This document shows, piece by piece, positions 1 to 64,000 of a DNA stretch of 64,000 nt (position 1 is the stretch's first letter; each line of letters begins with the position of its first letter). Origin of the DNA: an uncultured virus (IMG/VR IMGVR_UViG_3300008113_006701) (taxonomy: Duplodnaviria; Heunggongvirae; Uroviricota; Caudoviricetes); IMG/VR virus record IMGVR_UViG_3300008113_006701; one strand, given 5' to 3'. The notes below the pieces were generated by a model. It saw only the letters and a program-made list of their open reading frames with translations, was not told the origin of the DNA and did not search any database. A program made the translations under genes and the position numbers.

Positions 1-1
1 A

Positions 2-3000
2 GGAATAGTTATAGGTGAGGAAAATATTCAGTATACTAAAAAGGGAACTTGCCCTACATCTATAGTTACGCAAGACGTTGCATATTTTTATAAAAATGGA
101 TACCTTGTAAGAAGTCCTATACAAAAAATAGTTCCGGATAAAAGTACATCATATCCTTCAAAATTAATTTCATTATTAATATCGGAGCAAATAATTACAA
201 GTGCGGACGATGAATCTTTATTAGATCCTGCGGTAGGTAGTGCTAATTATTTTGCTCCGGGCGGAGATAGATTACAAATAAATTTAAATCTTGCAAGTTT
301 TGATTTAAATGCAAGCGATAAAGCCGATACAACTGAAGATCATATTCCTTTAGTCAAATTTAATAAAGGAGAAGTAGAATTTGTAACTGAAATAGTAACA
401 GATGGAGTACTGCAAACTCAATTAGCTGACCGAACATACGACGAATCCGGAAACTATGTAGTTAATGAATTTGTAATAACTACCGGCTCAACTTTAGATA
501 CAGATCCCAATTTAATTTTTAATATTTCTGCAGGTAAAGCATATATTGGAGGATATCCAGTAACATCGGTTGGGTCCACCGAATTATCTATTCCAAAACC
601 AACAACAACAGAAACAAAAACTGGATTTAATATAACCACTTCTCAAGGTAATTATATTAGAATTAAAGATTTAAAGGGAGCAATACCTAGCGGAGAATCT
701 ATAACTCAAGGCGAATTGTTTTTAGAATTACATAATGTAACCAATCCAACTGCTGCAAATTCTGCAAATACAAGAGTAGGTATATTAGCTGCAAAAGGAT
801 TAGAGTACGATAGTGCTTTGGGAGCTAATTCTGACGCTCAATATAGATTATTTTATCATTATTATTCTACAATAAAAGAAGCGCCCGCTACATGGGAAGC
901 TTGGTCTGCTAAATATAATATTCCTGTATTAGAAGGACAGTACATAGCAAATGTATTATATCAGAATATAGGTGGTACTCCTAATGTACAATTAGGAAAT
1001 TATGGTGCAAGTAAAGCAAATACATATGCATTGTTTAGAGAACCCGGAGTTGAGGAAGTAGTATATTGGTGGCAACAATATACAGGACCTGCAGCTCGCA
1101 ACATAGAAACAGTAAAACAAAATTTTGCGTTATCTATATTAAGTAATCCAACTAGTACCGATTATACAAGATTATTATCAAATACAAAATCATTCTTTAG
1201 AGTGGATAATGGCAGTCCTTTTAGTGATGGCTTGTTAAATGTTAAAAAGATAAAAAGTATTGTAGGTGTTTCAAATGAATTAACATCTCATGCTGTTTCA
1301 GAAACGTATACCGCTCCTTGGTTTTATGCAAACGTATCGGCTCAGGGAATGTCAAGTACCGGCGATTTACTCGTATTAGATCCTCGATCTGCAGATACTT
1401 TAGTATTTCCAATTTCTAAAAGTTATATAAAATCTTTAACTAATCTAAAAACCACATACAATAGAGTTATTAGAAATGCAGTAGTTACAGCAGGAACATA
1501 TACTAAAAGATTAACTTATCCCGAAACTTTTGCATTAGGAGATGGTTCCGTAGTTGCAAGTACTGCTAGAACAAATTTTATTGTTGTAGTAAAAACAGGG
1601 GCAACTTCATTAGTTCCATTGGGTGCATTTAATTTTGAAAGAGGATCCGTAACAATTTCCGGCGAATCATCTACTGCTATTATAAATTTAGGAGATCCTA
1701 CTTTTACAGGGTTAGTTGATATTTTATATGTTGTAGAATCAGATAGTTTACCATTTAGAACAAAAAATTTATTCACAGATCAATCTAAAGTTATAGATGT
1801 AGTAAATGCAGAGTATAACTATAGTTTAGGTATTGCGGATATAGATGTTACTGGAATATACAAACTAACAGATTATACAAAATTTAAAGGAGCTTGGTCT
1901 ACAGCAACTACATATGATTATAATCAATTTGTATTAAAAGATGGAAATTTATATAGAGCAAATGTTCCGTCATCTAATGTAGCAGTCACATATTCAAACG
2001 CATGGGTATCAGTTGCAAGTTATCCTTTACAATCTTTTGTTATATCTGACGGGCAAAAAGATGGTTGGTATGACCATGGGTATATAAAATATATTGGAGC
2101 GACCACAGCTATTCCTGGTAATGTTTTAGTTACTTATAACTACTTTACTCATACTGGAGATGGCCCTTGTACTGTAAATTCTTATCCTAGTTCTTATTAT
2201 AGAAACATAGGAGTTTATAAATCTAAAACAGACGGAAGATCATACAATTTAAGAGATTGTTTAGATTTTAGACCAAGAAGAGTTGATAATAGCCCGTATC
2301 TAAATTTTGATACTGCAGTTTTTCCAACATCCGCAGTAAACACAGAAGCAGATGTGACATATTATGTTGGACGAGTAGATAGAATATATGTTTCTAGAGC
2401 ATCAAAGAATTTTGATAATCCATATAATAATTTTTACTATGAGCCAGGTATAGAAACAACTGGAATTTCAGACGATCCAAATAAATCTGCAGTTGAAGAT
2501 CAATTAGATAAAACTAGATTGGCTATTGCAAAATTGATAATTCCTCCATATCCTAGAAATGCTACAGACGTAGTAATTCAATATGAAGATAATAAACGAT
2601 ATACTATGAAGGATATAGGAAAACTAGAAAAAACTACAATAAGATTAGATAAGGCAATTAAATTACATAGTGTAGAAATACAAGGGTTAAAAGCAACTAT
2701 TACTAATGATAATGGAGATGCATTATTAAAAACAGGCGTATTAGTTGAAAATTTTAATGATTTTAGTAAATCTGATTTTACCGATCCATATTTTAATTGT
2801 GCATTAAATACAAAAGCTGGCGAATGTTATCCCCTATTTGGTGCATATGATGCTCCTCTTAAAGTAGTTTCTGCATCAAATTATAATATTGCTAGAGATA
2901 TTATTACTGCAAAGTATGAAGAAGAAGTATATGCATCTCAACTTGAAGGAAATAGTGTAGTTAATCCAAATCCTGGAGCAGTTAATGACGGAAGAGGAAG

Positions 3001-3610
3001 AGCAGATTTATCATCCCACAACTCATTAAAAGTTAATTTGTTACAAACAGGATTAGTTTTATTAATGAATTACATGGCATTTGCTGGAGCGGTTGCAGTA
3101 TATAAGGCGGCAGTTGCAGGAGCATATGCATCGCAATATGGATCAATTTGGGGGTTGGCAAAAGCAGCAGCTTCTGATTTTTATGGAGGGGCAGTAGGTG
3201 CCGTACAAACTATAGGAAGTTATGCAACAACCGCATATAATGCAATTGTAGGTACTACTGCGGGAACAGCTGCATCAATTCTTCCTGGACCCAGCGCCGC
3301 CGCGTATTTAGATGCGGGAGGAGCTGGATTATTTGCATCGTCAATTACTGTACCTACGGGTTATGCACTTGTATCCGGATCAGCAACTGTAGCATTTTCA
3401 GTTGCTACGAGTTCTTATATGCTTACTTCGGCTGTAATAGAGACTGCAGGCATAGCAGCATTTGATGCTAGCGTTGGATTAACTGCTGGTGCTGCTGCCA
3501 CCGGGTCAAGTAGTCTATTTTCGTCGATTGCTGCCGACCCAACAGGAACTGCGCTATTAGTTGTTGCAGCAGTAGTTGTTGCAGATCAAATTTTAATATT
3601 AATAAGATAG
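2..3610 (+). CDS. Large virion structural protein, DUF4815/VrlC-like, N-terminal part (5'-truncated by the window edge)
   Basis: The frame of ORF 716..3610 reads open from position 2 (DESLLDPAVGSANYFAPGGDRLQI); also contains LRDCLDFRPRR and NKRYTMKDIGKLEK, motifs of this T4-like family; ends in a hydrophobic tail. Confidence 0.75.
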   Translation, partial: GIVIGEENIQYTKKGTCPTSIVTQDVAYFYKNGYLVRSPIQKIVPDKSTSYPSKLISLLISEQIITSADDESLLDPAVGSANYFAPGGDRLQINLNLASFDLNASDKADTTEDHIPLVKFNKGEVEFVTEIVTDGVLQTQLADRTYDESGNYVVNEFVITTGSTLDTDPNLIFNISAGKAYIGGYPVTSVGSTELSIPKPTTTETKTGFNITTSQGNYIRIKDLKGAIPSGESITQGELFLELHNVTNPTAANSANTRVGILAAKGLEYDSALGANSDAQYRLFYHYYSTIKEAPATWEAWSAKYNIPVLEGQYIANVLYQNIGGTPNVQLGNYGASKANTYALFREPGVEEVVYWWQQYTGPAARNIETVKQNFALSILSNPTSTDYTRLLSNTKSFFRVDNGSPFSDGLLNVKKIKSIVGVSNELTSHAVSETYTAPWFYANVSAQGMSSTGDLLVLDPRSADTLVFPISKSYIKSLTNLKTTYNRVIRNAVVTAGTYTKRLTYPETFALGDGSVVASTARTNFIVVVKTGATSLVPLGAFNFERGSVTISGESSTAIINLGDPTFTGLVDILYVVESDSLPFRTKNLFTDQSKVIDVVNAEYNYSLGIADIDVTGIYKLTDYTKFKGAWSTATTYDYNQFVLKDGNLYRANVPSSNVAVTYSNAWVSVASYPLQSFVISDGQKDGWYDHGYIKYIGATTAIPGNVLVTYNYFTHTGDGPCTVNSYPSSYYRNIGVYKSKTDGRSYNLRDCLDFRPRRVDNSPYLNFDTAVFPTSAVNTEADVTYYVGRVDRIYVSRASKNFDNPYNNFYYEPGIETTGISDDPNKSAVEDQLDKTRLAIAKLIIPPYPRNATDVVIQYEDNKRYTMKDIGKLEKTTIRLDKAIKLHSVEIQGLKATITNDNGDALLKTGVLVENFNDFSKSDFTDPYFNCALNTKAGECYPLFGAYDAPLKVVSASNYNIARDIITAKYEEEVYASQLEGNSVVNPNPGAVNDGRGRADLSSHNSLKVNLLQTGLVLLMNYMAFAGAVAVYKAAVAGAYASQYGSIWGLAKAAASDFYGGAVGAVQTIGSYATTAYNAIVGTTAGTAASILPGPSAAAYLDAGGAGLFASSITVPTGYALVSGSATVAFSVATSSYMLTSAVIETAGIAAFDASVGLTAGAAATGSSSLFSSIAADPTGTALLVVAAVVVADQILILIR

Positions 3611-3623
3611 CAGGAATTTAAAA

Positions 3624-5351
3624 ATGGCAACAAATATAAACAGTTTAAATATACAAGATGCAACAGCAGCAGGCACTGCTGTATATGCCGGCGCACAATT
3701 AGTTGGATTTGGTATTGCAGAAATGCCACCTAATACAAAAATATATGTATATTGTAATGGTGTAAATATTACTTCTTTTTGTGCACCTAATACATCTGGT
3801 TCAAAAATAGGAGATACTATAACAACCAATTCTGCAGGTACAGCAGCCGGATGGTTGTATATTCCTAGTGATGACGGAGATTATAAATTTTTAATAGGAG
3901 AAATTTTATTAACATTCTCTGATAGCGCAGATGGTGTAGAAAAATCTAAATATATTTCAGAAACTATATTATATAATCATGGATACAACCTTGTAGACAC
4001 TGAACAGGGTGGTACTATTTCTTTGAGACAAACTATAAAGTTTAGAACAGATCCTGTAGGTTCTTCTGCCGAAGCAAATAAAACATTATCAAGATTAGAT
4101 CCTCTAGCACAAACTTTTATTGTTGATGGGGTAAAATATCCATATGGAATATATTTAACAGGAATAAATCTTTTTGTATATTCTAAAGATGAAACTTTAC
4201 CAATAGGTGTAGAATTAAGACCAGTAACTGCAGGCAAACCATCAACAACAGAATACTTATCGGGTAGTTATGTACTACGAGCACCAAATGAAGTTAATAC
4301 TTATGACAATGTAGCAAAAAATTGTTTGCCTACTCCTTTTACTTTTAATCATCCAATTTATTTACGCCCGGGCGAATATGCGTTTTGTGTGTTAACAAAG
4401 TCCGACAAATATCTATTATTGTCTGCAAAATCCGGAGATGGAAAAATAGTTAAACAACCATTTGCCGGACGTTTGTTTAAAGCGCAAAATACTGGAGATT
4501 GGGTAGGCGATAGTAATGAAGATTTAGCATTCCTCTTAAGAAAAGCTGCATTTACTACAGGCACCGTAACCATTGAAGCAAAAACACTGCCTATTACAAA
4601 TGGGGTAACTTATAATAGATTAAGACTATTATCTACTGCTGTAAATTTTGGCGATGTTGGTTCTGCAACGTATAAAGCATCAACAACATTAGCCGGTTCT
4701 AGAACTAAATCCGATTTCAAAGAAATAACACCTGGAGTAAATTTTGATTTAAACGGAAGACAAATTTTAACTGAAGAAGGCGATTTGACAATACAACTGG
4801 AACTTACTACAAAATCAAAAGATATATCCCCAATGTTGGATCAACAATTACTTGCAGCTCAAGTATTTAGAACTAATATTACAGAATATTCCGAAGCAAT
4901 TTCTGTTAGCGAATTGAAACCGAATCATGGTACCGCTACTTGCAGATATTTAAGTAAAGTTGTAGAATTGGCAGATGGATTTGATTCTACGGGGTTGGAA
5001 GTTAAAGTAAATGTTAACAGAAAAACTGGTACAGATATAGATGTATTTTGTAGAACATTATCAAGAAATGATACATCTGTTTCTAATGGTATATTTGATA
5101 GATACTGGAAAAAAATGCCTTTAGTATATCCTGTATCTAAAACTTTTGCAGGAACATCGGACACATTTTCTCAAGAAACTTACAGAATACTTGAACCAAA
5201 TCTAGAATATACTGCAAATGCGGGACCTAATACTAATATAACTGCAAATTTTGAAGATTTTGCATACTATCAAGTTAAGGTGGTAATGTATTCTAGTGAT
5301 CCTATAAATGTACCTAGATTAAAAAGCTTATCTGCGACATCGTTAATATAA
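3624..5351 (+). CDS. Structural protein matching the C-terminal half of DUF4815/VrlC-like proteins
   Basis: MPPNTKIYVY, DPLAQTF, F-x-F-x-x-PIYL-x-PGEYAF, EDLAF and VPRLKSL motifs; own AGGA RBS. Confidence 0.7.
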   Translation: MATNINSLNIQDATAAGTAVYAGAQLVGFGIAEMPPNTKIYVYCNGVNITSFCAPNTSGSKIGDTITTNSAGTAAGWLYIPSDDGDYKFLIGEILLTFSDSADGVEKSKYISETILYNHGYNLVDTEQGGTISLRQTIKFRTDPVGSSAEANKTLSRLDPLAQTFIVDGVKYPYGIYLTGINLFVYSKDETLPIGVELRPVTAGKPSTTEYLSGSYVLRAPNEVNTYDNVAKNCLPTPFTFNHPIYLRPGEYAFCVLTKSDKYLLLSAKSGDGKIVKQPFAGRLFKAQNTGDWVGDSNEDLAFLLRKAAFTTGTVTIEAKTLPITNGVTYNRLRLLSTAVNFGDVGSATYKASTTLAGSRTKSDFKEITPGVNFDLNGRQILTEEGDLTIQLELTTKSKDISPMLDQQLLAAQVFRTNITEYSEAISVSELKPNHGTATCRYLSKVVELADGFDSTGLEVKVNVNRKTGTDIDVFCRTLSRNDTSVSNGIFDRYWKKMPLVYPVSKTFAGTSDTFSQETYRILEPNLEYTANAGPNTNITANFEDFAYYQVKVVMYSSDPINVPRLKSLSATSLI

Positions 5352-5554
5352 TGAAAGAATATTTACCTATAGAAAACGAATCTGGATATGTAAAAGATCC
5401 TTATTCTTCTGCTATCTTGTATAATGATTTATCTGGTCTTGCTGAAGTTAAACAAAAGAGAAAACAGACACGACAAATTTCAACCATGCAAGAGGAAATA
5501 AATATGTTGAAAGAAGAAATTATAAAAATTAAATCTCAACTTAACTTAAGTTAA
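5351..5554 (+). CDS. Small coiled-coil hypothetical protein, typically found after VrlC-like genes
   Basis: KDPYSSAIL plus C-terminal coiled coil; TAATG coupling. Confidence 0.6.
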   Translation: MKEYLPIENESGYVKDPYSSAILYNDLSGLAEVKQKRKQTRQISTMQEEINMLKEEIIKIKSQLNLS

Positions 5555-5556
5555 CC

Positions 5557-7182
5557 ATGGCAACATCCAAAAATTTATCAAATATTAATATAGGTACTTC
5601 TCCCAATAGTGGAGATGGAGATCTATTACGAGACGCATTTATTAAAGTTAATTCTAATTTTAATGATACTTATAATAATGGACAATTTGTAGGATATGGT
5701 CAAGACCAAAAATTAATACCTGGTTATACATGGGATGGTGATAAAGATACTGGTATGTATCATGCATCATCGGGAGCTATTGGATTTTCTTTAAATGGTT
5801 TAGAATCATTATTATTGAACAATGATGGTACTATTAAATGGTTCAATAAACAATTAGCAACACAAGATTATGTTACTGCACAATTAACTTCTTTTACTGG
5901 AGGAATAAGTGGTGCAAATATTTCCGTGTCAACAGGATCGGGAAATGTTAGTGTAACTGTTAATGGTGTTCCTGTAGTATCTTCATTGCCAACAACAGGA
6001 AATTATCAAGGACGTATTGTATTTAATAATGGAGATGTTTGGATATATTCAAATTATCCTGCAGGAAACGGAACAGGATTACCTGCAGATTCTAGTATAG
6101 CAAGAGCTGCGGGTTCAGATTCAAGATGGGTTAGATTCAGAGGAGACCAAGCAGTATCAATTGGTTTGGTTCGTCCCCCAATTGCTGCAGAAGGAACTAC
6201 ATTCTACGAAACAGCAAATGCAAAAATATACATGTATTTGTCTGGTTCTTGGAAAACATTATCAAGTTTAATTACTTCAAGTTCCCCATCAGGATTAGAA
6301 GTATTAGTTTCATTGCCATCAGTAGGCGATGCTGGTAATTATTCTGGCAGAACAGTTATTGTAGGTTCTATTGCTTATATTTTTATAAGTGGTGCTTGGC
6401 AAACATTAAGCACATACGTAGGGTCAAATGCTGCAGTAGGCGGAGGAATTTCGTCAGGTATATTATTACCACCTACTGCAAATGTCGGCGAATTGTTTAG
6501 ATTAACAATTGCATCGGGCGTATCTTTACCCGACTTATACATATACGATGGAGGTAATTGGCAAACTTTACCTCAATATACTGCAAATACGGGAACTGCA
6601 AGTATAAAAACACTTACAGGATTGCCTTTAGATGTTAGATATTATAATGCTGGCGATTTAATTATAGTAGGTGGGAAAACTTATATTTTAAATACTGCAA
6701 AAACAAGTTGGGATTTATTCACACCCGGCGCAAATACTACAGTAACAAATATAGTATTAAATGCAGGGCAAGTAGGTACAACCCAATTAGCAAACGCATC
6801 AATTACAAATATTAAATTAATAGCAAACAGTATTACATCTGATAAATTAGTAAACAATACTATTACAACTAGAGAATTATCTGATGGATCAGTAACAGAT
6901 GCTAAGTTAGCAGCAAATAGTATTACTTCAGCAAAAATACAATCCGGAATAATAACCGGAAGAGAAATTGCAGGCAATTCTATTCCAGGTAATAGAATAC
7001 AACTAGGAAGTATTACTTCAGATTTATTAGCTCCAGGGGCAATTGCAATTAGCAGAATAAATGCTAATACATTATCTGAACTATCTCAAAATGCAGGTAC
7101 ATTGACTTCGGGGGTATTAAAATCTTCTGACGGCAAAATGATGATAGATTTAAATAATAAGTTTATAAGAATTGAACTATAA
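5557..7182 (+). CDS. Tail fibre/baseplate protein with gp9/gp10-like N-terminus and 10-aa repeats
   Basis: INIGTSPNSGDGDLLRDAFIKVNSNF attachment motif; C-terminal (N/G)SITxxK(L/I)xx repeats. Confidence 0.7.
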   Translation: MATSKNLSNINIGTSPNSGDGDLLRDAFIKVNSNFNDTYNNGQFVGYGQDQKLIPGYTWDGDKDTGMYHASSGAIGFSLNGLESLLLNNDGTIKWFNKQLATQDYVTAQLTSFTGGISGANISVSTGSGNVSVTVNGVPVVSSLPTTGNYQGRIVFNNGDVWIYSNYPAGNGTGLPADSSIARAAGSDSRWVRFRGDQAVSIGLVRPPIAAEGTTFYETANAKIYMYLSGSWKTLSSLITSSSPSGLEVLVSLPSVGDAGNYSGRTVIVGSIAYIFISGAWQTLSTYVGSNAAVGGGISSGILLPPTANVGELFRLTIASGVSLPDLYIYDGGNWQTLPQYTANTGTASIKTLTGLPLDVRYYNAGDLIIVGGKTYILNTAKTSWDLFTPGANTTVTNIVLNAGQVGTTQLANASITNIKLIANSITSDKLVNNTITTRELSDGSVTDAKLAANSITSAKIQSGIITGREIAGNSIPGNRIQLGSITSDLLAPGAIAISRINANTLSELSQNAGTLTSGVLKSSDGKMMIDLNNKFIRIEL

Positions 7183-7184
7183 AA

Positions 7185-7673
7185 ATGGCGACTAATGTTT
7201 TTTACGCAGGAAATCTATATAAAACATCCGGAGAGCCTGTAGTATCTATATTCAATAATCCATATACAACAGAAGATGATTCCCCGTTGTTTGAAAGACA
7301 TCGCTATATAGATAGAATTTATTTTGATTCTAGATTTGATTATTTGAATATCAATTATCAAATAGATGTCACTGTTCCTTTTCCTGCGGTATCCGCCGGA
7401 GGATCTGGAGAAACAATAACTACTATAGCTTATCACGATTTTGGATATCCTCCTGTTGCTATATTATTAGATACTGATACTCGAGAAGTTGTAACTAATG
7501 GTAGTTATATTCATATAGTAAATTTTTCATCATATCGTACTATATCTTTTTTAATGGATTCTACAAAATTTTATGTGAAACAACAATATTCTAATACATT
7601 AGATAATTTGCCTGCTATAACAAGAAGATATTCAATAATAGCCTTTAGCACTACTGCGCAAACTCCTTCTTAA
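7185..7673 (+). CDS. Putative tail-associated protein
   Basis: Tight packing after fibre gene; YFDSRFDYL and HDFGYPP motifs. Confidence 0.5.
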   Translation: MATNVFYAGNLYKTSGEPVVSIFNNPYTTEDDSPLFERHRYIDRIYFDSRFDYLNINYQIDVTVPFPAVSAGGSGETITTIAYHDFGYPPVAILLDTDTREVVTNGSYIHIVNFSSYRTISFLMDSTKFYVKQQYSNTLDNLPAITRRYSIIAFSTTAQTPS

Positions 7674-7674
7674 T

Positions 7675-8820
7675 ATGGCAAACGTATATCTATTAAATTT
7701 ATCCGATAATCAAGTAACACTAGGTAATGTTTTTGATTCTTCAAAAAGTTATATAGTAAAAGATACATTAGATTATCAATCTAGAACATTTGCTTTTACT
7801 AAAGTATTATCCTCTCCATCTTTAAGAGTATACAGAGAACCTATACGAGGGATATTATTAAATGCGTATGCCGACAGAGAAATGCGAGAACAGGTTCCTT
7901 CCGATGGTCCAGTATCAGGGCCATTTATAGAAAATTATTCATACACTGGAGAATTAAGAACTGATACATTTGTTAATTTATTATTAATAGATAAACCTCC
8001 TGTAAGAACAGGATTTTTTAAGTTTAGTATCGGAACAGTTTCTTTTACTGGTATAGTAAGACAAAGGATTCCGTATGTACATTATGATTGGGAAAGAAAT
8101 GGTTCTAAATACGAGTATATTAGAAAATCAGATGATTTGGGATATGCCATAGAGATAAGTAAAAATTTATTATATACTGCTGTAACTAATACCAATGGTA
8201 CTACTTATACTCCTACAAATTTGAATTTCTTTTTAAAAAATCTAAACGGCGGAGAAGAAATAACATCTTTTGCCACTACAGATAATCCGAATTCATATTT
8301 ACAAAGTATACCTGGAGCAAATGCGAAAATATCTGGAGCATTGCCTGAAAGTATATTTTATATCTCTCCTGAATATGCATTAAGATATATTGCAAGTTAT
8401 CCAGATTTAATTGCATCTTATGGAACAAATTATGCACTAGGGCAATCTCATTATGCAAGGTATGGTGCGGTTGAGGGTAGAATTATTTCTTTTGATCCTA
8501 TAGTGTATTTAAATAAGTATCAAGATTTAAGACAAACATATGGATATGATACATATAGAGCAACTATACATTATATAACAATTGGGTATTATGAGGGCAG
8601 AACATTAGATTTGTCTAGTGGATTCAACCCTCTAACTGGAGGATTATATGATGAAAGAAATTATTCTATATCATTAACAAATAAGAATATAATTTGGCCT
8701 GTAGGTAAAACATCTACGGCTAAAGGAAAACAATTTACATACAAATATGGAACAACTTCCTATTATGTAGGAGCAGCTTTAGATTTTGAAAGTAATGTCA
8801 TATATTTGAAAGTACAATAA
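7675..8820 (+). CDS. Putative tail/adhesion protein with tandem YIASYPDL-type repeats
   Basis: Two repeats Y(I/L)xxYxDL...YG...HY...G..EGR. Confidence 0.5.
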   Translation: MANVYLLNLSDNQVTLGNVFDSSKSYIVKDTLDYQSRTFAFTKVLSSPSLRVYREPIRGILLNAYADREMREQVPSDGPVSGPFIENYSYTGELRTDTFVNLLLIDKPPVRTGFFKFSIGTVSFTGIVRQRIPYVHYDWERNGSKYEYIRKSDDLGYAIEISKNLLYTAVTNTNGTTYTPTNLNFFLKNLNGGEEITSFATTDNPNSYLQSIPGANAKISGALPESIFYISPEYALRYIASYPDLIASYGTNYALGQSHYARYGAVEGRIISFDPIVYLNKYQDLRQTYGYDTYRATIHYITIGYYEGRTLDLSSGFNPLTGGLYDERNYSISLTNKNIIWPVGKTSTAKGKQFTYKYGTTSYYVGAALDFESNVIYLKVQ

Positions 8821-9320
8821 TGGGAATATCTTTAAACACATCTAATGCATTTACTATTACCGATAGTTTAGGTAATACTAAATTTTCTTTAGATTATAGA
8901 ATGCCTCATATTATTCATAATATATCAAGCACCTATATTGAGATTCCTAAAATGTTTAAGCCCGGAGTAAATTCTGATACTCAAAATATAGACAGAGTAG
9001 ATGAGATTGCGGTGCTGGCAAATACGCATATAACAAGTAATCTTCAAGATAGTATGATATTACCGTTTTTTAAAATTAGCGGAGGATATGCAGATACTAA
9101 TTCTAAAATTGTTAGCGGAACAGGATCTGTAGTTTTAAGAAGAATTGTACAAGCAACATCCAGAGAACTCTTAGGAACATCCATTCTGAATATTGTTCAA
9201 GAAAATGACCAATTAAAATTAGTATGTAATCAGCAATTAGATAGATCAGGATTTGCTAATTATAATGGAGATGATGAAATTTATATTTCATACAGAATAT
9301 ACTACGGAAGATTTAGATAA
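8820..9320 (+). CDS. Putative tail-associated protein
   Basis: Coupled ORF in structural operon; N-terminal FTITDSLGNTKFS. Confidence 0.45.
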   Translation: MGISLNTSNAFTITDSLGNTKFSLDYRMPHIIHNISSTYIEIPKMFKPGVNSDTQNIDRVDEIAVLANTHITSNLQDSMILPFFKISGGYADTNSKIVSGTGSVVLRRIVQATSRELLGTSILNIVQENDQLKLVCNQQLDRSGFANYNGDDEIYISYRIYYGRFR

Positions 9321-9321
9321 A

Positions 9322-9666
9322 ATGGCAACAATAAAAAATTTAATTATTGACCAAGGCACTACTTTTGTAGCAAATACTACCTTTGTTTCTGATAGTGGTA
9401 CTATTTTAGATTTAGCAGGTTATACAGTAACAGGTCAATTACAAAGAACATATCAATCTGCAAATGTTACTGCAAGTTTTAATACTACAATAACTAATAA
9501 TACTACGGGATCAATACAAATACAACTAGCATCAAATGTAACTGCTAATATATCTGCAGGTAGATATGTATATGGAATATTTGGAAAAAATGGAGATTTT
9601 ACTATAAAGATAAATGAAGGTATTGTTACTGTAAATCCAAGTACACTAGCAACCGGTCGGCGCTAA
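9322..9666 (+). CDS. Conserved T4-like virion protein (IDQG...GRYVY family)
   Basis: MATIKNLIIDQGTTF, AGRYVYG, EGIVTVNP; likely true start is ATG 9322 rather than 9253. Confidence 0.65.
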   Translation: MATIKNLIIDQGTTFVANTTFVSDSGTILDLAGYTVTGQLQRTYQSANVTASFNTTITNNTTGSIQIQLASNVTANISAGRYVYGIFGKNGDFTIKINEGIVTVNPSTLATGRR

Positions 9667-9668
9667 GG

Positions 9669-9676
9669 AATAAATA
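9669..9676 (+). promoter_or_regulatory. Late promoter variant AATAAATA upstream of gp13
   Basis: One mismatch to T4 late consensus TATAAATA, intergenic. Confidence 0.45.
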
Positions 9677-9692
9677 TACAAAAGGATAACAA

Positions 9693-10436
9693 ATGGCACT
9701 AATAACAACTAGAGAACAATTAAAAGATTATTGCCTAAGACGATTAGGTGCGCCTGTTATTGAAATAAATTTAGATGACGATCAAATTGAAGATCGTTTA
9801 GATGATGCTTTTCAATTCTATAGAGAATATCATTATGATGCTGTAGAAATGGTTTATCTAAAACATGAAATTACTTCAACTGATATAGCAAATCAATATA
9901 TTCCAGTGCCCGATAGTGTAGTCGGGGTAAGTAGAATGCTTCCTTTTACTAATAGATCAGATGGAACAAATATATTCAGTATCAGATATCAATTATTAAT
10001 TAATGATTTATATAGTTTAATGTCTACAAATTTGATTTATTATGCTCAGGTTAAAACAGAGTTAGAATTAATAAACCAATTACTTACAGGAATTAAACCT
10101 GTAAGATTTAATAGACATATGAATAGACTTTATATGGATATGGATTGGACAGGCGATGTGGATGTAGGTACATTCATTATTGTAGAATGTTACAGAATAT
10201 TAGATCCAGAAACATATCGAGATGTTTATAATGATATGTTCCTTAAAAAATACGCAACAGCATTGCTAAAACGTCAATGGGGTGAGAATCTTAAGAAGTT
10301 TTCAGGTATGCAATTACCTGGCGGAGTAACAATTAATGCGGATGTAATCTATCAAGATGCATTAGCTGAGATAGATAAGATTGAATCTGAAATGCAATCT
10401 AGATTCGAGTTACCTGTAGATATGTTCACGGGATAA
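9693..10436 (+). CDS. gp13: Neck protein gp13
   Basis: LKDYCLRRLGAPVIEIN, KRQWGENLKKF, LPGGVT; synteny. Confidence 0.95.
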   Translation: MALITTREQLKDYCLRRLGAPVIEINLDDDQIEDRLDDAFQFYREYHYDAVEMVYLKHEITSTDIANQYIPVPDSVVGVSRMLPFTNRSDGTNIFSIRYQLLINDLYSLMSTNLIYYAQVKTELELINQLLTGIKPVRFNRHMNRLYMDMDWTGDVDVGTFIIVECYRILDPETYRDVYNDMFLKKYATALLKRQWGENLKKFSGMQLPGGVTINADVIYQDALAEIDKIESEMQSRFELPVDMFTG

Positions 10437-10470
10437 AATTAAGTATTTAATTAACCGGGACACATAGAAG

Positions 10471-10499
10471 ATGATAACACCGAGTCAATAGGAAGTCAA
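10471..10499 (-). promoter_or_regulatory. Antisense sigma70-type promoter between gp13 and gp14
   Basis: Minus strand TTGACT-17 bp-TATCAT with extended -10 TG. Confidence 0.55.
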
Positions 10500-10506
10500 T
10501 ACAATT

Positions 10507-11256
10507 ATGGCTACTGTTAATCCATATTTTCAATCTGGTAGATCAATAGGAAGAGCTTCTGAACAAAATCTGTACGAAGATCTGATAATTGAATCCATGA
10601 AGATTTATGGGTTCGAAGTATATTATTTACCTCGATCAGTTTCGAATCCCGATTTAATCTTAACAGAAGATCCTACAAACAAATATGAACACGCATTTCC
10701 AATTGAAATGTATCTTCAAGAAGTGGATGGGTTTGCTGGCGATGATGAATTAATTTCTAAGTTTGGTTTGGAGATTAGAAACTCTGCAAACTTTGTAGTA
10801 TCAAGACGCAGATGGTCAGATGTTGTAGGATCAACTAACACTTCTGTTTTGAGTACTAGACCTACAGAGGGAGATATAATTTACTTTCCCCAAACGCAAT
10901 CTTTATTTGAGATAAGAAAAGTCGATAGTCAAATTCCATTTTTTCAAGCAGGCAAATTATATACATATAAAATGAATTGCGAATTGATACAATTCTCAAA
11001 TGAAATTTTTGATACAGGTGTTGCGGAAATAGATAACATAGCTGCATCTTTTGGAAGAACAATAGAAAATTTCGACATATTATTAGAATCAGGAGACTCC
11101 TTGTTATTAGAAACAACTTCTTTAACTCCATTAGTTAATGAAAGCTATACTGTAAATAATGATATTGCAGCTGCGGATAATGAAACTTTTACTGCGGAAG
11201 CAGACAATGTATTGGATTTTTCTGAAAGAAATCCTTTCGGAGAGGCATATAGATAA
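10507..11256 (+). CDS. gp14: Neck protein gp14
   Basis: EQNLYEDLIIESMKIYG, SKFGLEIR, RPTEGDIIYFP, DFSERNPFG. Confidence 0.95.
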   Translation: MATVNPYFQSGRSIGRASEQNLYEDLIIESMKIYGFEVYYLPRSVSNPDLILTEDPTNKYEHAFPIEMYLQEVDGFAGDDELISKFGLEIRNSANFVVSRRRWSDVVGSTNTSVLSTRPTEGDIIYFPQTQSLFEIRKVDSQIPFFQAGKLYTYKMNCELIQFSNEIFDTGVAEIDNIAASFGRTIENFDILLESGDSLLLETTSLTPLVNESYTVNNDIAAADNETFTAEADNVLDFSERNPFGEAYR

Positions 11257-12002
11257 TGTTAGATCAAAAATTTTACTGGGGAACTATACGAAAAGCAGTT
11301 GTTGCTTTTGGTAATATGTTTAATAATATTACTATAGATCGCAAAGATGCGAATGGTAGTATTATTCAAACAATCAAAGTACCATTATCGTATTCTCCGA
11401 AACAAAAATTCTTAACAAAGATAAGACAACACCCTAATGTGGATAATCAGAATTTACAAGTTATTGTTCCTCGTATGGGGTTTGAAATGGTATCTTTAGA
11501 TTATGATCCTAACAGAAAAATTGCACCTATACAACAATCAAGAACAATTAATAGTAGTACATCGGCAAGCGCTCAGTATGCTCCGACACCGTATAATATT
11601 AATATGCTACTTTATATTTACGTGAAGAATCAAGATGACGGTTTACAAATTGTAGAACAAATATTACCATACTTTAATCCTGATTATAATCTTACACTTA
11701 AAGCTATTCCAGAATTAGATATTAAAAATGACCTTCCTATTCTTTTAAACTCCATTGGGTTTGAGGATGACTATGAAGGGGACATGACTACAAGAAGATC
11801 TATTATTTGGACAATGAATTTTATAATGAAACTTAATTTTTATGGTCCTGTTAATAAACAAGGCATAATTAAAAAGGTTATATCTACTACGTATAATGAT
11901 GAAAATTTAAATGTAATACTACAAAAAATATCTGCCACCTCAAGTGCAAATGCTACACCTACAAGCGATTATACTTACATAGATACTTTTGAAGATTTTT
12001 AA
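11256..12002 (+). CDS. gp15: Tail sheath stabiliser/terminator gp15
   Basis: IRKAVVAFGNMFN, VPLSYSPKQKF, QIVEQILPYFNP. Confidence 0.95.
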   Translation: MLDQKFYWGTIRKAVVAFGNMFNNITIDRKDANGSIIQTIKVPLSYSPKQKFLTKIRQHPNVDNQNLQVIVPRMGFEMVSLDYDPNRKIAPIQQSRTINSSTSASAQYAPTPYNINMLLYIYVKNQDDGLQIVEQILPYFNPDYNLTLKAIPELDIKNDLPILLNSIGFEDDYEGDMTTRRSIIWTMNFIMKLNFYGPVNKQGIIKKVISTTYNDENLNVILQKISATSSANATPTSDYTYIDTFEDF

Positions 12003-12004
12003 TT

Positions 12005-12430
12005 ATGAAAAATTTAGAAAATTTGAATAATCTTTTTAATATTGATCCTATGGAGGAAACTTCAACAGCCATTCAACCTTTGCCTGAAAATTTAAATGGT
12101 AATAAGGAAATGGATCAAGAAGAGGATTATCAATTAGCTCGTCAAACGATGCGTAAGTTATTACTTAAGGGCGAAGATACTTTAGATACATTAATTGAAT
12201 TATCTAAAAGTTCTGAGCATCCAAGAACATATGAAGTTGCTGGGCAATTCATGAAAACTTTATCTGATGTATCTAAAGATTTAATGGGTCTGCAAAAACA
12301 AGTTAAAGATTTAAAAGCAGATGATCCTGTAAAAATAGGAACACAAAATAATAATGTTGTGTTTGCTGGCTCTACGAATGAGCTAATGAAAATGCTAGGC
12401 AAAAAAGATGACAACATCATCGACCAGTAA
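12005..12430 (+). CDS. gp16: Terminase small subunit gp16
   Basis: EHPRTYEV, FAGSTNELMKML; precedes gp17. Confidence 0.92.
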   Translation: MKNLENLNNLFNIDPMEETSTAIQPLPENLNGNKEMDQEEDYQLARQTMRKLLLKGEDTLDTLIELSKSSEHPRTYEVAGQFMKTLSDVSKDLMGLQKQVKDLKADDPVKIGTQNNNVVFAGSTNELMKMLGKKDDNIIDQ

Positions 12431-14093
12431 AAAATTATCTTATAATGGTAATCCCAATCTAAAACAGATTGGTACGGTTATCTCTTATTCTGCAGAACAA
12501 GTTAAAGAAATAATTCGTTGTTCTCAGGATCCTATATACTTTATAGAACAATATTGCCAAATTGTTTCTTTGGATAAGGGCCTAATACCATTTAAATTAT
12601 ACGATTGTCAAAAGAAAAAAGTATTAACCATATTGAATAATCGTAAGGTTATTCTAATGGAAGGCAGACAGCAGGGAAAGACCATTACTTCTGCTGCTTG
12701 TATACTTTGGTACACTTTATTTCAATCAAATAAAACTGTTGCTATTCTTGCTAACAAATCCTCCGCTGCTAGAGAAGTTCTTTACAGATATGAGATGATG
12801 TATGAAATGCTTCCGATCTGGATGCAGCAAGGTGTAAAAACATTCAACAAGGGCGATATAGAATTAGAAAACGGATCTAGAGTATTTACTGCAGCAACAA
12901 GTTCTTCGGGTATTCGAGGTAAATCTGTAAATTGGCTGTACATTGACGAAGCGGCAATTATTCCAAATAATGTTGCTGAAGATTTCTTTACATCTGTTTA
13001 TCCAGTTGTTTCTGCAGGTGAAACTACAAAGATTCTTTTAACTTCTACTCCACTTGGATATAATCATTTCTGGAAATTCTGGAATGAAGCAGAACAGGGA
13101 TTAAACGGATTTGTTCCTATGTTTATTCCTTACAGTGAGATTCCTGGTAGAACTGAAAAATGGGCGGAAGAACAAAGAGCATTATTGGGCGAGCTTAAGT
13201 TCAACCAAGAGGTTTTATGCAGATTCTTGGGATCATCTAATACACTTATCAATCCTGATACTATTGGAAGAATGTCAGTCAAACCATATGTTTACAGTAA
13301 AGATGGTTTAGATGTGTTTGACGAACCGGAAGAAGAAAAAGTTTATATGTTGGTAGCGGATACCTCGCGTGGAGTTGGTGGGGATTACTCCGCATTTGCA
13401 GTCATGGATATTACCGCGTATCCCTTTAAAGTTGTTGCGAAGTATAGAAACAATAAAATAAGCCCCCTTCTTTTTCCGAATATAATATATAAAGTAGCCA
13501 AGGATTATAACAAAGCTTATTGTTTAGTTGAGATTAATGATAACGGGCAACAAGTAGCGGATACTTTGTATATGGATTTGGAATATGAGAATGTGTTCTT
13601 TGTCGGAAGTAATAGTAAATCAGGGCAATTTTTATCTGGCGGATTCTCCCAGGGAGCGACTCTTGGGGTTAGAACCACTAAACAAGTAAAACGATTAGGG
13701 TGTACCTCATTTAAGAGTTTGGTTGAAGGTACGAAATTATTAATACACGACCCAGATATTATTAACGAAATATCCACATTCATTGAAGTCCGCGGAAGTC
13801 ATAAAGCAGATGAGGGATATCAGGACGATTTAGTTATGTGTTTGGTCTTATTCTCATGGGCCACTAACGAATCATTCTTTAAGGATTTAACAGACTCAAA
13901 TCTCAGAAAAGCTCTATACGAAGAACAGTTCAAACAGATTGAAGAAAATCTTACTCCGTTTGGTATTATAGATACGGGAATTCCCGAACACGAAGCTCCG
14001 CAGATTATGTCGGATGCTATTTGGTTTAATGTTGGTTCAAAATCTCAAGATGAAATACAAGAATTACAAAGAAAATTCCTTGAAAATGTCTAA
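12408..14093 (+). CDS. gp17: Terminase large subunit gp17
   Basis: GRQQGKT Walker A, YIDEAA, STPLGYNHF, DDLVM nuclease motif. Confidence 0.97.
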   Translation: MTTSSTSKKLSYNGNPNLKQIGTVISYSAEQVKEIIRCSQDPIYFIEQYCQIVSLDKGLIPFKLYDCQKKKVLTILNNRKVILMEGRQQGKTITSAACILWYTLFQSNKTVAILANKSSAAREVLYRYEMMYEMLPIWMQQGVKTFNKGDIELENGSRVFTAATSSSGIRGKSVNWLYIDEAAIIPNNVAEDFFTSVYPVVSAGETTKILLTSTPLGYNHFWKFWNEAEQGLNGFVPMFIPYSEIPGRTEKWAEEQRALLGELKFNQEVLCRFLGSSNTLINPDTIGRMSVKPYVYSKDGLDVFDEPEEEKVYMLVADTSRGVGGDYSAFAVMDITAYPFKVVAKYRNNKISPLLFPNIIYKVAKDYNKAYCLVEINDNGQQVADTLYMDLEYENVFFVGSNSKSGQFLSGGFSQGATLGVRTTKQVKRLGCTSFKSLVEGTKLLIHDPDIINEISTFIEVRGSHKADEGYQDDLVMCLVLFSWATNESFFKDLTDSNLRKALYEEQFKQIEENLTPFGIIDTGIPEHEAPQIMSDAIWFNVGSKSQDEIQELQRKFLENV

Positions 14094-14104
14094 AAGACTA
14101 TAAT

Positions 14105-14112
14105 TATAAATA
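14105..14112 (+). promoter_or_regulatory. T4-type late promoter upstream of gp18
   Basis: Exact TATAAATA, intergenic. Confidence 0.85.
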
Positions 14113-14162
14113 AATAGAAATCAAATTATAGACGCATCTATAAAATTATCAAGGAGAAGAAG

Positions 14163-16853
14163 ATGGCATTTCAGCTTTCACCTGGCGTTGTAGTAACCGA
14201 AGAAGATAGAACAACCTTTGTTCCTTCCGTTGCAACCACTGCAGGAGCGTTTACAGGCGCTTTCCAATGGGGCCCTGTGGAAGAAGTTACGACCGTAGAT
14301 TCGGAAAGTTCTTTAGTAAGTACTTTTGGTAGACCAAACGACACAACTGCGGGATATTTCTTTACCGCAGCAAATTTCTTGTCATATGGAAACAATCTTA
14401 AAGTTGTTCGTGTTGTAGATAAATCAACATCAAGAAACGCAGTTTCTACCCCCACAGGAATAATCACAGGAATTACCTTAGCTACAGATGTGGGTGGTCC
14501 AACTAATGTAACAACTACCACATTCTTAACAGCATCAAATATTAATGTTATTATTGAAAATCCAATTGCTGGCGGAACACAGGCTACTGCAAATGTTGTT
14601 TTAGAAACAACAGGGAATGTTGCAAAATTACTTATCAATAATGCAGGACAAGGATATAATACTGCGCCAAGCTTATCGTTTGAAGCAGCGGCAGGTGGTA
14701 CTGGAACTACCGCAACTGTTGCACTAGGGTCAGGGGCTCTTGCAAATATTTACGTTATAGATGGCGGTAATAATTATACATCCACATCTAATGTGGTAAT
14801 TCAAAATCAAGCAGCAACCGGTGCAAGAGCAAATCTAGTTGTTAGATATAAATTGATACAAGTAGGTGTGGCAAACGGCGGGACAAATTATGGGCCACAA
14901 GCAAATATACAATTTAGCGGAAATATTGCAGAAAATGGGACACATGCTACAGCATCGTTAGTTCTAAGCGGAGGAAATACAATAACAGGTATTGTAATTA
15001 CTAGTATGGGTTCAGGATATATATCTACTCCCAATGTAATTATTAATAGAAGAGATGGAAATACTGGTTCTGACGCTTCTGTTGTAGCAAATATAGGACA
15101 TGGTTATGTTGATAGCGTAGTAATTGATAATACTGGTCCCGGCGGATATAGTTATCAGCCAATTCTTACAGTTAACAGAAATAATAGTTTAGGTGGCGCA
15201 AATGCTGCGTTACAATCTCGTATCAATAGCGGCATTGCAAGTGTAACTTTAGTAGATACAGGTTCTGGGTATATTAGAAATCCTAATGTAACTGTTACAC
15301 CTGCCACATCTGACATTGGATTTATTACTACAAATGCAGATATATTAGCAGTAGTAGAATATTTAATTGACAGTGTAAATCTAATTAATCCTGGTACAGG
15401 ATATGGTTCTGCTCCTACAGTTACAGTTAGTACAGTTGCAGGATTTAGTACTCCTGCAAATGCAACAGTTACATCAAATCCTACACTAATTACAAATCGA
15501 GATTTTTATCAGGCAACTTATGAAAATGGATCTGCAACAGTTGGAGAATTTGCTGCTAAGTATCCCGGAGAATTAGGAAACTCTATTAGAGTTTCAATGG
15601 CGGATTCTAATACATTTAGCACATGGCAATATGCTGCTAATTTTGATTCTGCTCCAGGAACATCTGCATACGTTTCTGGTAAGAGTGGATCGTTGGACGA
15701 GATGCACGTTATTGTTGTGGATTCAAATGGAACTTGGTCAGGTACATCTGGTTATGTACTTGAAAAATTCTCATTCTTATCTAAAGCATCTGATGCTAAA
15801 AATTCCGATGGATCAACCAATTATTACAGAGACGTAATTAATAATCAATCTAATTATGTTTGGTGGATGGATCATCCTTCACAAGGTACAAACTGGGGAA
15901 CATCTGGTTCAAATAAAACATTTGCAGTATTAAGTTCTGCAGTTACAAATACTTTATCCGGCGGGGTTTCTTCAGATAGTGTTTCTTCAGGAAATGTATC
16001 AATTGGATATAATCTTTTCTCTAATGACGAATTGTATGATGTTAGCTTAATCCCAATGGGACCAACTACAGATGTATCAGTAGTTAATAGCGTTATTGGC
16101 ATTGCGTCAACCAGACGAGATGCTGTAGTATTTGTATCACCTCCATACACTTCAGTTGTTAATTCTACAACTCCTGCAGATAATATTGTTTCTTACAGAA
16201 ATACTTTAACAGATTCTTCTTATGCTGTTTTAGATTCTGGTTGGAAATATCAGTACGATCGTTATAACGACAAATATCGTTATGTTCCATTGAACGGGGA
16301 TATTGCAGGTCTTGCAGCAAGAACAGATTACATTGCAGATCCTTGGTTCTCTCCTGCGGGATATAATAGAGGTGTTATTAAGAATGTAGTTAAATTGGCA
16401 TATTCTCCATCCAAGACAGATAGAGATACATTGTACAAGAAGGGTGTAAATCCTGTAGTAACATTCCCAGGACAAGGAACATTGCTGTTTGGTGATAAAA
16501 CTCTACAATCAAGACCAAGCGCATTTGATCGTATTAACGTACGTAGATTGTTTATTGTTCTTGAAAAAGCAATTTCTACAGCATCTAAATTCCAGTTATT
16601 TGAATTTAATGATCCATTTACTCGCGGACAATTTAGAAACCTTGTAGAACCATTCTTAAGAGATGTACAAGGTCGCAGAGGTATTACAGACTTTAAAGTT
16701 GTTTGCGACGAAACAAACAACCCAGCTTCTGTAATTGATGGAAATCAATTTGTTGCAGATATTTACATCAAGCCTGCAAGATCGATTAACTTTATCCAGT
16801 TGAACTTTATAGCTACAAGAACTGGCGTATCTTTCGAAGAAGTAGGCGCATAA
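14163..16853 (+). CDS. gp18: Tail sheath protein gp18 with a large repeat insertion
   Basis: MAFQLSPGV, FQWGP, PWFSPAG, FDRINVRRLF, KPARSINFI; 896 aa. Confidence 0.97.
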   Translation: MAFQLSPGVVVTEEDRTTFVPSVATTAGAFTGAFQWGPVEEVTTVDSESSLVSTFGRPNDTTAGYFFTAANFLSYGNNLKVVRVVDKSTSRNAVSTPTGIITGITLATDVGGPTNVTTTTFLTASNINVIIENPIAGGTQATANVVLETTGNVAKLLINNAGQGYNTAPSLSFEAAAGGTGTTATVALGSGALANIYVIDGGNNYTSTSNVVIQNQAATGARANLVVRYKLIQVGVANGGTNYGPQANIQFSGNIAENGTHATASLVLSGGNTITGIVITSMGSGYISTPNVIINRRDGNTGSDASVVANIGHGYVDSVVIDNTGPGGYSYQPILTVNRNNSLGGANAALQSRINSGIASVTLVDTGSGYIRNPNVTVTPATSDIGFITTNADILAVVEYLIDSVNLINPGTGYGSAPTVTVSTVAGFSTPANATVTSNPTLITNRDFYQATYENGSATVGEFAAKYPGELGNSIRVSMADSNTFSTWQYAANFDSAPGTSAYVSGKSGSLDEMHVIVVDSNGTWSGTSGYVLEKFSFLSKASDAKNSDGSTNYYRDVINNQSNYVWWMDHPSQGTNWGTSGSNKTFAVLSSAVTNTLSGGVSSDSVSSGNVSIGYNLFSNDELYDVSLIPMGPTTDVSVVNSVIGIASTRRDAVVFVSPPYTSVVNSTTPADNIVSYRNTLTDSSYAVLDSGWKYQYDRYNDKYRYVPLNGDIAGLAARTDYIADPWFSPAGYNRGVIKNVVKLAYSPSKTDRDTLYKKGVNPVVTFPGQGTLLFGDKTLQSRPSAFDRINVRRLFIVLEKAISTASKFQLFEFNDPFTRGQFRNLVEPFLRDVQGRRGITDFKVVCDETNNPASVIDGNQFVADIYIKPARSINFIQLNFIATRTGVSFEEVGA

Positions 16854-16869
16854 CAGGAGAATAATAAAA

Positions 16870-17445
16870 ATGGCAATACCATTTAATGTAGAACGATTTA
16901 AAGCAGAACTTACAAACGGCGGCGCAAGACCGAATCAGTTTGCAGTTCAAATGACCTTCCCTAACTATGTTTCGGGAAGAACTGCTGCTCTTGCAAAGGC
17001 GCCCTTTTTAGTTAGTGTTGCGGAATTACCAGGACAAACCATTGGGGTTGCTCCAGTTTATTATCGCGGACGATTAGTTAAAATGGCAGGCGACAGAGAG
17101 TTTGCTCCATTTAACTGTACAGTTCTAAACGACTCAGGATTTACTATTAGAACAGCCATTGAACAATGGATGAACGGAATAGAAGATCTTGCTAACAAGA
17201 CAGGTGCTTTACAACCAGCCACATATCAAACAGATATGTTTGTTTCCCAATTGGATCGTAATGGCGCAGTTCTAAAACAATATAAATTATTAGGAGCCTT
17301 CCCTGTAGACTTGGGAGCAGTTGCGTTAGATTTTGGATCCAACGATCAGTTGTCGACATTTGGTGTATCATTCCAGTATCAATCTTTTGAATTCTCTAAT
17401 AATCCAGCACAACAATTGGTCGACGCATTAACATCATTAGGTTAA
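16870..17445 (+). CDS. gp19: Tail tube protein gp19
   Basis: GGARPNQF, AGDREF, QLDRNG; synteny. Confidence 0.95.
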   Translation: MAIPFNVERFKAELTNGGARPNQFAVQMTFPNYVSGRTAALAKAPFLVSVAELPGQTIGVAPVYYRGRLVKMAGDREFAPFNCTVLNDSGFTIRTAIEQWMNGIEDLANKTGALQPATYQTDMFVSQLDRNGAVLKQYKLLGAFPVDLGAVALDFGSNDQLSTFGVSFQYQSFEFSNNPAQQLVDALTSLG

Positions 17446-17466
17446 TTTTAAAAAGTGAATTAAATT

Positions 17467-19020
17467 ATGGCAATTAAACTATTTGGCTTTACTATTGGTA
17501 GAGAGGATGAAGAACCTCCTATAGACAGAAAACTACAGGGGTTTGCCACGCCTGTTGCTGACGATGGAGCATCCACTGTACAAGCGGGTGGATATTTTGG
17601 AACGTATGTTGATTTAGATGCAACCGCAAAATCTGAATATGATCTTATTACCAGATATCGCGAATGTGCAATGTATTCAGATACATCTGCAGCAATAGAT
17701 GAAATATTAACTGAAGCAATTGCTGCTATAGACGATGAGGCTGTAGTACAAATTAATTTAGATAGATTAGATATTCCTGACGATATTAAAGATACTATCC
17801 TTGATGAATTTACTGCATTGATGAAAATGATTGAATTTGATACCAAAGGATTTGATTATTTTAAAAGATGGTACATAGATGGTAGATTATACTTTCAAAA
17901 GATCGTAGATACTAAAAATCCTAAACGTGGTATTTTAGAGACGATAGTGTTAGATCCAAGGAAAATAAAGAAGATACGTGAAGTTAAGAAAGAAAAAGAT
18001 AAAGATAGTGGCGTAGAGATTATTAAGTCTGTTGAAGAGTATTTCTTATACAATGAAAAAGGTATCACTTATAATCCAGGATTTACTACACATGCTGCGA
18101 ATCAGGGCATAAGAATTTCTTTAGATGCTATTACATTTGTACCTTCGGGTATAATGGATTTGGATAAGAATGTAGTTTTAGGTCAATTGCATAAAGCAAT
18201 TAAACCTGTGAATCAATTAAAGATGATGGAAGATTCTTTAGTTATTTACAGATTGGCAAGAGCACCTGAGAGAAGAATATTTTATATAGATGTGGGCAAT
18301 TTACCAAAATTGAAAGCAGAGCAATATTTAAAAGATATTATGGCTCGCTATAGAAATAAGATTGTTTATGATTCCAGTACTGGAGAAGTTAGAGACGATC
18401 GTAAATTTATGTCTATGTTGGAAGATTTTTGGTTGCCTAGAAGAGAAGGCGGCAGAGGTACAGAAATTACTACATTGCCTGGCGGCGAAAACTTAGGTCA
18501 GATTGACGATATTAATTATTTTCAAACTAAATTATATCAGGCATTAAATGTTCCGTTATCAAGAATGCAACCCCAAACAGGTATATCGTTTGGCAGAGCA
18601 ACAGAGATTACTAGAGATGAATTAAAATTTGCTAAATTTGTCGGCAGACTCAGAGTAAAATTTAATGAGCTATTCAATGATTTGTTAAAAACTCAGTTGT
18701 TGTTAAAGGGTGTTTTAACAGAAAAAGATTGGAACTCAATAAAGAATGAAATAGATTATCGATATGCTCAGGATCAGTATTTTGAAGAAATGAAAAATGC
18801 TGAGAATTTGAGAAACAGAATTGATCTGTTGAATCAAATTCAACCTTTTGTTGGCGCATATTATAGCCAAGCATATGTTATGAAAAATATTTTGAGAATG
18901 TCGGATAAAGAAATGAAGGAGATGAAAGCTCAAATAGAGACAGAACCTCCACCGCCACCGATAGGAATGCCTGGCATGCCGCCTGGTCAATTGCCTCCTG
19001 GGCAGGAACCTCAGCAATAA
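17467..19020 (+). CDS. gp20: Portal protein gp20
   Basis: RAPERRIFYIDVGNLPKLKAEQY, EDFWLPRREGGRGTEITTLPGG. Confidence 0.98.
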   Translation: MAIKLFGFTIGREDEEPPIDRKLQGFATPVADDGASTVQAGGYFGTYVDLDATAKSEYDLITRYRECAMYSDTSAAIDEILTEAIAAIDDEAVVQINLDRLDIPDDIKDTILDEFTALMKMIEFDTKGFDYFKRWYIDGRLYFQKIVDTKNPKRGILETIVLDPRKIKKIREVKKEKDKDSGVEIIKSVEEYFLYNEKGITYNPGFTTHAANQGIRISLDAITFVPSGIMDLDKNVVLGQLHKAIKPVNQLKMMEDSLVIYRLARAPERRIFYIDVGNLPKLKAEQYLKDIMARYRNKIVYDSSTGEVRDDRKFMSMLEDFWLPRREGGRGTEITTLPGGENLGQIDDINYFQTKLYQALNVPLSRMQPQTGISFGRATEITRDELKFAKFVGRLRVKFNELFNDLLKTQLLLKGVLTEKDWNSIKNEIDYRYAQDQYFEEMKNAENLRNRIDLLNQIQPFVGAYYSQAYVMKNILRMSDKEMKEMKAQIETEPPPPPIGMPGMPPGQLPPGQEPQQ

Positions 19021-19045
19021 ATAAATAATGATTATAGGAGAAGTT

Positions 19046-19219
19046 ATGGAATCAACAGTTATACAATCTATGGTAGATAGCATCATTAATAATCAACAGT
19101 CGGATGCTGTTGAAAGATTTAATGAGATTATTGCAAGTAAAGTGTCGGATGCGTTAGAAGCAAAGAAACAGGAAGTTGCAACTTCTATAGGAACAGAAAA
19201 AGAACATGAAGAAGTTTAA
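19046..19219 (+). CDS. Prohead core protein, gp67-like
   Basis: Small helical ORF right after gp20; AGGAG RBS before ATG 19046. Confidence 0.65.
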   Translation: MESTVIQSMVDSIINNQQSDAVERFNEIIASKVSDALEAKKQEVATSIGTEKEHEEV

Positions 19220-19826
19220 CGAGCTTAGAGAACAGTATTTAGAAGAAAAGCTAAAGGCATCTGATCCTGCCGGAACGTACATTCACGACTTTGTACATTC
19301 TGACAATCCAAAATTTGCAGGCAAATCTAAAGCTAAACGTATTCAAATGGCGTTGGCTGCTTCTTATGCTGCTAAGGGAAAATCTCGTAATGAAGAAGTT
19401 GAACAACAAGATGAAGGAATTCTAGGAGCAATTGGAAAAGCAGTAGGCGGGGCAGTAAAAACTGTAGCTTCTGCGGGCAGATCTTTAGCATCGGATGTTG
19501 CTAAACCTATAGTACAAAATACTGTTCCTAAATCAATACAAACTACCGGTAGTTCTAGCACTACTAATTCTAATACTAATACGTCAACAAAACCTGCAAA
19601 ACCTGTTAAGTTGAAAACTGAAGAAACAGAACAGATTGATGAATTGAAAAAATCAACTCTTGGATCATACGTCAAGAAAGCAACATCCGGAATGTCCGGT
19701 ATTGCAATTAACGCACATCAAGCTGGAGGTGCAGCGCCAGGATCTAAAGAAAGAAAGACTTTCTTAACTAAGGCCAATAAACGTATTGCTGGTGTTGATA
19801 AAGCAATCAACCGTTTAAGCAAATAA
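19206..19826 (+). CDS. Putative prohead core/internal head protein
   Basis: MKKFNELRE start, IHDFVHSDNPKFAGKS and EQIDELKKSTLGSYVKKA modules; lies between gp20 and gp21. Confidence 0.6.
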   Translation: MKKFNELREQYLEEKLKASDPAGTYIHDFVHSDNPKFAGKSKAKRIQMALAASYAAKGKSRNEEVEQQDEGILGAIGKAVGGAVKTVASAGRSLASDVAKPIVQNTVPKSIQTTGSSSTTNSNTNTSTKPAKPVKLKTEETEQIDELKKSTLGSYVKKATSGMSGIAINAHQAGGAAPGSKERKTFLTKANKRIAGVDKAINRLSK

Positions 19827-19835
19827 GAGGAAGAC

Positions 19836-20216
19836 ATGGCAACAATAAGAACAATACTTAAAAAAGTTAGACAACAAGCAGTTGTAAAAATAGTTGGTGA
19901 TGGTCAAGCAAATATTACAAGTGCAGATCTTGCTATTGCCGATGAAACTATAGATCAACCAAATGTCCAAATGAATATTACTGGTGTAATGTGGTCTACT
20001 CCTGGCTCTATTCCTATTGTTGTTTCTCGCGGCGGTACAGCAATACTATATCTTAATGGAAATGATAACTGGTCTATGACTCAAACAATGGGATTCTCAG
20101 ATACAGCTAATAATAACGCTAATATATTTGTTGCAATGCCGGCGAATTCTTTAGTATATTTTACTATTTCAAAGCCTGCTGGTTTTATTGAGCCAGACCA
20201 ACAAACTAAGAAGTAA
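19836..20216 (+). CDS. Conserved hypothetical virion protein upstream of gp21
   Basis: GAGGA RBS; position in head operon. Confidence 0.55.
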   Translation: MATIRTILKKVRQQAVVKIVGDGQANITSADLAIADETIDQPNVQMNITGVMWSTPGSIPIVVSRGGTAILYLNGNDNWSMTQTMGFSDTANNNANIFVAMPANSLVYFTISKPAGFIEPDQQTKK

Positions 20217-20225
20217 GGAATTTTA

Positions 20226-20876
20226 ATGAGATTAATTAAAGAAGTTGCACAAGATTTAAAATACCTTGTAGAAGAGAAACAAGGTGGTGGTAAGAACATT
20301 TTTATCGAAGGTATTTTTGCACAAGCAGAAAAACCAAATAGAAATAACCGTTCTTACGGTAAAGGTATAATGGAACGCGAAGTAACTAAGTACCAATCAC
20401 TTATCGGCGAAAAACGTTCATTGGGAGAATTAGGACATCCTGAAAATCCTTCGATTAATTTACATCAAGTTTCCCATCTAATTACCGGCCTAAAAATGGA
20501 AGGTAATGATGTATACGGCAAAGCTAAAATCTTAGATACGCCAATGGGAATTATTGCTAAAAACTTAATAGAAAATGAAGTTCGTTTAGGCGTATCAACT
20601 AGAGGTCTAGGATCGTTAAAAATGAACTCAAACGGAATCAACGAAGTGCAAGATGACTTTCATCTAGCAACCGTAGATATTGTTGCTGATCCTTCTGCGC
20701 CGGATGCCTTTGTGCAAGGTATTATGGAAAATGTAGAATGGATTTGTGAGAATGGTATTTGGAAAGCAACACAAATTGAGGCTGCACAAAAAACAATTAA
20801 GAAGGCTTCTGCCAAGGAATTGGACGAAGTTAAATTAAAAATATTTGAACAATTCGTAAATCAATTGTCTAGGTAA
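20226..20876 (+). CDS. gp21: Prohead protease gp21
   Basis: LGELGHP, GVSTRGLGS, DIVADPSAPDAFV. Confidence 0.97.
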   Translation: MRLIKEVAQDLKYLVEEKQGGGKNIFIEGIFAQAEKPNRNNRSYGKGIMEREVTKYQSLIGEKRSLGELGHPENPSINLHQVSHLITGLKMEGNDVYGKAKILDTPMGIIAKNLIENEVRLGVSTRGLGSLKMNSNGINEVQDDFHLATVDIVADPSAPDAFVQGIMENVEWICENGIWKATQIEAAQKTIKKASAKELDEVKLKIFEQFVNQLSR

Positions 20877-20883
20877 CTAGAAT

Positions 20884-20891
20884 TATAAATA
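20884..20891 (+). promoter_or_regulatory. Late promoter upstream of gp22
   Basis: Exact TATAAATA. Confidence 0.85.
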
Positions 20892-20926
20892 TTGATTGAG
20901 TATATTCATACATTTAGGAGACACTA

Positions 20927-22081
20927 ATGTCAGTAGAAAGTAAAGTTAAGGAATTGCTAGAACGCGTAACAGCTAAAGCTTCTTCTTTAAATGAAGAAGC
21001 TGGGCCTATGGTACCGACAAAGCCAAAAGATTCCACAATCAAACCTGCCAATGCTGGCGATAGTGGCAATCCCAAGCAAGGCGACTCTCAAGAAGCAAGT
21101 CACGAAGACCGTGATGAAAAAGATGCTAACCAAGGATCTATTACTGCAAAAGGTATTTCTAAAAATACTATTGCAATGAAGGGCCCTGTAGGCGATGCAC
21201 CTAATTTCACCACTGTACAGAGTTTGTCTTCTATCCCTCAGAACACCGGTAATCATATGCAACACGGTGAAGAAACAGAATCAGATGAAAATCTAGAAGT
21301 TGTTTCGGAAGAGGAAGAAACCGAAGAAGAAACAATTGAAGCTCAAGAAACAGTTGTTGAGCCAATTGATTTATCTCCAATCTTCGGTGAAGGCCTATCA
21401 GAAGAATTCAGAGAAAAAGCTACAGCCATTTTTGAAGCAGCAGTTATTGCTCGCGTAAATAACGAAATGGAAAAAGTAGCAGCTTCCTTAGAAGAAAAAT
21501 ATGCAGAAGAATTTGATGTATATAAGGAAGGCGTAGTAGAAAAAATCGATTCATATCTTAACTATGTAGTTGAGAATTGGATGGAAGAAAATAAATTAGC
21601 GATAGAAAATGGTCTTCGTACAGAAATCGCAGAAGATTTTATGTCGGGACTTAAGGCTCTCTTCAAAGAACATTACATTGAAGTGCCTGAAGAAAAATAT
21701 GATGTAATAGGTGATTTACAAGGTAAAGTAACAGAGTTGGAAGAAAATCTAAATAGTCAGTTGGCAAATAATATTGGTTTGAATACTGAAGTAACAGATC
21801 TTAAAAAGAAACTTATCATTAAAGAAATGACTAAAGATCTAGCAGATACTGAAGTAAACAAATTAACAAAACTTCTAGAAGGTGTAGAGTTCGATAATTC
21901 CGATATCTACAAGGAAAAAGTTTCCGTTATCAAGGAAAATTATTTCCCTCGCGAATCAGTTGTTAAAGAAACAGCTAAGCAAGCTCTAATAGAAGAAACT
22001 GGCACACAACCTGAATATTCAGGCAACGATGTTGTTTCATCTTATGCACAGGCCTTATCAAGAACAATCAAAAGACAATAA
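20927..22081 (+). CDS. gp22: Prohead scaffold gp22
   Basis: LSEEFREKATAIFEAAV, YLNYVVENWMEEN, FKEHYIEVPEEK. Confidence 0.95.
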   Translation: MSVESKVKELLERVTAKASSLNEEAGPMVPTKPKDSTIKPANAGDSGNPKQGDSQEASHEDRDEKDANQGSITAKGISKNTIAMKGPVGDAPNFTTVQSLSSIPQNTGNHMQHGEETESDENLEVVSEEEETEEETIEAQETVVEPIDLSPIFGEGLSEEFREKATAIFEAAVIARVNNEMEKVAASLEEKYAEEFDVYKEGVVEKIDSYLNYVVENWMEENKLAIENGLRTEIAEDFMSGLKALFKEHYIEVPEEKYDVIGDLQGKVTELEENLNSQLANNIGLNTEVTDLKKKLIIKEMTKDLADTEVNKLTKLLEGVEFDNSDIYKEKVSVIKENYFPRESVVKETAKQALIEETGTQPEYSGNDVVSSYAQALSRTIKRQ

Positions 22082-22083
22082 CT

Positions 22084-22091
22084 TATAAATA
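22084..22091 (+). promoter_or_regulatory. Late promoter upstream of gp23
   Basis: Exact TATAAATA. Confidence 0.85.
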
Positions 22092-22129
22092 AGTAATAAG
22101 TTATCCAAATTTAAACAAGGAGACATTAA

Positions 22130-23413
22130 ATGTTTTTATCAGAAAATGCACAACAAAAATGGGCAGCAATTTTAGATCATCCCGATCTAGCTCCTATTAA
22201 AGATTCATACAAGCGTCAAGTAACAGCAGTGTTGCTTGAAAATCAGGAAAGATCTTTGAGAGAAGAGCGTCAAGCACTTTTCGAAACACCTGCAAACAAC
22301 ATTCAAGCCACAAGCGGTATTGACAAGTACGATCCAATCATGATTGGTCTAGTACGTCGTGCAATGCCTAACCTAATGGCATATGACATTTGCGGTGTAC
22401 AACCTATGACTGGCCCAACAGGCTTGATCTTCGCAATGAGATCAATGTATGGTTCAGAGCGTAATAACACCTCAACTCGTAAAGAAGCATTGTACAATGA
22501 AGCAAATACTTCATTCTCAAGCTCAATGCAAGATGCTACAGGTAACAACCCAGTATTTGGAACATACAACACTGGTAATGCTACAATGACAGCTTCAATG
22601 GAAGCTCAAGAGAATTTTGGTGAAATGTCATTCTCAATTGACAAGACAACAGTTACTGCTAAGAGCAGAGCATTGAAGGCAGAATACACTGTTGAATTGG
22701 CACAAGACTTGAAAGCAATTCACGGTCTTGACGCAGAGGCAGAATTATCAAATATTCTATCTCAAGAATTCATGTTTGAGATCAATCGCGAAGTTGTTCG
22801 TACAATCTACAAAGTTGCTAAGAATGGTTCACCTTCAACCGCAACCGCTGGTACATTCGACTTAGACGTTGACTCCAATGGTCGTTGGTCTGTAGAACGC
22901 TTCAAAGGTCTATTGTTCAATATTGAACGTGATGCTAACCACATTGCACAAGACACAAGAAGAGGAAAAGGTAACTTCATCGTTTGCTCTGCAGACGTTG
23001 CAAGTGCATTAGCTATGTCTGGTGTTCTAGACTATACCCCAGCTCTTTCTACAAACTTGAATGTAGACGATACAGGCAATACATTCGCAGGCGTTCTAAA
23101 TGGTCGCTTCCGTGTTTATATTGATCCATATTCTGCAAACCTAGGAGCTGCTAATCAGTTCTACATGGTTGGTTATAAGGGTTCTTCTCCTTATGACGCA
23201 GGTATGTTCTATTGCCCATATGTACCTCTACAAATGGTTCGTGCAATTGATCCTAACAGCTTCCAGCCAAAGATTGGCTTCAAGACACGTTATGGTTTGA
23301 TTGCTAACCCATACGTTACATCTAGCGACTCTTTATCAGACGCAGATGCTGACAGATTTACCGCAGGACGTAACCAGTACTATCGTAAGACTAAGGTTAT
23401 CAACCTAATGTAA
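22130..23413 (+). CDS. gp23: Major capsid protein gp23
   Basis: GVQPMTGPTGLIFAMR, ELAQDLKAIHGLDAE, FQPKIGFKTRYG. Confidence 0.98.
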   Translation: MFLSENAQQKWAAILDHPDLAPIKDSYKRQVTAVLLENQERSLREERQALFETPANNIQATSGIDKYDPIMIGLVRRAMPNLMAYDICGVQPMTGPTGLIFAMRSMYGSERNNTSTRKEALYNEANTSFSSSMQDATGNNPVFGTYNTGNATMTASMEAQENFGEMSFSIDKTTVTAKSRALKAEYTVELAQDLKAIHGLDAEAELSNILSQEFMFEINREVVRTIYKVAKNGSPSTATAGTFDLDVDSNGRWSVERFKGLLFNIERDANHIAQDTRRGKGNFIVCSADVASALAMSGVLDYTPALSTNLNVDDTGNTFAGVLNGRFRVYIDPYSANLGAANQFYMVGYKGSSPYDAGMFYCPYVPLQMVRAIDPNSFQPKIGFKTRYGLIANPYVTSSDSLSDADADRFTAGRNQYYRKTKVINLM

Positions 23414-23438
23414 TCAACCGACATTAAGATCGGACTTT

Positions 23439-23464
23439 AAGGGGGAAGCAATTCCCCCTTTTTT
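23439..23464 (+). terminator. Rho-independent terminator after gp23
   Basis: GGGGGAA-GCAA-TTCCCCC followed by T run. Confidence 0.9.
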
Positions 23465-23478
23465 GTCTTTGCACAGGC

Positions 23479-23486
23479 TATAAATA
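23479..23486 (+). promoter_or_regulatory. Late promoter upstream of gp3
   Basis: Exact TATAAATA just after the terminator. Confidence 0.8.
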
Positions 23487-23509
23487 TAATGTAGAGTAAA
23501 AGGTTTAAA

Positions 23510-24097
23510 ATGGCATTCACACAAAATATTAATTTAATACAAGAAAGTTCTGTTAGTTCGTTATCCAAAACATACGATTTCTTACGACCAAACGCTTTCA
23601 AATTTAGTATTAAAGATTTGCCCACTACATCGTTTACTTGTCAATCTGCAAATCTCCCTGATTTACAATTAGGGTTTGCAATACAACCTACCCCGTTTGT
23701 TGATGTTCCTACAATAGGAGATAAAATAAATTTCGGGGATTTTACTATTAGATTTTTGATAGCAGAAGATATGTCCAATTACATTGAATTATATCGTTGG
23801 CTTATTGCTCTTGGGTTCCCAGACAATTATAATCAATTCTCAACCTTTGCGAAAAACAGACCAAGCAGTTTTCCTTTTGTAACAAAAACAAATGGAAAGT
23901 CTGATATTTTGGCTTACTCGGATGGATTATTGACTATTTTAGACTCGACAAATAACCCTAAAGTAAATATAATATTTAAAAATCTTTTCCCTATATCATT
24001 ACAGGCCCTTGATTTTGACATTGCGTCACAAAGCGTAGAATATTTTACAGCGATAGCATCGTTCAAATATACTATTTTCGAAGTAGAACCCTTATAA
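23510..24097 (+). CDS. gp3: Tail tube terminator gp3
   Basis: FTCQSANLP, FLIAEDMSNY, FKNLFPISL; synteny gp23-gp3-uvsY. Confidence 0.88.
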   Translation: MAFTQNINLIQESSVSSLSKTYDFLRPNAFKFSIKDLPTTSFTCQSANLPDLQLGFAIQPTPFVDVPTIGDKINFGDFTIRFLIAEDMSNYIELYRWLIALGFPDNYNQFSTFAKNRPSSFPFVTKTNGKSDILAYSDGLLTILDSTNNPKVNIIFKNLFPISLQALDFDIASQSVEYFTAIASFKYTIFEVEPL

Positions 24098-24114
24098 TAT
24101 AACTTGGAGTTATT

Positions 24115-25017
24115 ATGGATAAAAATAAAAAAGTAATTAAACCTATGGCCCTACCTAAAATTCCTTCTTTGCCGAAGGTACCTGGTACGCCAACCGCAGA
24201 AACTCCTGCGGCACCTGGTCAACAAAAATTAGAAGTTAAACTTGAGGATTTGCGAAAAGAAAAAATCTTTATTGCAACTCCTTGCTATGGCGGACAATTG
24301 ACTGAGGCATATTTTAGATCAACAATTCGTTTGTTAACATTCTGCAATCAACATCAAATTCCAATTGCATTTGGTACAATTGCAAATGAGTCTCTTGTTA
24401 CTCGTGCTCGTAACGTATTGGTTGCTTATTTCCTACAAAGCGACTTTACCCGTTTAATGTTTATTGATGCGGACATTGAATTCCAAGTTGAAGATGTAAT
24501 TAAATTAATTGCACATAATAAGGAAGTTGCAGTAGGTGCATATCCTAAGAAGGGTGTTAATTGGCAACGTATTCGTGAAAGTGTTAAACAAACAGATCAG
24601 CCTTTTGACGACAAAGCAATTGCATCATTCGGTAGCGATTATGCCATTAACTTTAAATTCATAAATCGTGAAGCAAAACAAATTGCAATCGAGAATGGTC
24701 TAATTCGTTTGCATGACGGCGCAACAGGCTTCATGATGATTAAGCGTGAAGTAATTCAGAAGATGATTGAGAAGTATCCTGAATTGAAATATAACAATGA
24801 TTTGAATACTCCTCCAGAGTTGAATCCTCATTTCTACGCATTCTTTGATACAATGATTGATCCGAAGGATAAGCGTTATTTGTCTGAAGATTATACCTTT
24901 AGTCGCAGATGGCAAGACATCGGTGGCGAAATTTGGCTTGATCCTTCAATCTCATTGAATCACTATGGTTCGTTTAATTTCCAAGGTAATCCTCAGCAAA
25001 TTATTCAAATAGGTTAA
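24115..25017 (+). CDS. GT-A fold glycosyltransferase-like protein
   Basis: IATPCYGG, ESLVTRARN, FIDADI (DxD), ATGFMMIKR, YLSEDYTF. Confidence 0.7.
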   Translation: MDKNKKVIKPMALPKIPSLPKVPGTPTAETPAAPGQQKLEVKLEDLRKEKIFIATPCYGGQLTEAYFRSTIRLLTFCNQHQIPIAFGTIANESLVTRARNVLVAYFLQSDFTRLMFIDADIEFQVEDVIKLIAHNKEVAVGAYPKKGVNWQRIRESVKQTDQPFDDKAIASFGSDYAINFKFINREAKQIAIENGLIRLHDGATGFMMIKREVIQKMIEKYPELKYNNDLNTPPELNPHFYAFFDTMIDPKDKRYLSEDYTFSRRWQDIGGEIWLDPSISLNHYGSFNFQGNPQQIIQIG

Positions 25018-25032
25018 TTTAAATAATATATT

Positions 25033-25473
25033 ATGAAATTATCAGATCTACAAGATTCCTGGAAGGATGATTGTAAAATTGATGAAATGAATCTTGGACG
25101 TGAATCGGCTAGAACTCCTACCCTTCACGCCAAGTATTTAAATTATCTATCGTCCACTCGTCTTAATCTTCGTAAAACCGAATCCGATTATTTAAATTGC
25201 CGTCGTAAGAAATATAAGTATTATCGCGGCGAAATGACTAAGCAAGAATTGGACGATGAAGGTTGGGAACAATGGCAAGGAAATAAACCCCTAAAGAACG
25301 AGATGGATGAATTTCTAACTGTAGATAATGATCTTATTTTACTACAGGATAAGGTAGAATATTTTAAAACAGTATTGTATCAATTAGAACAAATCATCCG
25401 TTCTTTGAATAGTCGTACTTGGGATATTAAAAATGCTATTGAATGGAATAAGTTTACTAACGGCATGATGTAA
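25033..25473 (+). CDS. uvsY: Recombination mediator UvsY
   Basis: LHAKYL, YYRG, IKNAIEW. Confidence 0.92.
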   Translation: MKLSDLQDSWKDDCKIDEMNLGRESARTPTLHAKYLNYLSSTRLNLRKTESDYLNCRRKKYKYYRGEMTKQELDDEGWEQWQGNKPLKNEMDEFLTVDNDLILLQDKVEYFKTVLYQLEQIIRSLNSRTWDIKNAIEWNKFTNGMM

Positions 25474-26954
25474 TGGCTGATCTTTACGTATCTAAATTAA
25501 ATGAAGTACATCTTAGAGTAGATTGTGAACCTTCATTAGCACAAGAATTAAACGACCATTTTTCGTTTGAAGTTCCTGGTGCTAAGTTCCATCCTCTCTA
25601 TAAGTCTCGTATGTGGGATGGAAAAGTTAGACTATTTTCAATGTTCACAAAAGAGTTGTATGTTGGACTTTTAAGTTATTTAGAACACTTTGCAAAAGAA
25701 CGAGATTATGTAATAGATTATGAAAAGTATATTCATACTGCAGATGCTGTTACTTATGATATAGTTAAAAACTTCTGCGAAGGATTGAAACTCTCATCTA
25801 AGGGACAACCCCTTCAAATAAGAGATTACCAAATTGATGCGGTATATCAAGCAATCAATGATGGCAGACGTCTATTATTATCACCTACCGGTTCAGGTAA
25901 ATCACTAATACTTTATTGTTTGATTCGTTGGAATGAACGATGGAATCGTCGTCAACTTATTCTTGTTCCTACAACCTCTCTTGTAGAACAAATGTATTCT
26001 GATTTTCAAGATTATTCTGGTCTTAATGGTTGGAAAGCATCTGAGGAATGCCATCGCATTTACGGCGGACATGAAAAATCAAATCAATATAATGTAGTCA
26101 TTAGTACATGGCAATCACTATATAAACTGCCCAAGCAATTCTTTGCAGACTTTAAGGTAATTTATGGTGATGAAGCACACAACTTTAAAGCAAAATCACT
26201 TACAAGTATACTAAATAAGTGTATACATACTCCCTATAGATTTGGTACTACAGGAACTTTAGATGGCACTAAAACTCACAAACTTGTACTTGAGGGTTTA
26301 TTTGGTCCTGTTTATAAAGTAACAACAACTAAGAAGTTAATTGAAAGTAAGTCTCTTGCTGATTTAGAAATATTTAATGTTATTCTGCAATATACAGATG
26401 AAATTAAAAAAGCAGTAAAAGGAAATTCTTATCAAGAAGAAATGGATTTCATTGTTCAATACGAACCTAGAAATAAATTTATTCGTAATTTGGCTTTAAA
26501 GCAAGAAGGTAATACTTTGGTTCTTTTTCAATATGTTGAGAAGCATGGCAAGATACTATATGATATGATAGCAGAGAGATGTGATACTAGAAAAGTATTT
26601 TTTGTATATGGCGGAACAGATACAGAACAACGAGAACAAATTCGAGCATTGACAGAAACAGAAAATGATGCTATAATTGTAGCATCATATGGAACTTTCT
26701 CTACAGGAATAAATATTAAAAATTTACATAATATTATTTTTGCTTCTCCCTCAAAATCTAGAATTAGAAATCTTCAATCTATTGGACGAGGACTACGAAC
26801 AAGCGAATCTAAAAAGACATGTAAACTATATGATATTGCAGATGACCTAAGTTGGAAAAATAAAAAGAACTATACGTTGTTACATATGATTGAAAGAATT
26901 AAAATTTATAATGATGAGCATTTCAACTATAAGTTAGTAAAGGTATCAATTTAA
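25473..26954 (+). CDS. uvsW: RNA-DNA/DNA helicase UvsW
   Basis: SPTGSGKS, GDEAH, QSIGRGLR. Confidence 0.96.
   Translation: MADLYVSKLNEVHLRVDCEPSLAQELNDHFSFEVPGAKFHPLYKSRMWDGKVRLFSMFTKELYVGLLSYLEHFAKERDYVIDYEKYIHTADAVTYDIVKNFCEGLKLSSKGQPLQIRDYQIDAVYQAINDGRRLLLSPTGSGKSLILYCLIRWNERWNRRQLILVPTTSLVEQMYSDFQDYSGLNGWKASEECHRIYGGHEKSNQYNVVISTWQSLYKLPKQFFADFKVIYGDEAHNFKAKSLTSILNKCIHTPYRFGTTGTLDGTKTHKLVLEGLFGPVYKVTTTKKLIESKSLADLEIFNVILQYTDEIKKAVKGNSYQEEMDFIVQYEPRNKFIRNLALKQEGNTLVLFQYVEKHGKILYDMIAERCDTRKVFFVYGGTDTEQREQIRALTETENDAIIVASYGTFSTGINIKNLHNIIFASPSKSRIRNLQSIGRGLRTSESKKTCKLYDIADDLSWKNKKNYTLLHMIERIKIYNDEHFNYKLVKVSI
26649..26677 (+). promoter_or_regulatory. Consensus sigma70 promoter inside uvsW
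   Basis: TTGACA-17 bp-TATAAT with TG extension. Confidence 0.65.
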
Positions 26955-27433
26955 TGTCAGAAGAATTACAATACAAATTTTTAAAATTATCTTCAGGCGA
27001 CGGCATAATTTGCAAGACTACGGATGATTGCTCAAATCTGTTTGATAGAAAAACAATAAGTATTACTGATCCTATAGTGTTGAATCCTGTTAGAGTTCCT
27101 CGAGGAGATGTTCTTGTAGAATCTTATATTATGTATCCTTGGTTTAGTTTTTCGGAAGAAAAAGAGTATGTTATTTCTACTGGACAAATTATTTTTGTAT
27201 CAAATGTAGAAGACCGATTGAAACAAAACTATATACAATATTTAAAAACACAAGAAGAAAAAGAACAGGAAAATGATGATGATCCCATCATCATAGAAGA
27301 AGATGATGACGAAGAAAACGAAAGTTTGTTTGATAAATTACTAAATGCATTAGGAGAAGAAATTCATGAAGAAGAAAGACACGACGATTTTATTACCGGA
27401 AGAACTAGAAGAACTTCAAGAACCATCCACTAA
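26954..27433 (+). CDS. Conserved hypothetical protein (Sm-like fold suspected) between uvsW and gp55
   Basis: LKLSSGDGII...PW motif; acidic tail. Confidence 0.6.
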   Translation: MSEELQYKFLKLSSGDGIICKTTDDCSNLFDRKTISITDPIVLNPVRVPRGDVLVESYIMYPWFSFSEEKEYVISTGQIIFVSNVEDRLKQNYIQYLKTQEEKEQENDDDPIIIEEDDDEENESLFDKLLNALGEEIHEEERHDDFITGRTRRTSRTIH

Positions 27434-27980
27434 GATTCCTGAAAGTTCTCATTACGTAGATAATAAAAAGTTTCTTGCAGCGCTCATTGAATATAAACAA
27501 AGCATAGATGATGCGAAAGCTAAAGGTGAGGAACAACCCAGAGTACCTCATTATATAGGTGAATGCTTTATTAAAATTGCTACACATCTATCATATAAAT
27601 CTAATTTTATTAATTATACTTTCAGAGACGATATGGTTTCGGATGGTATTGAAAATTGCTTGACCGCAGCTGCAAAATTTGATCCAACTAAATCATCTAA
27701 TCCGTTTGCATATTATACTCAAATTATTTACTTTGCTTTCATTCGAAGAATCCAAAAAGAAAAGAAGCAACAGGCAACTAAATATAAGATTATTGAAAAT
27801 TTGGATTTTGATTCTCTAATGCAAAATAGTGATGACTCAGAATCGAGTAGACAACTAATAGATTATTTGAAAACTCAATTAGATCAAATTGACCCGGAAA
27901 AAAGAGAGACTCCGGCTCAAACCAAAGCTAGAAAGAAAAAGGCTAAAGAGGAAGAATCTAATATTGACTTACTTAACTAA
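27366..27980 (+). CDS. gp55: Late-transcription sigma factor gp55
   Basis: HYVDNKKF, MVSDGIENC, NPFAYYTQIIYFAFIRRI. Confidence 0.96.
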   Translation: MKKKDTTILLPEELEELQEPSTKIPESSHYVDNKKFLAALIEYKQSIDDAKAKGEEQPRVPHYIGECFIKIATHLSYKSNFINYTFRDDMVSDGIENCLTAAAKFDPTKSSNPFAYYTQIIYFAFIRRIQKEKKQQATKYKIIENLDFDSLMQNSDDSESSRQLIDYLKTQLDQIDPEKRETPAQTKARKKKAKEEESNIDLLN

Positions 27981-27992
27981 ATACATTATAAT
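27964..27992 (+). promoter_or_regulatory. Sigma70-type promoter heading the deazaguanine locus
   Basis: TTGACT-17 bp-TATAAT. Confidence 0.65.
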
Positions 27993-27997
27993 ATATT

Positions 27998-28270
27998 ATG
28001 GAAACTAAAGAAGAAGAAATTATGCTCATTCTACAAGAAGAATGCGCAGAAGTAACTCAAGCAATTTCAAAATGTTTTCGCTTTGGTGTTGATAATTTTA
28101 AGCCAGGTAAACCGAAAACAAACAGGGAACATCTGGCTGAAGAATTGGGTGATCTACAAGCAATGATTGATTTGTGTATTAAATTTAATATTGTCGGCAG
28201 TGAACAGATCAGTATTGCAGCTGATAATAAAATTGCCAAACTTAAAAAATGGTCTAGTATATATGAATAA
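27998..28270 (+). CDS. MazG-like nucleotide pyrophosphohydrolase
   Basis: EECAEV...EELGDL. Confidence 0.75.
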   Translation: METKEEEIMLILQEECAEVTQAISKCFRFGVDNFKPGKPKTNREHLAEELGDLQAMIDLCIKFNIVGSEQISIAADNKIAKLKKWSSIYE

Positions 28271-29111
28271 ACTTAAGATATCAGAATTATTTTATAGCAT
28301 TCAGGGTGAAGGACGTTATATGGGCGTCCCTTCTGTCTTTTTAAGAACCTTTGGTTGTAATTTTACTTGTGGTGGCTTTGGCATGCCTAAGGGAGAACAA
28401 AGTAATGAACGATTTAAAATTGACGCAGAGTCTTTTAAAAGTTATAACGACTTGCCTTTGGTTCATACTGGATGTGATTCTTATGCTTCTTGGGATGTTC
28501 GTTTTAAGCATCTCAGTCCTGTGTTATCTGTTGACGCTATTGCCGACGCTATCGTGGATACGTTACCGTACAAGGAATGGAAAGACGAACATCTGGTAAT
28601 TACTGGAGGTGAACCTTTATTGGGATGGCAACGAGCTTATCCTGAATTATTAGAGCATTCTAAAATGCAATCTCTAAACGAATTGACTTTTGAGACAAAC
28701 GGTACACAAAACATATCAGAAGAATTTAGTACATATCTATTTGAAGAATGGACCAGATTTGGTAGGGAATACTTTAAATTAACATTTTCAGTATCTCCTA
28801 AATTATCTGTTTCGGGTGAATCTTGGGATGAAGCTATTAAGCCAGATGTTGTTATGCAATATAATTCTTTAGGTTATACTTATTTAAAGTTTGTAGTAGC
28901 AACAGAAGAAGATGCTCTAGAGGCAGAGGAGGCAGTAAATGCTTATCGTAAAGCGGGGTTTGGTGGTCCTGTTTATCTTATGCCTCTCGGTGGCACTGAG
29001 CAGTTGTACTCTCTTAATAATAGATCGGTTGCGGAATTGGCAATGAGAAAGGGTTGGAGGTATTCGGACAGACTCCAGATACCATTATTTAAAAATGCTT
29101 GGGGAACCTAA
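28263..29111 (+). CDS. queE: 7-carboxy-7-deazaguanine synthase QueE (radical SAM)
   Basis: ELFYSIQGEG, FLRTFGCNFTC...CDS, ITGGEPLL, ETNGT, SPKL; start ATG 28263. Confidence 0.92.
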   Translation: MNKLKISELFYSIQGEGRYMGVPSVFLRTFGCNFTCGGFGMPKGEQSNERFKIDAESFKSYNDLPLVHTGCDSYASWDVRFKHLSPVLSVDAIADAIVDTLPYKEWKDEHLVITGGEPLLGWQRAYPELLEHSKMQSLNELTFETNGTQNISEEFSTYLFEEWTRFGREYFKLTFSVSPKLSVSGESWDEAIKPDVVMQYNSLGYTYLKFVVATEEDALEAEEAVNAYRKAGFGGPVYLMPLGGTEQLYSLNNRSVAELAMRKGWRYSDRLQIPLFKNAWGT

Positions 29112-29317
29112 TGAATAAATTGGCATGGGACATTGAAAAGATGGGGCATGAAATGAGATCGCCCTATAATGATGGATTTACCACATTTGAAATTAAAAAG
29201 AAATTATATGAAATTAAATGGGCAGTTCTAAAACAATTAGACAACTCGCCTAATTATGTTGGTGAAAAAGAATGGCTTGAAGAACAGGAGACTAAAAATG
29301 GCAAAAAAGAAAATTGA
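29111..29317 (+). CDS. Hypothetical protein
   Basis: TAATG-coupled ORF, SPYNDGF motif. Confidence 0.55.
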   Translation: MNKLAWDIEKMGHEMRSPYNDGFTTFEIKKKLYEIKWAVLKQLDNSPNYVGEKEWLEEQETKNGKKEN

Positions 29318-29474
29318 ACTATACGCAGAAGCACCTTATAAACAAGGTTACGATTCTGCAAAAGCAAATGAAACATTTTATAATCCATATTCTGATATTG
29401 AAGATGCAGAAGCAGATGCAGAAGATTATCAGCGTGGATTTGAAAACGCACTAGAAGAAAATACTAATAAATAA
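29298..29474 (+). CDS. Small acidic hypothetical protein
   Basis: AGGAG RBS; YKQGY...NPY...YQRGF pattern. Confidence 0.55.
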   Translation: MAKKKIELYAEAPYKQGYDSAKANETFYNPYSDIEDAEADAEDYQRGFENALEENTNK

Positions 29475-29534
29475 TAATGTTACACAAAGGTAACAAAATT
29501 CAATCATCATATCCGTGTAAGGAAGGATTCAAAA

Positions 29535-30215
29535 ATGTCATACAACAAGACAAAAACTGACCCTGAGTTGGGTAATTTGGTTCACAAACATTTGGTGAAC
29601 ATGGGCGTAGAAACTCCCACATTTAAAACCTCATTAGATCGCAAAGACAAAATTGCTGAGATTGAGAAAAGCTTCAGCCATATTATGCAGGTGCTTGGTC
29701 TTGATCTTACAGATGATAGTCTTATTGAAACGCCTAAGCGTGTTGCCAAGATGTATGTTAATGAAATTTTCTGGGGACTTGATTATGACGCATTCCCTAA
29801 ATGTACAACTGTAGATAATAAAATGAAGTACAACGAAATGGTTGTAGAACGTAATGTTAATGTGCAATCAAATTGTGAGCATCACTTTGTAATTATTGAT
29901 GGTCTGGCTACAGTTGCGTATGTTCCAAAGCAAAAGGTATTGGGATTAAGTAAAATTAATCGTATTGTAGAATACTTCTCAAAGCGTCCTCAGATTCAAG
30001 AACGTCTAACAGAACAAATTTTTCACACACTACAATTTATTCTTGAGACTGATGATGTTGCGGTACTAATTGATGCACAACACTATTGTGTTAAATCTAG
30101 AGGTGTTGAAGATACCGGTAGTTCTACAGTAACAGTTCGTCTCGGTGGAGGATTTAAAACAGATCCATCTGCTAGAAACGAATTTTTAAGTATTGCGAGA
30201 ATGAGTAAAAAATAA
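29535..30215 (+). CDS. folE: GTP cyclohydrolase I FolE
   Basis: ETPKRVAKMY, CEHH, GLSKINRIV, QIQERLT, HYCVKSRGV. Confidence 0.96.
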   Translation: MSYNKTKTDPELGNLVHKHLVNMGVETPTFKTSLDRKDKIAEIEKSFSHIMQVLGLDLTDDSLIETPKRVAKMYVNEIFWGLDYDAFPKCTTVDNKMKYNEMVVERNVNVQSNCEHHFVIIDGLATVAYVPKQKVLGLSKINRIVEYFSKRPQIQERLTEQIFHTLQFILETDDVAVLIDAQHYCVKSRGVEDTGSSTVTVRLGGGFKTDPSARNEFLSIARMSKK

Positions 30216-30231
30216 TTCTTGGAAAGATAAT

Positions 30232-30741
30232 ATGACAGTTAATGTAATGGTTGACTTAGAAACAATGTCAACAAGATCGAATGCTGCAATTTGTTCTATC
30301 GGTGCAGTTAAATTTGAAGGCAAAGAAATACTTGATAAGTTTTATTGCACTATAGATATTAAGACTTGTAAAGATGCGGGATTTCATATCTCAAAAGATA
30401 CAGTCAAGTGGTGGTCAGAACAAAACAAAGAAGCATTACGAGAATTAACTCGTAATAATATTCCATTGGATGAAGCTTTAACAAAATTTTCTGATTGGTT
30501 TGGCCCTAAGAGTTTGCCTGTCTGGGGAAACGGTGCGGTATTTGATAACACAATTTTAGCAAATGCTTACTTTAATACTAACAGAGAACCACCCTGGAAA
30601 TGCTGGGATGACCGTTGCTATAGAACAGTTAAAGCTTTATTCCATTGGGTAAAATCAGATGAAAGAGAAGGCGTATATCATAATGCTCTAGATGATGCTG
30701 TTTATCAGACTAAACATTTAATTAAAATTTTAGGTGAGTAA
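30232..30741 (+). CDS. DEDDh 3'-5' exonuclease (DexA/Rv2179c-like)
   Basis: DLET, WGNGAVFD, HNALDDA. Confidence 0.85.
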   Translation: MTVNVMVDLETMSTRSNAAICSIGAVKFEGKEILDKFYCTIDIKTCKDAGFHISKDTVKWWSEQNKEALRELTRNNIPLDEALTKFSDWFGPKSLPVWGNGAVFDNTILANAYFNTNREPPWKCWDDRCYRTVKALFHWVKSDEREGVYHNALDDAVYQTKHLIKILGE

Positions 30742-32108
30742 TGAAGACATACAAGAAAAGAATTGCCTTTTGTTTAAGCGATCAACATACTATTCCTCAC
30801 GGGGGTTTAGGTCAATTTGCTAAAAGTTTTATTGAGACTTTTACGCCTCTCGGTTATAAGATAGATATTATTACTGATAAGCCAACAACCGGAGTACCCT
30901 TTAAAGAATACTTAGAAAGTCAAGGTGCAAACTTTGTTTGTAATCCTGACCCCAAATCTTATAGTGCACATACTAAAACATTTATGTTTGAGGATTCCTA
31001 TAACTTTGAAAAGATGTCGGCGTTTAGAGACTCTATGATGTATGCTCTAAATACTAATCTTTATGATATTATTATATGTAATACCTTAGAATCATTCCCC
31101 GGTATTTACGCTTTAAATTTGCATAAGTCTATTCAAGTTATTTACTATACTCATAATGAAAGTATGGTATTTCTAGATGATAGAACATGGAAGAATGAAT
31201 TTACAGAATCGTTTAATGAATTGTTCAATGCTTTAATGAAAGTTAAAGGCATTACTATTGGTACACAGACTAAAAGAAACCTTTTAGAATTGTATGGACA
31301 AAAATTGCATAATGCTAAATATCTCCCAATCCCAATGTCTGAAAAATCTTTATTAGAAGAACATCACAAAGAAAGAAGCGGTGTGCTTTGGATTGGCCGT
31401 TGGGAGCCTAGAAAAAATCCAGAAGAATTTATTCGTGTTATTAAGGAAACAAAATTGCCTGCAAAGGTAATTACCAATGTAAATGGCGCTAGAAAATTTG
31501 AAGCAGCCTTAAAAGAAATTGATGCCGAATATGAAATTAAGATTGGCGTATATGGCAAAGAAAAGGTAGACTTTATCACATCCGCACGGGTAGCATATAA
31601 CCCTGCAATTAGAGAAAGTTTTGGTCTAGCATTTTATGAATGTATGGGACAATTGCCTACAGTAGCAATAAAGGGAATGTCCTGGTTGGATAATTTTAGT
31701 AATCAAAATTATTGGTGCGAGGAAAAGAAAAACATTCCGGGATTGATACTAAAGTTATATGAGGATTTTCCTAATTCTAAAATTTGGTATAGCAAATCTC
31801 AACTAAATACTATTGTAAAAGAACATGATGAAGGTATACAAGATTGGATTAATTGCTTTGAGTCATTTACTCCTGTAGAATCTAATTCTACTAGAGCAAC
31901 AATTAATGAATATGAGCAGATTAAATATTCAGATTTTATTCAAAAGCTAAATAGAAAAGATTTGTCAATCGATGATGTCCGTTCTGTATTGACAAACAAG
32001 TGCAAATTTAATATAATATATACAGATACTAGTACATACTTATCTAAAGATAAAAATTTTATACCACAAGAAGATACTGTTAATAGTTTAGAAAGTTTAT
32101 TTTCATGA
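30741..32108 (+). CDS. GT-B (GT4-like) glycosyltransferase
   Basis: PHGGLGQF, WIGRWEPRKNP, RESFGLAFYEC. Confidence 0.8.
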   Translation: MKTYKKRIAFCLSDQHTIPHGGLGQFAKSFIETFTPLGYKIDIITDKPTTGVPFKEYLESQGANFVCNPDPKSYSAHTKTFMFEDSYNFEKMSAFRDSMMYALNTNLYDIIICNTLESFPGIYALNLHKSIQVIYYTHNESMVFLDDRTWKNEFTESFNELFNALMKVKGITIGTQTKRNLLELYGQKLHNAKYLPIPMSEKSLLEEHHKERSGVLWIGRWEPRKNPEEFIRVIKETKLPAKVITNVNGARKFEAALKEIDAEYEIKIGVYGKEKVDFITSARVAYNPAIRESFGLAFYECMGQLPTVAIKGMSWLDNFSNQNYWCEEKKNIPGLILKLYEDFPNSKIWYSKSQLNTIVKEHDEGIQDWINCFESFTPVESNSTRATINEYEQIKYSDFIQKLNRKDLSIDDVRSVLTNKCKFNIIYTDTSTYLSKDKNFIPQEDTVNSLESLFS

Positions 32109-33394
32109 GCAAAATATTAGAATATGTTATCTCGGGTCCAGCATATTTGCGATTAGGATCTGAGCAATGTGAAGAAACAGAAACTCTTCAGATGATTAAT
32201 GATATGATTTCTAAGACTGTTCATAATAAAAACAATCATGAATTTTCTTTATTGTATAATGGATTTACAGAAAAGAACTTTGGAAAGAAGCTACAAAAGT
32301 ACAGACCATCAATTAAAAATATTCATGCGGACTCTGGCGGGTTGCAGATTATTACTCGAGGTCTACAAAATACTCCAGAAACTCGTAATAAGGTTTATGA
32401 GAATCAAGCAACATACGCAGACATTGGAATGGCATTTGATGAGATTCCTGTAAAGTCTACATCTGCAAGTGGAGTATCAGCAAAGATTGATACTAAGCGC
32501 AGATATGTTGACATGGAAAATTTTGAAACATACGCAAGACAAACAGGTAAGAATGTACGAGATCAAATTCAAAAGTTTGATTCTATGAAAAGTAAGTGTC
32601 GCCCTTTTATTATTCTGCAAGGTTCCGGTGCGGATACCTATAAACTGTGGGCAGAATATTTACTAGATGAGGTTCCAAAAGAATTGCATAGTCGTATTGG
32701 TGGTGTTGCTATGGGATCAGCTGCTCTTGGTATGGGTCCACTTGAAGATGTTAAACGAGCATTTTATGTTAATGCTGTTCCCTTTGATAGACCATTTCAT
32801 TTGCACGTATTGGGAGTAGGTGCACTAAAGCGCATTTTGCCTTATTTGTTATTTAGCCAAACTGGTCTATATGACGGCATTGATATTTCATATGACTCTA
32901 CTACACATTCTATGTCTTTAGATAATGGATTGTTTTATTTCTCGCACAGTAAGAAAAGTACACCTGCAGACTACGGCGGATCATCGGTTAAGATGGGTAG
33001 ACCATTTTCAAATATCTATAGAACAGTAACAACTGAAATTAATAATGTCTGCGACACTGATTATACTCCAGAACAATTTCATAAGTTAATGAATATTAGT
33101 GTTGGAGAATATATAGAAAAGGGCGGCAATTTTAAAGACATTATGGAAGCACGCCTTAGTTTCATTTTAACTAATGTACATAATTTTACAAGAGATGTTT
33201 CTACATTAATGAATTCCAAAGAAGAATTTTTGCGATTCTGTAGAGAAAAAAATTGTGAAAACGAATATGCTACATTATTCGATGTAAAAAATACTGATGA
33301 CTTTTTATACTGGGAAAAACACGTTGGCAAGTTTATGGACTCTGAACCTGTTAACGCTGTAGCTCCTTCTTCACTTGAGGACTTATTCGCATGA
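32105..33394 (+). CDS. dpdA: TGT-like DNA guanine transglycosylase (DpdA family)
   Basis: ADSGGLQ, AFDEIP, ILQG, HVLGVG, SYDSTT motifs; embedded among que genes. Confidence 0.8.
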   Translation: MSKILEYVISGPAYLRLGSEQCEETETLQMINDMISKTVHNKNNHEFSLLYNGFTEKNFGKKLQKYRPSIKNIHADSGGLQIITRGLQNTPETRNKVYENQATYADIGMAFDEIPVKSTSASGVSAKIDTKRRYVDMENFETYARQTGKNVRDQIQKFDSMKSKCRPFIILQGSGADTYKLWAEYLLDEVPKELHSRIGGVAMGSAALGMGPLEDVKRAFYVNAVPFDRPFHLHVLGVGALKRILPYLLFSQTGLYDGIDISYDSTTHSMSLDNGLFYFSHSKKSTPADYGGSSVKMGRPFSNIYRTVTTEINNVCDTDYTPEQFHKLMNISVGEYIEKGGNFKDIMEARLSFILTNVHNFTRDVSTLMNSKEEFLRFCREKNCENEYATLFDVKNTDDFLYWEKHVGKFMDSEPVNAVAPSSLEDLFA

Positions 33395-33855
33395 CAACAA
33401 TAAACGCAGACGCAGGAACTTTTAAAATTGTAGACTCCCTTATGAACAAAATTGGATATCGCACTACCAAAAACAGAAGTTTTATTTGGGTAACTTTTCG
33501 GAAAGAAGGTATTCACAAATATCCTGCAGCAGCAACTGATCCTAAATTAGCTACTGGAGATTGGTTGGATGTTTCTTTCTTAGGAACACCTCATAGACAT
33601 ATTTTTCATTTTAGAGTAGAGATGGAAGTATTTCATGATGATAGAGATGTTGAATTTATCCAAGCTAAACGTATTATGGAGCGTTGGTATTCTGATGGCA
33701 CAATACAATTGGATTACAAATCATGTGAAATGATGGCAAAGGATTTATATGATAAACTTATTGCAACTTGGCCTGATAGAGATTATATTATTGAAGTATC
33801 AGAAGATGGCGAGAACGGATGCAGAATGTATTTTGAAGGAGTAAAAAATGTCTAA
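33391..33855 (+). CDS. dpdL: QueD-like T-fold paralogue, probable DpdL-type CDG decarboxylase
   Basis: FLGTPHRHIF (LxxxHRHxF) instead of QueD CxxxHGH; DRDVEFI, SCEMMA, VSEDGENG. Confidence 0.65.
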   Translation: MTTINADAGTFKIVDSLMNKIGYRTTKNRSFIWVTFRKEGIHKYPAAATDPKLATGDWLDVSFLGTPHRHIFHFRVEMEVFHDDRDVEFIQAKRIMERWYSDGTIQLDYKSCEMMAKDLYDKLIATWPDRDYIIEVSEDGENGCRMYFEGVKNV

Positions 33856-35017
33856 GTTATATTATATGGGGTTGGAGCCCTATGAAGGTAGATATACTTT
33901 GCAGTTACAGCAATGGAGCGAGGATGCTTTCAAACGTCGAGGTATTGATTATGAAATAATTCATGGTGAAACTCTAGATGATTCGAAAGCAATTGTTACT
34001 GGTCAAGTATTAGATGCACATGGGCGTAGTTATTATTCTTTGACGCAAATGGCAAAGCTTGTTAAGAAAATGAAAGCAGGTGAGATTACCTGGGAAGATA
34101 CTATTTTCTTTGAAGATATGTTTACTCCCGGTATGGAAGTATTGCCATATATTATGGATCAATTGCCTTGGGAATATCAACCTCGAGTATTTGTTCGTTG
34201 TTTAGCTCAAACAATTGACCCCGATGATTTCCTTCATGTATGGGATATGCAAGAATGGATGGCACACTATGAAAAGATGACCGATCACTTTGTTACAGGA
34301 GTTCTTGCTTCAAATGAAGAAATGGTTGCCCATATTAAAATTGCAGGCTGGAAGGCTCCAATTTATAATATTTCTGGATTGGCATTTGATAAAGATGAAG
34401 TCCAAAGTCGAGTGAAAGAAATTAAACCTTTTATTAATCGTAAGAAGCGAGTAGTTTTTGCTGCTAGATTTGATCAAGAAAAGCAACCAGATTTCTTTAT
34501 GGACTTGATTGAACGATATGGACAAAATCACAGAGATGTAGAATTTGCTGTTCTATCAGGCGGACCATTACGTAGTAACGACCAAAAGTATATAGATCGT
34601 GCAAGAGAATTAGAAAAGACTGCCAATTTTAAAATCTATGAAAATCTTAAAAAGAACGAATACTACTGTCTGTTAGCAGATTCTAGAGTATTGTTTAATT
34701 GTGCTTTGCAGGATTGGGTAAGTAATACTGCATCAGAGGCAGATGCGTTAGGTACAAATTGTTTGTATCCCGCGTATAGATCATTCCCCGAAACATTTGC
34801 AAATGATGCAGAATGTTTATATATTCCTTGGTCAATGGATGATGCTTGTGAAAAATTAGATAAACTATTAGTCGCCCCTAGAAAAAGAATGGGTCAATTA
34901 TCTAATTGGACAACTGGCACAATTGATAGATGTTTAGACATTATGTTTGAAGAAAATTATCATTGGCATCGTGGATCTAAGGATTATAGAAATTATGTCT
35001 CAGAAACAAAATACTAA
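33848..35017 (+). CDS. GT-B glycosyltransferase
   Basis: FAARFDQEKQP, QDWVSNTASEA, YRSFPE. Confidence 0.75.
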   Translation: MSKLYYMGLEPYEGRYTLQLQQWSEDAFKRRGIDYEIIHGETLDDSKAIVTGQVLDAHGRSYYSLTQMAKLVKKMKAGEITWEDTIFFEDMFTPGMEVLPYIMDQLPWEYQPRVFVRCLAQTIDPDDFLHVWDMQEWMAHYEKMTDHFVTGVLASNEEMVAHIKIAGWKAPIYNISGLAFDKDEVQSRVKEIKPFINRKKRVVFAARFDQEKQPDFFMDLIERYGQNHRDVEFAVLSGGPLRSNDQKYIDRARELEKTANFKIYENLKKNEYYCLLADSRVLFNCALQDWVSNTASEADALGTNCLYPAYRSFPETFANDAECLYIPWSMDDACEKLDKLLVAPRKRMGQLSNWTTGTIDRCLDIMFEENYHWHRGSKDYRNYVSETKY

Positions 35018-36026
35018 AACAGTAATTGTTACAGGAGCCGCCGGTTATATCGGTGGTTCTATTTGTATTGAATTAAAGAAACAGGGATATAAAGTAATAG
35101 GTATTGATCGACGCAAATTGCCAGATCATCTAGAACAATATGTAGACCAATTTGTTTGCGAATGTTTTACGCATCCTTTTTCTTTAGAACATATTGAAAA
35201 AGAACCTATAGGAATTATACATTGTGCTGGCACTAGTTTAGTTGGTCCTAGTGTAATAAACCCTTGGGAATATTATGATAACAATGTAAGTAAAACTTTA
35301 AAGTATTTAGATTACATTCGTAGATGGGCTCCTACAACTAAATTTATTTTTAGTAGTAGTGCTTCGGTATATGGGCAGCATTCATCAAATCATGCTATTT
35401 TTGAAAGCTCTACTACCGCACCTATTTCGCCATACGGCGAATCTAAATTAATGGTTGAACAAATATTACATTCGTTCAATAAAGCTTATAAATTAGATTA
35501 CGTTTCTTTTAGATACTTCAATGCTTGCGGAGCAGTTGAAGGCGGCATCCATGGTCAAGAACCAGATGCTACTCACATATTTGCGAAACTGTTTGAAGCA
35601 GCTATATCAAATGAACCATTTACTATGTATGGTGCAGACTATAATACTAAAGATGGAACTTGTGTTCGAGACTATGTCCATGTTACCGATATTGCGAAAG
35701 CGCACATCTTTGCTATTGAGAATAATACCAAAGGGATATATAATATAGGATCATTGAAAGGTTATTCAAATCTTCAGATTTATAAAGCAGTAGATGATTA
35801 TCTAATAAAGAAAAAAAGAATTGATAAAAGTATTGTTATGCTTGTTGAAAAGGCAAGAGAAGGTGATCCTGCAATACTAATTGCAAATTCTTCAAAGTTA
35901 AAACGAGCAACTTCTTGGAAAACAGAAAAAAATCTAAACAGTATAATTGAAGATTTACATGATTGGTACTATTCAGATACATTCAAGAAAATGCAACAGA
36001 GGTCTTCCGACGCTCATCCCTCTTAA
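34995..36026 (+). CDS. galE: UDP-glucose 4-epimerase (GalE-like)
   Basis: TGAAGYIG, FSSSASVYG, YGESK, RYFNACGA, DGTCVRDYVHV. Confidence 0.88.
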   Translation: MSQKQNTKTVIVTGAAGYIGGSICIELKKQGYKVIGIDRRKLPDHLEQYVDQFVCECFTHPFSLEHIEKEPIGIIHCAGTSLVGPSVINPWEYYDNNVSKTLKYLDYIRRWAPTTKFIFSSSASVYGQHSSNHAIFESSTTAPISPYGESKLMVEQILHSFNKAYKLDYVSFRYFNACGAVEGGIHGQEPDATHIFAKLFEAAISNEPFTMYGADYNTKDGTCVRDYVHVTDIAKAHIFAIENNTKGIYNIGSLKGYSNLQIYKAVDDYLIKKKRIDKSIVMLVEKAREGDPAILIANSSKLKRATSWKTEKNLNSIIEDLHDWYYSDTFKKMQQRSSDAHPS

Positions 36027-36041
36027 AATATTCTGCGTGTC
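35998..36041 (+). promoter_or_regulatory. Candidate preQ1-I-like riboswitch pseudoknot upstream of queD
   Basis: P1 AGAGG/CCTCT, loop GACGC pairing with downstream GCGT(G)TC, A-rich linker. Confidence 0.45.
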
Positions 36042-36067
36042 ATCAAACTTACTCGAGGAGGCAAGAG

Positions 36068-36547
36068 ATGGCAAAATATATCTCAACTAAAACTTATAAA
36101 CAAATTGGACCGGTAGCATATAGACAATGGAGAGCAGACAGTCATTGTAATTTAATTCATGGTTATGCTTTATCATTTCATTTTGAATTCGAATGTGATA
36201 CTTTAGATGCTCGCAATTGGTGTATGGACTTTGGTGGTCTTAAACCCTTAAAAGGACATCTAGAAGATTGGTTCGATCACACATTACTTGTAGCACAAGA
36301 TGATCCTATGCGAGAACATCTTTTGGAACTAGGTAAACTTAAACTTGCGAAAATAACAGAGGTGGAGAAAACAGGTTGTGAAGGTATTGCTAATTTTTTG
36401 TATGAGTATGTTAACACTATCTTCTTGCCTGCATATGGCAAATCCGAAGCAGATAGAATCTGGTGTTGCAAGGTTGAAGTACGAGAGACCGATGCGAATA
36501 TGGCAATGAGGGTCGGTCATCGTGAAGACAATGAATTCGTGGATTAA
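36068..36547 (+). CDS. queD: 6-carboxy-5,6,7,8-tetrahydropterin synthase QueD
   Basis: HCNLIHGY, MDFGGLK, FDHT, VEVRET; GGAGG RBS before ATG 36068. Confidence 0.9.
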   Translation: MAKYISTKTYKQIGPVAYRQWRADSHCNLIHGYALSFHFEFECDTLDARNWCMDFGGLKPLKGHLEDWFDHTLLVAQDDPMREHLLELGKLKLAKITEVEKTGCEGIANFLYEYVNTIFLPAYGKSEADRIWCCKVEVRETDANMAMRVGHREDNEFVD

Positions 36548-36561
36548 TGAATTTTTATATT

Positions 36562-36600
36562 CAGTGGACTGTGGTATTAACGCAGTCCCTGTTTTAATTT
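36562..36600 (+). terminator. Probable terminator after queD
   Basis: GGACTGTG/CGCAGTCC stem followed by T-rich tract. Confidence 0.6.
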
Positions 36601-36649
36601 GTTCTTTTATTATTGAGTTAGCATTTGTAATTTTTATGGTGGGTTCAAT

Positions 36650-37108
36650 ATGCAGTGGTTTTTAAAGGCTTTAGAAAAGCTAGGTAGAAAAAGAATTATC
36701 ATGGACAGGGTAAACAATGAACCCTATCTTGAACGATACTATCTTTTCCTCAAAGATAGAAAACGGTTTCCGTTTAACATATTCCTGCATAAGTTTTTAA
36801 AGGGCGATCCTGACGATGTTCATGATCATCCGTGGCCTTATGCTACCTTAATTTTGAAGGGCGGTTATTGGGAATGGATTCCGCAATTTAATGCGAAAGG
36901 AGAAAAAATTAATGAAATTGCTGCTTGGAGGAAACCTGGGCATTTTCGTACTTGTGCTGCTAATAGTTATCATCGCATTGAGTTAGATCCTAATGTAGAA
37001 ACATGGACATTGTTTATGCCAGGTAAACATAAAAGAGATTGGGGCTTCTTAGTTAAGAACAAATGGATTCAAAATGAAGAATATTTGAAATCTAAATATC
37101 AGGGGTAA
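36650..37108 (+). CDS. Cupin-like hypothetical protein
   Basis: HDHPW...GGYWE...HRIEL...WTLF...WGF. Confidence 0.65.
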   Translation: MQWFLKALEKLGRKRIIMDRVNNEPYLERYYLFLKDRKRFPFNIFLHKFLKGDPDDVHDHPWPYATLILKGGYWEWIPQFNAKGEKINEIAAWRKPGHFRTCAANSYHRIELDPNVETWTLFMPGKHKRDWGFLVKNKWIQNEEYLKSKYQG

Positions 37109-37109
37109 T

Positions 37110-38174
37110 ATGAAAATAGCATTAGTTACAGATACTCACTTTGGGGCAAGATCAGACTCCCAACAATTTGATGCATACTTTAAAAAGTTCTATGATGATA
37201 TTTTCTTTCCCGAATTAAAAAAGAGAAAAATTAATCAAATTATTCATTTAGGTGATTGTTTTGATCGCAGAAAATATATCAATTTTAATTCGTTAAAATC
37301 TTGTAGATCATATTTCTTTGAAGAAGCCTACAATCGCGATATTGATATAGATATGATTGTTGGTAATCATGATACATTTTTTAAAAATACAAATGATGTA
37401 AATTCGCCGAATCTGCTATTGGGGGAATATTCGAATCTAACTACCTATGATAAAGCAGATATTATTACCTATGACAATCTAAATATTTTATTGATGCCCT
37501 GGATATGTGCTGACAATTGGGAACATTCTTTACAGCTAATTAAATCTGGCGCATCCAAAGTATGTTTTGGTCATTTGGAACTTGCTGGGTTTGTGATGTT
37601 TAAAGGACAAGAAACTCATATTGATAATTCGGGAATGGACCCTAGTTTTTTTAAAGACTACGATCTTGTCTGCTCAGGACATTTTCACCACAAGCATAGT
37701 AAAGGACATATCAAATATATTGGCAATCCATATCAATTATTCTGGAATGACTATGAGGATGAAAGAGGGTTTCATATTTTTGATACAAAGACACTGGAAT
37801 TAGAATTCATTAAGAATCCCTATACTATATTTGAAAAGTATTACTATGATGATGAAAAAAATGATCCTAGTTCTGTAGACACTAGCATTTTTACTAATAA
37901 GTTGTTAAAATTAATAGTTGTTAATAAAAAAGATTACTATAAATTTGATAAGTTTGTAGAGGCATTGTATAAAGAGAATCCAATTGAATTAAAAATTATT
38001 GAAGATTTTTCTGAGTTTGAATCTGAGGCTATTGATGAAAATATAGACTTAGAAGATACTATGACTTTATTAACTAATTATGTAGATGGTGTAGAGACAG
38101 ATGCCGATAAAGACAAACTAAAAAGCATTCTCAAAACTCTATACGTTGAAGCACAGAACTACGAGGACGCATGA
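37110..38174 (+). CDS. gp47: Recombination endonuclease gp47 (Mre11-like)
   Basis: TDTHFG, LGDCFDRRK, GNHD, SGHFH. Confidence 0.96.
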   Translation: MKIALVTDTHFGARSDSQQFDAYFKKFYDDIFFPELKKRKINQIIHLGDCFDRRKYINFNSLKSCRSYFFEEAYNRDIDIDMIVGNHDTFFKNTNDVNSPNLLLGEYSNLTTYDKADIITYDNLNILLMPWICADNWEHSLQLIKSGASKVCFGHLELAGFVMFKGQETHIDNSGMDPSFFKDYDLVCSGHFHHKHSKGHIKYIGNPYQLFWNDYEDERGFHIFDTKTLELEFIKNPYTIFEKYYYDDEKNDPSSVDTSIFTNKLLKLIVVNKKDYYKFDKFVEALYKENPIELKIIEDFSEFESEAIDENIDLEDTMTLLTNYVDGVETDADKDKLKSILKTLYVEAQNYEDA

Positions 38175-39886
38175 TAAAATTTACAAACATCAAATGGAAA
38201 AACTTTTTATCTACCGGTGCTCAGTTTACTGAAGTAAAACTAAATAAAATATCTACTACTTTAATCGTAGGAGAAAACGGTGCGGGCAAAAGTACTATTC
38301 TAGATGCCATATGTTTTGTACTATTCAATAAGCCATTCAGAAGTATCAATAAGCCTCAGTTGATGAATAGTATCAACGGCAAAAATTTAGAAGTACACTT
38401 AGAATTTAGTATCGGTAAAAAAGATTACAGAATTGTACGAGGAATAAAACCTACTATTTTTGAAATCTATGTAGATGGCGTATTACTTAATCAAGATGCT
38501 GCCGCAAGAGATTATCAAAAATATCTTGAAGACGGTATTCTAAAACTAAATTATAAATCATTCACTCAAATTGTTATTTTAGGTAGTGCATCTTTTACTC
38601 CTTTTATGCAATTGCCTGTATCTCATAGACGAGAAATTATTGAGGATATTTTAGATATCCAAATTTTCACGGTTATGAATTCTGTACTAAAAGATAAACA
38701 GGCAGAAATAAAAACCAAAATAACAGAATTAGATACTGCAATTGACCTTGGTAAAAACAAAGTTAAACTGCAACAACAGTATATTGTTAATCTTGAGAAT
38801 GATAAGCAGAAGAAAGTTGAAGATGTACAAAAACGAATACTTGAAACGACTGATGAGATATCACAGCTTAATGCCAGAATCTTTTCAGAAAAGGAAACAG
38901 AAGCTAATCTCAAATCCTCGATTTCGGACTCAGTTGAGAAACGTAACAAGCGTACGGAAATGGGAAATCTTATTAGAAAACTTTCCGAACGAATTACGTC
39001 GCATGAAAATAGCAAACAATTTTACGTCGAACATGACGTATGCCCGACATGTAGCCAAGGTCTTCATGATGATCACAAACACTCCGCTATCTCACTTCAT
39101 ACACACAAACTCGAAGAAATACGGACAGCAGTTCAAACCCTTACCGTTCAACACAAAGATATCGAAACTAGACTTGATGAGATTGCTGTTATCGAAGAGA
39201 AAATATCTGAACATAAGAGCACTATCATCGAACTCAGTGCATCAATTATTGCAAGCCAAAACTACATCAATAAGTTACAAGGAGACCTTTCAGGCAGCAC
39301 TGTTACGGAAACCAATTTGCTCTCAGAAAAGGCAATACTTAAAGATCTGGCAAAAGACGTGGTACAACACGCCGAGGCAAAAAGCCAAGTTACTGAGGAA
39401 AAACACTACCTCGATATCGCGTCTGTACTATTAAAAGATACAGGCATTAAAACTAAAATTATTCGACAGTATCTTCCTGTCATTAATAAATTAGTTAACA
39501 AGTATTTACAGGCAATGGATTTCTTTTGTCACTTTGAACTCGACGAAACATTCAATGAAAAAATAAAGTCAAGACATCGTGACGAATTTTCATACGCATC
39601 TTTTAGTGAGGGAGAAAAGCAACGAATAGATTTGGCTTTGCTTTTCACTTGGAGAACTATTGCTAAAATGAAAAATTGTGCTAGCACAAACATCTTGTTA
39701 CTTGATGAAGTATTTGATTCTTCTTTGGATGTTAACGGAACAGACTATGTAATGAATCTAATAAATACTCTAGGAGAAGAGACTAATGTATTCGTCATTA
39801 GTCATAAAGGAGACCTTCTATTTGATAAATTTAGAAGTGTTATTAAATTTGAAAAGAATCAGAATTTTTCGAGAATTGCAACTTAA
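38171..39886 (+). CDS. gp46: Recombination ATPase gp46 (Rad50-like)
   Basis: GENGAGKST, CPTC hook, FSEGEK, LLDEVFD. Confidence 0.97.
   Translation: MIKFTNIKWKNFLSTGAQFTEVKLNKISTTLIVGENGAGKSTILDAICFVLFNKPFRSINKPQLMNSINGKNLEVHLEFSIGKKDYRIVRGIKPTIFEIYVDGVLLNQDAAARDYQKYLEDGILKLNYKSFTQIVILGSASFTPFMQLPVSHRREIIEDILDIQIFTVMNSVLKDKQAEIKTKITELDTAIDLGKNKVKLQQQYIVNLENDKQKKVEDVQKRILETTDEISQLNARIFSEKETEANLKSSISDSVEKRNKRTEMGNLIRKLSERITSHENSKQFYVEHDVCPTCSQGLHDDHKHSAISLHTHKLEEIRTAVQTLTVQHKDIETRLDEIAVIEEKISEHKSTIIELSASIIASQNYINKLQGDLSGSTVTETNLLSEKAILKDLAKDVVQHAEAKSQVTEEKHYLDIASVLLKDTGIKTKIIRQYLPVINKLVNKYLQAMDFFCHFELDETFNEKIKSRHRDEFSYASFSEGEKQRIDLALLFTWRTIAKMKNCASTNILLLDEVFDSSLDVNGTDYVMNLINTLGEETNVFVISHKGDLLFDKFRSVIKFEKNQNFSRIAT
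38742..39434 (+). CDS. Candidate overprinted gene in the +1 frame of the gp46 coiled coil
   Basis: 230 stop-free codons; gp46 Leu codons here are mostly CTT/CTC rather than TTA; start codon uncertain. Confidence 0.4.
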   Translation: MTLVKTKLNCNNSILLILRMISRRKLKMYKNEYLKRLMRYHSLMPESFQKRKQKLISNPRFRTQLRNVTSVRKWEILLENFPNELRRMKIANNFTSNMTYARHVAKVFMMITNTPLSHFIHTNSKKYGQQFKPLPFNTKISKLDLMRLLLSKRKYLNIRALSSNSVHQLLQAKTTSISYKETFQAALLRKPICSQKRQYLKIWQKTWYNTPRQKAKLLRKNTTSISRLYY

Positions 39887-39894
39887 GGATTATT

Positions 39895-40488
39895 ATGTCT
39901 AATAAATGGGAATTACATACACATCAAGTTAACGCATATTGTTACTATCAAAATATTTTTGATGATGATATGATTAACAGTATTATTGAAACTGGCGATA
40001 AGCTAGAAATTGGAGATGCCTATGTAGGTGGAGATTTTCAAAAGAGCGGAATTGTTGATGAGTCTATTCGCAGAACAAAAATTTCTTGGATACATGGTAC
40101 TGCGGAAAATGCCTGGCTCTTTAGAAAATTGACTGATGTGATTCAGGCAGCAAATGAACAGTGGTTTGGATTTGATCTAACTACGATTGAAGCATTACAA
40201 TATTCTGTATATCATGAAACAGGATTTTATGACCAACACGTTGACCATCACTTTCAAGGTGCAGGGCAGTATCCTCGTAAACTAAGTTTTACTATGCAAT
40301 TAACTGATCCAAGTGAATATGAAGGTGGCGATACAAGATTAATTACTGCAAAGGATCCTTTTACTATTCCAAAAGAAAAAGGAACAATCACATTTTTTCC
40401 ATCTTATACTTTGCACGATGTTACTGCAATAACTAAAGGTACTCGTAAAGCATTGGTAGGTTGGATTTTAGGACCACGCTGGAAATAA
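39895..40488 (+). CDS. 2OG-Fe(II) oxygenase
   Basis: HVD...RKLS...YEGG...FPSYTLHDV...GTRKALVGW. Confidence 0.9.
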   Translation: MSNKWELHTHQVNAYCYYQNIFDDDMINSIIETGDKLEIGDAYVGGDFQKSGIVDESIRRTKISWIHGTAENAWLFRKLTDVIQAANEQWFGFDLTTIEALQYSVYHETGFYDQHVDHHFQGAGQYPRKLSFTMQLTDPSEYEGGDTRLITAKDPFTIPKEKGTITFFPSYTLHDVTAITKGTRKALVGWILGPRWK

Positions 40489-40490
40489 AA

Positions 40491-40766
40491 ATGGCATCAA
40501 AGATACCAATAGAATATTTAGATTTAAGTAATGATTTTGGATTTACCGCAGTTCATGAAAATGATGTAGTAGATCCACTCATTACAGAAGTCAAAACATC
40601 TGCAGATGCGGATACAAAACAAAAGTTGGCAACAGTTGAGAAATTGATTTTGCCGCTTTTGGTTAATTTGATGAAGAATCCTGATAAAGATTATATCCAT
40701 TGGCCCAATAGAGTCCCCCTAATAGAGAAGCAGATTGATAAGATTTTGGCTATAACTAGATCATAA
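40491..40766 (+). CDS. Conserved hypothetical phage protein
   Basis: DFGFTAV, ILPLLVNLMKNPDKDYIHWPNR. Confidence 0.65.
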   Translation: MASKIPIEYLDLSNDFGFTAVHENDVVDPLITEVKTSADADTKQKLATVEKLILPLLVNLMKNPDKDYIHWPNRVPLIEKQIDKILAITRS

Positions 40767-40782
40767 AATGGCAAACTTTTGC

Positions 40783-40811
40783 TTGACTTCTGATACTGAA
40801 GGTGTTATAAT
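40783..40811 (+). promoter_or_regulatory. Early sigma70-type promoter
   Basis: TTGACT-17 bp-TATAAT, extended -10 TG. Confidence 0.8.
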
Positions 40812-40837
40812 AATGAAACATCCAACAGGAGAATCAG

Positions 40838-42958
40838 ATGTTAATGACCTCAAAGTCTATACTAGCAAAACTACTTGCCTCAGAAAACATTACAGTAGAA
40901 CATCGTAAAACATCTACTGCTTATTTTGATACTTTAAATCGAGTCATGGTGCTCCCTATGTGGGGCAATATGACTTCGGAACTATATGACTTGTTACTTG
41001 GTCATGAAACGGGTCACGCTCTCTATACACCTAATGAAGGTTGGCATGATAACCTTAAAGATAAAACCAAAAAAGGTTTCAAGACATATCTTAATGTTAT
41101 CGAAGATGTTCGCATTGAGAAAAAAATCCAAGAAAAATTCCCTGGTCTAAAATCTAGCTTTCGTAAAGGCTACTCAGATTTAATGGACAAAGATTTCTTT
41201 GGCGTCAACGAACGCGGTGAAGAAATTGAAGAACTTCCATTGATTGACCGAATCAATCTGCACTACAAGATTGGTTCATATCTTAATGTACAATTTTCAG
41301 AACAAGAAATGGTGTACATTGATCTTATTGAAAAAATTAAATCGTGGGATGACGTTGTAGAAATTGCCAAAATGCTATACGAGAATGGCAAGGGCGAGGT
41401 TCGTAAAAACCTCGAAAAGCAATTTTTTAATGATCTTTCTATAGATGAAGATGGCAACTACGATGATGACTATGACGACTCAGATGAAGAACGAGAATTT
41501 GCCGAAGGACAACGTCAGATCAAAGGTGCGGGTTCTTTTAATGATCTAGATCCCGAATCTAAAACAGATTCGCATTTTAGAAAACGTGAAAAAGATCTAA
41601 TCGATCCTACATTCAAACCGTATGTATATATCAATTCGCCTACACCGGATTTGTCTAACATCATTATTCCGTATAATAAACTCAAAGAACAGCACAATAA
41701 TTTTGTCAATAGGTTAGAATTTTCCGAAACTGAATTTAACTCCAAGGTTGTAGAATCTAAAGAAATTGTATATAAGCATTTTCTTCAAACCAATAAAAAG
41801 TATATTTCTTATTTGATTAAGGAGTTTGAACTTCGTCGTAATGCTAGACAATTTGCCAGAGCAAGTGTATCTAAAACTGGTGAATTGGATATGAAGAAAA
41901 TTCATAACTATAAAACTAATGATGATTTGTTCAAACGAATGACAGTTGTTCCTAAAGGTAAATCACATGGACTAGTTATGTTTATTGACTATTCTGGTTC
42001 AATGGCAGACAACATTCTCGGAACAATTGAACAGACATTGGTGTTAGCAACATTCTGCAGAAAAGTAAATATTCCTTTTCGAGTATATGCATTCTCAGAT
42101 AATCACGCAGGCACACAGTATTTGGATAAGTGGAAACCGAAATTTTCTAGTAATGACAATGAAGCAAAATTTGGCGAAGAAAATTTTCATTTGCGAGAAT
42201 ATATTTCAAGCGAAATGTCCAGTACAGATTTTAAGGATGCGATTCAATATTGGTTACTGGTTGGGCATACTTACAATAAAAGAAATTATGGGTACAAAAA
42301 TAAATTAGACCTCTATCCGCATATTTGGAATAGTGATTTTGAGGGATTGAATGGAACTCCTTTGAATGAGACAGTTGTTACATCTATGGAAATAGTAAAG
42401 CAATTTAAAAAGCAATATCGTTTGGACATTGTCAACACAGTATTTCTTACAGACGGGGAAGGTAATGATACTACCCAAAAATGGGAAGGTGGCCGTGTGA
42501 CTTATTTCAGAAATCGATGGGATGAAAACAATGTAATCATTCGAGATGTAAAAGGTATGGCAGAAGCCAAAGCTCCTGCAGGTACAGAAATTACTGTAGG
42601 GTTTTTGAATTTGCTAAAAGAAACAACGGGTGTAAATGTTATTGGTTTTTATATTACGGGCAGAGGCAATCCTAAAAGAGCAATTCAGAATCGTATATTG
42701 AAAACTAATGCACAGGTAGAAAATTTCGATGAAAAATTCAAAGAGTTTAGAACTAAAAAATTCTTTATGTTGAACAATGCAGGATATGATGATTACTATT
42801 TTATTCCCGGCGGTGAAGATCTCGGAGTTCAAGAAGAAGAAATGGACATCAAAACTGGTGTGAATAAAAATGATTTGAAAAGGGCATTCCTGAAAATGCA
42901 AAAAGGCAAGAGTGTAAATCGAATTCTTTTGAGTAGATTTGTTGAAAAGATTGCTTGA
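40838..42958 (+). CDS. Metallopeptidase-like + VWA domain protein (CobT-like partner)
   Basis: HETGH, NVIEDVRIE, DYSGSM MIDAS, GTPLNE, LTDGE. Confidence 0.8.
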   Translation: MLMTSKSILAKLLASENITVEHRKTSTAYFDTLNRVMVLPMWGNMTSELYDLLLGHETGHALYTPNEGWHDNLKDKTKKGFKTYLNVIEDVRIEKKIQEKFPGLKSSFRKGYSDLMDKDFFGVNERGEEIEELPLIDRINLHYKIGSYLNVQFSEQEMVYIDLIEKIKSWDDVVEIAKMLYENGKGEVRKNLEKQFFNDLSIDEDGNYDDDYDDSDEEREFAEGQRQIKGAGSFNDLDPESKTDSHFRKREKDLIDPTFKPYVYINSPTPDLSNIIIPYNKLKEQHNNFVNRLEFSETEFNSKVVESKEIVYKHFLQTNKKYISYLIKEFELRRNARQFARASVSKTGELDMKKIHNYKTNDDLFKRMTVVPKGKSHGLVMFIDYSGSMADNILGTIEQTLVLATFCRKVNIPFRVYAFSDNHAGTQYLDKWKPKFSSNDNEAKFGEENFHLREYISSEMSSTDFKDAIQYWLLVGHTYNKRNYGYKNKLDLYPHIWNSDFEGLNGTPLNETVVTSMEIVKQFKKQYRLDIVNTVFLTDGEGNDTTQKWEGGRVTYFRNRWDENNVIIRDVKGMAEAKAPAGTEITVGFLNLLKETTGVNVIGFYITGRGNPKRAIQNRILKTNAQVENFDEKFKEFRTKKFFMLNNAGYDDYYFIPGGEDLGVQEEEMDIKTGVNKNDLKRAFLKMQKGKSVNRILLSRFVEKIA

Positions 42959-42983
42959 CAGGCATCTGAAAAGGTGTTATAAT
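42955..42983 (+). promoter_or_regulatory. Early sigma70-type promoter
   Basis: TTGACA-17 bp-TATAAT, extended -10 TG. Confidence 0.85.
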
Positions 42984-43018
42984 TATTTGTGAATTGACTT
43001 TAACCGGAGATTTATATC

Positions 43019-44197
43019 ATGTCAAAAACGCACTTTAGCGAAGACCAGCGCAAAGAATTAGTTACCAAATTGATTACTACTTATGGTAATCAAGTAACTA
43101 AAGAAACAATTGTTTCCTATTGTACTCAAAACGGATTGCCTAATCCGCATTTCTTAGTCTCTCGCCGAGATATTAAGGTTGGTAAAGAGTATATGCTAGA
43201 TAAAATTTATGAGCAGAAAGTAACTAAAGAAATGAGTACCGAAGAAATGTCACCTGCAATGGCCGCACAAGTTATGCCTTTTCGGCAAAAGCGGGTAACT
43301 GTGGAAATTGATAGCGTCGTTCCTGACAAGGATGAGACTTATGTTCCTTTTGGATTTTTCAAGCAATTGGAACAGATTCTAAAATCTAAAACATTCTATC
43401 CTGTTTTTATTACTGGTCTTTCAGGTAACGGCAAAACAACTATGGTCGAACAAGTTGCTGCTAAATTGAAACGGGATTGTATTCGTGTTAATATTAGCGT
43501 TGAGACTGACGAAGAAGATTTGATTGGTGGTAACACACTGCAGGATGGTAATATTATTTACCGAGAAGGTCCTGTACTTACAGCAATGCGTCGAGGTGCT
43601 ATTCTTTTGATTGACGAAATCGATCGAGGTTCCAATAAATTGATGTGCTTGCAGAGTGTGTTAGAAGGCAAAGCTTACTTCAATAAAAAGACCGGTGAAG
43701 TTATTCGCCCGGCTGACGGTTTTACTGTTGTTGCAACAGCAAACACTAAAGGTCGAGGTACTGAGGATGGTCGTTTTATTGCAGCACAAATTCTCGATGA
43801 GGCATTCCTTGAGCGTTTTCCGATTACTGTTGAACAAGAATATCCCTCAACATCAATTGAGAAAAAGATTGTTATCAACAAAATGAAACACTACAATAAA
43901 TTGGATGAGGCTTTTGCTGATAAGCTTGTTGCTTGGGCAGATATTATTCGTAAGACTTTTCAAGAAGGCGGTGTGGACGAGATTATTAGTACTCGCCGAT
44001 TGGTTAATATTGTTCAAGCATATTCGATCTTCAATGATCAGGTTGAATCAATTCAATATTGTATTAATCGCTTTGATGACGATACAAAATTAGCATTTAT
44101 GGATTTGTATGCTAAGATGTACTCACCCGAAGAAGTTATGAAAGTTGCTGAACCGGAGAAAAAGTACAGTGTTACTGTTGATGAAATTCCATTCTAA
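43019..44197 (+). CDS. cobS: CobS/MoxR-like AAA+ ATPase
   Basis: GLSGNGKT, LLIDEID, ATANTKG, AFLERF, ISTRRL. Confidence 0.88.
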   Translation: MSKTHFSEDQRKELVTKLITTYGNQVTKETIVSYCTQNGLPNPHFLVSRRDIKVGKEYMLDKIYEQKVTKEMSTEEMSPAMAAQVMPFRQKRVTVEIDSVVPDKDETYVPFGFFKQLEQILKSKTFYPVFITGLSGNGKTTMVEQVAAKLKRDCIRVNISVETDEEDLIGGNTLQDGNIIYREGPVLTAMRRGAILLIDEIDRGSNKLMCLQSVLEGKAYFNKKTGEVIRPADGFTVVATANTKGRGTEDGRFIAAQILDEAFLERFPITVEQEYPSTSIEKKIVINKMKHYNKLDEAFADKLVAWADIIRKTFQEGGVDEIISTRRLVNIVQAYSIFNDQVESIQYCINRFDDDTKLAFMDLYAKMYSPEEVMKVAEPEKKYSVTVDEIPF

Positions 44198-44211
44198 TTT
44201 TTAATTTTTAT

Positions 44212-44234
44212 AAAAAAGGGCACTTCGGTGCCCT
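44212..44234. terminator. UUCG hairpin/terminator after cobS-like gene
   Basis: AGGGCAC-TTCG-GTGCCCT preceded by A6, so the U-tail is on the minus strand. Confidence 0.6.
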
Positions 44235-44246
44235 ACACCTTTCTAT

Positions 44247-45080
44247 ATGCACACTAATGAAATAACTTATAATACTTTTATACCTAGATGGTATGGTCGT
44301 TTGGGCAACAATGTTCAACAGATATCCAATGGAATTTACTTTTGTGAAAAAAATAGAATTCATTTTACTTCACCCGACCATCCATACATAAATGCTATTG
44401 ATATAAATTTTGGAAATACAGAATATAAAATACGAGAGACAAGTGATAATTGGTTTTATCATTTTGAAAAACCTTATAGTGATTTTGATGTAGATATAGA
44501 GGATTTAAATAGAAATAGGAAACGTATATGTGAACAATATATACTACCAAATTTAAAAGTAGATCATGAAAAATTAAAGGATCCTTTGCCTTCCGATACT
44601 TTAGTTATACATATACGGAGCGGGGATCTTTATACTAGTTTTCCTAATACGCACCCACAAAATCCTTTACGATATTATTTAGAATTATATAAAATATTTG
44701 AAAAGAAAATTATTTATCTAGCAGAGGATAATAATAATCCGATAGTGCAAGTATTACAGACAAATAATTTTGACGTCAGAGTGTTGGGGGTCGATGACAC
44801 TTATACCTTATTATTACGTGCACAAAATCTTGCAACCTCGGGTGCAGGGTCTTTTGCAATATCATCTGCATTTTGTTCCACAAACCTTAAAAATTTTTAT
44901 TGCACAGACTTATACATAGACCATAGTTTAAATCCAATTATGCTAAAAGAGCAACTTAATGTTTTTATGGCGGATGTCTCAGGCAATAAATATTTTAGAG
45001 TAGGTGAGTGGAGCTCTGCCAGAAACAACATTAATAAAATCTTTGAGTATCAAGAAGATATATCATTTAGGAGACTATAG
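44247..45080 (+). CDS. GT11-like (alpha-1,2-fucosyltransferase-like) glycosyltransferase
   Basis: GRLGNN and HIRSGD motifs. Confidence 0.7.
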
Positions 45081-45081
45081 T

Positions 45082-46095
45082 ATGACAAACAAAGTTGCTC
45101 TTATTACGGGCATTACTGGGCAAGACGGTTCTTATCTTGCAGAACTTCTTTTATCTAAAGGCTACGAAGTACACGGTATTGTTCGTCGTAGTTCTTCTAT
45201 GAACACGGGTCGGATAGACCACATCTATTCAAATCCAAATTTGCATCTTCACTATGGCGATGTTACAGATTCTCTTTCCATTATGAATGTTTTAAAGAAA
45301 CATAATCCTGCAGAAATCTATAACCTTGCAGCACAAAGCCATGTTAAAGTATCATTTGATACTCCGGAATATACAGCAATGGTTGATGGCTTAGGTACTT
45401 TAAAGATTTTAGAATCTGTTAGATTGTTAGGGTTAGAAAAAACAACTAAAATTTATCAGGCATCTACATCTGAACTATATGGATTAGTTCAGGAAACCCC
45501 TCAAAAAGAAACCACACCATTCTATCCCCGCAGTCCGTATGGTGTTGCTAAGTTGTATGCTTATTGGATTGTTAAGAACTATCGTGAGTCATACGGTATG
45601 TTTGCTTGTTCTGGTATTTTGTTTAATCACGAATCTCCTCGCAGGGGGTTTAACTTCGTAACTAAAAAGATAGTTAATGGTTTAGAGGCGGTTAGTGCTG
45701 GTCGTCAAGATTGCTTAACATTAGGAAATTTAACAGCGTTAAGAGATTGGGGCCATGCTAAAGATTATGTCGAAGCAATGTGGTTAATGCTCCAACAAGA
45801 TAAGCCGGAAGATTTTGTTATTGCTACCGGTGAGCAATATACTGTTAAACAGTTTGTCGAACATTGCGCCCCGTATTTTGCATTGAAAATACGTTGGGAA
45901 GGAGAAGGATTGGATGAGGTTGGTATTGATGAACATACTAAACGAATTGTTGTTCGAGTCGATCCTAAATATTTTCGTCCAGCAGAAGTTCAAACATTGT
46001 TGGGAGATTCTTCAAAGGCTAAGAGTGTGCTCGGTTGGCAACCTAAACATTCTTTTGATGACTTGGTTGAAGACATGTGCATAAATTTTGAATAA
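45082..46095 (+). CDS. gmd: GDP-mannose 4,6-dehydratase
   Basis: [39 protein letters not shown]. Confidence 0.96.
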
Positions 46096-46732
46096 TATGT
46101 TTCCTCCATCATACAAAGATTTAAATAAAGTAATTACTGAAAAATATTTAAACTATAATAATGGTTTTTATATTGAGGTAGGTGGTGCAGATGGTTATAC
46201 GCAAAGCAACACTTGGCATCTTGAAATGTACAAACAATGGTCGGGTATATTAATTGAACCAAATCCTGTTGCGGCGGAACAATGCAGAGATAGTAGACCA
46301 AATTCTTCCGTATTTAATTATGCTTTAGTTGGTAATGATTTTAAAGGCGATACTATAAAAATGTTGTATCGTACAGTATACGGCGGAGATCCTGGTTTAA
46401 TGACTTCTACTGTAGATTCTCCTATTCGGCAAAATAAAGAATGGATCGCGCCTGCTACTGAAAATGATAAAACTGAAGAATTTGAAATTCAGGTAGCCAC
46501 ATTAACTGATATTTTAGAATCTCAAAATGTGACAGATATAGATTTCTTTTCTTTAGATGTTGAGGGATATGAACTAGAAGTGTTGAGAGGATTAGACTTG
46601 AAAAAGTTTACCCCTAAAGTTATTTTAGTCGAATGGCATTTAGATTTTGAAGAAATTAAAAAAGTACTAGATGAAACTCACGTATATGCAGAACAATTAA
46701 CTAGACATGATTATGTCTTTTTGGCGAGGTAA
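46088..46732 (+). CDS. FkbM-family methyltransferase
   Basis: [22 protein letters not shown]. Confidence 0.85.
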
Positions 46733-46734
46733 TA

Positions 46735-47670
46735 ATGGAAAAAAATAGTAAAATTTTTGTAGCAGGACATAACGGATTAGTAGGTTCGGCAATTGTTCGG
46801 AAATTAAAAGAAGAAGGTTATACAAATCTTATTCTTAGATCAAAAAACGAATTAGATCTTCGAGATCAACGAGCAGTTAAAAACTTCTTTAGTATTGAAA
46901 TGCCCGAGTATGTATTTTTGGCTGCTGCTAAAGTTGGTGGCATCAATTGGAACTGGACAAATCCTGGTGAATTTATTTATGATAATTTACAGATTCAAAC
47001 CAATGTTATAGATTCTGCTTATAAAAACAAATGTAAAAAATTATTGTTTCTAGGTTCTGCTTGTATCTATCCGAAGGTTACTCCTCAACCGATTAAAGAA
47101 GAATATCTTCTTACTGCTCCATTGGAACCTACAAATGAAGGATATGCTTTAGCAAAAATTACTGGTCTAAGAATGTGCGAATACTATAGACGTCAGTATG
47201 GGTTCAATGCTATTAGTTGTATGCCTGCAAACCTATATGGACCGAATGATAATTTTATTCCCGAACATGGACACGTTATTCCGGGTATCATTACTAAGAT
47301 GCATAATGCTACGATTAATGGCGAAGATAGTATTGAATGTTGGGGCGATGGCACACCTACACGAGAATTTTTATATGTAGATGATTTAGCAGACGCTTGT
47401 TTTTGGCTGATGCAAAATTATGACGAAAAAGAATTTGTAAATGTCGGAAGCGATGAAGAACTTACAATTAAAGATTTAGTAAATCGACTTAAAAAAGAAT
47501 TTGGGTTTAAAGGTAAAGTTGTCTGGAACACTGATAAACCAAACGGAACACCTAGACGCAAAATGGATAACACAAAACTAAAAGAATTAGGTTGGTCTGC
47601 AAAGGTTAGTTTTGATGATGGATTGAAACGCACTATGGATTGGTATAAAAAAGAAAAGGGGTTGTTATGA
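46735..47670 (+). CDS. fcl: GDP-L-fucose synthase / ColC-like epimerase-reductase
   Basis: GHNGLVGS, AAAKVGGI, GSACIYP, YALAK, NLYGPNDNF. Confidence 0.93.
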   Translation: MEKNSKIFVAGHNGLVGSAIVRKLKEEGYTNLILRSKNELDLRDQRAVKNFFSIEMPEYVFLAAAKVGGINWNWTNPGEFIYDNLQIQTNVIDSAYKNKCKKLLFLGSACIYPKVTPQPIKEEYLLTAPLEPTNEGYALAKITGLRMCEYYRRQYGFNAISCMPANLYGPNDNFIPEHGHVIPGIITKMHNATINGEDSIECWGDGTPTREFLYVDDLADACFWLMQNYDEKEFVNVGSDEELTIKDLVNRLKKEFGFKGKVVWNTDKPNGTPRRKMDNTKLKELGWSAKVSFDDGLKRTMDWYKKEKGLL

Positions 47671-48836
47671 GATGGCCTTTAATGGGTGAGACAATCACCT
47701 TCGCAGATAGATTAAAAATGGCGCACTTTGCGCTAACCGCAAAGAAATTTACCTTCGGCGAAAAGGTAAAACAATTTGAGAATGAATGGAGTGAATGGCT
47801 TGGCGCTAAACATTCTTTATACGTTTCGTCAGGAAGCACTGCAAACTTCTTATTGGTTGCTGCAGTTATGGAATTGTATGGATTAAAACGAGGCGACAAA
47901 GTATTGTTGCCCGCTTGCACTTGGATGACTAATGTTGCTCCTATTATGCAGCTAGGACTTGAGCCAGTATTCTGTGATATTAATCTAGATAATTTTAGTT
48001 TTGATCTAGAAGATGCTCATAAAATATCAAAGAAACATGATATTAAAATGGTCTTTATTACTCACTTGCTAGGATTTTCTGCAGACAATGAAGGTTTAAA
48101 AAGACTCTTCCCGAATGCTTTATTCATAGATGATGTATGCGAATCTCACGGATGCACGGGTTCGGATGGTATTAAACGAGGAGCAGACAGCTTAGGTGGA
48201 ACCTTTAGTTTTTATTTTGGTCACCATATGTCTACAGTAGAAGGCGGAATGATTTCTACAAATAATACTGATCTATATGACTTGATGAAAATTAAACGCA
48301 GTCATGGTATGGCAAGAGAGTCTATTCGGTATGATGACTATGCACAACTATACCCGGATATAGATAAACAATTCTTGTTTGTTACCGATGGATATAATTT
48401 TAGAAATCATGAGATTTGTGCTGTACTTGGTATATCTCAATTGAAGAGATTAGATAGTATGATTGAGATTAGAAATAGAAATCATTACTTATTTACTAAG
48501 ATTATAGACAAATATCCTAATCTGTTTTATAATATTAAAAATGCACACACGAACAGTAGCTTTTGTTTGCCCTTTATTTGTAAGTCCAGAGAAGTTATGC
48601 TTGCAATGAAAACAGTATTTAAAGATGGTGGAATTGAATATAGACCAGTTGTTGCTGGCAATCTATTATCGCAACCTTTCCTTAAAGACTATAAAATAGA
48701 AACAAGTAAGAAACAGACGAATGCAGACTTAGTGAATTCTCAAGGTGTGTATATAGGCAACAACCATTTTGTAACCGAACAGGATATGGAATATTTAGAA
48801 AAAGTAGTGGAGGATATTAATGAAATCTTTAGGTGA
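47667..48836 (+). CDS. colD: DegT/DnrJ-family PLP enzyme, ColD-like GDP-4-keto-6-deoxymannose 3-dehydratase
   Basis: SSGSTAN, DDVCESHG, SFYFGHHMSTVEGG with His at the usual Schiff-base Lys; 389 aa. Confidence 0.7.
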   Translation: MRWPLMGETITFADRLKMAHFALTAKKFTFGEKVKQFENEWSEWLGAKHSLYVSSGSTANFLLVAAVMELYGLKRGDKVLLPACTWMTNVAPIMQLGLEPVFCDINLDNFSFDLEDAHKISKKHDIKMVFITHLLGFSADNEGLKRLFPNALFIDDVCESHGCTGSDGIKRGADSLGGTFSFYFGHHMSTVEGGMISTNNTDLYDLMKIKRSHGMARESIRYDDYAQLYPDIDKQFLFVTDGYNFRNHEICAVLGISQLKRLDSMIEIRNRNHYLFTKIIDKYPNLFYNIKNAHTNSSFCLPFICKSREVMLAMKTVFKDGGIEYRPVVAGNLLSQPFLKDYKIETSKKQTNADLVNSQGVYIGNNHFVTEQDMEYLEKVVEDINEIFR

Positions 48837-49170
48837 AAATATTGAGGACATCATTGCTAGAACAGTAAAAGATGTTTTATCTAAAATTGAGATACCAGAT
48901 TCGACTTATGTTGAAACAGATAATTTAGGTGAAGTAATTGAGAAGCTAGCAATTATTCATATTAGAATGTGGATGTTGGAAGATGCAATTCAAGCTGCAA
49001 CTTCAGATGCAGAAATTGCAGATTTAAAAAGAAAATGCGATATTTGCTTTAAAGTAAAGCGACCAAGATATGTTCAAGCAATTAATCTAATGGTGGACAA
49101 TGCGATTAGAACTAACAGATCATTGATTGAGGATTCAGTAAAATTATATAAAGGTATAGACAATGGCTAA
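48820..49170 (+). CDS. Hypothetical protein (DUF4254-like)
   Basis: LGEVIEKLAIIHIRMWMLED helical motif. Confidence 0.5.
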   Translation: MKSLGENIEDIIARTVKDVLSKIEIPDSTYVETDNLGEVIEKLAIIHIRMWMLEDAIQAATSDAEIADLKRKCDICFKVKRPRYVQAINLMVDNAIRTNRSLIEDSVKLYKGIDNG

Positions 49171-50146
49171 AATTATTTTCTTCAATCACTATCATAGAGG
49201 TGATCTATTGACGCATAAAGAATTTATTCGTCAAATTAAAACTGAATTAGATGGAGTTGAGTATGAATACATGCATTTCAATCATCCTAAATTGACTAGA
49301 GATTTGGATGTACCATTGACAGGCGATCCTACAAATCTAGATCCAAAGACTCCTTTTTATCAAGAAGAAGAAGCATTATATATTAATACTTGGATTGGTT
49401 GTCATTGGGATATCTTTTCTCAATGTGGCGGAATTAATATGGATTCGTTAATGGGGCAGTGGTCCAGAATATTCCAAATTGTTAATGAATGCTTTGGTAC
49501 TAATCTTGCGATAAACCCTAATAGAGATTATTATTTACCAAAGATTGATTTCAATAGATTTGATATATCTCATATAGATGATTATCTTGAAAAAAATAAA
49601 GATGCAAAAAAGATTCTAATTTGTAATGGCGCTCCTAAATCAGGACAATCCTTCGCATCAAATATGAAAGAATTTTTAGAACCTCTTGCTTTAGAAAATA
49701 CTGACACTCACTTTATTTGTACTGAAAAATTTAGTACAGTTGTAGACAACATTTTGTTTACTGAAGATATTATTTTAGATAAAGAAGCTGTAGAAAAGAG
49801 AGCACCGTGGGAAGATCGAGCTCTGAATAATTGTGATTTACAAGAGATATCATATCTAAGCGAAAATTGTAATGCAATTGTAGGCAAAAATTCTGGTCCA
49901 TATGTTTTCTGTGAGACATATAACAATTATACTAACCCTAATAAAAAGTTTTTATCTTTTAATGTTAGCTGGGGCATAGGTAAAGCAACAACAGAAACAA
50001 TGTCCCATAATATGCATAACTTTATGAAATGTGAATATAAGATTATTCCCGTAGAAGGTCCTCATAAGGGAGATCTTAATTTACTCACGAGCGATGATAT
50101 CGCAAATATTAACACAGCACTTGACACACTGGTAAAAAGCCTATGA
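49163..50146 (+). CDS. Putative glycosyltransferase-like protein
   Basis: N-terminal HRGD, C-terminal VGKNSGP (GT9-like pattern); sugar-cluster context. Confidence 0.45.
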   Translation: MAKIIFFNHYHRGDLLTHKEFIRQIKTELDGVEYEYMHFNHPKLTRDLDVPLTGDPTNLDPKTPFYQEEEALYINTWIGCHWDIFSQCGGINMDSLMGQWSRIFQIVNECFGTNLAINPNRDYYLPKIDFNRFDISHIDDYLEKNKDAKKILICNGAPKSGQSFASNMKEFLEPLALENTDTHFICTEKFSTVVDNILFTEDIILDKEAVEKRAPWEDRALNNCDLQEISYLSENCNAIVGKNSGPYVFCETYNNYTNPNKKFLSFNVSWGIGKATTETMSHNMHNFMKCEYKIIPVEGPHKGDLNLLTSDDIANINTALDTLVKSL

Positions 50147-51021
50147 AGAAATTGAAAATTGGGTTTGCAGATACCCATGAACATCTAATGCAATTTTTCT
50201 ATACTCTATTAGCAAATAGATTTGATGTAGAGTTGGATAATGATAATCCTGATTATTTAATTTTTGGTGATGATAATTTTGGTACAGCGAATAAAAAATT
50301 CTCTAAAAAGGATTGCGTAAAGATATTCTTTACTGGAGAAAATAGACGCCCAGAAGATTATGATTGTCACTACGCAATCACTTTTGATCATAACTATAGT
50401 AATTGGCATTACAGATTACCATTGTTTGTAGTATACCAATGGGCTTTGGATGCTATTCATAACACTGGTCATGACTTTTATCATATCCTAGGTGAGCATA
50501 CGCCTAAGTTAAAAACAGATTTTTGTTCATTTGTAGTATCAAATCCCCGATGTGATGAGAGAAATGAATTCTTTAAAAAGCTAAGCGCAATTAAAAAGGT
50601 GGATAGCGGCGGCGGCGCATTTAATAATATTGGTAAAAAATTAGAAGGCGAAAAGGCAAAGATAGATTTTCTAGCATCAAGAAAATTTAATATTTGTTTT
50701 GAGTCTAGCTCTTATCCTGGGTATGTTACTGAAAAAATTCTACATGCATTCTATGCACAGACAATTCCTATATACTGGGGTAGCCCAACAGTAGCAGCAG
50801 ATTTTAATCTTCAATCTTTTATTAATGTAAATGACTTTAATAACTTTGATGAAGCAATAGAATATGTTATGCGTATAGATTCAGATGAAGAATTATACTA
50901 TAGAATATTAACTGCGCCTAAGCTATCGGGCAATGTTCCTAGAGATTATATGTTACTAAATAATTTCTTGAATTGGTTTGAAGCAGTTGTCTATAACAAA
51001 GCAGATATGAGAACTGAATGA
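50143..51021 (+). CDS. GT10 alpha-1,3-fucosyltransferase-like protein
   Basis: FTGEN, FCSFVVSN, KFNICFESS..PGYVTEKI, PIYWG. Confidence 0.88.
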   Translation: MKKLKIGFADTHEHLMQFFYTLLANRFDVELDNDNPDYLIFGDDNFGTANKKFSKKDCVKIFFTGENRRPEDYDCHYAITFDHNYSNWHYRLPLFVVYQWALDAIHNTGHDFYHILGEHTPKLKTDFCSFVVSNPRCDERNEFFKKLSAIKKVDSGGGAFNNIGKKLEGEKAKIDFLASRKFNICFESSSYPGYVTEKILHAFYAQTIPIYWGSPTVAADFNLQSFINVNDFNNFDEAIEYVMRIDSDEELYYRILTAPKLSGNVPRDYMLLNNFLNWFEAVVYNKADMRTE

Positions 51022-51728
51022 AAATACAAACATTTATATTCAATTGGAGAGGACAATACCAAAATACTTTAAATAAAGAAAAACAATTTAAAGAAATAGG
51101 TATTGTTCCTACAGTAATTAATAGTGATGAGTCTTATCCTTTTGAGGGCGACAATTGGCATTGTATTGGCGAGGAAAGTTATTTCAATGCACAATTTTTA
51201 AAAGCAATTGAATTGTTTGATGGTGATGTATTGTTTCATGTACAAGGAGATGCTTCATATGACAATTGGAAAGATCTTATTACTGATGCGAAAACATACT
51301 ATGAAATGGCTAATTGGGGAATCTATGCACCCAATGTAGATTATACCTGGTATGATTCATCTAGAACGGATGTTAATACTATAGACTTTCCTTTAGATAA
51401 ACTAAAGATGGTTGCTAACACAGATTGCACTTGTTGGTTTATCCACAAAGATGTTATCAATTGGTATAAAGAAAGAAAACTAGATTTTAGTAAATATAAG
51501 ATGGGGTGGTCTTGGGATATCGTATTGCCTGCATTATGTTATATTAATCAGCGACCTGTTCTAAGAGATTATAATCATACTATTTCTCATCCTCGCGGTA
51601 CGGCATATGACACGAATAAAGCAGAACAAGAAATGTGGCATCTCTACAATTCTCTTCCTTCGGATTTAAAGGAAGCATTTGGTCTTATTAAATCTAATAA
51701 AGAAGGACTTTCTAGATACTATGAATAA
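51018..51728 (+). CDS. Putative GT-A glycosyltransferase
   Basis: HVQGDA, NTDCTCW, GWSWD; context. Confidence 0.45.
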   Translation: MKIQTFIFNWRGQYQNTLNKEKQFKEIGIVPTVINSDESYPFEGDNWHCIGEESYFNAQFLKAIELFDGDVLFHVQGDASYDNWKDLITDAKTYYEMANWGIYAPNVDYTWYDSSRTDVNTIDFPLDKLKMVANTDCTCWFIHKDVINWYKERKLDFSKYKMGWSWDIVLPALCYINQRPVLRDYNHTISHPRGTAYDTNKAEQEMWHLYNSLPSDLKEAFGLIKSNKEGLSRYYE

Positions 51729-52356
51729 AATTATATCATTTAGTATATGGGGAAATAAACCTATGTATTGTGCGGGTGCAATACGAAATGCACAACTTGC
51801 TAAAGAAATATTTCCCGAATGGACTTGCTATTTCTTTTACAATAATACTGTACCTAAGATTTATATAGAAGCGTTAAATGCTTTTGACAATACTATCACG
51901 CATGAAATTACAGATTCTTCATACGGAGCCTGGTGGAGATTTTATCCGATGGTTGAGGGAAATGTTGTTTTATCTAGAGATACTGATTCAAGATTATCTT
52001 ACAGGGAAAAACGTATAGTTGACGATTGGATGGCATCCGATTATAAGGTATGCGTAATGCGAGATCATATTCGGCACTATGACTTCAATATATTATCTGG
52101 TATGTGGGGAATTAAAGATGGTATGAGCCCCACAATTTATAAAGGTATGGAATCTAAATTAGGGGAAAATTTCTATGCCGCGGAACAAATATATGTAAGT
52201 AATACGATATGGCCAGCATATGAAAATTCTCGCATCTCATATGGAATAAAAGAAACACAATGGATGCGAGATTCTTATAAAGATATAGGTAAAGATTTTA
52301 TTGGTCAACAGTATGATGATAATGAAATACCAGTATATGAAGGACAATTAGAATGA
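51721..52356 (+). CDS. Putative glycosyltransferase-like protein
   Basis: KIISFSIWG...Y..GAIRN, WRF, SRDTDSR (DxD), MRDH, GMWG. Confidence 0.6.
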   Translation: MNKIISFSIWGNKPMYCAGAIRNAQLAKEIFPEWTCYFFYNNTVPKIYIEALNAFDNTITHEITDSSYGAWWRFYPMVEGNVVLSRDTDSRLSYREKRIVDDWMASDYKVCVMRDHIRHYDFNILSGMWGIKDGMSPTIYKGMESKLGENFYAAEQIYVSNTIWPAYENSRISYGIKETQWMRDSYKDIGKDFIGQQYDDNEIPVYEGQLE

Positions 52357-53360
52357 GTACTATACTAATTACTGGTGGTGCAGGATTTATTGCACACCAC
52401 ACTATTAAAGAAATATTGGATAACACCGACTGGAATATTATTTCTTTAGACAGATTGGATTTTTCTGGCAATTTAAATCGTTTATATGATATGCTTAAAG
52501 ATCACGATCAAAAGCATAGAGTAAAAATTGTACACCATGATTTAAAGGCAGAAATAAATCAAACAACTTCTAATCTTATTGGTAGCGTAGATTATATTTT
52601 ACACATGGCAGCAAACCCCCATGTCGATAAAAGTATAAAGGATCCATTGGGGACTGTATTAGATAATGTAGTTGGAACTTGTAATATTTTAAATTTTGCG
52701 AGAACTCAATTACCGTCGCTAAAAAGATTTATATATTTTAGCACCGATGAAATATTTGGCCCTGCTCCTGCCGGTATGGATTTTACAGAATATGCTAGAT
52801 ATAATTCTAAAAATCCATATAGTGCAAGTAAAGCAGGGGGAGAAGAATTAGCAGTCGCATTTCATAACACATATAAATTGCCCGTATACATAATTCATTC
52901 TATGAATGTTTTTGGTGTAAGGCAACAAGCTGCGGCATTTATTCCGATATGTATCCGCAAAATTTTAAATGATGAAGTATTGACCATACATTCTGACAGC
53001 ACATTAACTAAAATACCTACAAGAAAATATGTTAATGCTTCAGATGTTGCTGAAGCAATTTTACTTTTACTACAAAAAGATGTTGAATCAATGGACGAAG
53101 GATTAGTAAAAGTTCCTAAATTTAATATTGTGGGTATGGAAAAAATTGATATTTTAACTATAGCAAAAACTATTGCAGGATGCATAGGAAAACCTTTAAA
53201 TTATAAACTAACATCTTCGGATAGGCCCGGTGCAGATTTAGATTATTCTTTGGCAGGAACAAAATTAAATGATTTAGGTTGGTATCCAAAAACATCATTT
53301 AAAGATTCTATTCCCTCAATTGTTGATTGGTATTTAAAAAATAAAGAATGGATTAGTTAA
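52353..53360 (+). CDS. NDP-sugar 4,6-dehydratase (RmlB-like)
   Basis: TGGAGFI, HVDKSI, STDEIFG, YSASK. Confidence 0.85.
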   Translation: MSTILITGGAGFIAHHTIKEILDNTDWNIISLDRLDFSGNLNRLYDMLKDHDQKHRVKIVHHDLKAEINQTTSNLIGSVDYILHMAANPHVDKSIKDPLGTVLDNVVGTCNILNFARTQLPSLKRFIYFSTDEIFGPAPAGMDFTEYARYNSKNPYSASKAGGEELAVAFHNTYKLPVYIIHSMNVFGVRQQAAAFIPICIRKILNDEVLTIHSDSTLTKIPTRKYVNASDVAEAILLLLQKDVESMDEGLVKVPKFNIVGMEKIDILTIAKTIAGCIGKPLNYKLTSSDRPGADLDYSLAGTKLNDLGWYPKTSFKDSIPSIVDWYLKNKEWIS

Positions 53361-54088
53361 TGAGTAAAAAAGTAACTATAATTACGCCAACAACCGGGTC
53401 TAATTATCTAGACATAAATTTAAATTCTGTTTCAAAACAAACATATGATAACATAGAACATCTTGTTGTTGTAGATGGTCCTAATTATTGGGATAAAGCA
53501 AACAATGTTTTAAATAACTATGAAGATAAAACAGTAATGTATCTTCAAGAAAATACTGGCGCAGATCAATACAATGGTCATAGAATATACGGGGCAATGC
53601 CCTATCTAGTCAATTCTGACTATGTTATATTTTTAGATGAAGATAATTATGTTGAACCAACCCATATTGAATCTCTTGTTAAGGTTGCCGAAAATAATGA
53701 TTGGGCATTCTCTTTAAGACAAATTGTAGATAAAGATGGCAAATACATTTGTAATGATGATTGCGAAAATTTAGGTAAATGGCCAACCTGTTTAAGCGAG
53801 AAAGAATTGTTTGTGGATGTTGGCGCTTACTTTTTACCTACAAAAATTGCAGTACAAATTTCTCCTATATGGTATAGACGGGCAAGACATCCCGACGAAC
53901 AGCCAGAAGTCGATAGACTTTTAATGCAAGTTCTGTTAGACTATGGTTTTAGTTATGATACTAACGGAGAGTATACGTTAAATTATAGAGTAGGTAACCG
54001 AGCAGATTCTGTACAAGCAGATTTCTTTTTGTGGGGAAACTCTAAAATGCAACAAAAATATAATGGAAATTTTCCCTGGAGAAAATAA
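53360..54088 (+). CDS. GT2 glycosyltransferase
   Basis: VTIITPT, QTY, VVVDG, FLDEDN. Confidence 0.82.
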   Translation: MSKKVTIITPTTGSNYLDINLNSVSKQTYDNIEHLVVVDGPNYWDKANNVLNNYEDKTVMYLQENTGADQYNGHRIYGAMPYLVNSDYVIFLDEDNYVEPTHIESLVKVAENNDWAFSLRQIVDKDGKYICNDDCENLGKWPTCLSEKELFVDVGAYFLPTKIAVQISPIWYRRARHPDEQPEVDRLLMQVLLDYGFSYDTNGEYTLNYRVGNRADSVQADFFLWGNSKMQQKYNGNFPWRK

Positions 54089-54829
54089 TTGAGAAAAGTT
54101 TTAATACATACCCATTCAGGTTTAGGTGACAATATCTGTTGCTATGGTATTGTAAAACACTTTGCCGAGAATGAATTCGATGAAGTATATGTTTCCTGTA
54201 AAGAAATATATCTAGATTCGGTTATGCATTTATATAGAAATGACGATAATATTTTTATTGCACCTATTCCTAATCCAGGCAATAATATAGGTTTAGAATT
54301 TGAATATGTAGATCAAATTTGTAAAGAACAAAATTTAGAATTAATTCGTATAGGATTTGATAAGGTTAAACAACCTTTTCACTACACACAATTTTATAAT
54401 CAAGTTTCTGTACCGTATGAAAAGAGTTGGGATAATTTTACAAGTTTAGAATCAACACCGCAATCTAAGCAATTATATGATTCTTTAGGATTAGAAGGCA
54501 AAGATTATGTCCTACTAATTAGTGAAAATTCTTATGGTAAAAGCGATCTTGTTGTGCATTCAGATTTGCCTAAAATTGAAATGTATAAAACGGATTTGGG
54601 TACAGGTGTTTTCGATTGGTTGGATGTAATTAAAAATGCAAAAGAAATACATAGTGTTGGTACAGGACCCTTTCATGTTGTTGACCGTATAACGGATTTC
54701 AATTATAATTGTCTTTTTTATTTCCACAATGTTAGAGATGACTTCAAGACAATCGACACTAGGTTAAAATGGAATTTAATTGAATATGAACAAACACCAC
54801 TTGGTTATTGGCGATCTAATTCTAGATAG
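54089..54829 (+). CDS. Putative glycosyltransferase-like protein
   Basis: HSGLGDNI N-terminus, FDW...AKEIH; TTG start. Confidence 0.5.
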   Translation: MRKVLIHTHSGLGDNICCYGIVKHFAENEFDEVYVSCKEIYLDSVMHLYRNDDNIFIAPIPNPGNNIGLEFEYVDQICKEQNLELIRIGFDKVKQPFHYTQFYNQVSVPYEKSWDNFTSLESTPQSKQLYDSLGLEGKDYVLLISENSYGKSDLVVHSDLPKIEMYKTDLGTGVFDWLDVIKNAKEIHSVGTGPFHVVDRITDFNYNCLFYFHNVRDDFKTIDTRLKWNLIEYEQTPLGYWRSNSR

Positions 54830-55715
54830 GTTTATTTACGGCAATGCAAATAGAATATCTGCAGAAGCCCCTACTCTAGTTTTAGATGTTGAAGAAGAAA
54901 TAGATATGCTCGGCGGCGCATATAATGTTGCTGCGCATATTAGTAATCTAAATCATATGTGTCATTTCCTTACTGTTACTGGTAAAGACTTCGAATATAA
55001 GATTGAAAATTTTAAAGACAAATTTAATCCAAATAGTATTTGCTATGTCCTGGCAGAAGAAAATAGATCTACTACAGTAAAAACAAGATTAATATCTAAG
55101 TATAAAAATACTCATTTGCTTAGATACGATGAAGAAACTTTACGGGATATCTCTGATCTAAATAAAATTAGTTTACTATCACATATTGAAAAAAATATTA
55201 ATACTATAGATGACATCTTGATGATTGATTATAAGAAGGGTGTCATAACAAAAGACCTTGCTCAAGTAATTATTGGTCTTGCTAATAGTCACAATGTCCC
55301 GGTTTATGTAGATACCAAGAAAGATGATTTAAGTAGTTTTTCTGGATGTAGTATTATTAAGCCTAATAAATATGAGTTTGAAAAGATTAGATTAAGGTAT
55401 GCACCCGACTATAGCATGGAGGATGCTTGTAAAATAATTTGCGAAAAATTAAAGATACAGCGCATCGTTATTACTGCAGGTAATGAAGGCATTTATGCGT
55501 ATGATTCTGCGGAAGGTCTAATACATTCTAAAGCAGAACAAGTCGAAGTTAAAGAATTAAGCGGAGCAGGCGACTCTGTTCTTGCAGTTTTAAGTTATTG
55601 TTTCTCCGAAGGATATTCATTTACTGATAGTGTAAATTGTGCAAACAAACTAGCAGCAAAATTCGTTTCTTCGGGAATACAATATAGAGCAAAAAAAGAA
55701 GATTTATTTGGATAA
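54786..55715 (+). CDS. PfkB-family sugar kinase, RfaE/HldE heptose-kinase-like
   Basis: IGDLILDRF, RISAEAP, GGAYNVA, DYKKG, KPN, GAGD. Confidence 0.85.
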   Translation: MNKHHLVIGDLILDRFIYGNANRISAEAPTLVLDVEEEIDMLGGAYNVAAHISNLNHMCHFLTVTGKDFEYKIENFKDKFNPNSICYVLAEENRSTTVKTRLISKYKNTHLLRYDEETLRDISDLNKISLLSHIEKNINTIDDILMIDYKKGVITKDLAQVIIGLANSHNVPVYVDTKKDDLSSFSGCSIIKPNKYEFEKIRLRYAPDYSMEDACKIICEKLKIQRIVITAGNEGIYAYDSAEGLIHSKAEQVEVKELSGAGDSVLAVLSYCFSEGYSFTDSVNCANKLAAKFVSSGIQYRAKKEDLFG

Positions 55716-55718
55716 GAT

Positions 55719-56741
55719 ATGATTAATAATTTTAAAGCGGCAGTATTGACAGAACATTATAAACCTTTATCGATTGAGACTTTTATTCCGCAAGTTCCAG
55801 AGAAGGGACAAGTTCTTGTTAGAATGATTTCGTCTGGCCTATGCGGCGCCCAAATTAATGAGATAGATGCAGTAAAAGGTCAGGACAAGTATATGCCTCA
55901 TTTTATGGGGCACGAAGGATATGGCGAAGTCTTAGAAGTAGGTGAAGGCGTAACCAAAGTCAAAAGCGGCGATCACGTTGTACTTCACTGGAGAAAAGGA
56001 TCAGGATGCGATTGCTTTGGGGGTAAGTATAATTACTTTAGCAAATTAGGTGTGGTGGGGTCTGGTCCTGTTACAACTTTTGCAGAACAAACAATTGTTG
56101 CGGAAAATAGAGTAACGCCTGTCACTAAGAATACTAATTTAAATAATTTATACCCATTAATGGGATGCGCATTATCTACTGCATATGGTATTGCTGTAGA
56201 TATAAAAAACAATTCTACAGTATTAATTACAGGTGCAGGTGGGTTAGGTTTAACTATTGCATTCTGGTTAAATGTAATGTATAACACTAAAACTATTATT
56301 GTAGATAAATTTGAATCTAAAAGAAAATATGCAGAAGAAATGGGAGCATCTTTTTATTCAACAGAAACAACCCCCAATATTTTTAAAGAATTAGATAAAG
56401 CAAACTATGTAATTGATACTACGGGAAATGTAGATGTCATATCTGCAGGATTCTCTTTAGTGCAAAAACAAGGATCATTAATACTAGTAGGTCAACCTAG
56501 AGTAGGTTCTACTCTTGTATTAGAAAACCCGTTATCCATTTTTGATGGCATTAAAATTTATAGTTCAGATGGCGGCAATTTTAATCCAGATGTAGATTTG
56601 CCAGACATTATTAGATATGTAGAAAAGAATTTAGAGCTGGCAAAAAAATTAGTTACTAATGTAATTAGTTTAGATGAAATTAATAAAGGATTTGACATGA
56701 TGCGTAATGGAGAATCTGGTAGAATAGTTATTAACTTTTAA
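55719..56741 (+). CDS. Zn-dependent (MDR) dehydrogenase
   Basis: GLCG, GHEG.G, GDHVV, GAGGLG. Confidence 0.85.
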   Translation: MINNFKAAVLTEHYKPLSIETFIPQVPEKGQVLVRMISSGLCGAQINEIDAVKGQDKYMPHFMGHEGYGEVLEVGEGVTKVKSGDHVVLHWRKGSGCDCFGGKYNYFSKLGVVGSGPVTTFAEQTIVAENRVTPVTKNTNLNNLYPLMGCALSTAYGIAVDIKNNSTVLITGAGGLGLTIAFWLNVMYNTKTIIVDKFESKRKYAEEMGASFYSTETTPNIFKELDKANYVIDTTGNVDVISAGFSLVQKQGSLILVGQPRVGSTLVLENPLSIFDGIKIYSSDGGNFNPDVDLPDIIRYVEKNLELAKKLVTNVISLDEINKGFDMMRNGESGRIVINF

Positions 56742-56750
56742 GGAGTGAGG

Positions 56751-57953
56751 ATGAGAAAAACTTGGACAGAACAAGAGCTTATTGCTTTTGAAGATAGAAT
56801 TGGTGAATTATATTTAGATAATAAGTTGCCTTTTCTGTTTCACCTTTCGGGGGGAAATGAGAAAGAATTGATTGATATCTTTAAAGATATCAAAGAAGGT
56901 GATTATGTTATTTCAAATCACAGAAGCCATTATCATGCTTTGTTGCATGGTATTCCTCCAGAAGTAGTTGAGGATAGAATTTGCAATGGTCGTAGTATGT
57001 TTATCTATGACAAAGATAAAAACTTTTTCTGCTCTGCTATCATCGGCGGCACACCTGCAATTGCTGCAGGTATTGCTTGGGCATTAAAGCAAAAAGGATC
57101 AACACAAAAGGTTTGGTGTTTTATTGGCGATGGCACAGAAGATAATGGTCATACCTATGAAGCAATTAGGTATGTGGATGGTTGGGATTTGCCTTGTAAA
57201 TTTATTATAGAAAACAATAATCGTTCTGTAGAAGCAACAAATGAAGACCGTTGGGGTAAACAAGCCGACTATGCGTGGAATTCTCCTTCAGTTATTAAGT
57301 ACTACTACAAGATCACATATCCTCATGCAAGAAAACCTGGTATGATTGATCTTTCAAAAGCTGTTAAGAAAACAGATGATGAATATTTCCCACCATTGCC
57401 TGAAGTATCATATCCAACATTTACTACATCCGATTTAAAATATAAAGATGCAGCATTAAAAGTTATGACTGACTTAGGAAATCAAGGTGCAATTTTTGTA
57501 GGTTACAATGTTAACAATGCACCTGGCGGAAATGCGATGGGCACATTAAAGAATGTACCTGATAATCAAAAGTTAGAAACACCCGTTGCTGAAAATTTAA
57601 TGGCAGGCTTGTGTATTGGTATGGGGTTTGAAGATTTCTTGCCTGTACTATATTTTGAGCGTCATGACTTTATGTTGGTTGCAATGGATGCGATTGTTAA
57701 CCACATAGATAAAATTGAAAGAATTTCTCACGGTGAATATAAAGTGCCAGTTATTATTCGAGCAGTTACTGCAGATGGCGGACCTTTCTATTCAGGTATT
57801 ACACATTCGCAGGACTTTACCAATATGCTTAGAGCCGCAGTAAGTTTCCCAGTTTATGATCCGAAAAACGGTAATGAATTGGAAGAAGCATTCTACAAAG
57901 CAAGGCATAGTGGCAGACCAGCAATTATTGTTGAAAGAAAATCTTTATACTAA
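56751..57953 (+). CDS. Fused TPP-dependent E1 alpha/beta-like enzyme
   Basis: HLSGGNE, HRSHYH, GDG...ENN TPP motif, then ETPVAENLMAG beta-like half. Confidence 0.8.
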   Translation: MRKTWTEQELIAFEDRIGELYLDNKLPFLFHLSGGNEKELIDIFKDIKEGDYVISNHRSHYHALLHGIPPEVVEDRICNGRSMFIYDKDKNFFCSAIIGGTPAIAAGIAWALKQKGSTQKVWCFIGDGTEDNGHTYEAIRYVDGWDLPCKFIIENNNRSVEATNEDRWGKQADYAWNSPSVIKYYYKITYPHARKPGMIDLSKAVKKTDDEYFPPLPEVSYPTFTTSDLKYKDAALKVMTDLGNQGAIFVGYNVNNAPGGNAMGTLKNVPDNQKLETPVAENLMAGLCIGMGFEDFLPVLYFERHDFMLVAMDAIVNHIDKIERISHGEYKVPVIIRAVTADGGPFYSGITHSQDFTNMLRAAVSFPVYDPKNGNELEEAFYKARHSGRPAIIVERKSLY

Positions 57954-58786
57954 TGGAAAAATATTATACTGAGGAAGGCAAATTTAATTATATTCGATAT
58001 AATAGTTTGCCTGCTCTTGCAGATCATATTATAGATCATTCGCCAAAGTACTATGACGGATGGGGCGTACAATGCCAACATCATAAACCTGTTGGGTTAG
58101 GTGTTGTTAAAGAATATGATTCAATTTTTGTTAATGCAGATTTATTGGATGGTTCAATAGATATGCTAACATCTATTGCTGTTCCATATCATTTGATAAC
58201 AGGAAATTCTGATACTTTAGTTAATCCTAGTACTGCTTTAAGAATATTAGATACTAAAGTAGTCTCTTGGTCTGGGCACAACTTTCCTAAAATTAACGAA
58301 AGATGTTTACAAATACCTATGGGATTTACTGAATTGGGTCCACAAAGGCCTAATAGTTTTTTTGAGTATATAGAATTACCAGAAAACAAAATGATACCTA
58401 TTATTATTACTCCATATGGGGCAACGCATAATAGTAGATCAGATTTAAGTAATTTATATGGTGATGGTATCTTAAATTTAAAAGGTAGAATAGATTATAG
58501 TAATTTTTTGACTCTATTGTCTATATCTAAATATTCTTGCTGTCCTAGAGGCAATGCTTTGGACTCTCATAGATTTGTAGAATCAATTGCATGCAATAGT
58601 ATTCCTATAGTAATGACATCTGATTTAGATCCTTTGTATCATGAAATGGGTGCTATTATTGTGACAGATTGGAATGTATGTAAGGATGTTAATTCTTTAC
58701 CTGTCCCTAAATTAAATCGTGATGTAGTAACTTTAGAATATTGGCAAGAAAGAATAAAGACACACCAAAAACAATTTGAAAGATGA
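57953..58786 (+). CDS. Exostosin/GT47-like protein
   Basis: SKYSCCPRGNALDSHRFVESI...IPIV. Confidence 0.65.
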   Translation: MEKYYTEEGKFNYIRYNSLPALADHIIDHSPKYYDGWGVQCQHHKPVGLGVVKEYDSIFVNADLLDGSIDMLTSIAVPYHLITGNSDTLVNPSTALRILDTKVVSWSGHNFPKINERCLQIPMGFTELGPQRPNSFFEYIELPENKMIPIIITPYGATHNSRSDLSNLYGDGILNLKGRIDYSNFLTLLSISKYSCCPRGNALDSHRFVESIACNSIPIVMTSDLDPLYHEMGAIIVTDWNVCKDVNSLPVPKLNRDVVTLEYWQERIKTHQKQFER

Positions 58787-59079
58787 TTATGATTGAATAC
58801 AAATATAATGAGGATAATTTATTGAATGAACTAAAAGAATATGTAGATAAGACATACGGAGAACATTATTCATTAAATAAATTCCAAGCGACAGAATTCA
58901 TTATTGATAGCGGACACGGCATAGGGTTCACTGTCGGTAACGTAATGAAGTATGCCCAAAGATACGGAAAGAAAGCCGGAAGGAATAGACAAGACGTACT
59001 AAAGGTGTTACACTATGCATTGATGATGTTATATGTGCATGATATTGAAACCAAGGAGCTAGATAATGCAAATAAGTAA
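58783..59079 (+). CDS. DUF3310-like conserved phage protein
   Basis: HY...GFTVGNVMKYAQRYGKK...DVLK. Confidence 0.75.
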   Translation: MIMIEYKYNEDNLLNELKEYVDKTYGEHYSLNKFQATEFIIDSGHGIGFTVGNVMKYAQRYGKKAGRNRQDVLKVLHYALMMLYVHDIETKELDNANK

Positions 59080-59722
59080 AGAGACGATTGATATCCTAAA
59101 GAACTTTGCTGGAGTTAACAGCAATATTCTTATTCGCAAAGGTAAGACTTTAGCAACAATTAGTACAGCAAAAAACATTTTTGCGAAGGCTGATGTAGCA
59201 GAAGACTTTCCCGAGGAAGTAGCAGTTTATGATTTGAATTCGTTGTTGGCTTTGCTGACACTTATGGAAAATCAGAATGTAGAGTTTGGTGATAAAAGCC
59301 TAACAATTTCTAAAGACAATGGTAAGTTTGAATACTTCTATTCTAGTCCTTCGGTTATTGTTGCAGCACCAGATAAAAGCATTGAAGTAGATAATCACTA
59401 TCAGTTTAAATTGACAGCTGAAGATGTTAACATGGTTATGAAGGCAGCAGGTATTACCGGTGCACCTACAATCACAATCTCATCCGACGGAACAACTGTT
59501 ACATTGACTATCGGCGATAAAAAGAATGACACAGCAAATACTTATAAGAAAGTAATTGGTACAAGTGAGCATACTTTTGATTGTCACATGGCAGTTGAAA
59601 ACTTTAAAGTTATTCCCGATTCTTATACAGTAACAATCTCGAAAAAGAAAGCATTCCACTTTAAACATGAAACAAAGGCATTGGAATACTTTATCGCAAT
59701 GGAACCTGATTCCAAAGTATAA
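59066..59722 (+). CDS. gp45: Sliding clamp gp45
   Basis: ETIDILKNFAGVNSNI, YDLNSLL, YFIAME. Confidence 0.93.
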   Translation: MQISKETIDILKNFAGVNSNILIRKGKTLATISTAKNIFAKADVAEDFPEEVAVYDLNSLLALLTLMENQNVEFGDKSLTISKDNGKFEYFYSSPSVIVAAPDKSIEVDNHYQFKLTAEDVNMVMKAAGITGAPTITISSDGTTVTLTIGDKKNDTANTYKKVIGTSEHTFDCHMAVENFKVIPDSYTVTISKKKAFHFKHETKALEYFIAMEPDSKV

Positions 59723-59805
59723 TGAGTATATTAAAACCAAATTGGTTTAATCGTAAAATGATTGAACTAGTTTTTGGTTGGATTTGGATTGACGGAAAAC
59801 TTTAA
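59722..59805 (+). CDS. Possible 27-aa Trp-rich peptide between gp45 and gp44
   Basis: TAATG-coupled; MSILKPNWFNRKMIELVFGWIWIDGKL. Confidence 0.3.
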   Translation: MSILKPNWFNRKMIELVFGWIWIDGKL

Positions 59806-59823
59806 ATATATTATGGAGTTGTT

Positions 59824-60513
59824 ATGGATTATCGTGAAGATGAGTTTTTATGGGTTGAAAAGTATCGGCCCCGCAAACTAGATGATTGTATTCTTCCTGC
59901 AGATCAAAAGAAGATCTTTCAGGAAATGCTCTTAAAAAATGAGATACAAAATATGCTACTTTGCGGTGGCGCAGGTATGGGCAAGACTACTGTTGCCCGA
60001 GCATTGTGTGAAGAATTAGAAACAGATTATATTATCATTAACGGTTCAGAAGAATCGGGTATTGATGTTCTTCGTACTAAGATTAAACAGTTTGCTTCTA
60101 CTGTATCATTCAGCGGAAAGCCAAAGGTTGTTATTCTAGACGAAGCAGATTATTTGAATCCTAATTCTACACAACCTGCTCTCAGAGCATTTATGGAAGA
60201 GTTCTCAAATAATTGTAGGTTCATTTTAACTTGTAACTTTAAGAATAGAATTATTCCTCCGCTTCATTCTCGAACTGCGGTTATCGAATTTAAATTACCT
60301 AAGACTGAGAAGCCAAAGATTGCTGCACTATTCTTTAAGCGCGTAACCGAGATTCTTTCAATTGAAAGTGTTACTGCAGATAGTAAAGTAATTGCAAAGG
60401 TTATCGAAAAGCATTTCCCTGATTATCGTCGTATTCTAAATGAACTGCAACGATAAGAAATTAATTTGGTTGCGTGTTTAACTGAGATTATGGCAGCAGT
60501 GGAGTTTAAATGA
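59824..60513 (+). pseudogene. gp44: Clamp loader gp44, interrupted by a premature TAA and an internal deletion
   Basis: WVEKYRP, GMGKTT, DEADYL; stops at NELQR (60456); the in-frame EINLVACLTEIMAAVEFK C-terminus follows at 60457-60513. Confidence 0.8.
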
Positions 60514-60785
60514 ATAATATTAGAGTTGCGGGAATAGATTACGAAATTCAATATCTATCTTCTGAGGAAATGAACGGTAACATTGGTCTTGCAGATTTTA
60601 ATAATCAAAAAATTATGATAAACACCGGCATTACAGAACAAACAAAACGTATTGCCTTGATGCATGAGACATTACATATCCTTGATAAAGCATATAATCT
60701 AAAATTATCTGAAGACCAGGTTACATATACTGCGCATGCACTAGTTGCACTTGCTGTAGATAACCCTAATTCAGGTGTATTATGA
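60510..60785 (+). CDS. Small HExxH metalloprotein-like hypothetical
   Basis: LMHETLH. Confidence 0.6.
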   Translation: MNNIRVAGIDYEIQYLSSEEMNGNIGLADFNNQKIMINTGITEQTKRIALMHETLHILDKAYNLKLSEDQVTYTAHALVALAVDNPNSGVL

Positions 60786-61069
60786 ATACTATAATTTTAG
60801 ATATATTTAAATGGATTAAAGATGACTATCGTTCTAATCGCATTCGTTTTGCTGTTGAGTTGTTGGCTTGGGCTATTAGTATTGGCTGCTCAATCACCAT
60901 GGCACTCACAGTCCCAAATCCTCCTCTTCTTGCTCTTTATCCTGTGTGGATTGGTGGTTGTGCCATGTATGCTTGGGCTAGTTATACTCGGAAATCATTT
61001 GGGATGCTTGCTAACTATATACTGTTAACAACTATTGACACAGTTGGATTAGTGAGGATGTTAACATGA
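60782..61069 (+). CDS. Small multi-pass membrane protein
   Basis: Three hydrophobic segments; ATGA coupling. Confidence 0.6.
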   Translation: MNTIILDIFKWIKDDYRSNRIRFAVELLAWAISIGCSITMALTVPNPPLLALYPVWIGGCAMYAWASYTRKSFGMLANYILLTTIDTVGLVRMLT

Positions 61070-61509
61070 GTTTAGACTTTTTGGGTGGACCTGTAGCAAA
61101 ACCCGAGGCAATTCCGTATAAAGCCCCATCTATTTCCCCTTTCGATTTTATCAATGCTATACACCATAGCAAAGAAAAACTAATTGTGGACGATTGGTCT
61201 GAGAAACAGTATAACCCCTACATCATTAATAAAGGACTTTCCTATGGGCCAGATACAGTAATTCCTGCGAACGAAATGAATTCTAGACCCCATTTGCCGA
61301 AGATTCTACAATTTGATTTTCTTATAAATATTATTAGGCCCCGGAAAAGATTCAATAAATGGATCAAGGCTGAGAAGGTCGCTGATTTGGAAGTTATCAA
61401 AGAATACTATGGCTATAGCACAGAAAAAGCCAAACAAGTACTCCCACTTCTAAATTCTTCGACTATTGAAGAAATGAAAAAAAGAATAACAAAAGGTGGG
61501 TGGAAGTAA
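61066..61509 (+). CDS. gp62: Clamp loader small subunit gp62
   Basis: YNPYIINKGLS, ANEMN, RKRFNKW, KEYYGYS. Confidence 0.93.
   Translation: MSLDFLGGPVAKPEAIPYKAPSISPFDFINAIHHSKEKLIVDDWSEKQYNPYIINKGLSYGPDTVIPANEMNSRPHLPKILQFDFLINIIRPRKRFNKWIKAEKVADLEVIKEYYGYSTEKAKQVLPLLNSSTIEEMKKRITKGGWK
61323..61330 (+). promoter_or_regulatory. Possible late promoter inside gp62, upstream of regA
   Basis: Exact TATAAATA but intragenic. Confidence 0.4.
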
Positions 61510-61943
61510 TGAGTACTGACATAATCAATATAGATTTTCCAGGGTATCATCCTCTAGAAGTAATTTTATCTGAACCAGATGATTTTTTAAAAGTAAGAGA
61601 AACATTAACAAGAATTGGTGTTGCTTCTAGAAAAGATAAAACCCTATATCAATCATGCCATATACTACATAAGCAGGGCAGATATTTTATAGTTCATTTT
61701 AAAGAACTATTTGCATTAGATGGTAAAACCGCAGATCTATCTGAAAATGATTTGCAGCGTAGAAATACAATTTCAAAGTTATTAGTAGATTGGGGATTGG
61801 TTAAAGTTAACAATCCTGAATTCTTCCAAGACTATGCTCCTTTATCTCAGATCAAAGTTATCTCGCACAGAGAAAAAGATGATTGGAAATTGGAAACAAA
61901 GTATAACATTGGCAAGAAAAAGTTAACAACTAGTAATAAATAA
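61509..61943 (+). CDS. regA: Translational repressor RegA
   Basis: DDFLKVRETLTRIGVAS, LYQSCHILHKQGRYFIVHFKELF. Confidence 0.97.
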   Translation: MSTDIINIDFPGYHPLEVILSEPDDFLKVRETLTRIGVASRKDKTLYQSCHILHKQGRYFIVHFKELFALDGKTADLSENDLQRRNTISKLLVDWGLVKVNNPEFFQDYAPLSQIKVISHREKDDWKLETKYNIGKKKLTTSNK

Positions 61944-61948
61944 TTATG

Positions 61949-62049
61949 TTCCCAGGGATGGGAAACGGAGTTGACGGATCTCAATAAAACCGTCAGAGCT
62001 TATGCCTTCGGGGTAAGCATTTTAATACTCGCTTTTTAAGGAGAAATTT
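61949..62049 (+). promoter_or_regulatory. Structured 5' leader ending in a ROSE-like thermometer hairpin
   Basis: GGGA and cUUCGg hairpins, TGACGG/CCGTCA helix, and CTC-G-CTT pairing with SD AAGGAG. Confidence 0.6.
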
Positions 62050-62289
62050 ATGAGTACATTTTACGCAGATATGGCTATTGATACTATTCAAAACGCCAAA
62101 CTAGAATTCCTTCGTCACACCATGAAGGACGACACAATCAAAAAACCCCTAGAAGAATTCGTTGAAGCACAACGCAAATTTACAAAACAGATTGCTAAAT
62201 CTGGATGTGATTTGATTACCGTTGGCACAGAGTCTATGACTCGCTTTATCTTTGGTTCCAACAAAACCGAAAAAACCGAATCTAAGTAA
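62050..62289 (+). CDS. Small helical hypothetical protein (phasin-like appearance)
   Basis: AAGGAG RBS; IDTIQNAK...FVEAQRKFTK. Confidence 0.6.
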   Translation: MSTFYADMAIDTIQNAKLEFLRHTMKDDTIKKPLEEFVEAQRKFTKQIAKSGCDLITVGTESMTRFIFGSNKTEKTESK

Positions 62290-62302
62290 TAGGGAGTAAC
62301 AA

Positions 62303-62794
62303 ATGACGCTAATAACAATGCCTCGTTTCGACACAAATATGTTCAAAGAAATGGACAAATATTTTATTGGGTTTGATGAACAGTTTAATCGTCTTACAAA
62401 AATGCATGACGATATAACAAAAAACATTCCTAATTATCCTCCGTACAATGTTAAGAAAACCGGCGACAATACTTATGTAATTGAAATTGCTGCTGCTGGT
62501 TTTGCTAAACAAGATATTGAAATTGAATTAGCTGATAACAAGATGATTGTTAAAGGTAACATTCAAACTGCAGATAATGATGAAAATTTCCTATTTAAGG
62601 GAATTGCCAATAGAGCATTTACTCGCAACTTTGCTTTGGACGACCAGATTGAAGTTAAAGATGCAGAGATGTTAAATGGTATGCTAAGAATTTTCTTGGA
62701 ACGTATTATCCCTGAGCATAAGAAGCCTAAGAAAATTGAGGTTAAAGAACCTACAGGCAAAACTAAAAAATTAACTACGGATAGTTCATTATGA
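62303..62794 (+). CDS. hsp20: Small heat shock protein (Hsp20/IbpA-like)
   Basis: NYPPYNV, IEIAAAGF, KGIANRAFTRNF, NGML, IPEHKKPKKI. Confidence 0.95.
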   Translation: MTLITMPRFDTNMFKEMDKYFIGFDEQFNRLTKMHDDITKNIPNYPPYNVKKTGDNTYVIEIAAAGFAKQDIEIELADNKMIVKGNIQTADNDENFLFKGIANRAFTRNFALDDQIEVKDAEMLNGMLRIFLERIIPEHKKPKKIEVKEPTGKTKKLTTDSSL

Positions 62795-62886
62795 AAAAGC
62801 TATTGACGGATATTAAATACTATTTTATAATGTGGATTGAAGTGACGCAATCCGCGCGAAATCAAAATATACGTTATTGGCATTAA
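62791..62886 (+). CDS. Possible 31-aa peptide coupled to hsp20
   Basis: ATGA overlap; MKKLLTDIKYYFIMWIEVTQSARNQNIRYWH. Confidence 0.3.
   Translation: MKKLLTDIKYYFIMWIEVTQSARNQNIRYWH
62803..62831 (+). promoter_or_regulatory. Sigma70-type promoter
   Basis: TTGACG-17 bp-TATAAT. Confidence 0.55.
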
Positions 62887-62896
62887 AGGAAATAAA

Positions 62897-63220
62897 ATGA
62901 TTAAAGTAATTAAACTTATTACAGGCGAAGAAGTTGTGGGTGAAGTAAGCTATGATGGCACTACTGTTATTGTAGATAAACCATGCGCTGTTATGTTGGT
63001 GTCGGCTAAGTCTACTCCAGATCAACACTCAATGGCATTGATTCCATATGCAGCTTACACTAATGGTCACACCATTAAGATTAAAGAATCTTCTATTATT
63101 TGGGAAGCAGACTTGCAAGAAGATGTTTACAACCAATACAATATGTTGTTTGGTACAGGCATTCAAATCTTGACAGGAAAGAATCCTAATACTTCTTCTT
63201 TGAATATTGTAGGAAATTAA
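62897..63220 (+). CDS. Conserved Sm-like-fold hypothetical protein of T4-like phages
   Basis: IKLITGEEVVG...PY...YNQYNMLFGTGI. Confidence 0.7.
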   Translation: MIKVIKLITGEEVVGEVSYDGTTVIVDKPCAVMLVSAKSTPDQHSMALIPYAAYTNGHTIKIKESSIIWEADLQEDVYNQYNMLFGTGIQILTGKNPNTSSLNIVGN

Positions 63221-63534
63221 TTACTTCTTTCTTTGACTTGTTCCTGAATCACTTTCGGACAAACGGCATTTTTATAAAAGTAAGTTTTGTAGATGTGTTG
63301 TTTGTCCGATCCTCCGCAAGCATAATCACATACTTTTAACCCGTCGTTAGTTACGAAGGATTTTTCTAAGGTACAGCTCTTAGTTACAATATTATATTGT
63401 TTTTCTTTTTTAGATACCTGAGCCTCAATTTTTATAGGTACAGATACGCTGATATTAACTGAGTCCGGAATAAAAGGCGAGGCTATTGTAACAGCAGTAC
63501 TAATGCCGATGATTGTTTTTTTAAATGGACTCAT
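63217..63534 (-). CDS. Secreted/periplasmic Cys-containing protein
   Basis: MSPFKKTIIGISTAVTIA signal-like start (ATG 63534), four Cys. Confidence 0.5.
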   Translation of the reverse strand: MSPFKKTIIGISTAVTIASPFIPDSVNISVSVPIKIEAQVSKKEKQYNIVTKSCTLEKSFVTNDGLKVCDYACGGSDKQHIYKTYFYKNAVCPKVIQEQVKERSN

Positions 63535-63535
63535 A

Positions 63536-63676
63536 TTAGTGTTTGGTGTATAACCAAACAAACCCTAATATTCCTGTGCACAATAATAATAGAAATAGAT
63601 AAAATAATAAAATAAATTTAGCAAATCCAACATTGTCAAATACCCATTCTAAAAATGTGTACTTATTTTTTGCCAT
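63536..63676 (-). CDS. 46-aa single-pass membrane protein (not in the ORF track)
   Basis: MAKNKYTFLEWVFDNVGFAKFILLFYLFLLLLCTGILGFVWLYTKH; fills the gap between its neighbours. Confidence 0.55.
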   Translation of the reverse strand: MAKNKYTFLEWVFDNVGFAKFILLFYLFLLLLCTGILGFVWLYTKH

Positions 63677-63986
63677 CTTGGTAATTCTGTTCGTCTAATA
63701 TTTTTAGCGCCTGTCTAAATTTTTCTATATCGTATTTTTTAGCGTCTTCTAATCTTTGTTTATATGATCCGGGTTCACCTAGCTCAGGCCATCTTTGTTT
63801 ACGATCATATGATAACCAGGTAAAGAACCCGGCCATTAATAATATTAGTAATAATATTCCGCCAGCTAAAGAAAGTTCTAATGCGAGATTTTCCATTCTT
63901 CTTTGGCGCTTTGCTCTTTTAATTGCATCTTCTTTTTCTTTTACTTTTCTTGCAACTTTTTGTTCATCTATAATTTGAACACGCAT
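63663..63986 (-). CDS. Membrane-anchored coiled-coil protein, possibly 5'-truncated by the window edge
   Basis: Charged helix then TM segment LSLAGGILLLILLMAGFFTWL. Confidence 0.5.
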   Translation of the reverse strand: MRVQIIDEQKVARKVKEKEDAIKRAKRQRRMENLALELSLAGGILLLILLMAGFFTWLSYDRKQRWPELGEPGSYKQRLEDAKKYDIEKFRQALKILDEQNYQDGKK

Positions 63987-64000
63987 ATCTTGAAAGCGAG

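Follow-up and report, generated by a model that had tools for sequence, protein, structure and literature searches.

A probable overprinted gene nested in the coiled-coil segment of gp46 in a clade of uncultured T4-like phages

The stretch of DNA analysed here, 64,000 nucleotides in length and referred to below as the window, comes from a T4-like (Kyanoviridae-like) phage in which one protein-coding gene is likely to be nested within another: positions 38823..39434 of the plus strand are best explained as an overprinted gene, read in the +1 frame of the segment of gp46 that encodes its coiled coil and zinc hook. Since an entire clade of uncultured relatives has retained this open frame, it very probably represents a real, previously unnoticed overlapping gene. 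Comparison of the sequences shows that, throughout the clade, selection maintains the leading ATG, keeps stops out of the frame and, for ~135 codons from that ATG, restrains synonymous change in gp46.

The gp46 locus and its open +1 frame

The host gene of the overlap, gp46 (38171..39886, plus strand), encodes a Rad50/SbcC-like ATPase of 571 aa with matches to the Pfam SMC_N and AAA_23 domains and to PHROG 77 (SbcC-like subunit, E 5.9e-173). The match to Pfam Rad50_zn_hook is weak (16.3 bits vs a cut-off of 24.3, residues 288-318); the zinc-hook CPTC itself occupies codons 291-294 (39041..39052, plus strand), in the middle of the overlap, where the +1 frame reads ...YARHVAK.... Immediately upstream lies gp47 (37110..38174, plus strand), which encodes an Mre11/SbcD-like nuclease (Pfam Metallophos_2; PHROG 100, SbcD-like subunit, E 5.6e-107). 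The end of gp47 and the start of gp46 share 4 nt, and hence the two are probably carried on one transcript. Thus, gp46 displays the features by which Rad50, SbcC and T4 gp46 are recognized, and the locus as a whole resembles T4 gp46/gp47 and Mre11-Rad50/SbcCD in combining ATPase lobes, a long coiled coil with a CxxC hook, here CPTC, and an adjoining Mre11/SbcD-like gene upstream.

Between its flanking stops, the +1 frame of gp46 remains open for 233 codons (38733..39431, gene nt 562..1261, plus strand). A sequence-only reading of the window had drawn attention to this frame as a +1 ORF of 230 codons, the longest in any alternative frame, and the ORF is indeed present; as first given in the ORF list, it has a TTG start and a length of 230 aa (38742..39434, plus strand). 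No longer alternative-frame run is open in any of the 70 crudely called genes of the window, the runners-up having 86 codons (+1 frame) and 192 codons (any frame; antisense). The +1 frame contains 22 stops in the 560 nt upstream of the run and 10 in the 455 nt downstream, and the +2 frame of gp46 has 69 stops.

Conservation among relatives and constraint on gp46

Inspection of the relatives reveals a +1 run of at least 140 codons at the equivalent place in 34 of 63 full-length loci. In the set of 45 distinct gp46 rows obtained by deduplication and addition of a third group, 30 have the frame open over 142-240 codons, and the gp46 identity of these open relatives to the window gp46 extends down to ~61%. 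One locus with 13 in-frame stops in its extracted sequence (L054) was left out of the comparison, as were 15 partial loci, except for the contigs of L047 and L072, which were re-entered as L084 and L082. In a tree of the coiled coil the open rows fall into two clades (SH-aLRT 97 and 94), behind which there may be a single origin of the open frame. The same frame is stop-filled in sister lineages, outgroups and phage Melnitz, and in one row (L037) it is closed, with 65 codons. The openness is specific to the +1 frame, with no +2 run exceeding 52 codons. An antisense gene was considered as the real cause and rejected: the antisense open runs are irregular, their borders shift and they are not conserved.

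The ORF has rarely been annotated as a protein: a profile search of 1.84 billion proteins recovered it only twice, and tblastn found no match to it in deposited cultured phages. The nearest deposited relative, Methylophilales phage Melnitz, has a gp46 with 50% amino-acid identity, no nested gene annotated, a closed +1 frame and alternative sense runs of at most 70-76 codons.

On the basis of alignments, synonymous suppression and stop avoidance, the proposed gene can be divided into a conserved core of ~138 aa (38823..39236, plus strand; gp46 codons 218-~355), which ends at about ...SKRKYLNI RA, and a variable basic tail (39237..39431, plus strand), which differs in length among relatives and in which +1 stops are still under-used. 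Risk sites are the positions where a synonymous gp46 codon could create a +1 stop. Such stops are present at 0/283 risk sites in the core, 23/155 in the tail and 484/922 in the flanks of open lineages, the corresponding counts in closed lineages being 108/279, 53/122 and 286/741.

Analysis of synonymous differences points in the same direction. Across nine phylogenetically independent pairs of open rows these amount to 0.208 in the core vs 0.354 elsewhere (Fisher 3e-17), with suppression in the core at p<0.05 in seven of the nine pairs (all except L079-L083 and L018-L053), and the amino-acid identity of gp46 in those open pairs is lower in the core than elsewhere. Six closed pairs used as a control show no drop (0.437 in the core vs 0.424 elsewhere, p 0.7). 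A sliding synonymous ratio, which is 1.1-1.2 just upstream, falls to 0.73 at the ATG codon and 0.49 ten codons on, is lowest (0.25) at codon 343 and is back to 1.07 at codon 358. The suppression accordingly begins exactly at ATG 38823 and extends over ~135 codons (gp46 codons 218-352), and the tail of the nested frame is without it (0.38 vs 0.35 elsewhere). In these comparisons the constrained part is the first ~135-138 codons only, the remainder being a variable tail. The sequence-only reading had pointed to homologues as the place to look for an open frame and suppressed synonymous variation; both are found in the close ones.

The predicted product, its start and competing explanations

From ATG 38823 the nested gene (38823..39434, plus strand) would encode MYKNEY... 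over 203 codons, ending with TAA at 39432-39434. The product would be a very basic, probably helical protein of 203 aa here and 135-239 aa across relatives, composed of the ~138-aa core and a loosely constrained tail; the shortest members (135-141 aa) end with the core. Of the very basic helical product envisaged from the sequence alone, the basic character stands (pI 11; K+R 42, D+E 7), and the helices appear only at low confidence in two AlphaFold runs (pLDDT 57.7 and 58.7; pTM 0.24 and 0.19). As K+R is 0.25 in the same frame of closed lineages, the basic charge is a by-product of the +1 frame of any such coiled coil. The product diverges fast, with 17-30% identity between groups, and no family match was recovered in Pfam, PHROGs, the ESM Atlas, a word-based homologue search or, by tblastn, the deposited phages; nor does it resemble frame-0 gp46 or the rest of the window. 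A conserved hydrophobic segment was likewise not found: the 19-residue Kyte-Doolittle maximum stays below 1.0 in 25 of 27 products, and the remaining two reach 1.6-1.8 at a non-conserved place. An embedded lysis gene of the phiX E or Rz1 type is not indicated: the hydropathy profiles give no conserved transmembrane segment, and no signal peptide with a lipobox was seen.

The best-surviving of the competing explanations, though an improbable one, is that the frame or its nucleotides are kept for a reason other than the sequence of a protein, such as +1 translation that regulates gp46 expression or mRNA stability, or a nucleotide element. It is consistent with an OLGenie-like dNN/dNS of 0.64 in the core (CI 0.54-0.76), which is not discriminating, an N-terminal flank control giving 0.63 and the closed-clade core 0.84, and with a BLOSUM62 test of whether gp46-synonymous changes are conservative in the +1 frame, which is equally non-discriminating (+0.22 in the core, +0.34 in the flank control). 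The tail, too, is open without conservation of its sequence, and no fold is predicted for the product. Further, relative to frame 0, identity in the core is 0.71-0.75 in the +2 frame and 0.79-0.89 in the +1 frame; as the +2 value is also raised in the core, part of the signal is plain nucleotide conservation. However, +1 identity exceeds that of +2 throughout the core, and a nucleotide element would explain neither why the ATG is conserved nor why stops are avoided in one particular frame over 135-240 codons (0/283). For the 120 nt under the strongest constraint, RNAalifold predicts no consensus structure (0 pairs). Additionally, of 22 main-clade rows 12 have CTT (Leu) at gp46 codon 224 (38840..38842, plus strand) and 10 have TCT (Ser), a swap that alters gp46 and spares the +1 residues, which remain Tyr-Leu (TAC TTG / TAT CTG).

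With regard to the start, the sequence-only reading had offered two candidate ATGs, of which one is conserved. An ATG is present in the column of 38823 (MYKNEY) in 26 of 30 open rows and a start lies within one codon of it in the other four: two have an ATG one codon upstream (L009, L056) and two a TTG one codon downstream with a strong Shine-Dalgarno (L051 and L052; duplex -8.4 and -12.2 kcal/mol). The gp46 codon overlapping the conserved ATG is GAT, not GAC, in 21 of 22 rows, and many open rows have a +1 stop immediately 5' of this ATG. The other candidate, ATG 38799 (MISRRK), is found in six of the 27 listed rows, and in many relatives a +1 stop intervenes between 38799 and 38823. The first 27 codons of ORF 38742..39434 are similarly not conserved as coding, with +1 stops in many relatives up to gene nt 646-648. 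By these alignments, the conserved start is ATG 38823 and not TTG 38742 or ATG 38799.

The Shine-Dalgarno preceding ATG 38823 is weak (-2.4 kcal/mol, vs a median of -5.4 for 69 window genes), and one of -2.4 or better precedes 43% of the 1538 ATGs of the window. It is equally weak in roughly half of the open rows, and some relatives have a strong one (-6 to -12); the median is -3.0 in open vs -0.9 in closed rows (p 6e-4, with the kinship of rows ignored). Weak mRNA structure at the ATG was dismissed as evidence because open rows (-3.0 vs a gene mean of -5.9) and closed rows (-3.6 vs -6.1) behave alike. As for promoters, the T4-type late promoter TATAAATA occurs in five copies in the window, none of them inside gp46, and a scan for sigma-70-like promoters returned 19 vs 19.6 expected from shuffles.

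The weak Shine-Dalgarno, the location of the +1 frame on the same strand inside gp46 and its being open in the window for 30 codons upstream of ATG 38823 would also suit a programmed ribosomal frameshift from gp46, by which the N-terminal Rad50 ATPase lobe would be fused to a basic +1 tail. Such a frameshift is nevertheless slightly less probable again than a reason other than protein sequence. A stop still closes the +1 frame of most relatives as late as gene nt 646-648, right before the ATG; both the constraint on synonymous sites and the conserved part of the product set in at the ATG and not upstream; and the ATG is itself conserved, down to the preference for GAT over GAC. Hence, a separately initiated gene is preferred to a frameshift product because +1 stops precede the ATG and the constraint begins there. 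The claim made from the sequence alone, that selection acts for a hidden gene or a frameshift product, is supported by the shuffles described below and by the homologues, and the hidden gene fits better.

It could also be supposed that the frame is a chance or compositional by-product of coiled-coil amino acids and local codon usage, inherited from one ancestor, given that coiled coils are of low complexity and that the rows are related and hence not independent. This is very improbable in light of shuffles that preserve the gp46 protein. Three such nulls were used, namely synonymous permutation within the gene, resampling by the codon usage of the window and resampling with the next base as context. 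The longest +1 run in these has means of 55, 47 and 48 codons and maxima of 125, 114 and 115, so that 0/3000 shuffles in each null attained 233 codons; the length singled out by the sequence-only reading as one to be compared with shuffles is thus far from common. Even permutation of the region's own codons (218-352) predicts 2.9-6.5 stops where 0 are observed, in 15/15 open sequences (P 0-0.015), and in six closed sequences the stops are as expected. Indeed, in closed lineages, whose coiled coil is similar, 39% of the risk sites in the core carry a stop-forming codon, and open lineages have reached 35-47% synonymous divergence in the flanks, which contradicts a very young open clade, without any of them acquiring a stop in the core. 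The avoidance is visible in the choice of leucine codons, as had been proposed from the sequence: before a purine Leu is CTT/CTC in 12/14 cases in gp46 codons 191-421 vs 4/21 in the remaining gp46 and 181/1004 in the other 69 genes (Fisher 1e-7), and the leftover xTA/xTG codons of the open region all precede C or T.

Equally improbable is a relic, in which the coiled coil was formerly read in the +1 frame and gp46 left that frame through two compensating frameshifts, for which nothing was found beyond the open frame itself: +1 products compared with the frame-0 gp46 of any lineage give no significant match (best E 0.04, small database), and a relic would decay, whereas the frame is open across deep divergence with a codon choice that avoids stops.

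Likely origin and comparison with known nested genes

In the preferred reading, that of a separately initiated nested gene, ribosomes would start independently at ATG 38823 on the gp47-gp46 messenger, within an A-rich, weakly structured stretch that offers a weak to moderate Shine-Dalgarno. The gene would have been born de novo by overprinting on a substitution-tolerant coiled coil, gp46 being the older of the two, and it appears to have no relatives outside this position. As to function, a tentative guess, made because of charge and co-expression only, is that the product might be a nucleic-acid-binding or host-directed accessory protein co-made with the Mre11/Rad50 nuclease.

Long nested genes are textbook matter for tiny viruses, and they are rarely sought in large T4-like phages, gene callers forbidding them. 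Among the Microviridae, phiX174 has gene E within gene D and gene B within gene A as nested, overprinted genes. The arrangement proposed here is alike in being a fully nested +1 frame on the same strand as an older gene, with its own internal start and an origin by overprinting. However, phiX174 has an ssDNA genome of 5.4 kb under strong size constraint and the present case is from a large T4-like dsDNA phage, with relatives' contigs reaching 222 kb; and E is a membrane lysis protein, whereas the predicted product here is without a conserved hydrophobic segment and its host gene encodes a Rad50-type ATPase. In phage lambda, Rz1 lies within Rz and the two form a spanin pair. This is likewise a nested +1 gene of a dsDNA phage and restricted to a clade, other phages having separate genes or none. 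Rz1, however, functions as the partner of Rz and is a short lipoprotein equipped with a signal sequence and a lipobox, in contrast to the very basic 135-239 aa product predicted here, in which no such signal was seen and whose partnership with gp46 is conjectural. Long overlapping genes under purifying selection are also reported from bacteria and viruses (PMC8850804, PMC8227390, PMC6188560). The likeness to those cases lies in an unexpectedly long alternative-frame ORF that is conserved in relatives and carries a signature of constraint; the Pseudomonas cases are reported to be antisense and to come with evidence of translation, whereas the present one is on the same strand, lies in a core recombination gene of a phage and is a prediction from sequence.

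The proposed gene thus sits in a core recombination gene, where it is invisible to annotation, and the comparative evidence for it is unusually clean, comprising an open clade, closed sister clades and constraint from the start codon on. It would offer a case of de novo gene birth that can be dated and whose ancestral, stop-filled state is still to be seen in relatives. In practical terms, the second gene would be lost if gp46 of such phages were recoded synonymously or codon-optimised. The case also points to coiled-coil segments as promising places in which to seek more hidden genes. A more specific, and rather unlikely, version of its biology is that the de novo protein now works with the Mre11/Rad50 machine, perhaps by binding DNA ends or as a regulator, and that the shared messenger fixes the proportion in which it is made. 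If true, the repetitive, substitution-tolerant coiled coil of SMC type would be a nursery of new genes, even in dsDNA phages whose large genomes have room to spare.

Genomic setting of the open frame

The window comes from a T4-like myovirus and has 30-38% G+C along its length; its PHROG matches include structural genes (portal, major head protein, sheath, tube and terminase), UvsY, a UvsW-like helicase, the gp55 late sigma factor and queuosine-pathway genes, as well as the paired SbcD-like gp47 (37110..38174) and SbcC/Rad50-like gp46 (38171..39886). The closest deposited gp46, from Methylophilales phage Melnitz (Kyanoviridae), shares just 50% amino-acid identity and is followed by cyanomyophage versions at 46-48%; hence, the lineage of the window is itself uncultured. 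Genes for a QueE-like radical SAM protein, a GTP cyclohydrolase and a QueD-like protein (28263-30215 and 36068-36547) represent a 7-deazaguanine/queuosine-type pathway that hints at DNA modification, and three nucleotide-sugar epimerase-like genes with an aminotransferase (34995-36026 and 45082-48836) suggest a sugar-modification module.

The +1 frame of gp46 contains 233 stop-free codons from stop to stop (38733..39431), with 22 +1 stops in the 560 nt before this run and 10 in the 455 nt after it, while the +2 frame of the gene carries 69 stops. The sequence-only reading had placed an overprinted ORF here at 38742..39434; it is present in the ORF calls, and its standing as the longest alternative-frame run holds across 70 crudely called window genes, whose second-longest +1 run has 86 codons. 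Second among the alternative-frame runs of the window is an antisense stop-free stretch of 192 codons in the tail sheath gene (14163-16853). The same reading had proposed synonymous shuffling as a check, and in three nulls, each keeping the gp46 protein fixed, the observed length was never reached (0/3000 per null), the longest +1 runs having means of 47-55 and maxima of 114-125 codons. Its remark on codon choice is likewise borne out: leucine before a purine is encoded by CTT or CTC in 12 of 14 cases within the region, as against 4/21 in the rest of gp46 and 181/1004 in other genes, and the few xTA/xTG codons remaining in the region all precede pyrimidines.

Open and closed lineages and the start of the proposed nested gene

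A scan of viral contigs with gp46 as the query recovered 78 loci. Of the 63 that span the gene, 34 hold a +1 run of 140 codons or more at the matching position; the other 29, one of them a mis-framed extraction (L054), do not. After duplicate removal, and with a third open group (L079-L083, below) included, the frame is open (142-240 codons) in 30 of 45 distinct gp46 sequences, and in the 15 closed ones the longest +1 run is 42-96 codons. The +1 frame is also closed in Melnitz gp46. A profile of the +1 products retrieved only two matches from 1.84 billion representative proteins, both of them +1 ORFs lying within additional gp46 homologues; these supplied the third open group. In a tree built from the coiled-coil columns, the open rows fall into two clades, one of 24 rows (SH-aLRT 97) and one of 6 (SH-aLRT 94), that share an unresolved crown with six closed rows (L019/L024, L028, L049, L050, L058), and the outgroups are all closed; a tree of the head domains alone gives the same picture. 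From these sequences the open frame may have had a single origin, and, as the tree lacks a root, gain and loss are indistinguishable. In L084 (1843-3088, on a contig shared with L047), the gp46 frame stops after 345 codons and the +1 frame continues, attributable to a frameshift or to misassembly of this short contig.

Of the 30 open rows, 26 have an ATG in the alignment column of gene nucleotide 653 (window 38823, MYK[NS]EYL...); in L009 and L056 the ATG lies one codon earlier, and L051 and L052 have instead a TTG one codon downstream, behind strong Shine-Dalgarno sequences. Since many open rows have a +1 stop directly 5' of this ATG, two starts offered previously, the TTG at 38742 and the MISRRK ATG at 38799, are ruled out as general starts, which leaves the MYKNEY ATG as the conserved candidate. 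The Shine-Dalgarno sequence of the window's ATG is weak (-2.4 kcal/mol, against -5.4 as the median of 69 genes in the window; 43% of all window ATGs have one as good), ranging from -0.9 to -12.2 across relatives, and open and closed lineages alike have weakly structured mRNA at the ATG. The predicted products are 135-239 aa long; within the main clade their first ~138 residues align well and are followed by a variable tail. In L018, L053 and L056 the nested ORF ends right behind this conserved core (135-141 aa) and the tail has 6-7 +1 stops; here the gene may be decaying or a minimal form. In the closed L049, L050 and L058 the start column still holds an ATG, with the frame behind it full of stops; this codon may predate the gene or have outlasted its loss.

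Stop avoidance and synonymous constraint

Risk sites, where the gp46 residue and next base permit a synonymous codon creating a +1 stop, were counted in 15 open and 12 closed representatives. In the open set a stop is formed at 0/283 sites in the core (gp46 codons 218-352), 23/155 in the tail and 484/922 in the flanks, the closed counterparts being 108/279, 53/122 and 286/741. When synonymous codons are permuted within the core only, 2.9-6.5 stops are predicted, and none is seen in 15/15 open sequences. The effect is specific to the +1 frame, as the +2 frame is open for at most 52 codons and antisense runs have unstable borders.

Suppression of synonymous variation, also named as a check by the sequence-only reading, was measured among codons for identical residues, as the share that differ. 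Across nine phylogenetically independent open pairs it is 0.208 in codons 218-352 versus 0.354 elsewhere (Fisher 3e-17), a drop significant in seven pairs and absent from L079-L083 and L018-L053; six closed pairs give 0.437 in the core versus 0.424 elsewhere. The tail of the open pairs shows no suppression (0.38). Recent exchange of the core segment cannot explain the drop because gp46 amino-acid identity in these pairs is lower there than elsewhere.

In a sliding profile (15-codon windows, 22 main-clade rows), the observed/expected ratio of synonymous change is 1.1-1.2 at codons 203-213, falls to 0.73 at the ATG codon (218) and 0.49 at codon 228, reaches its minimum of 0.25 at codon 343 and returns to 1.07 at codon 358. 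Third positions vary freely through codon 217, past which GAT is found in 21/22 rows, GTA in 19/22, and CAA, ATA and GAA each in 22/22. At codon 224, 12 rows have Leu CTT and 10 Ser TCT, a two-base change that leaves the +1 Tyr-Leu unaltered. Milder dips outside the nested gene occur in the main clade at codons ~178-188 (~38700-38735; 0.70) and ~453-458 (~39527-39545; 0.71). In an OLGenie-style dNN/dNS analysis the flank control was as low as the core, a BLOSUM test for conservative change discriminated no better, and identity in the +2 frame is raised over the core too, by less than +1 identity. No consensus RNA structure accounts for the most constrained stretch. An inverted repeat at 39023-39050, which begins shortly before the gp46 zinc-hook codons and runs into them, scored as terminator-like on the minus strand.

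Interpretation, expression and product

The best explanation, and quite probably the correct one, is a nested protein-coding gene that arose through overprinting on the Rad50 coiled coil. Four signals agree in position and clade, namely stop avoidance specific to the frame, a conserved start, constraint beginning there, and sister lineages that lack all of these. An account in which selection acts on translation or on the nucleotides, with no functional protein, fails at least one of the tests, as does a +1 frameshift fusion; a relic frame and chance each fail at least one as well. Overlapping genes have been treated in general work (PMC8227390, PMC6188560 and PMC8850804, among others); among the works listed by a full-text search of openly accessible literature, no title or abstract opening dealt with one in gp46 or Rad50.

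A scan of the window for TATAAATA, the T4 late-promoter type, found none inside gp46. Its five matches (14105, 20884, 22084, 23479 and 61323) are all on the plus strand, four of them shortly before structural genes (sheath, scaffold, major head protein and a tube-like gene); the count of 5 versus 14.3 in shuffles suggests avoidance elsewhere. The overprinted gene would be expressed from the gp47-gp46 messenger.

Of the "very basic helical product" described previously, the basic character stands (pI 10.5-12.0, K+R 19-28%), with helices predicted at low confidence only; this charge comes with the frame, given that the same frame in closed lineages would have a K+R of 0.25. AlphaFold2 models are of low confidence (pLDDT 57.7 and 58.7, pTM 0.24 and 0.19, from 27 and 33 sequences). 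The products contain no conserved hydrophobic segment, and no match was found in Pfam, PHROGs, a word-indexed protein search, the ESM Atlas or deposited phage genomes. Comparison revealed no resemblance to a gp46 coiled coil, eliminating an origin as a shifted copy of one. Going by charge and position, one might guess at an accessory protein that binds nucleic acid or is directed at the host, expressed alongside the nuclease.
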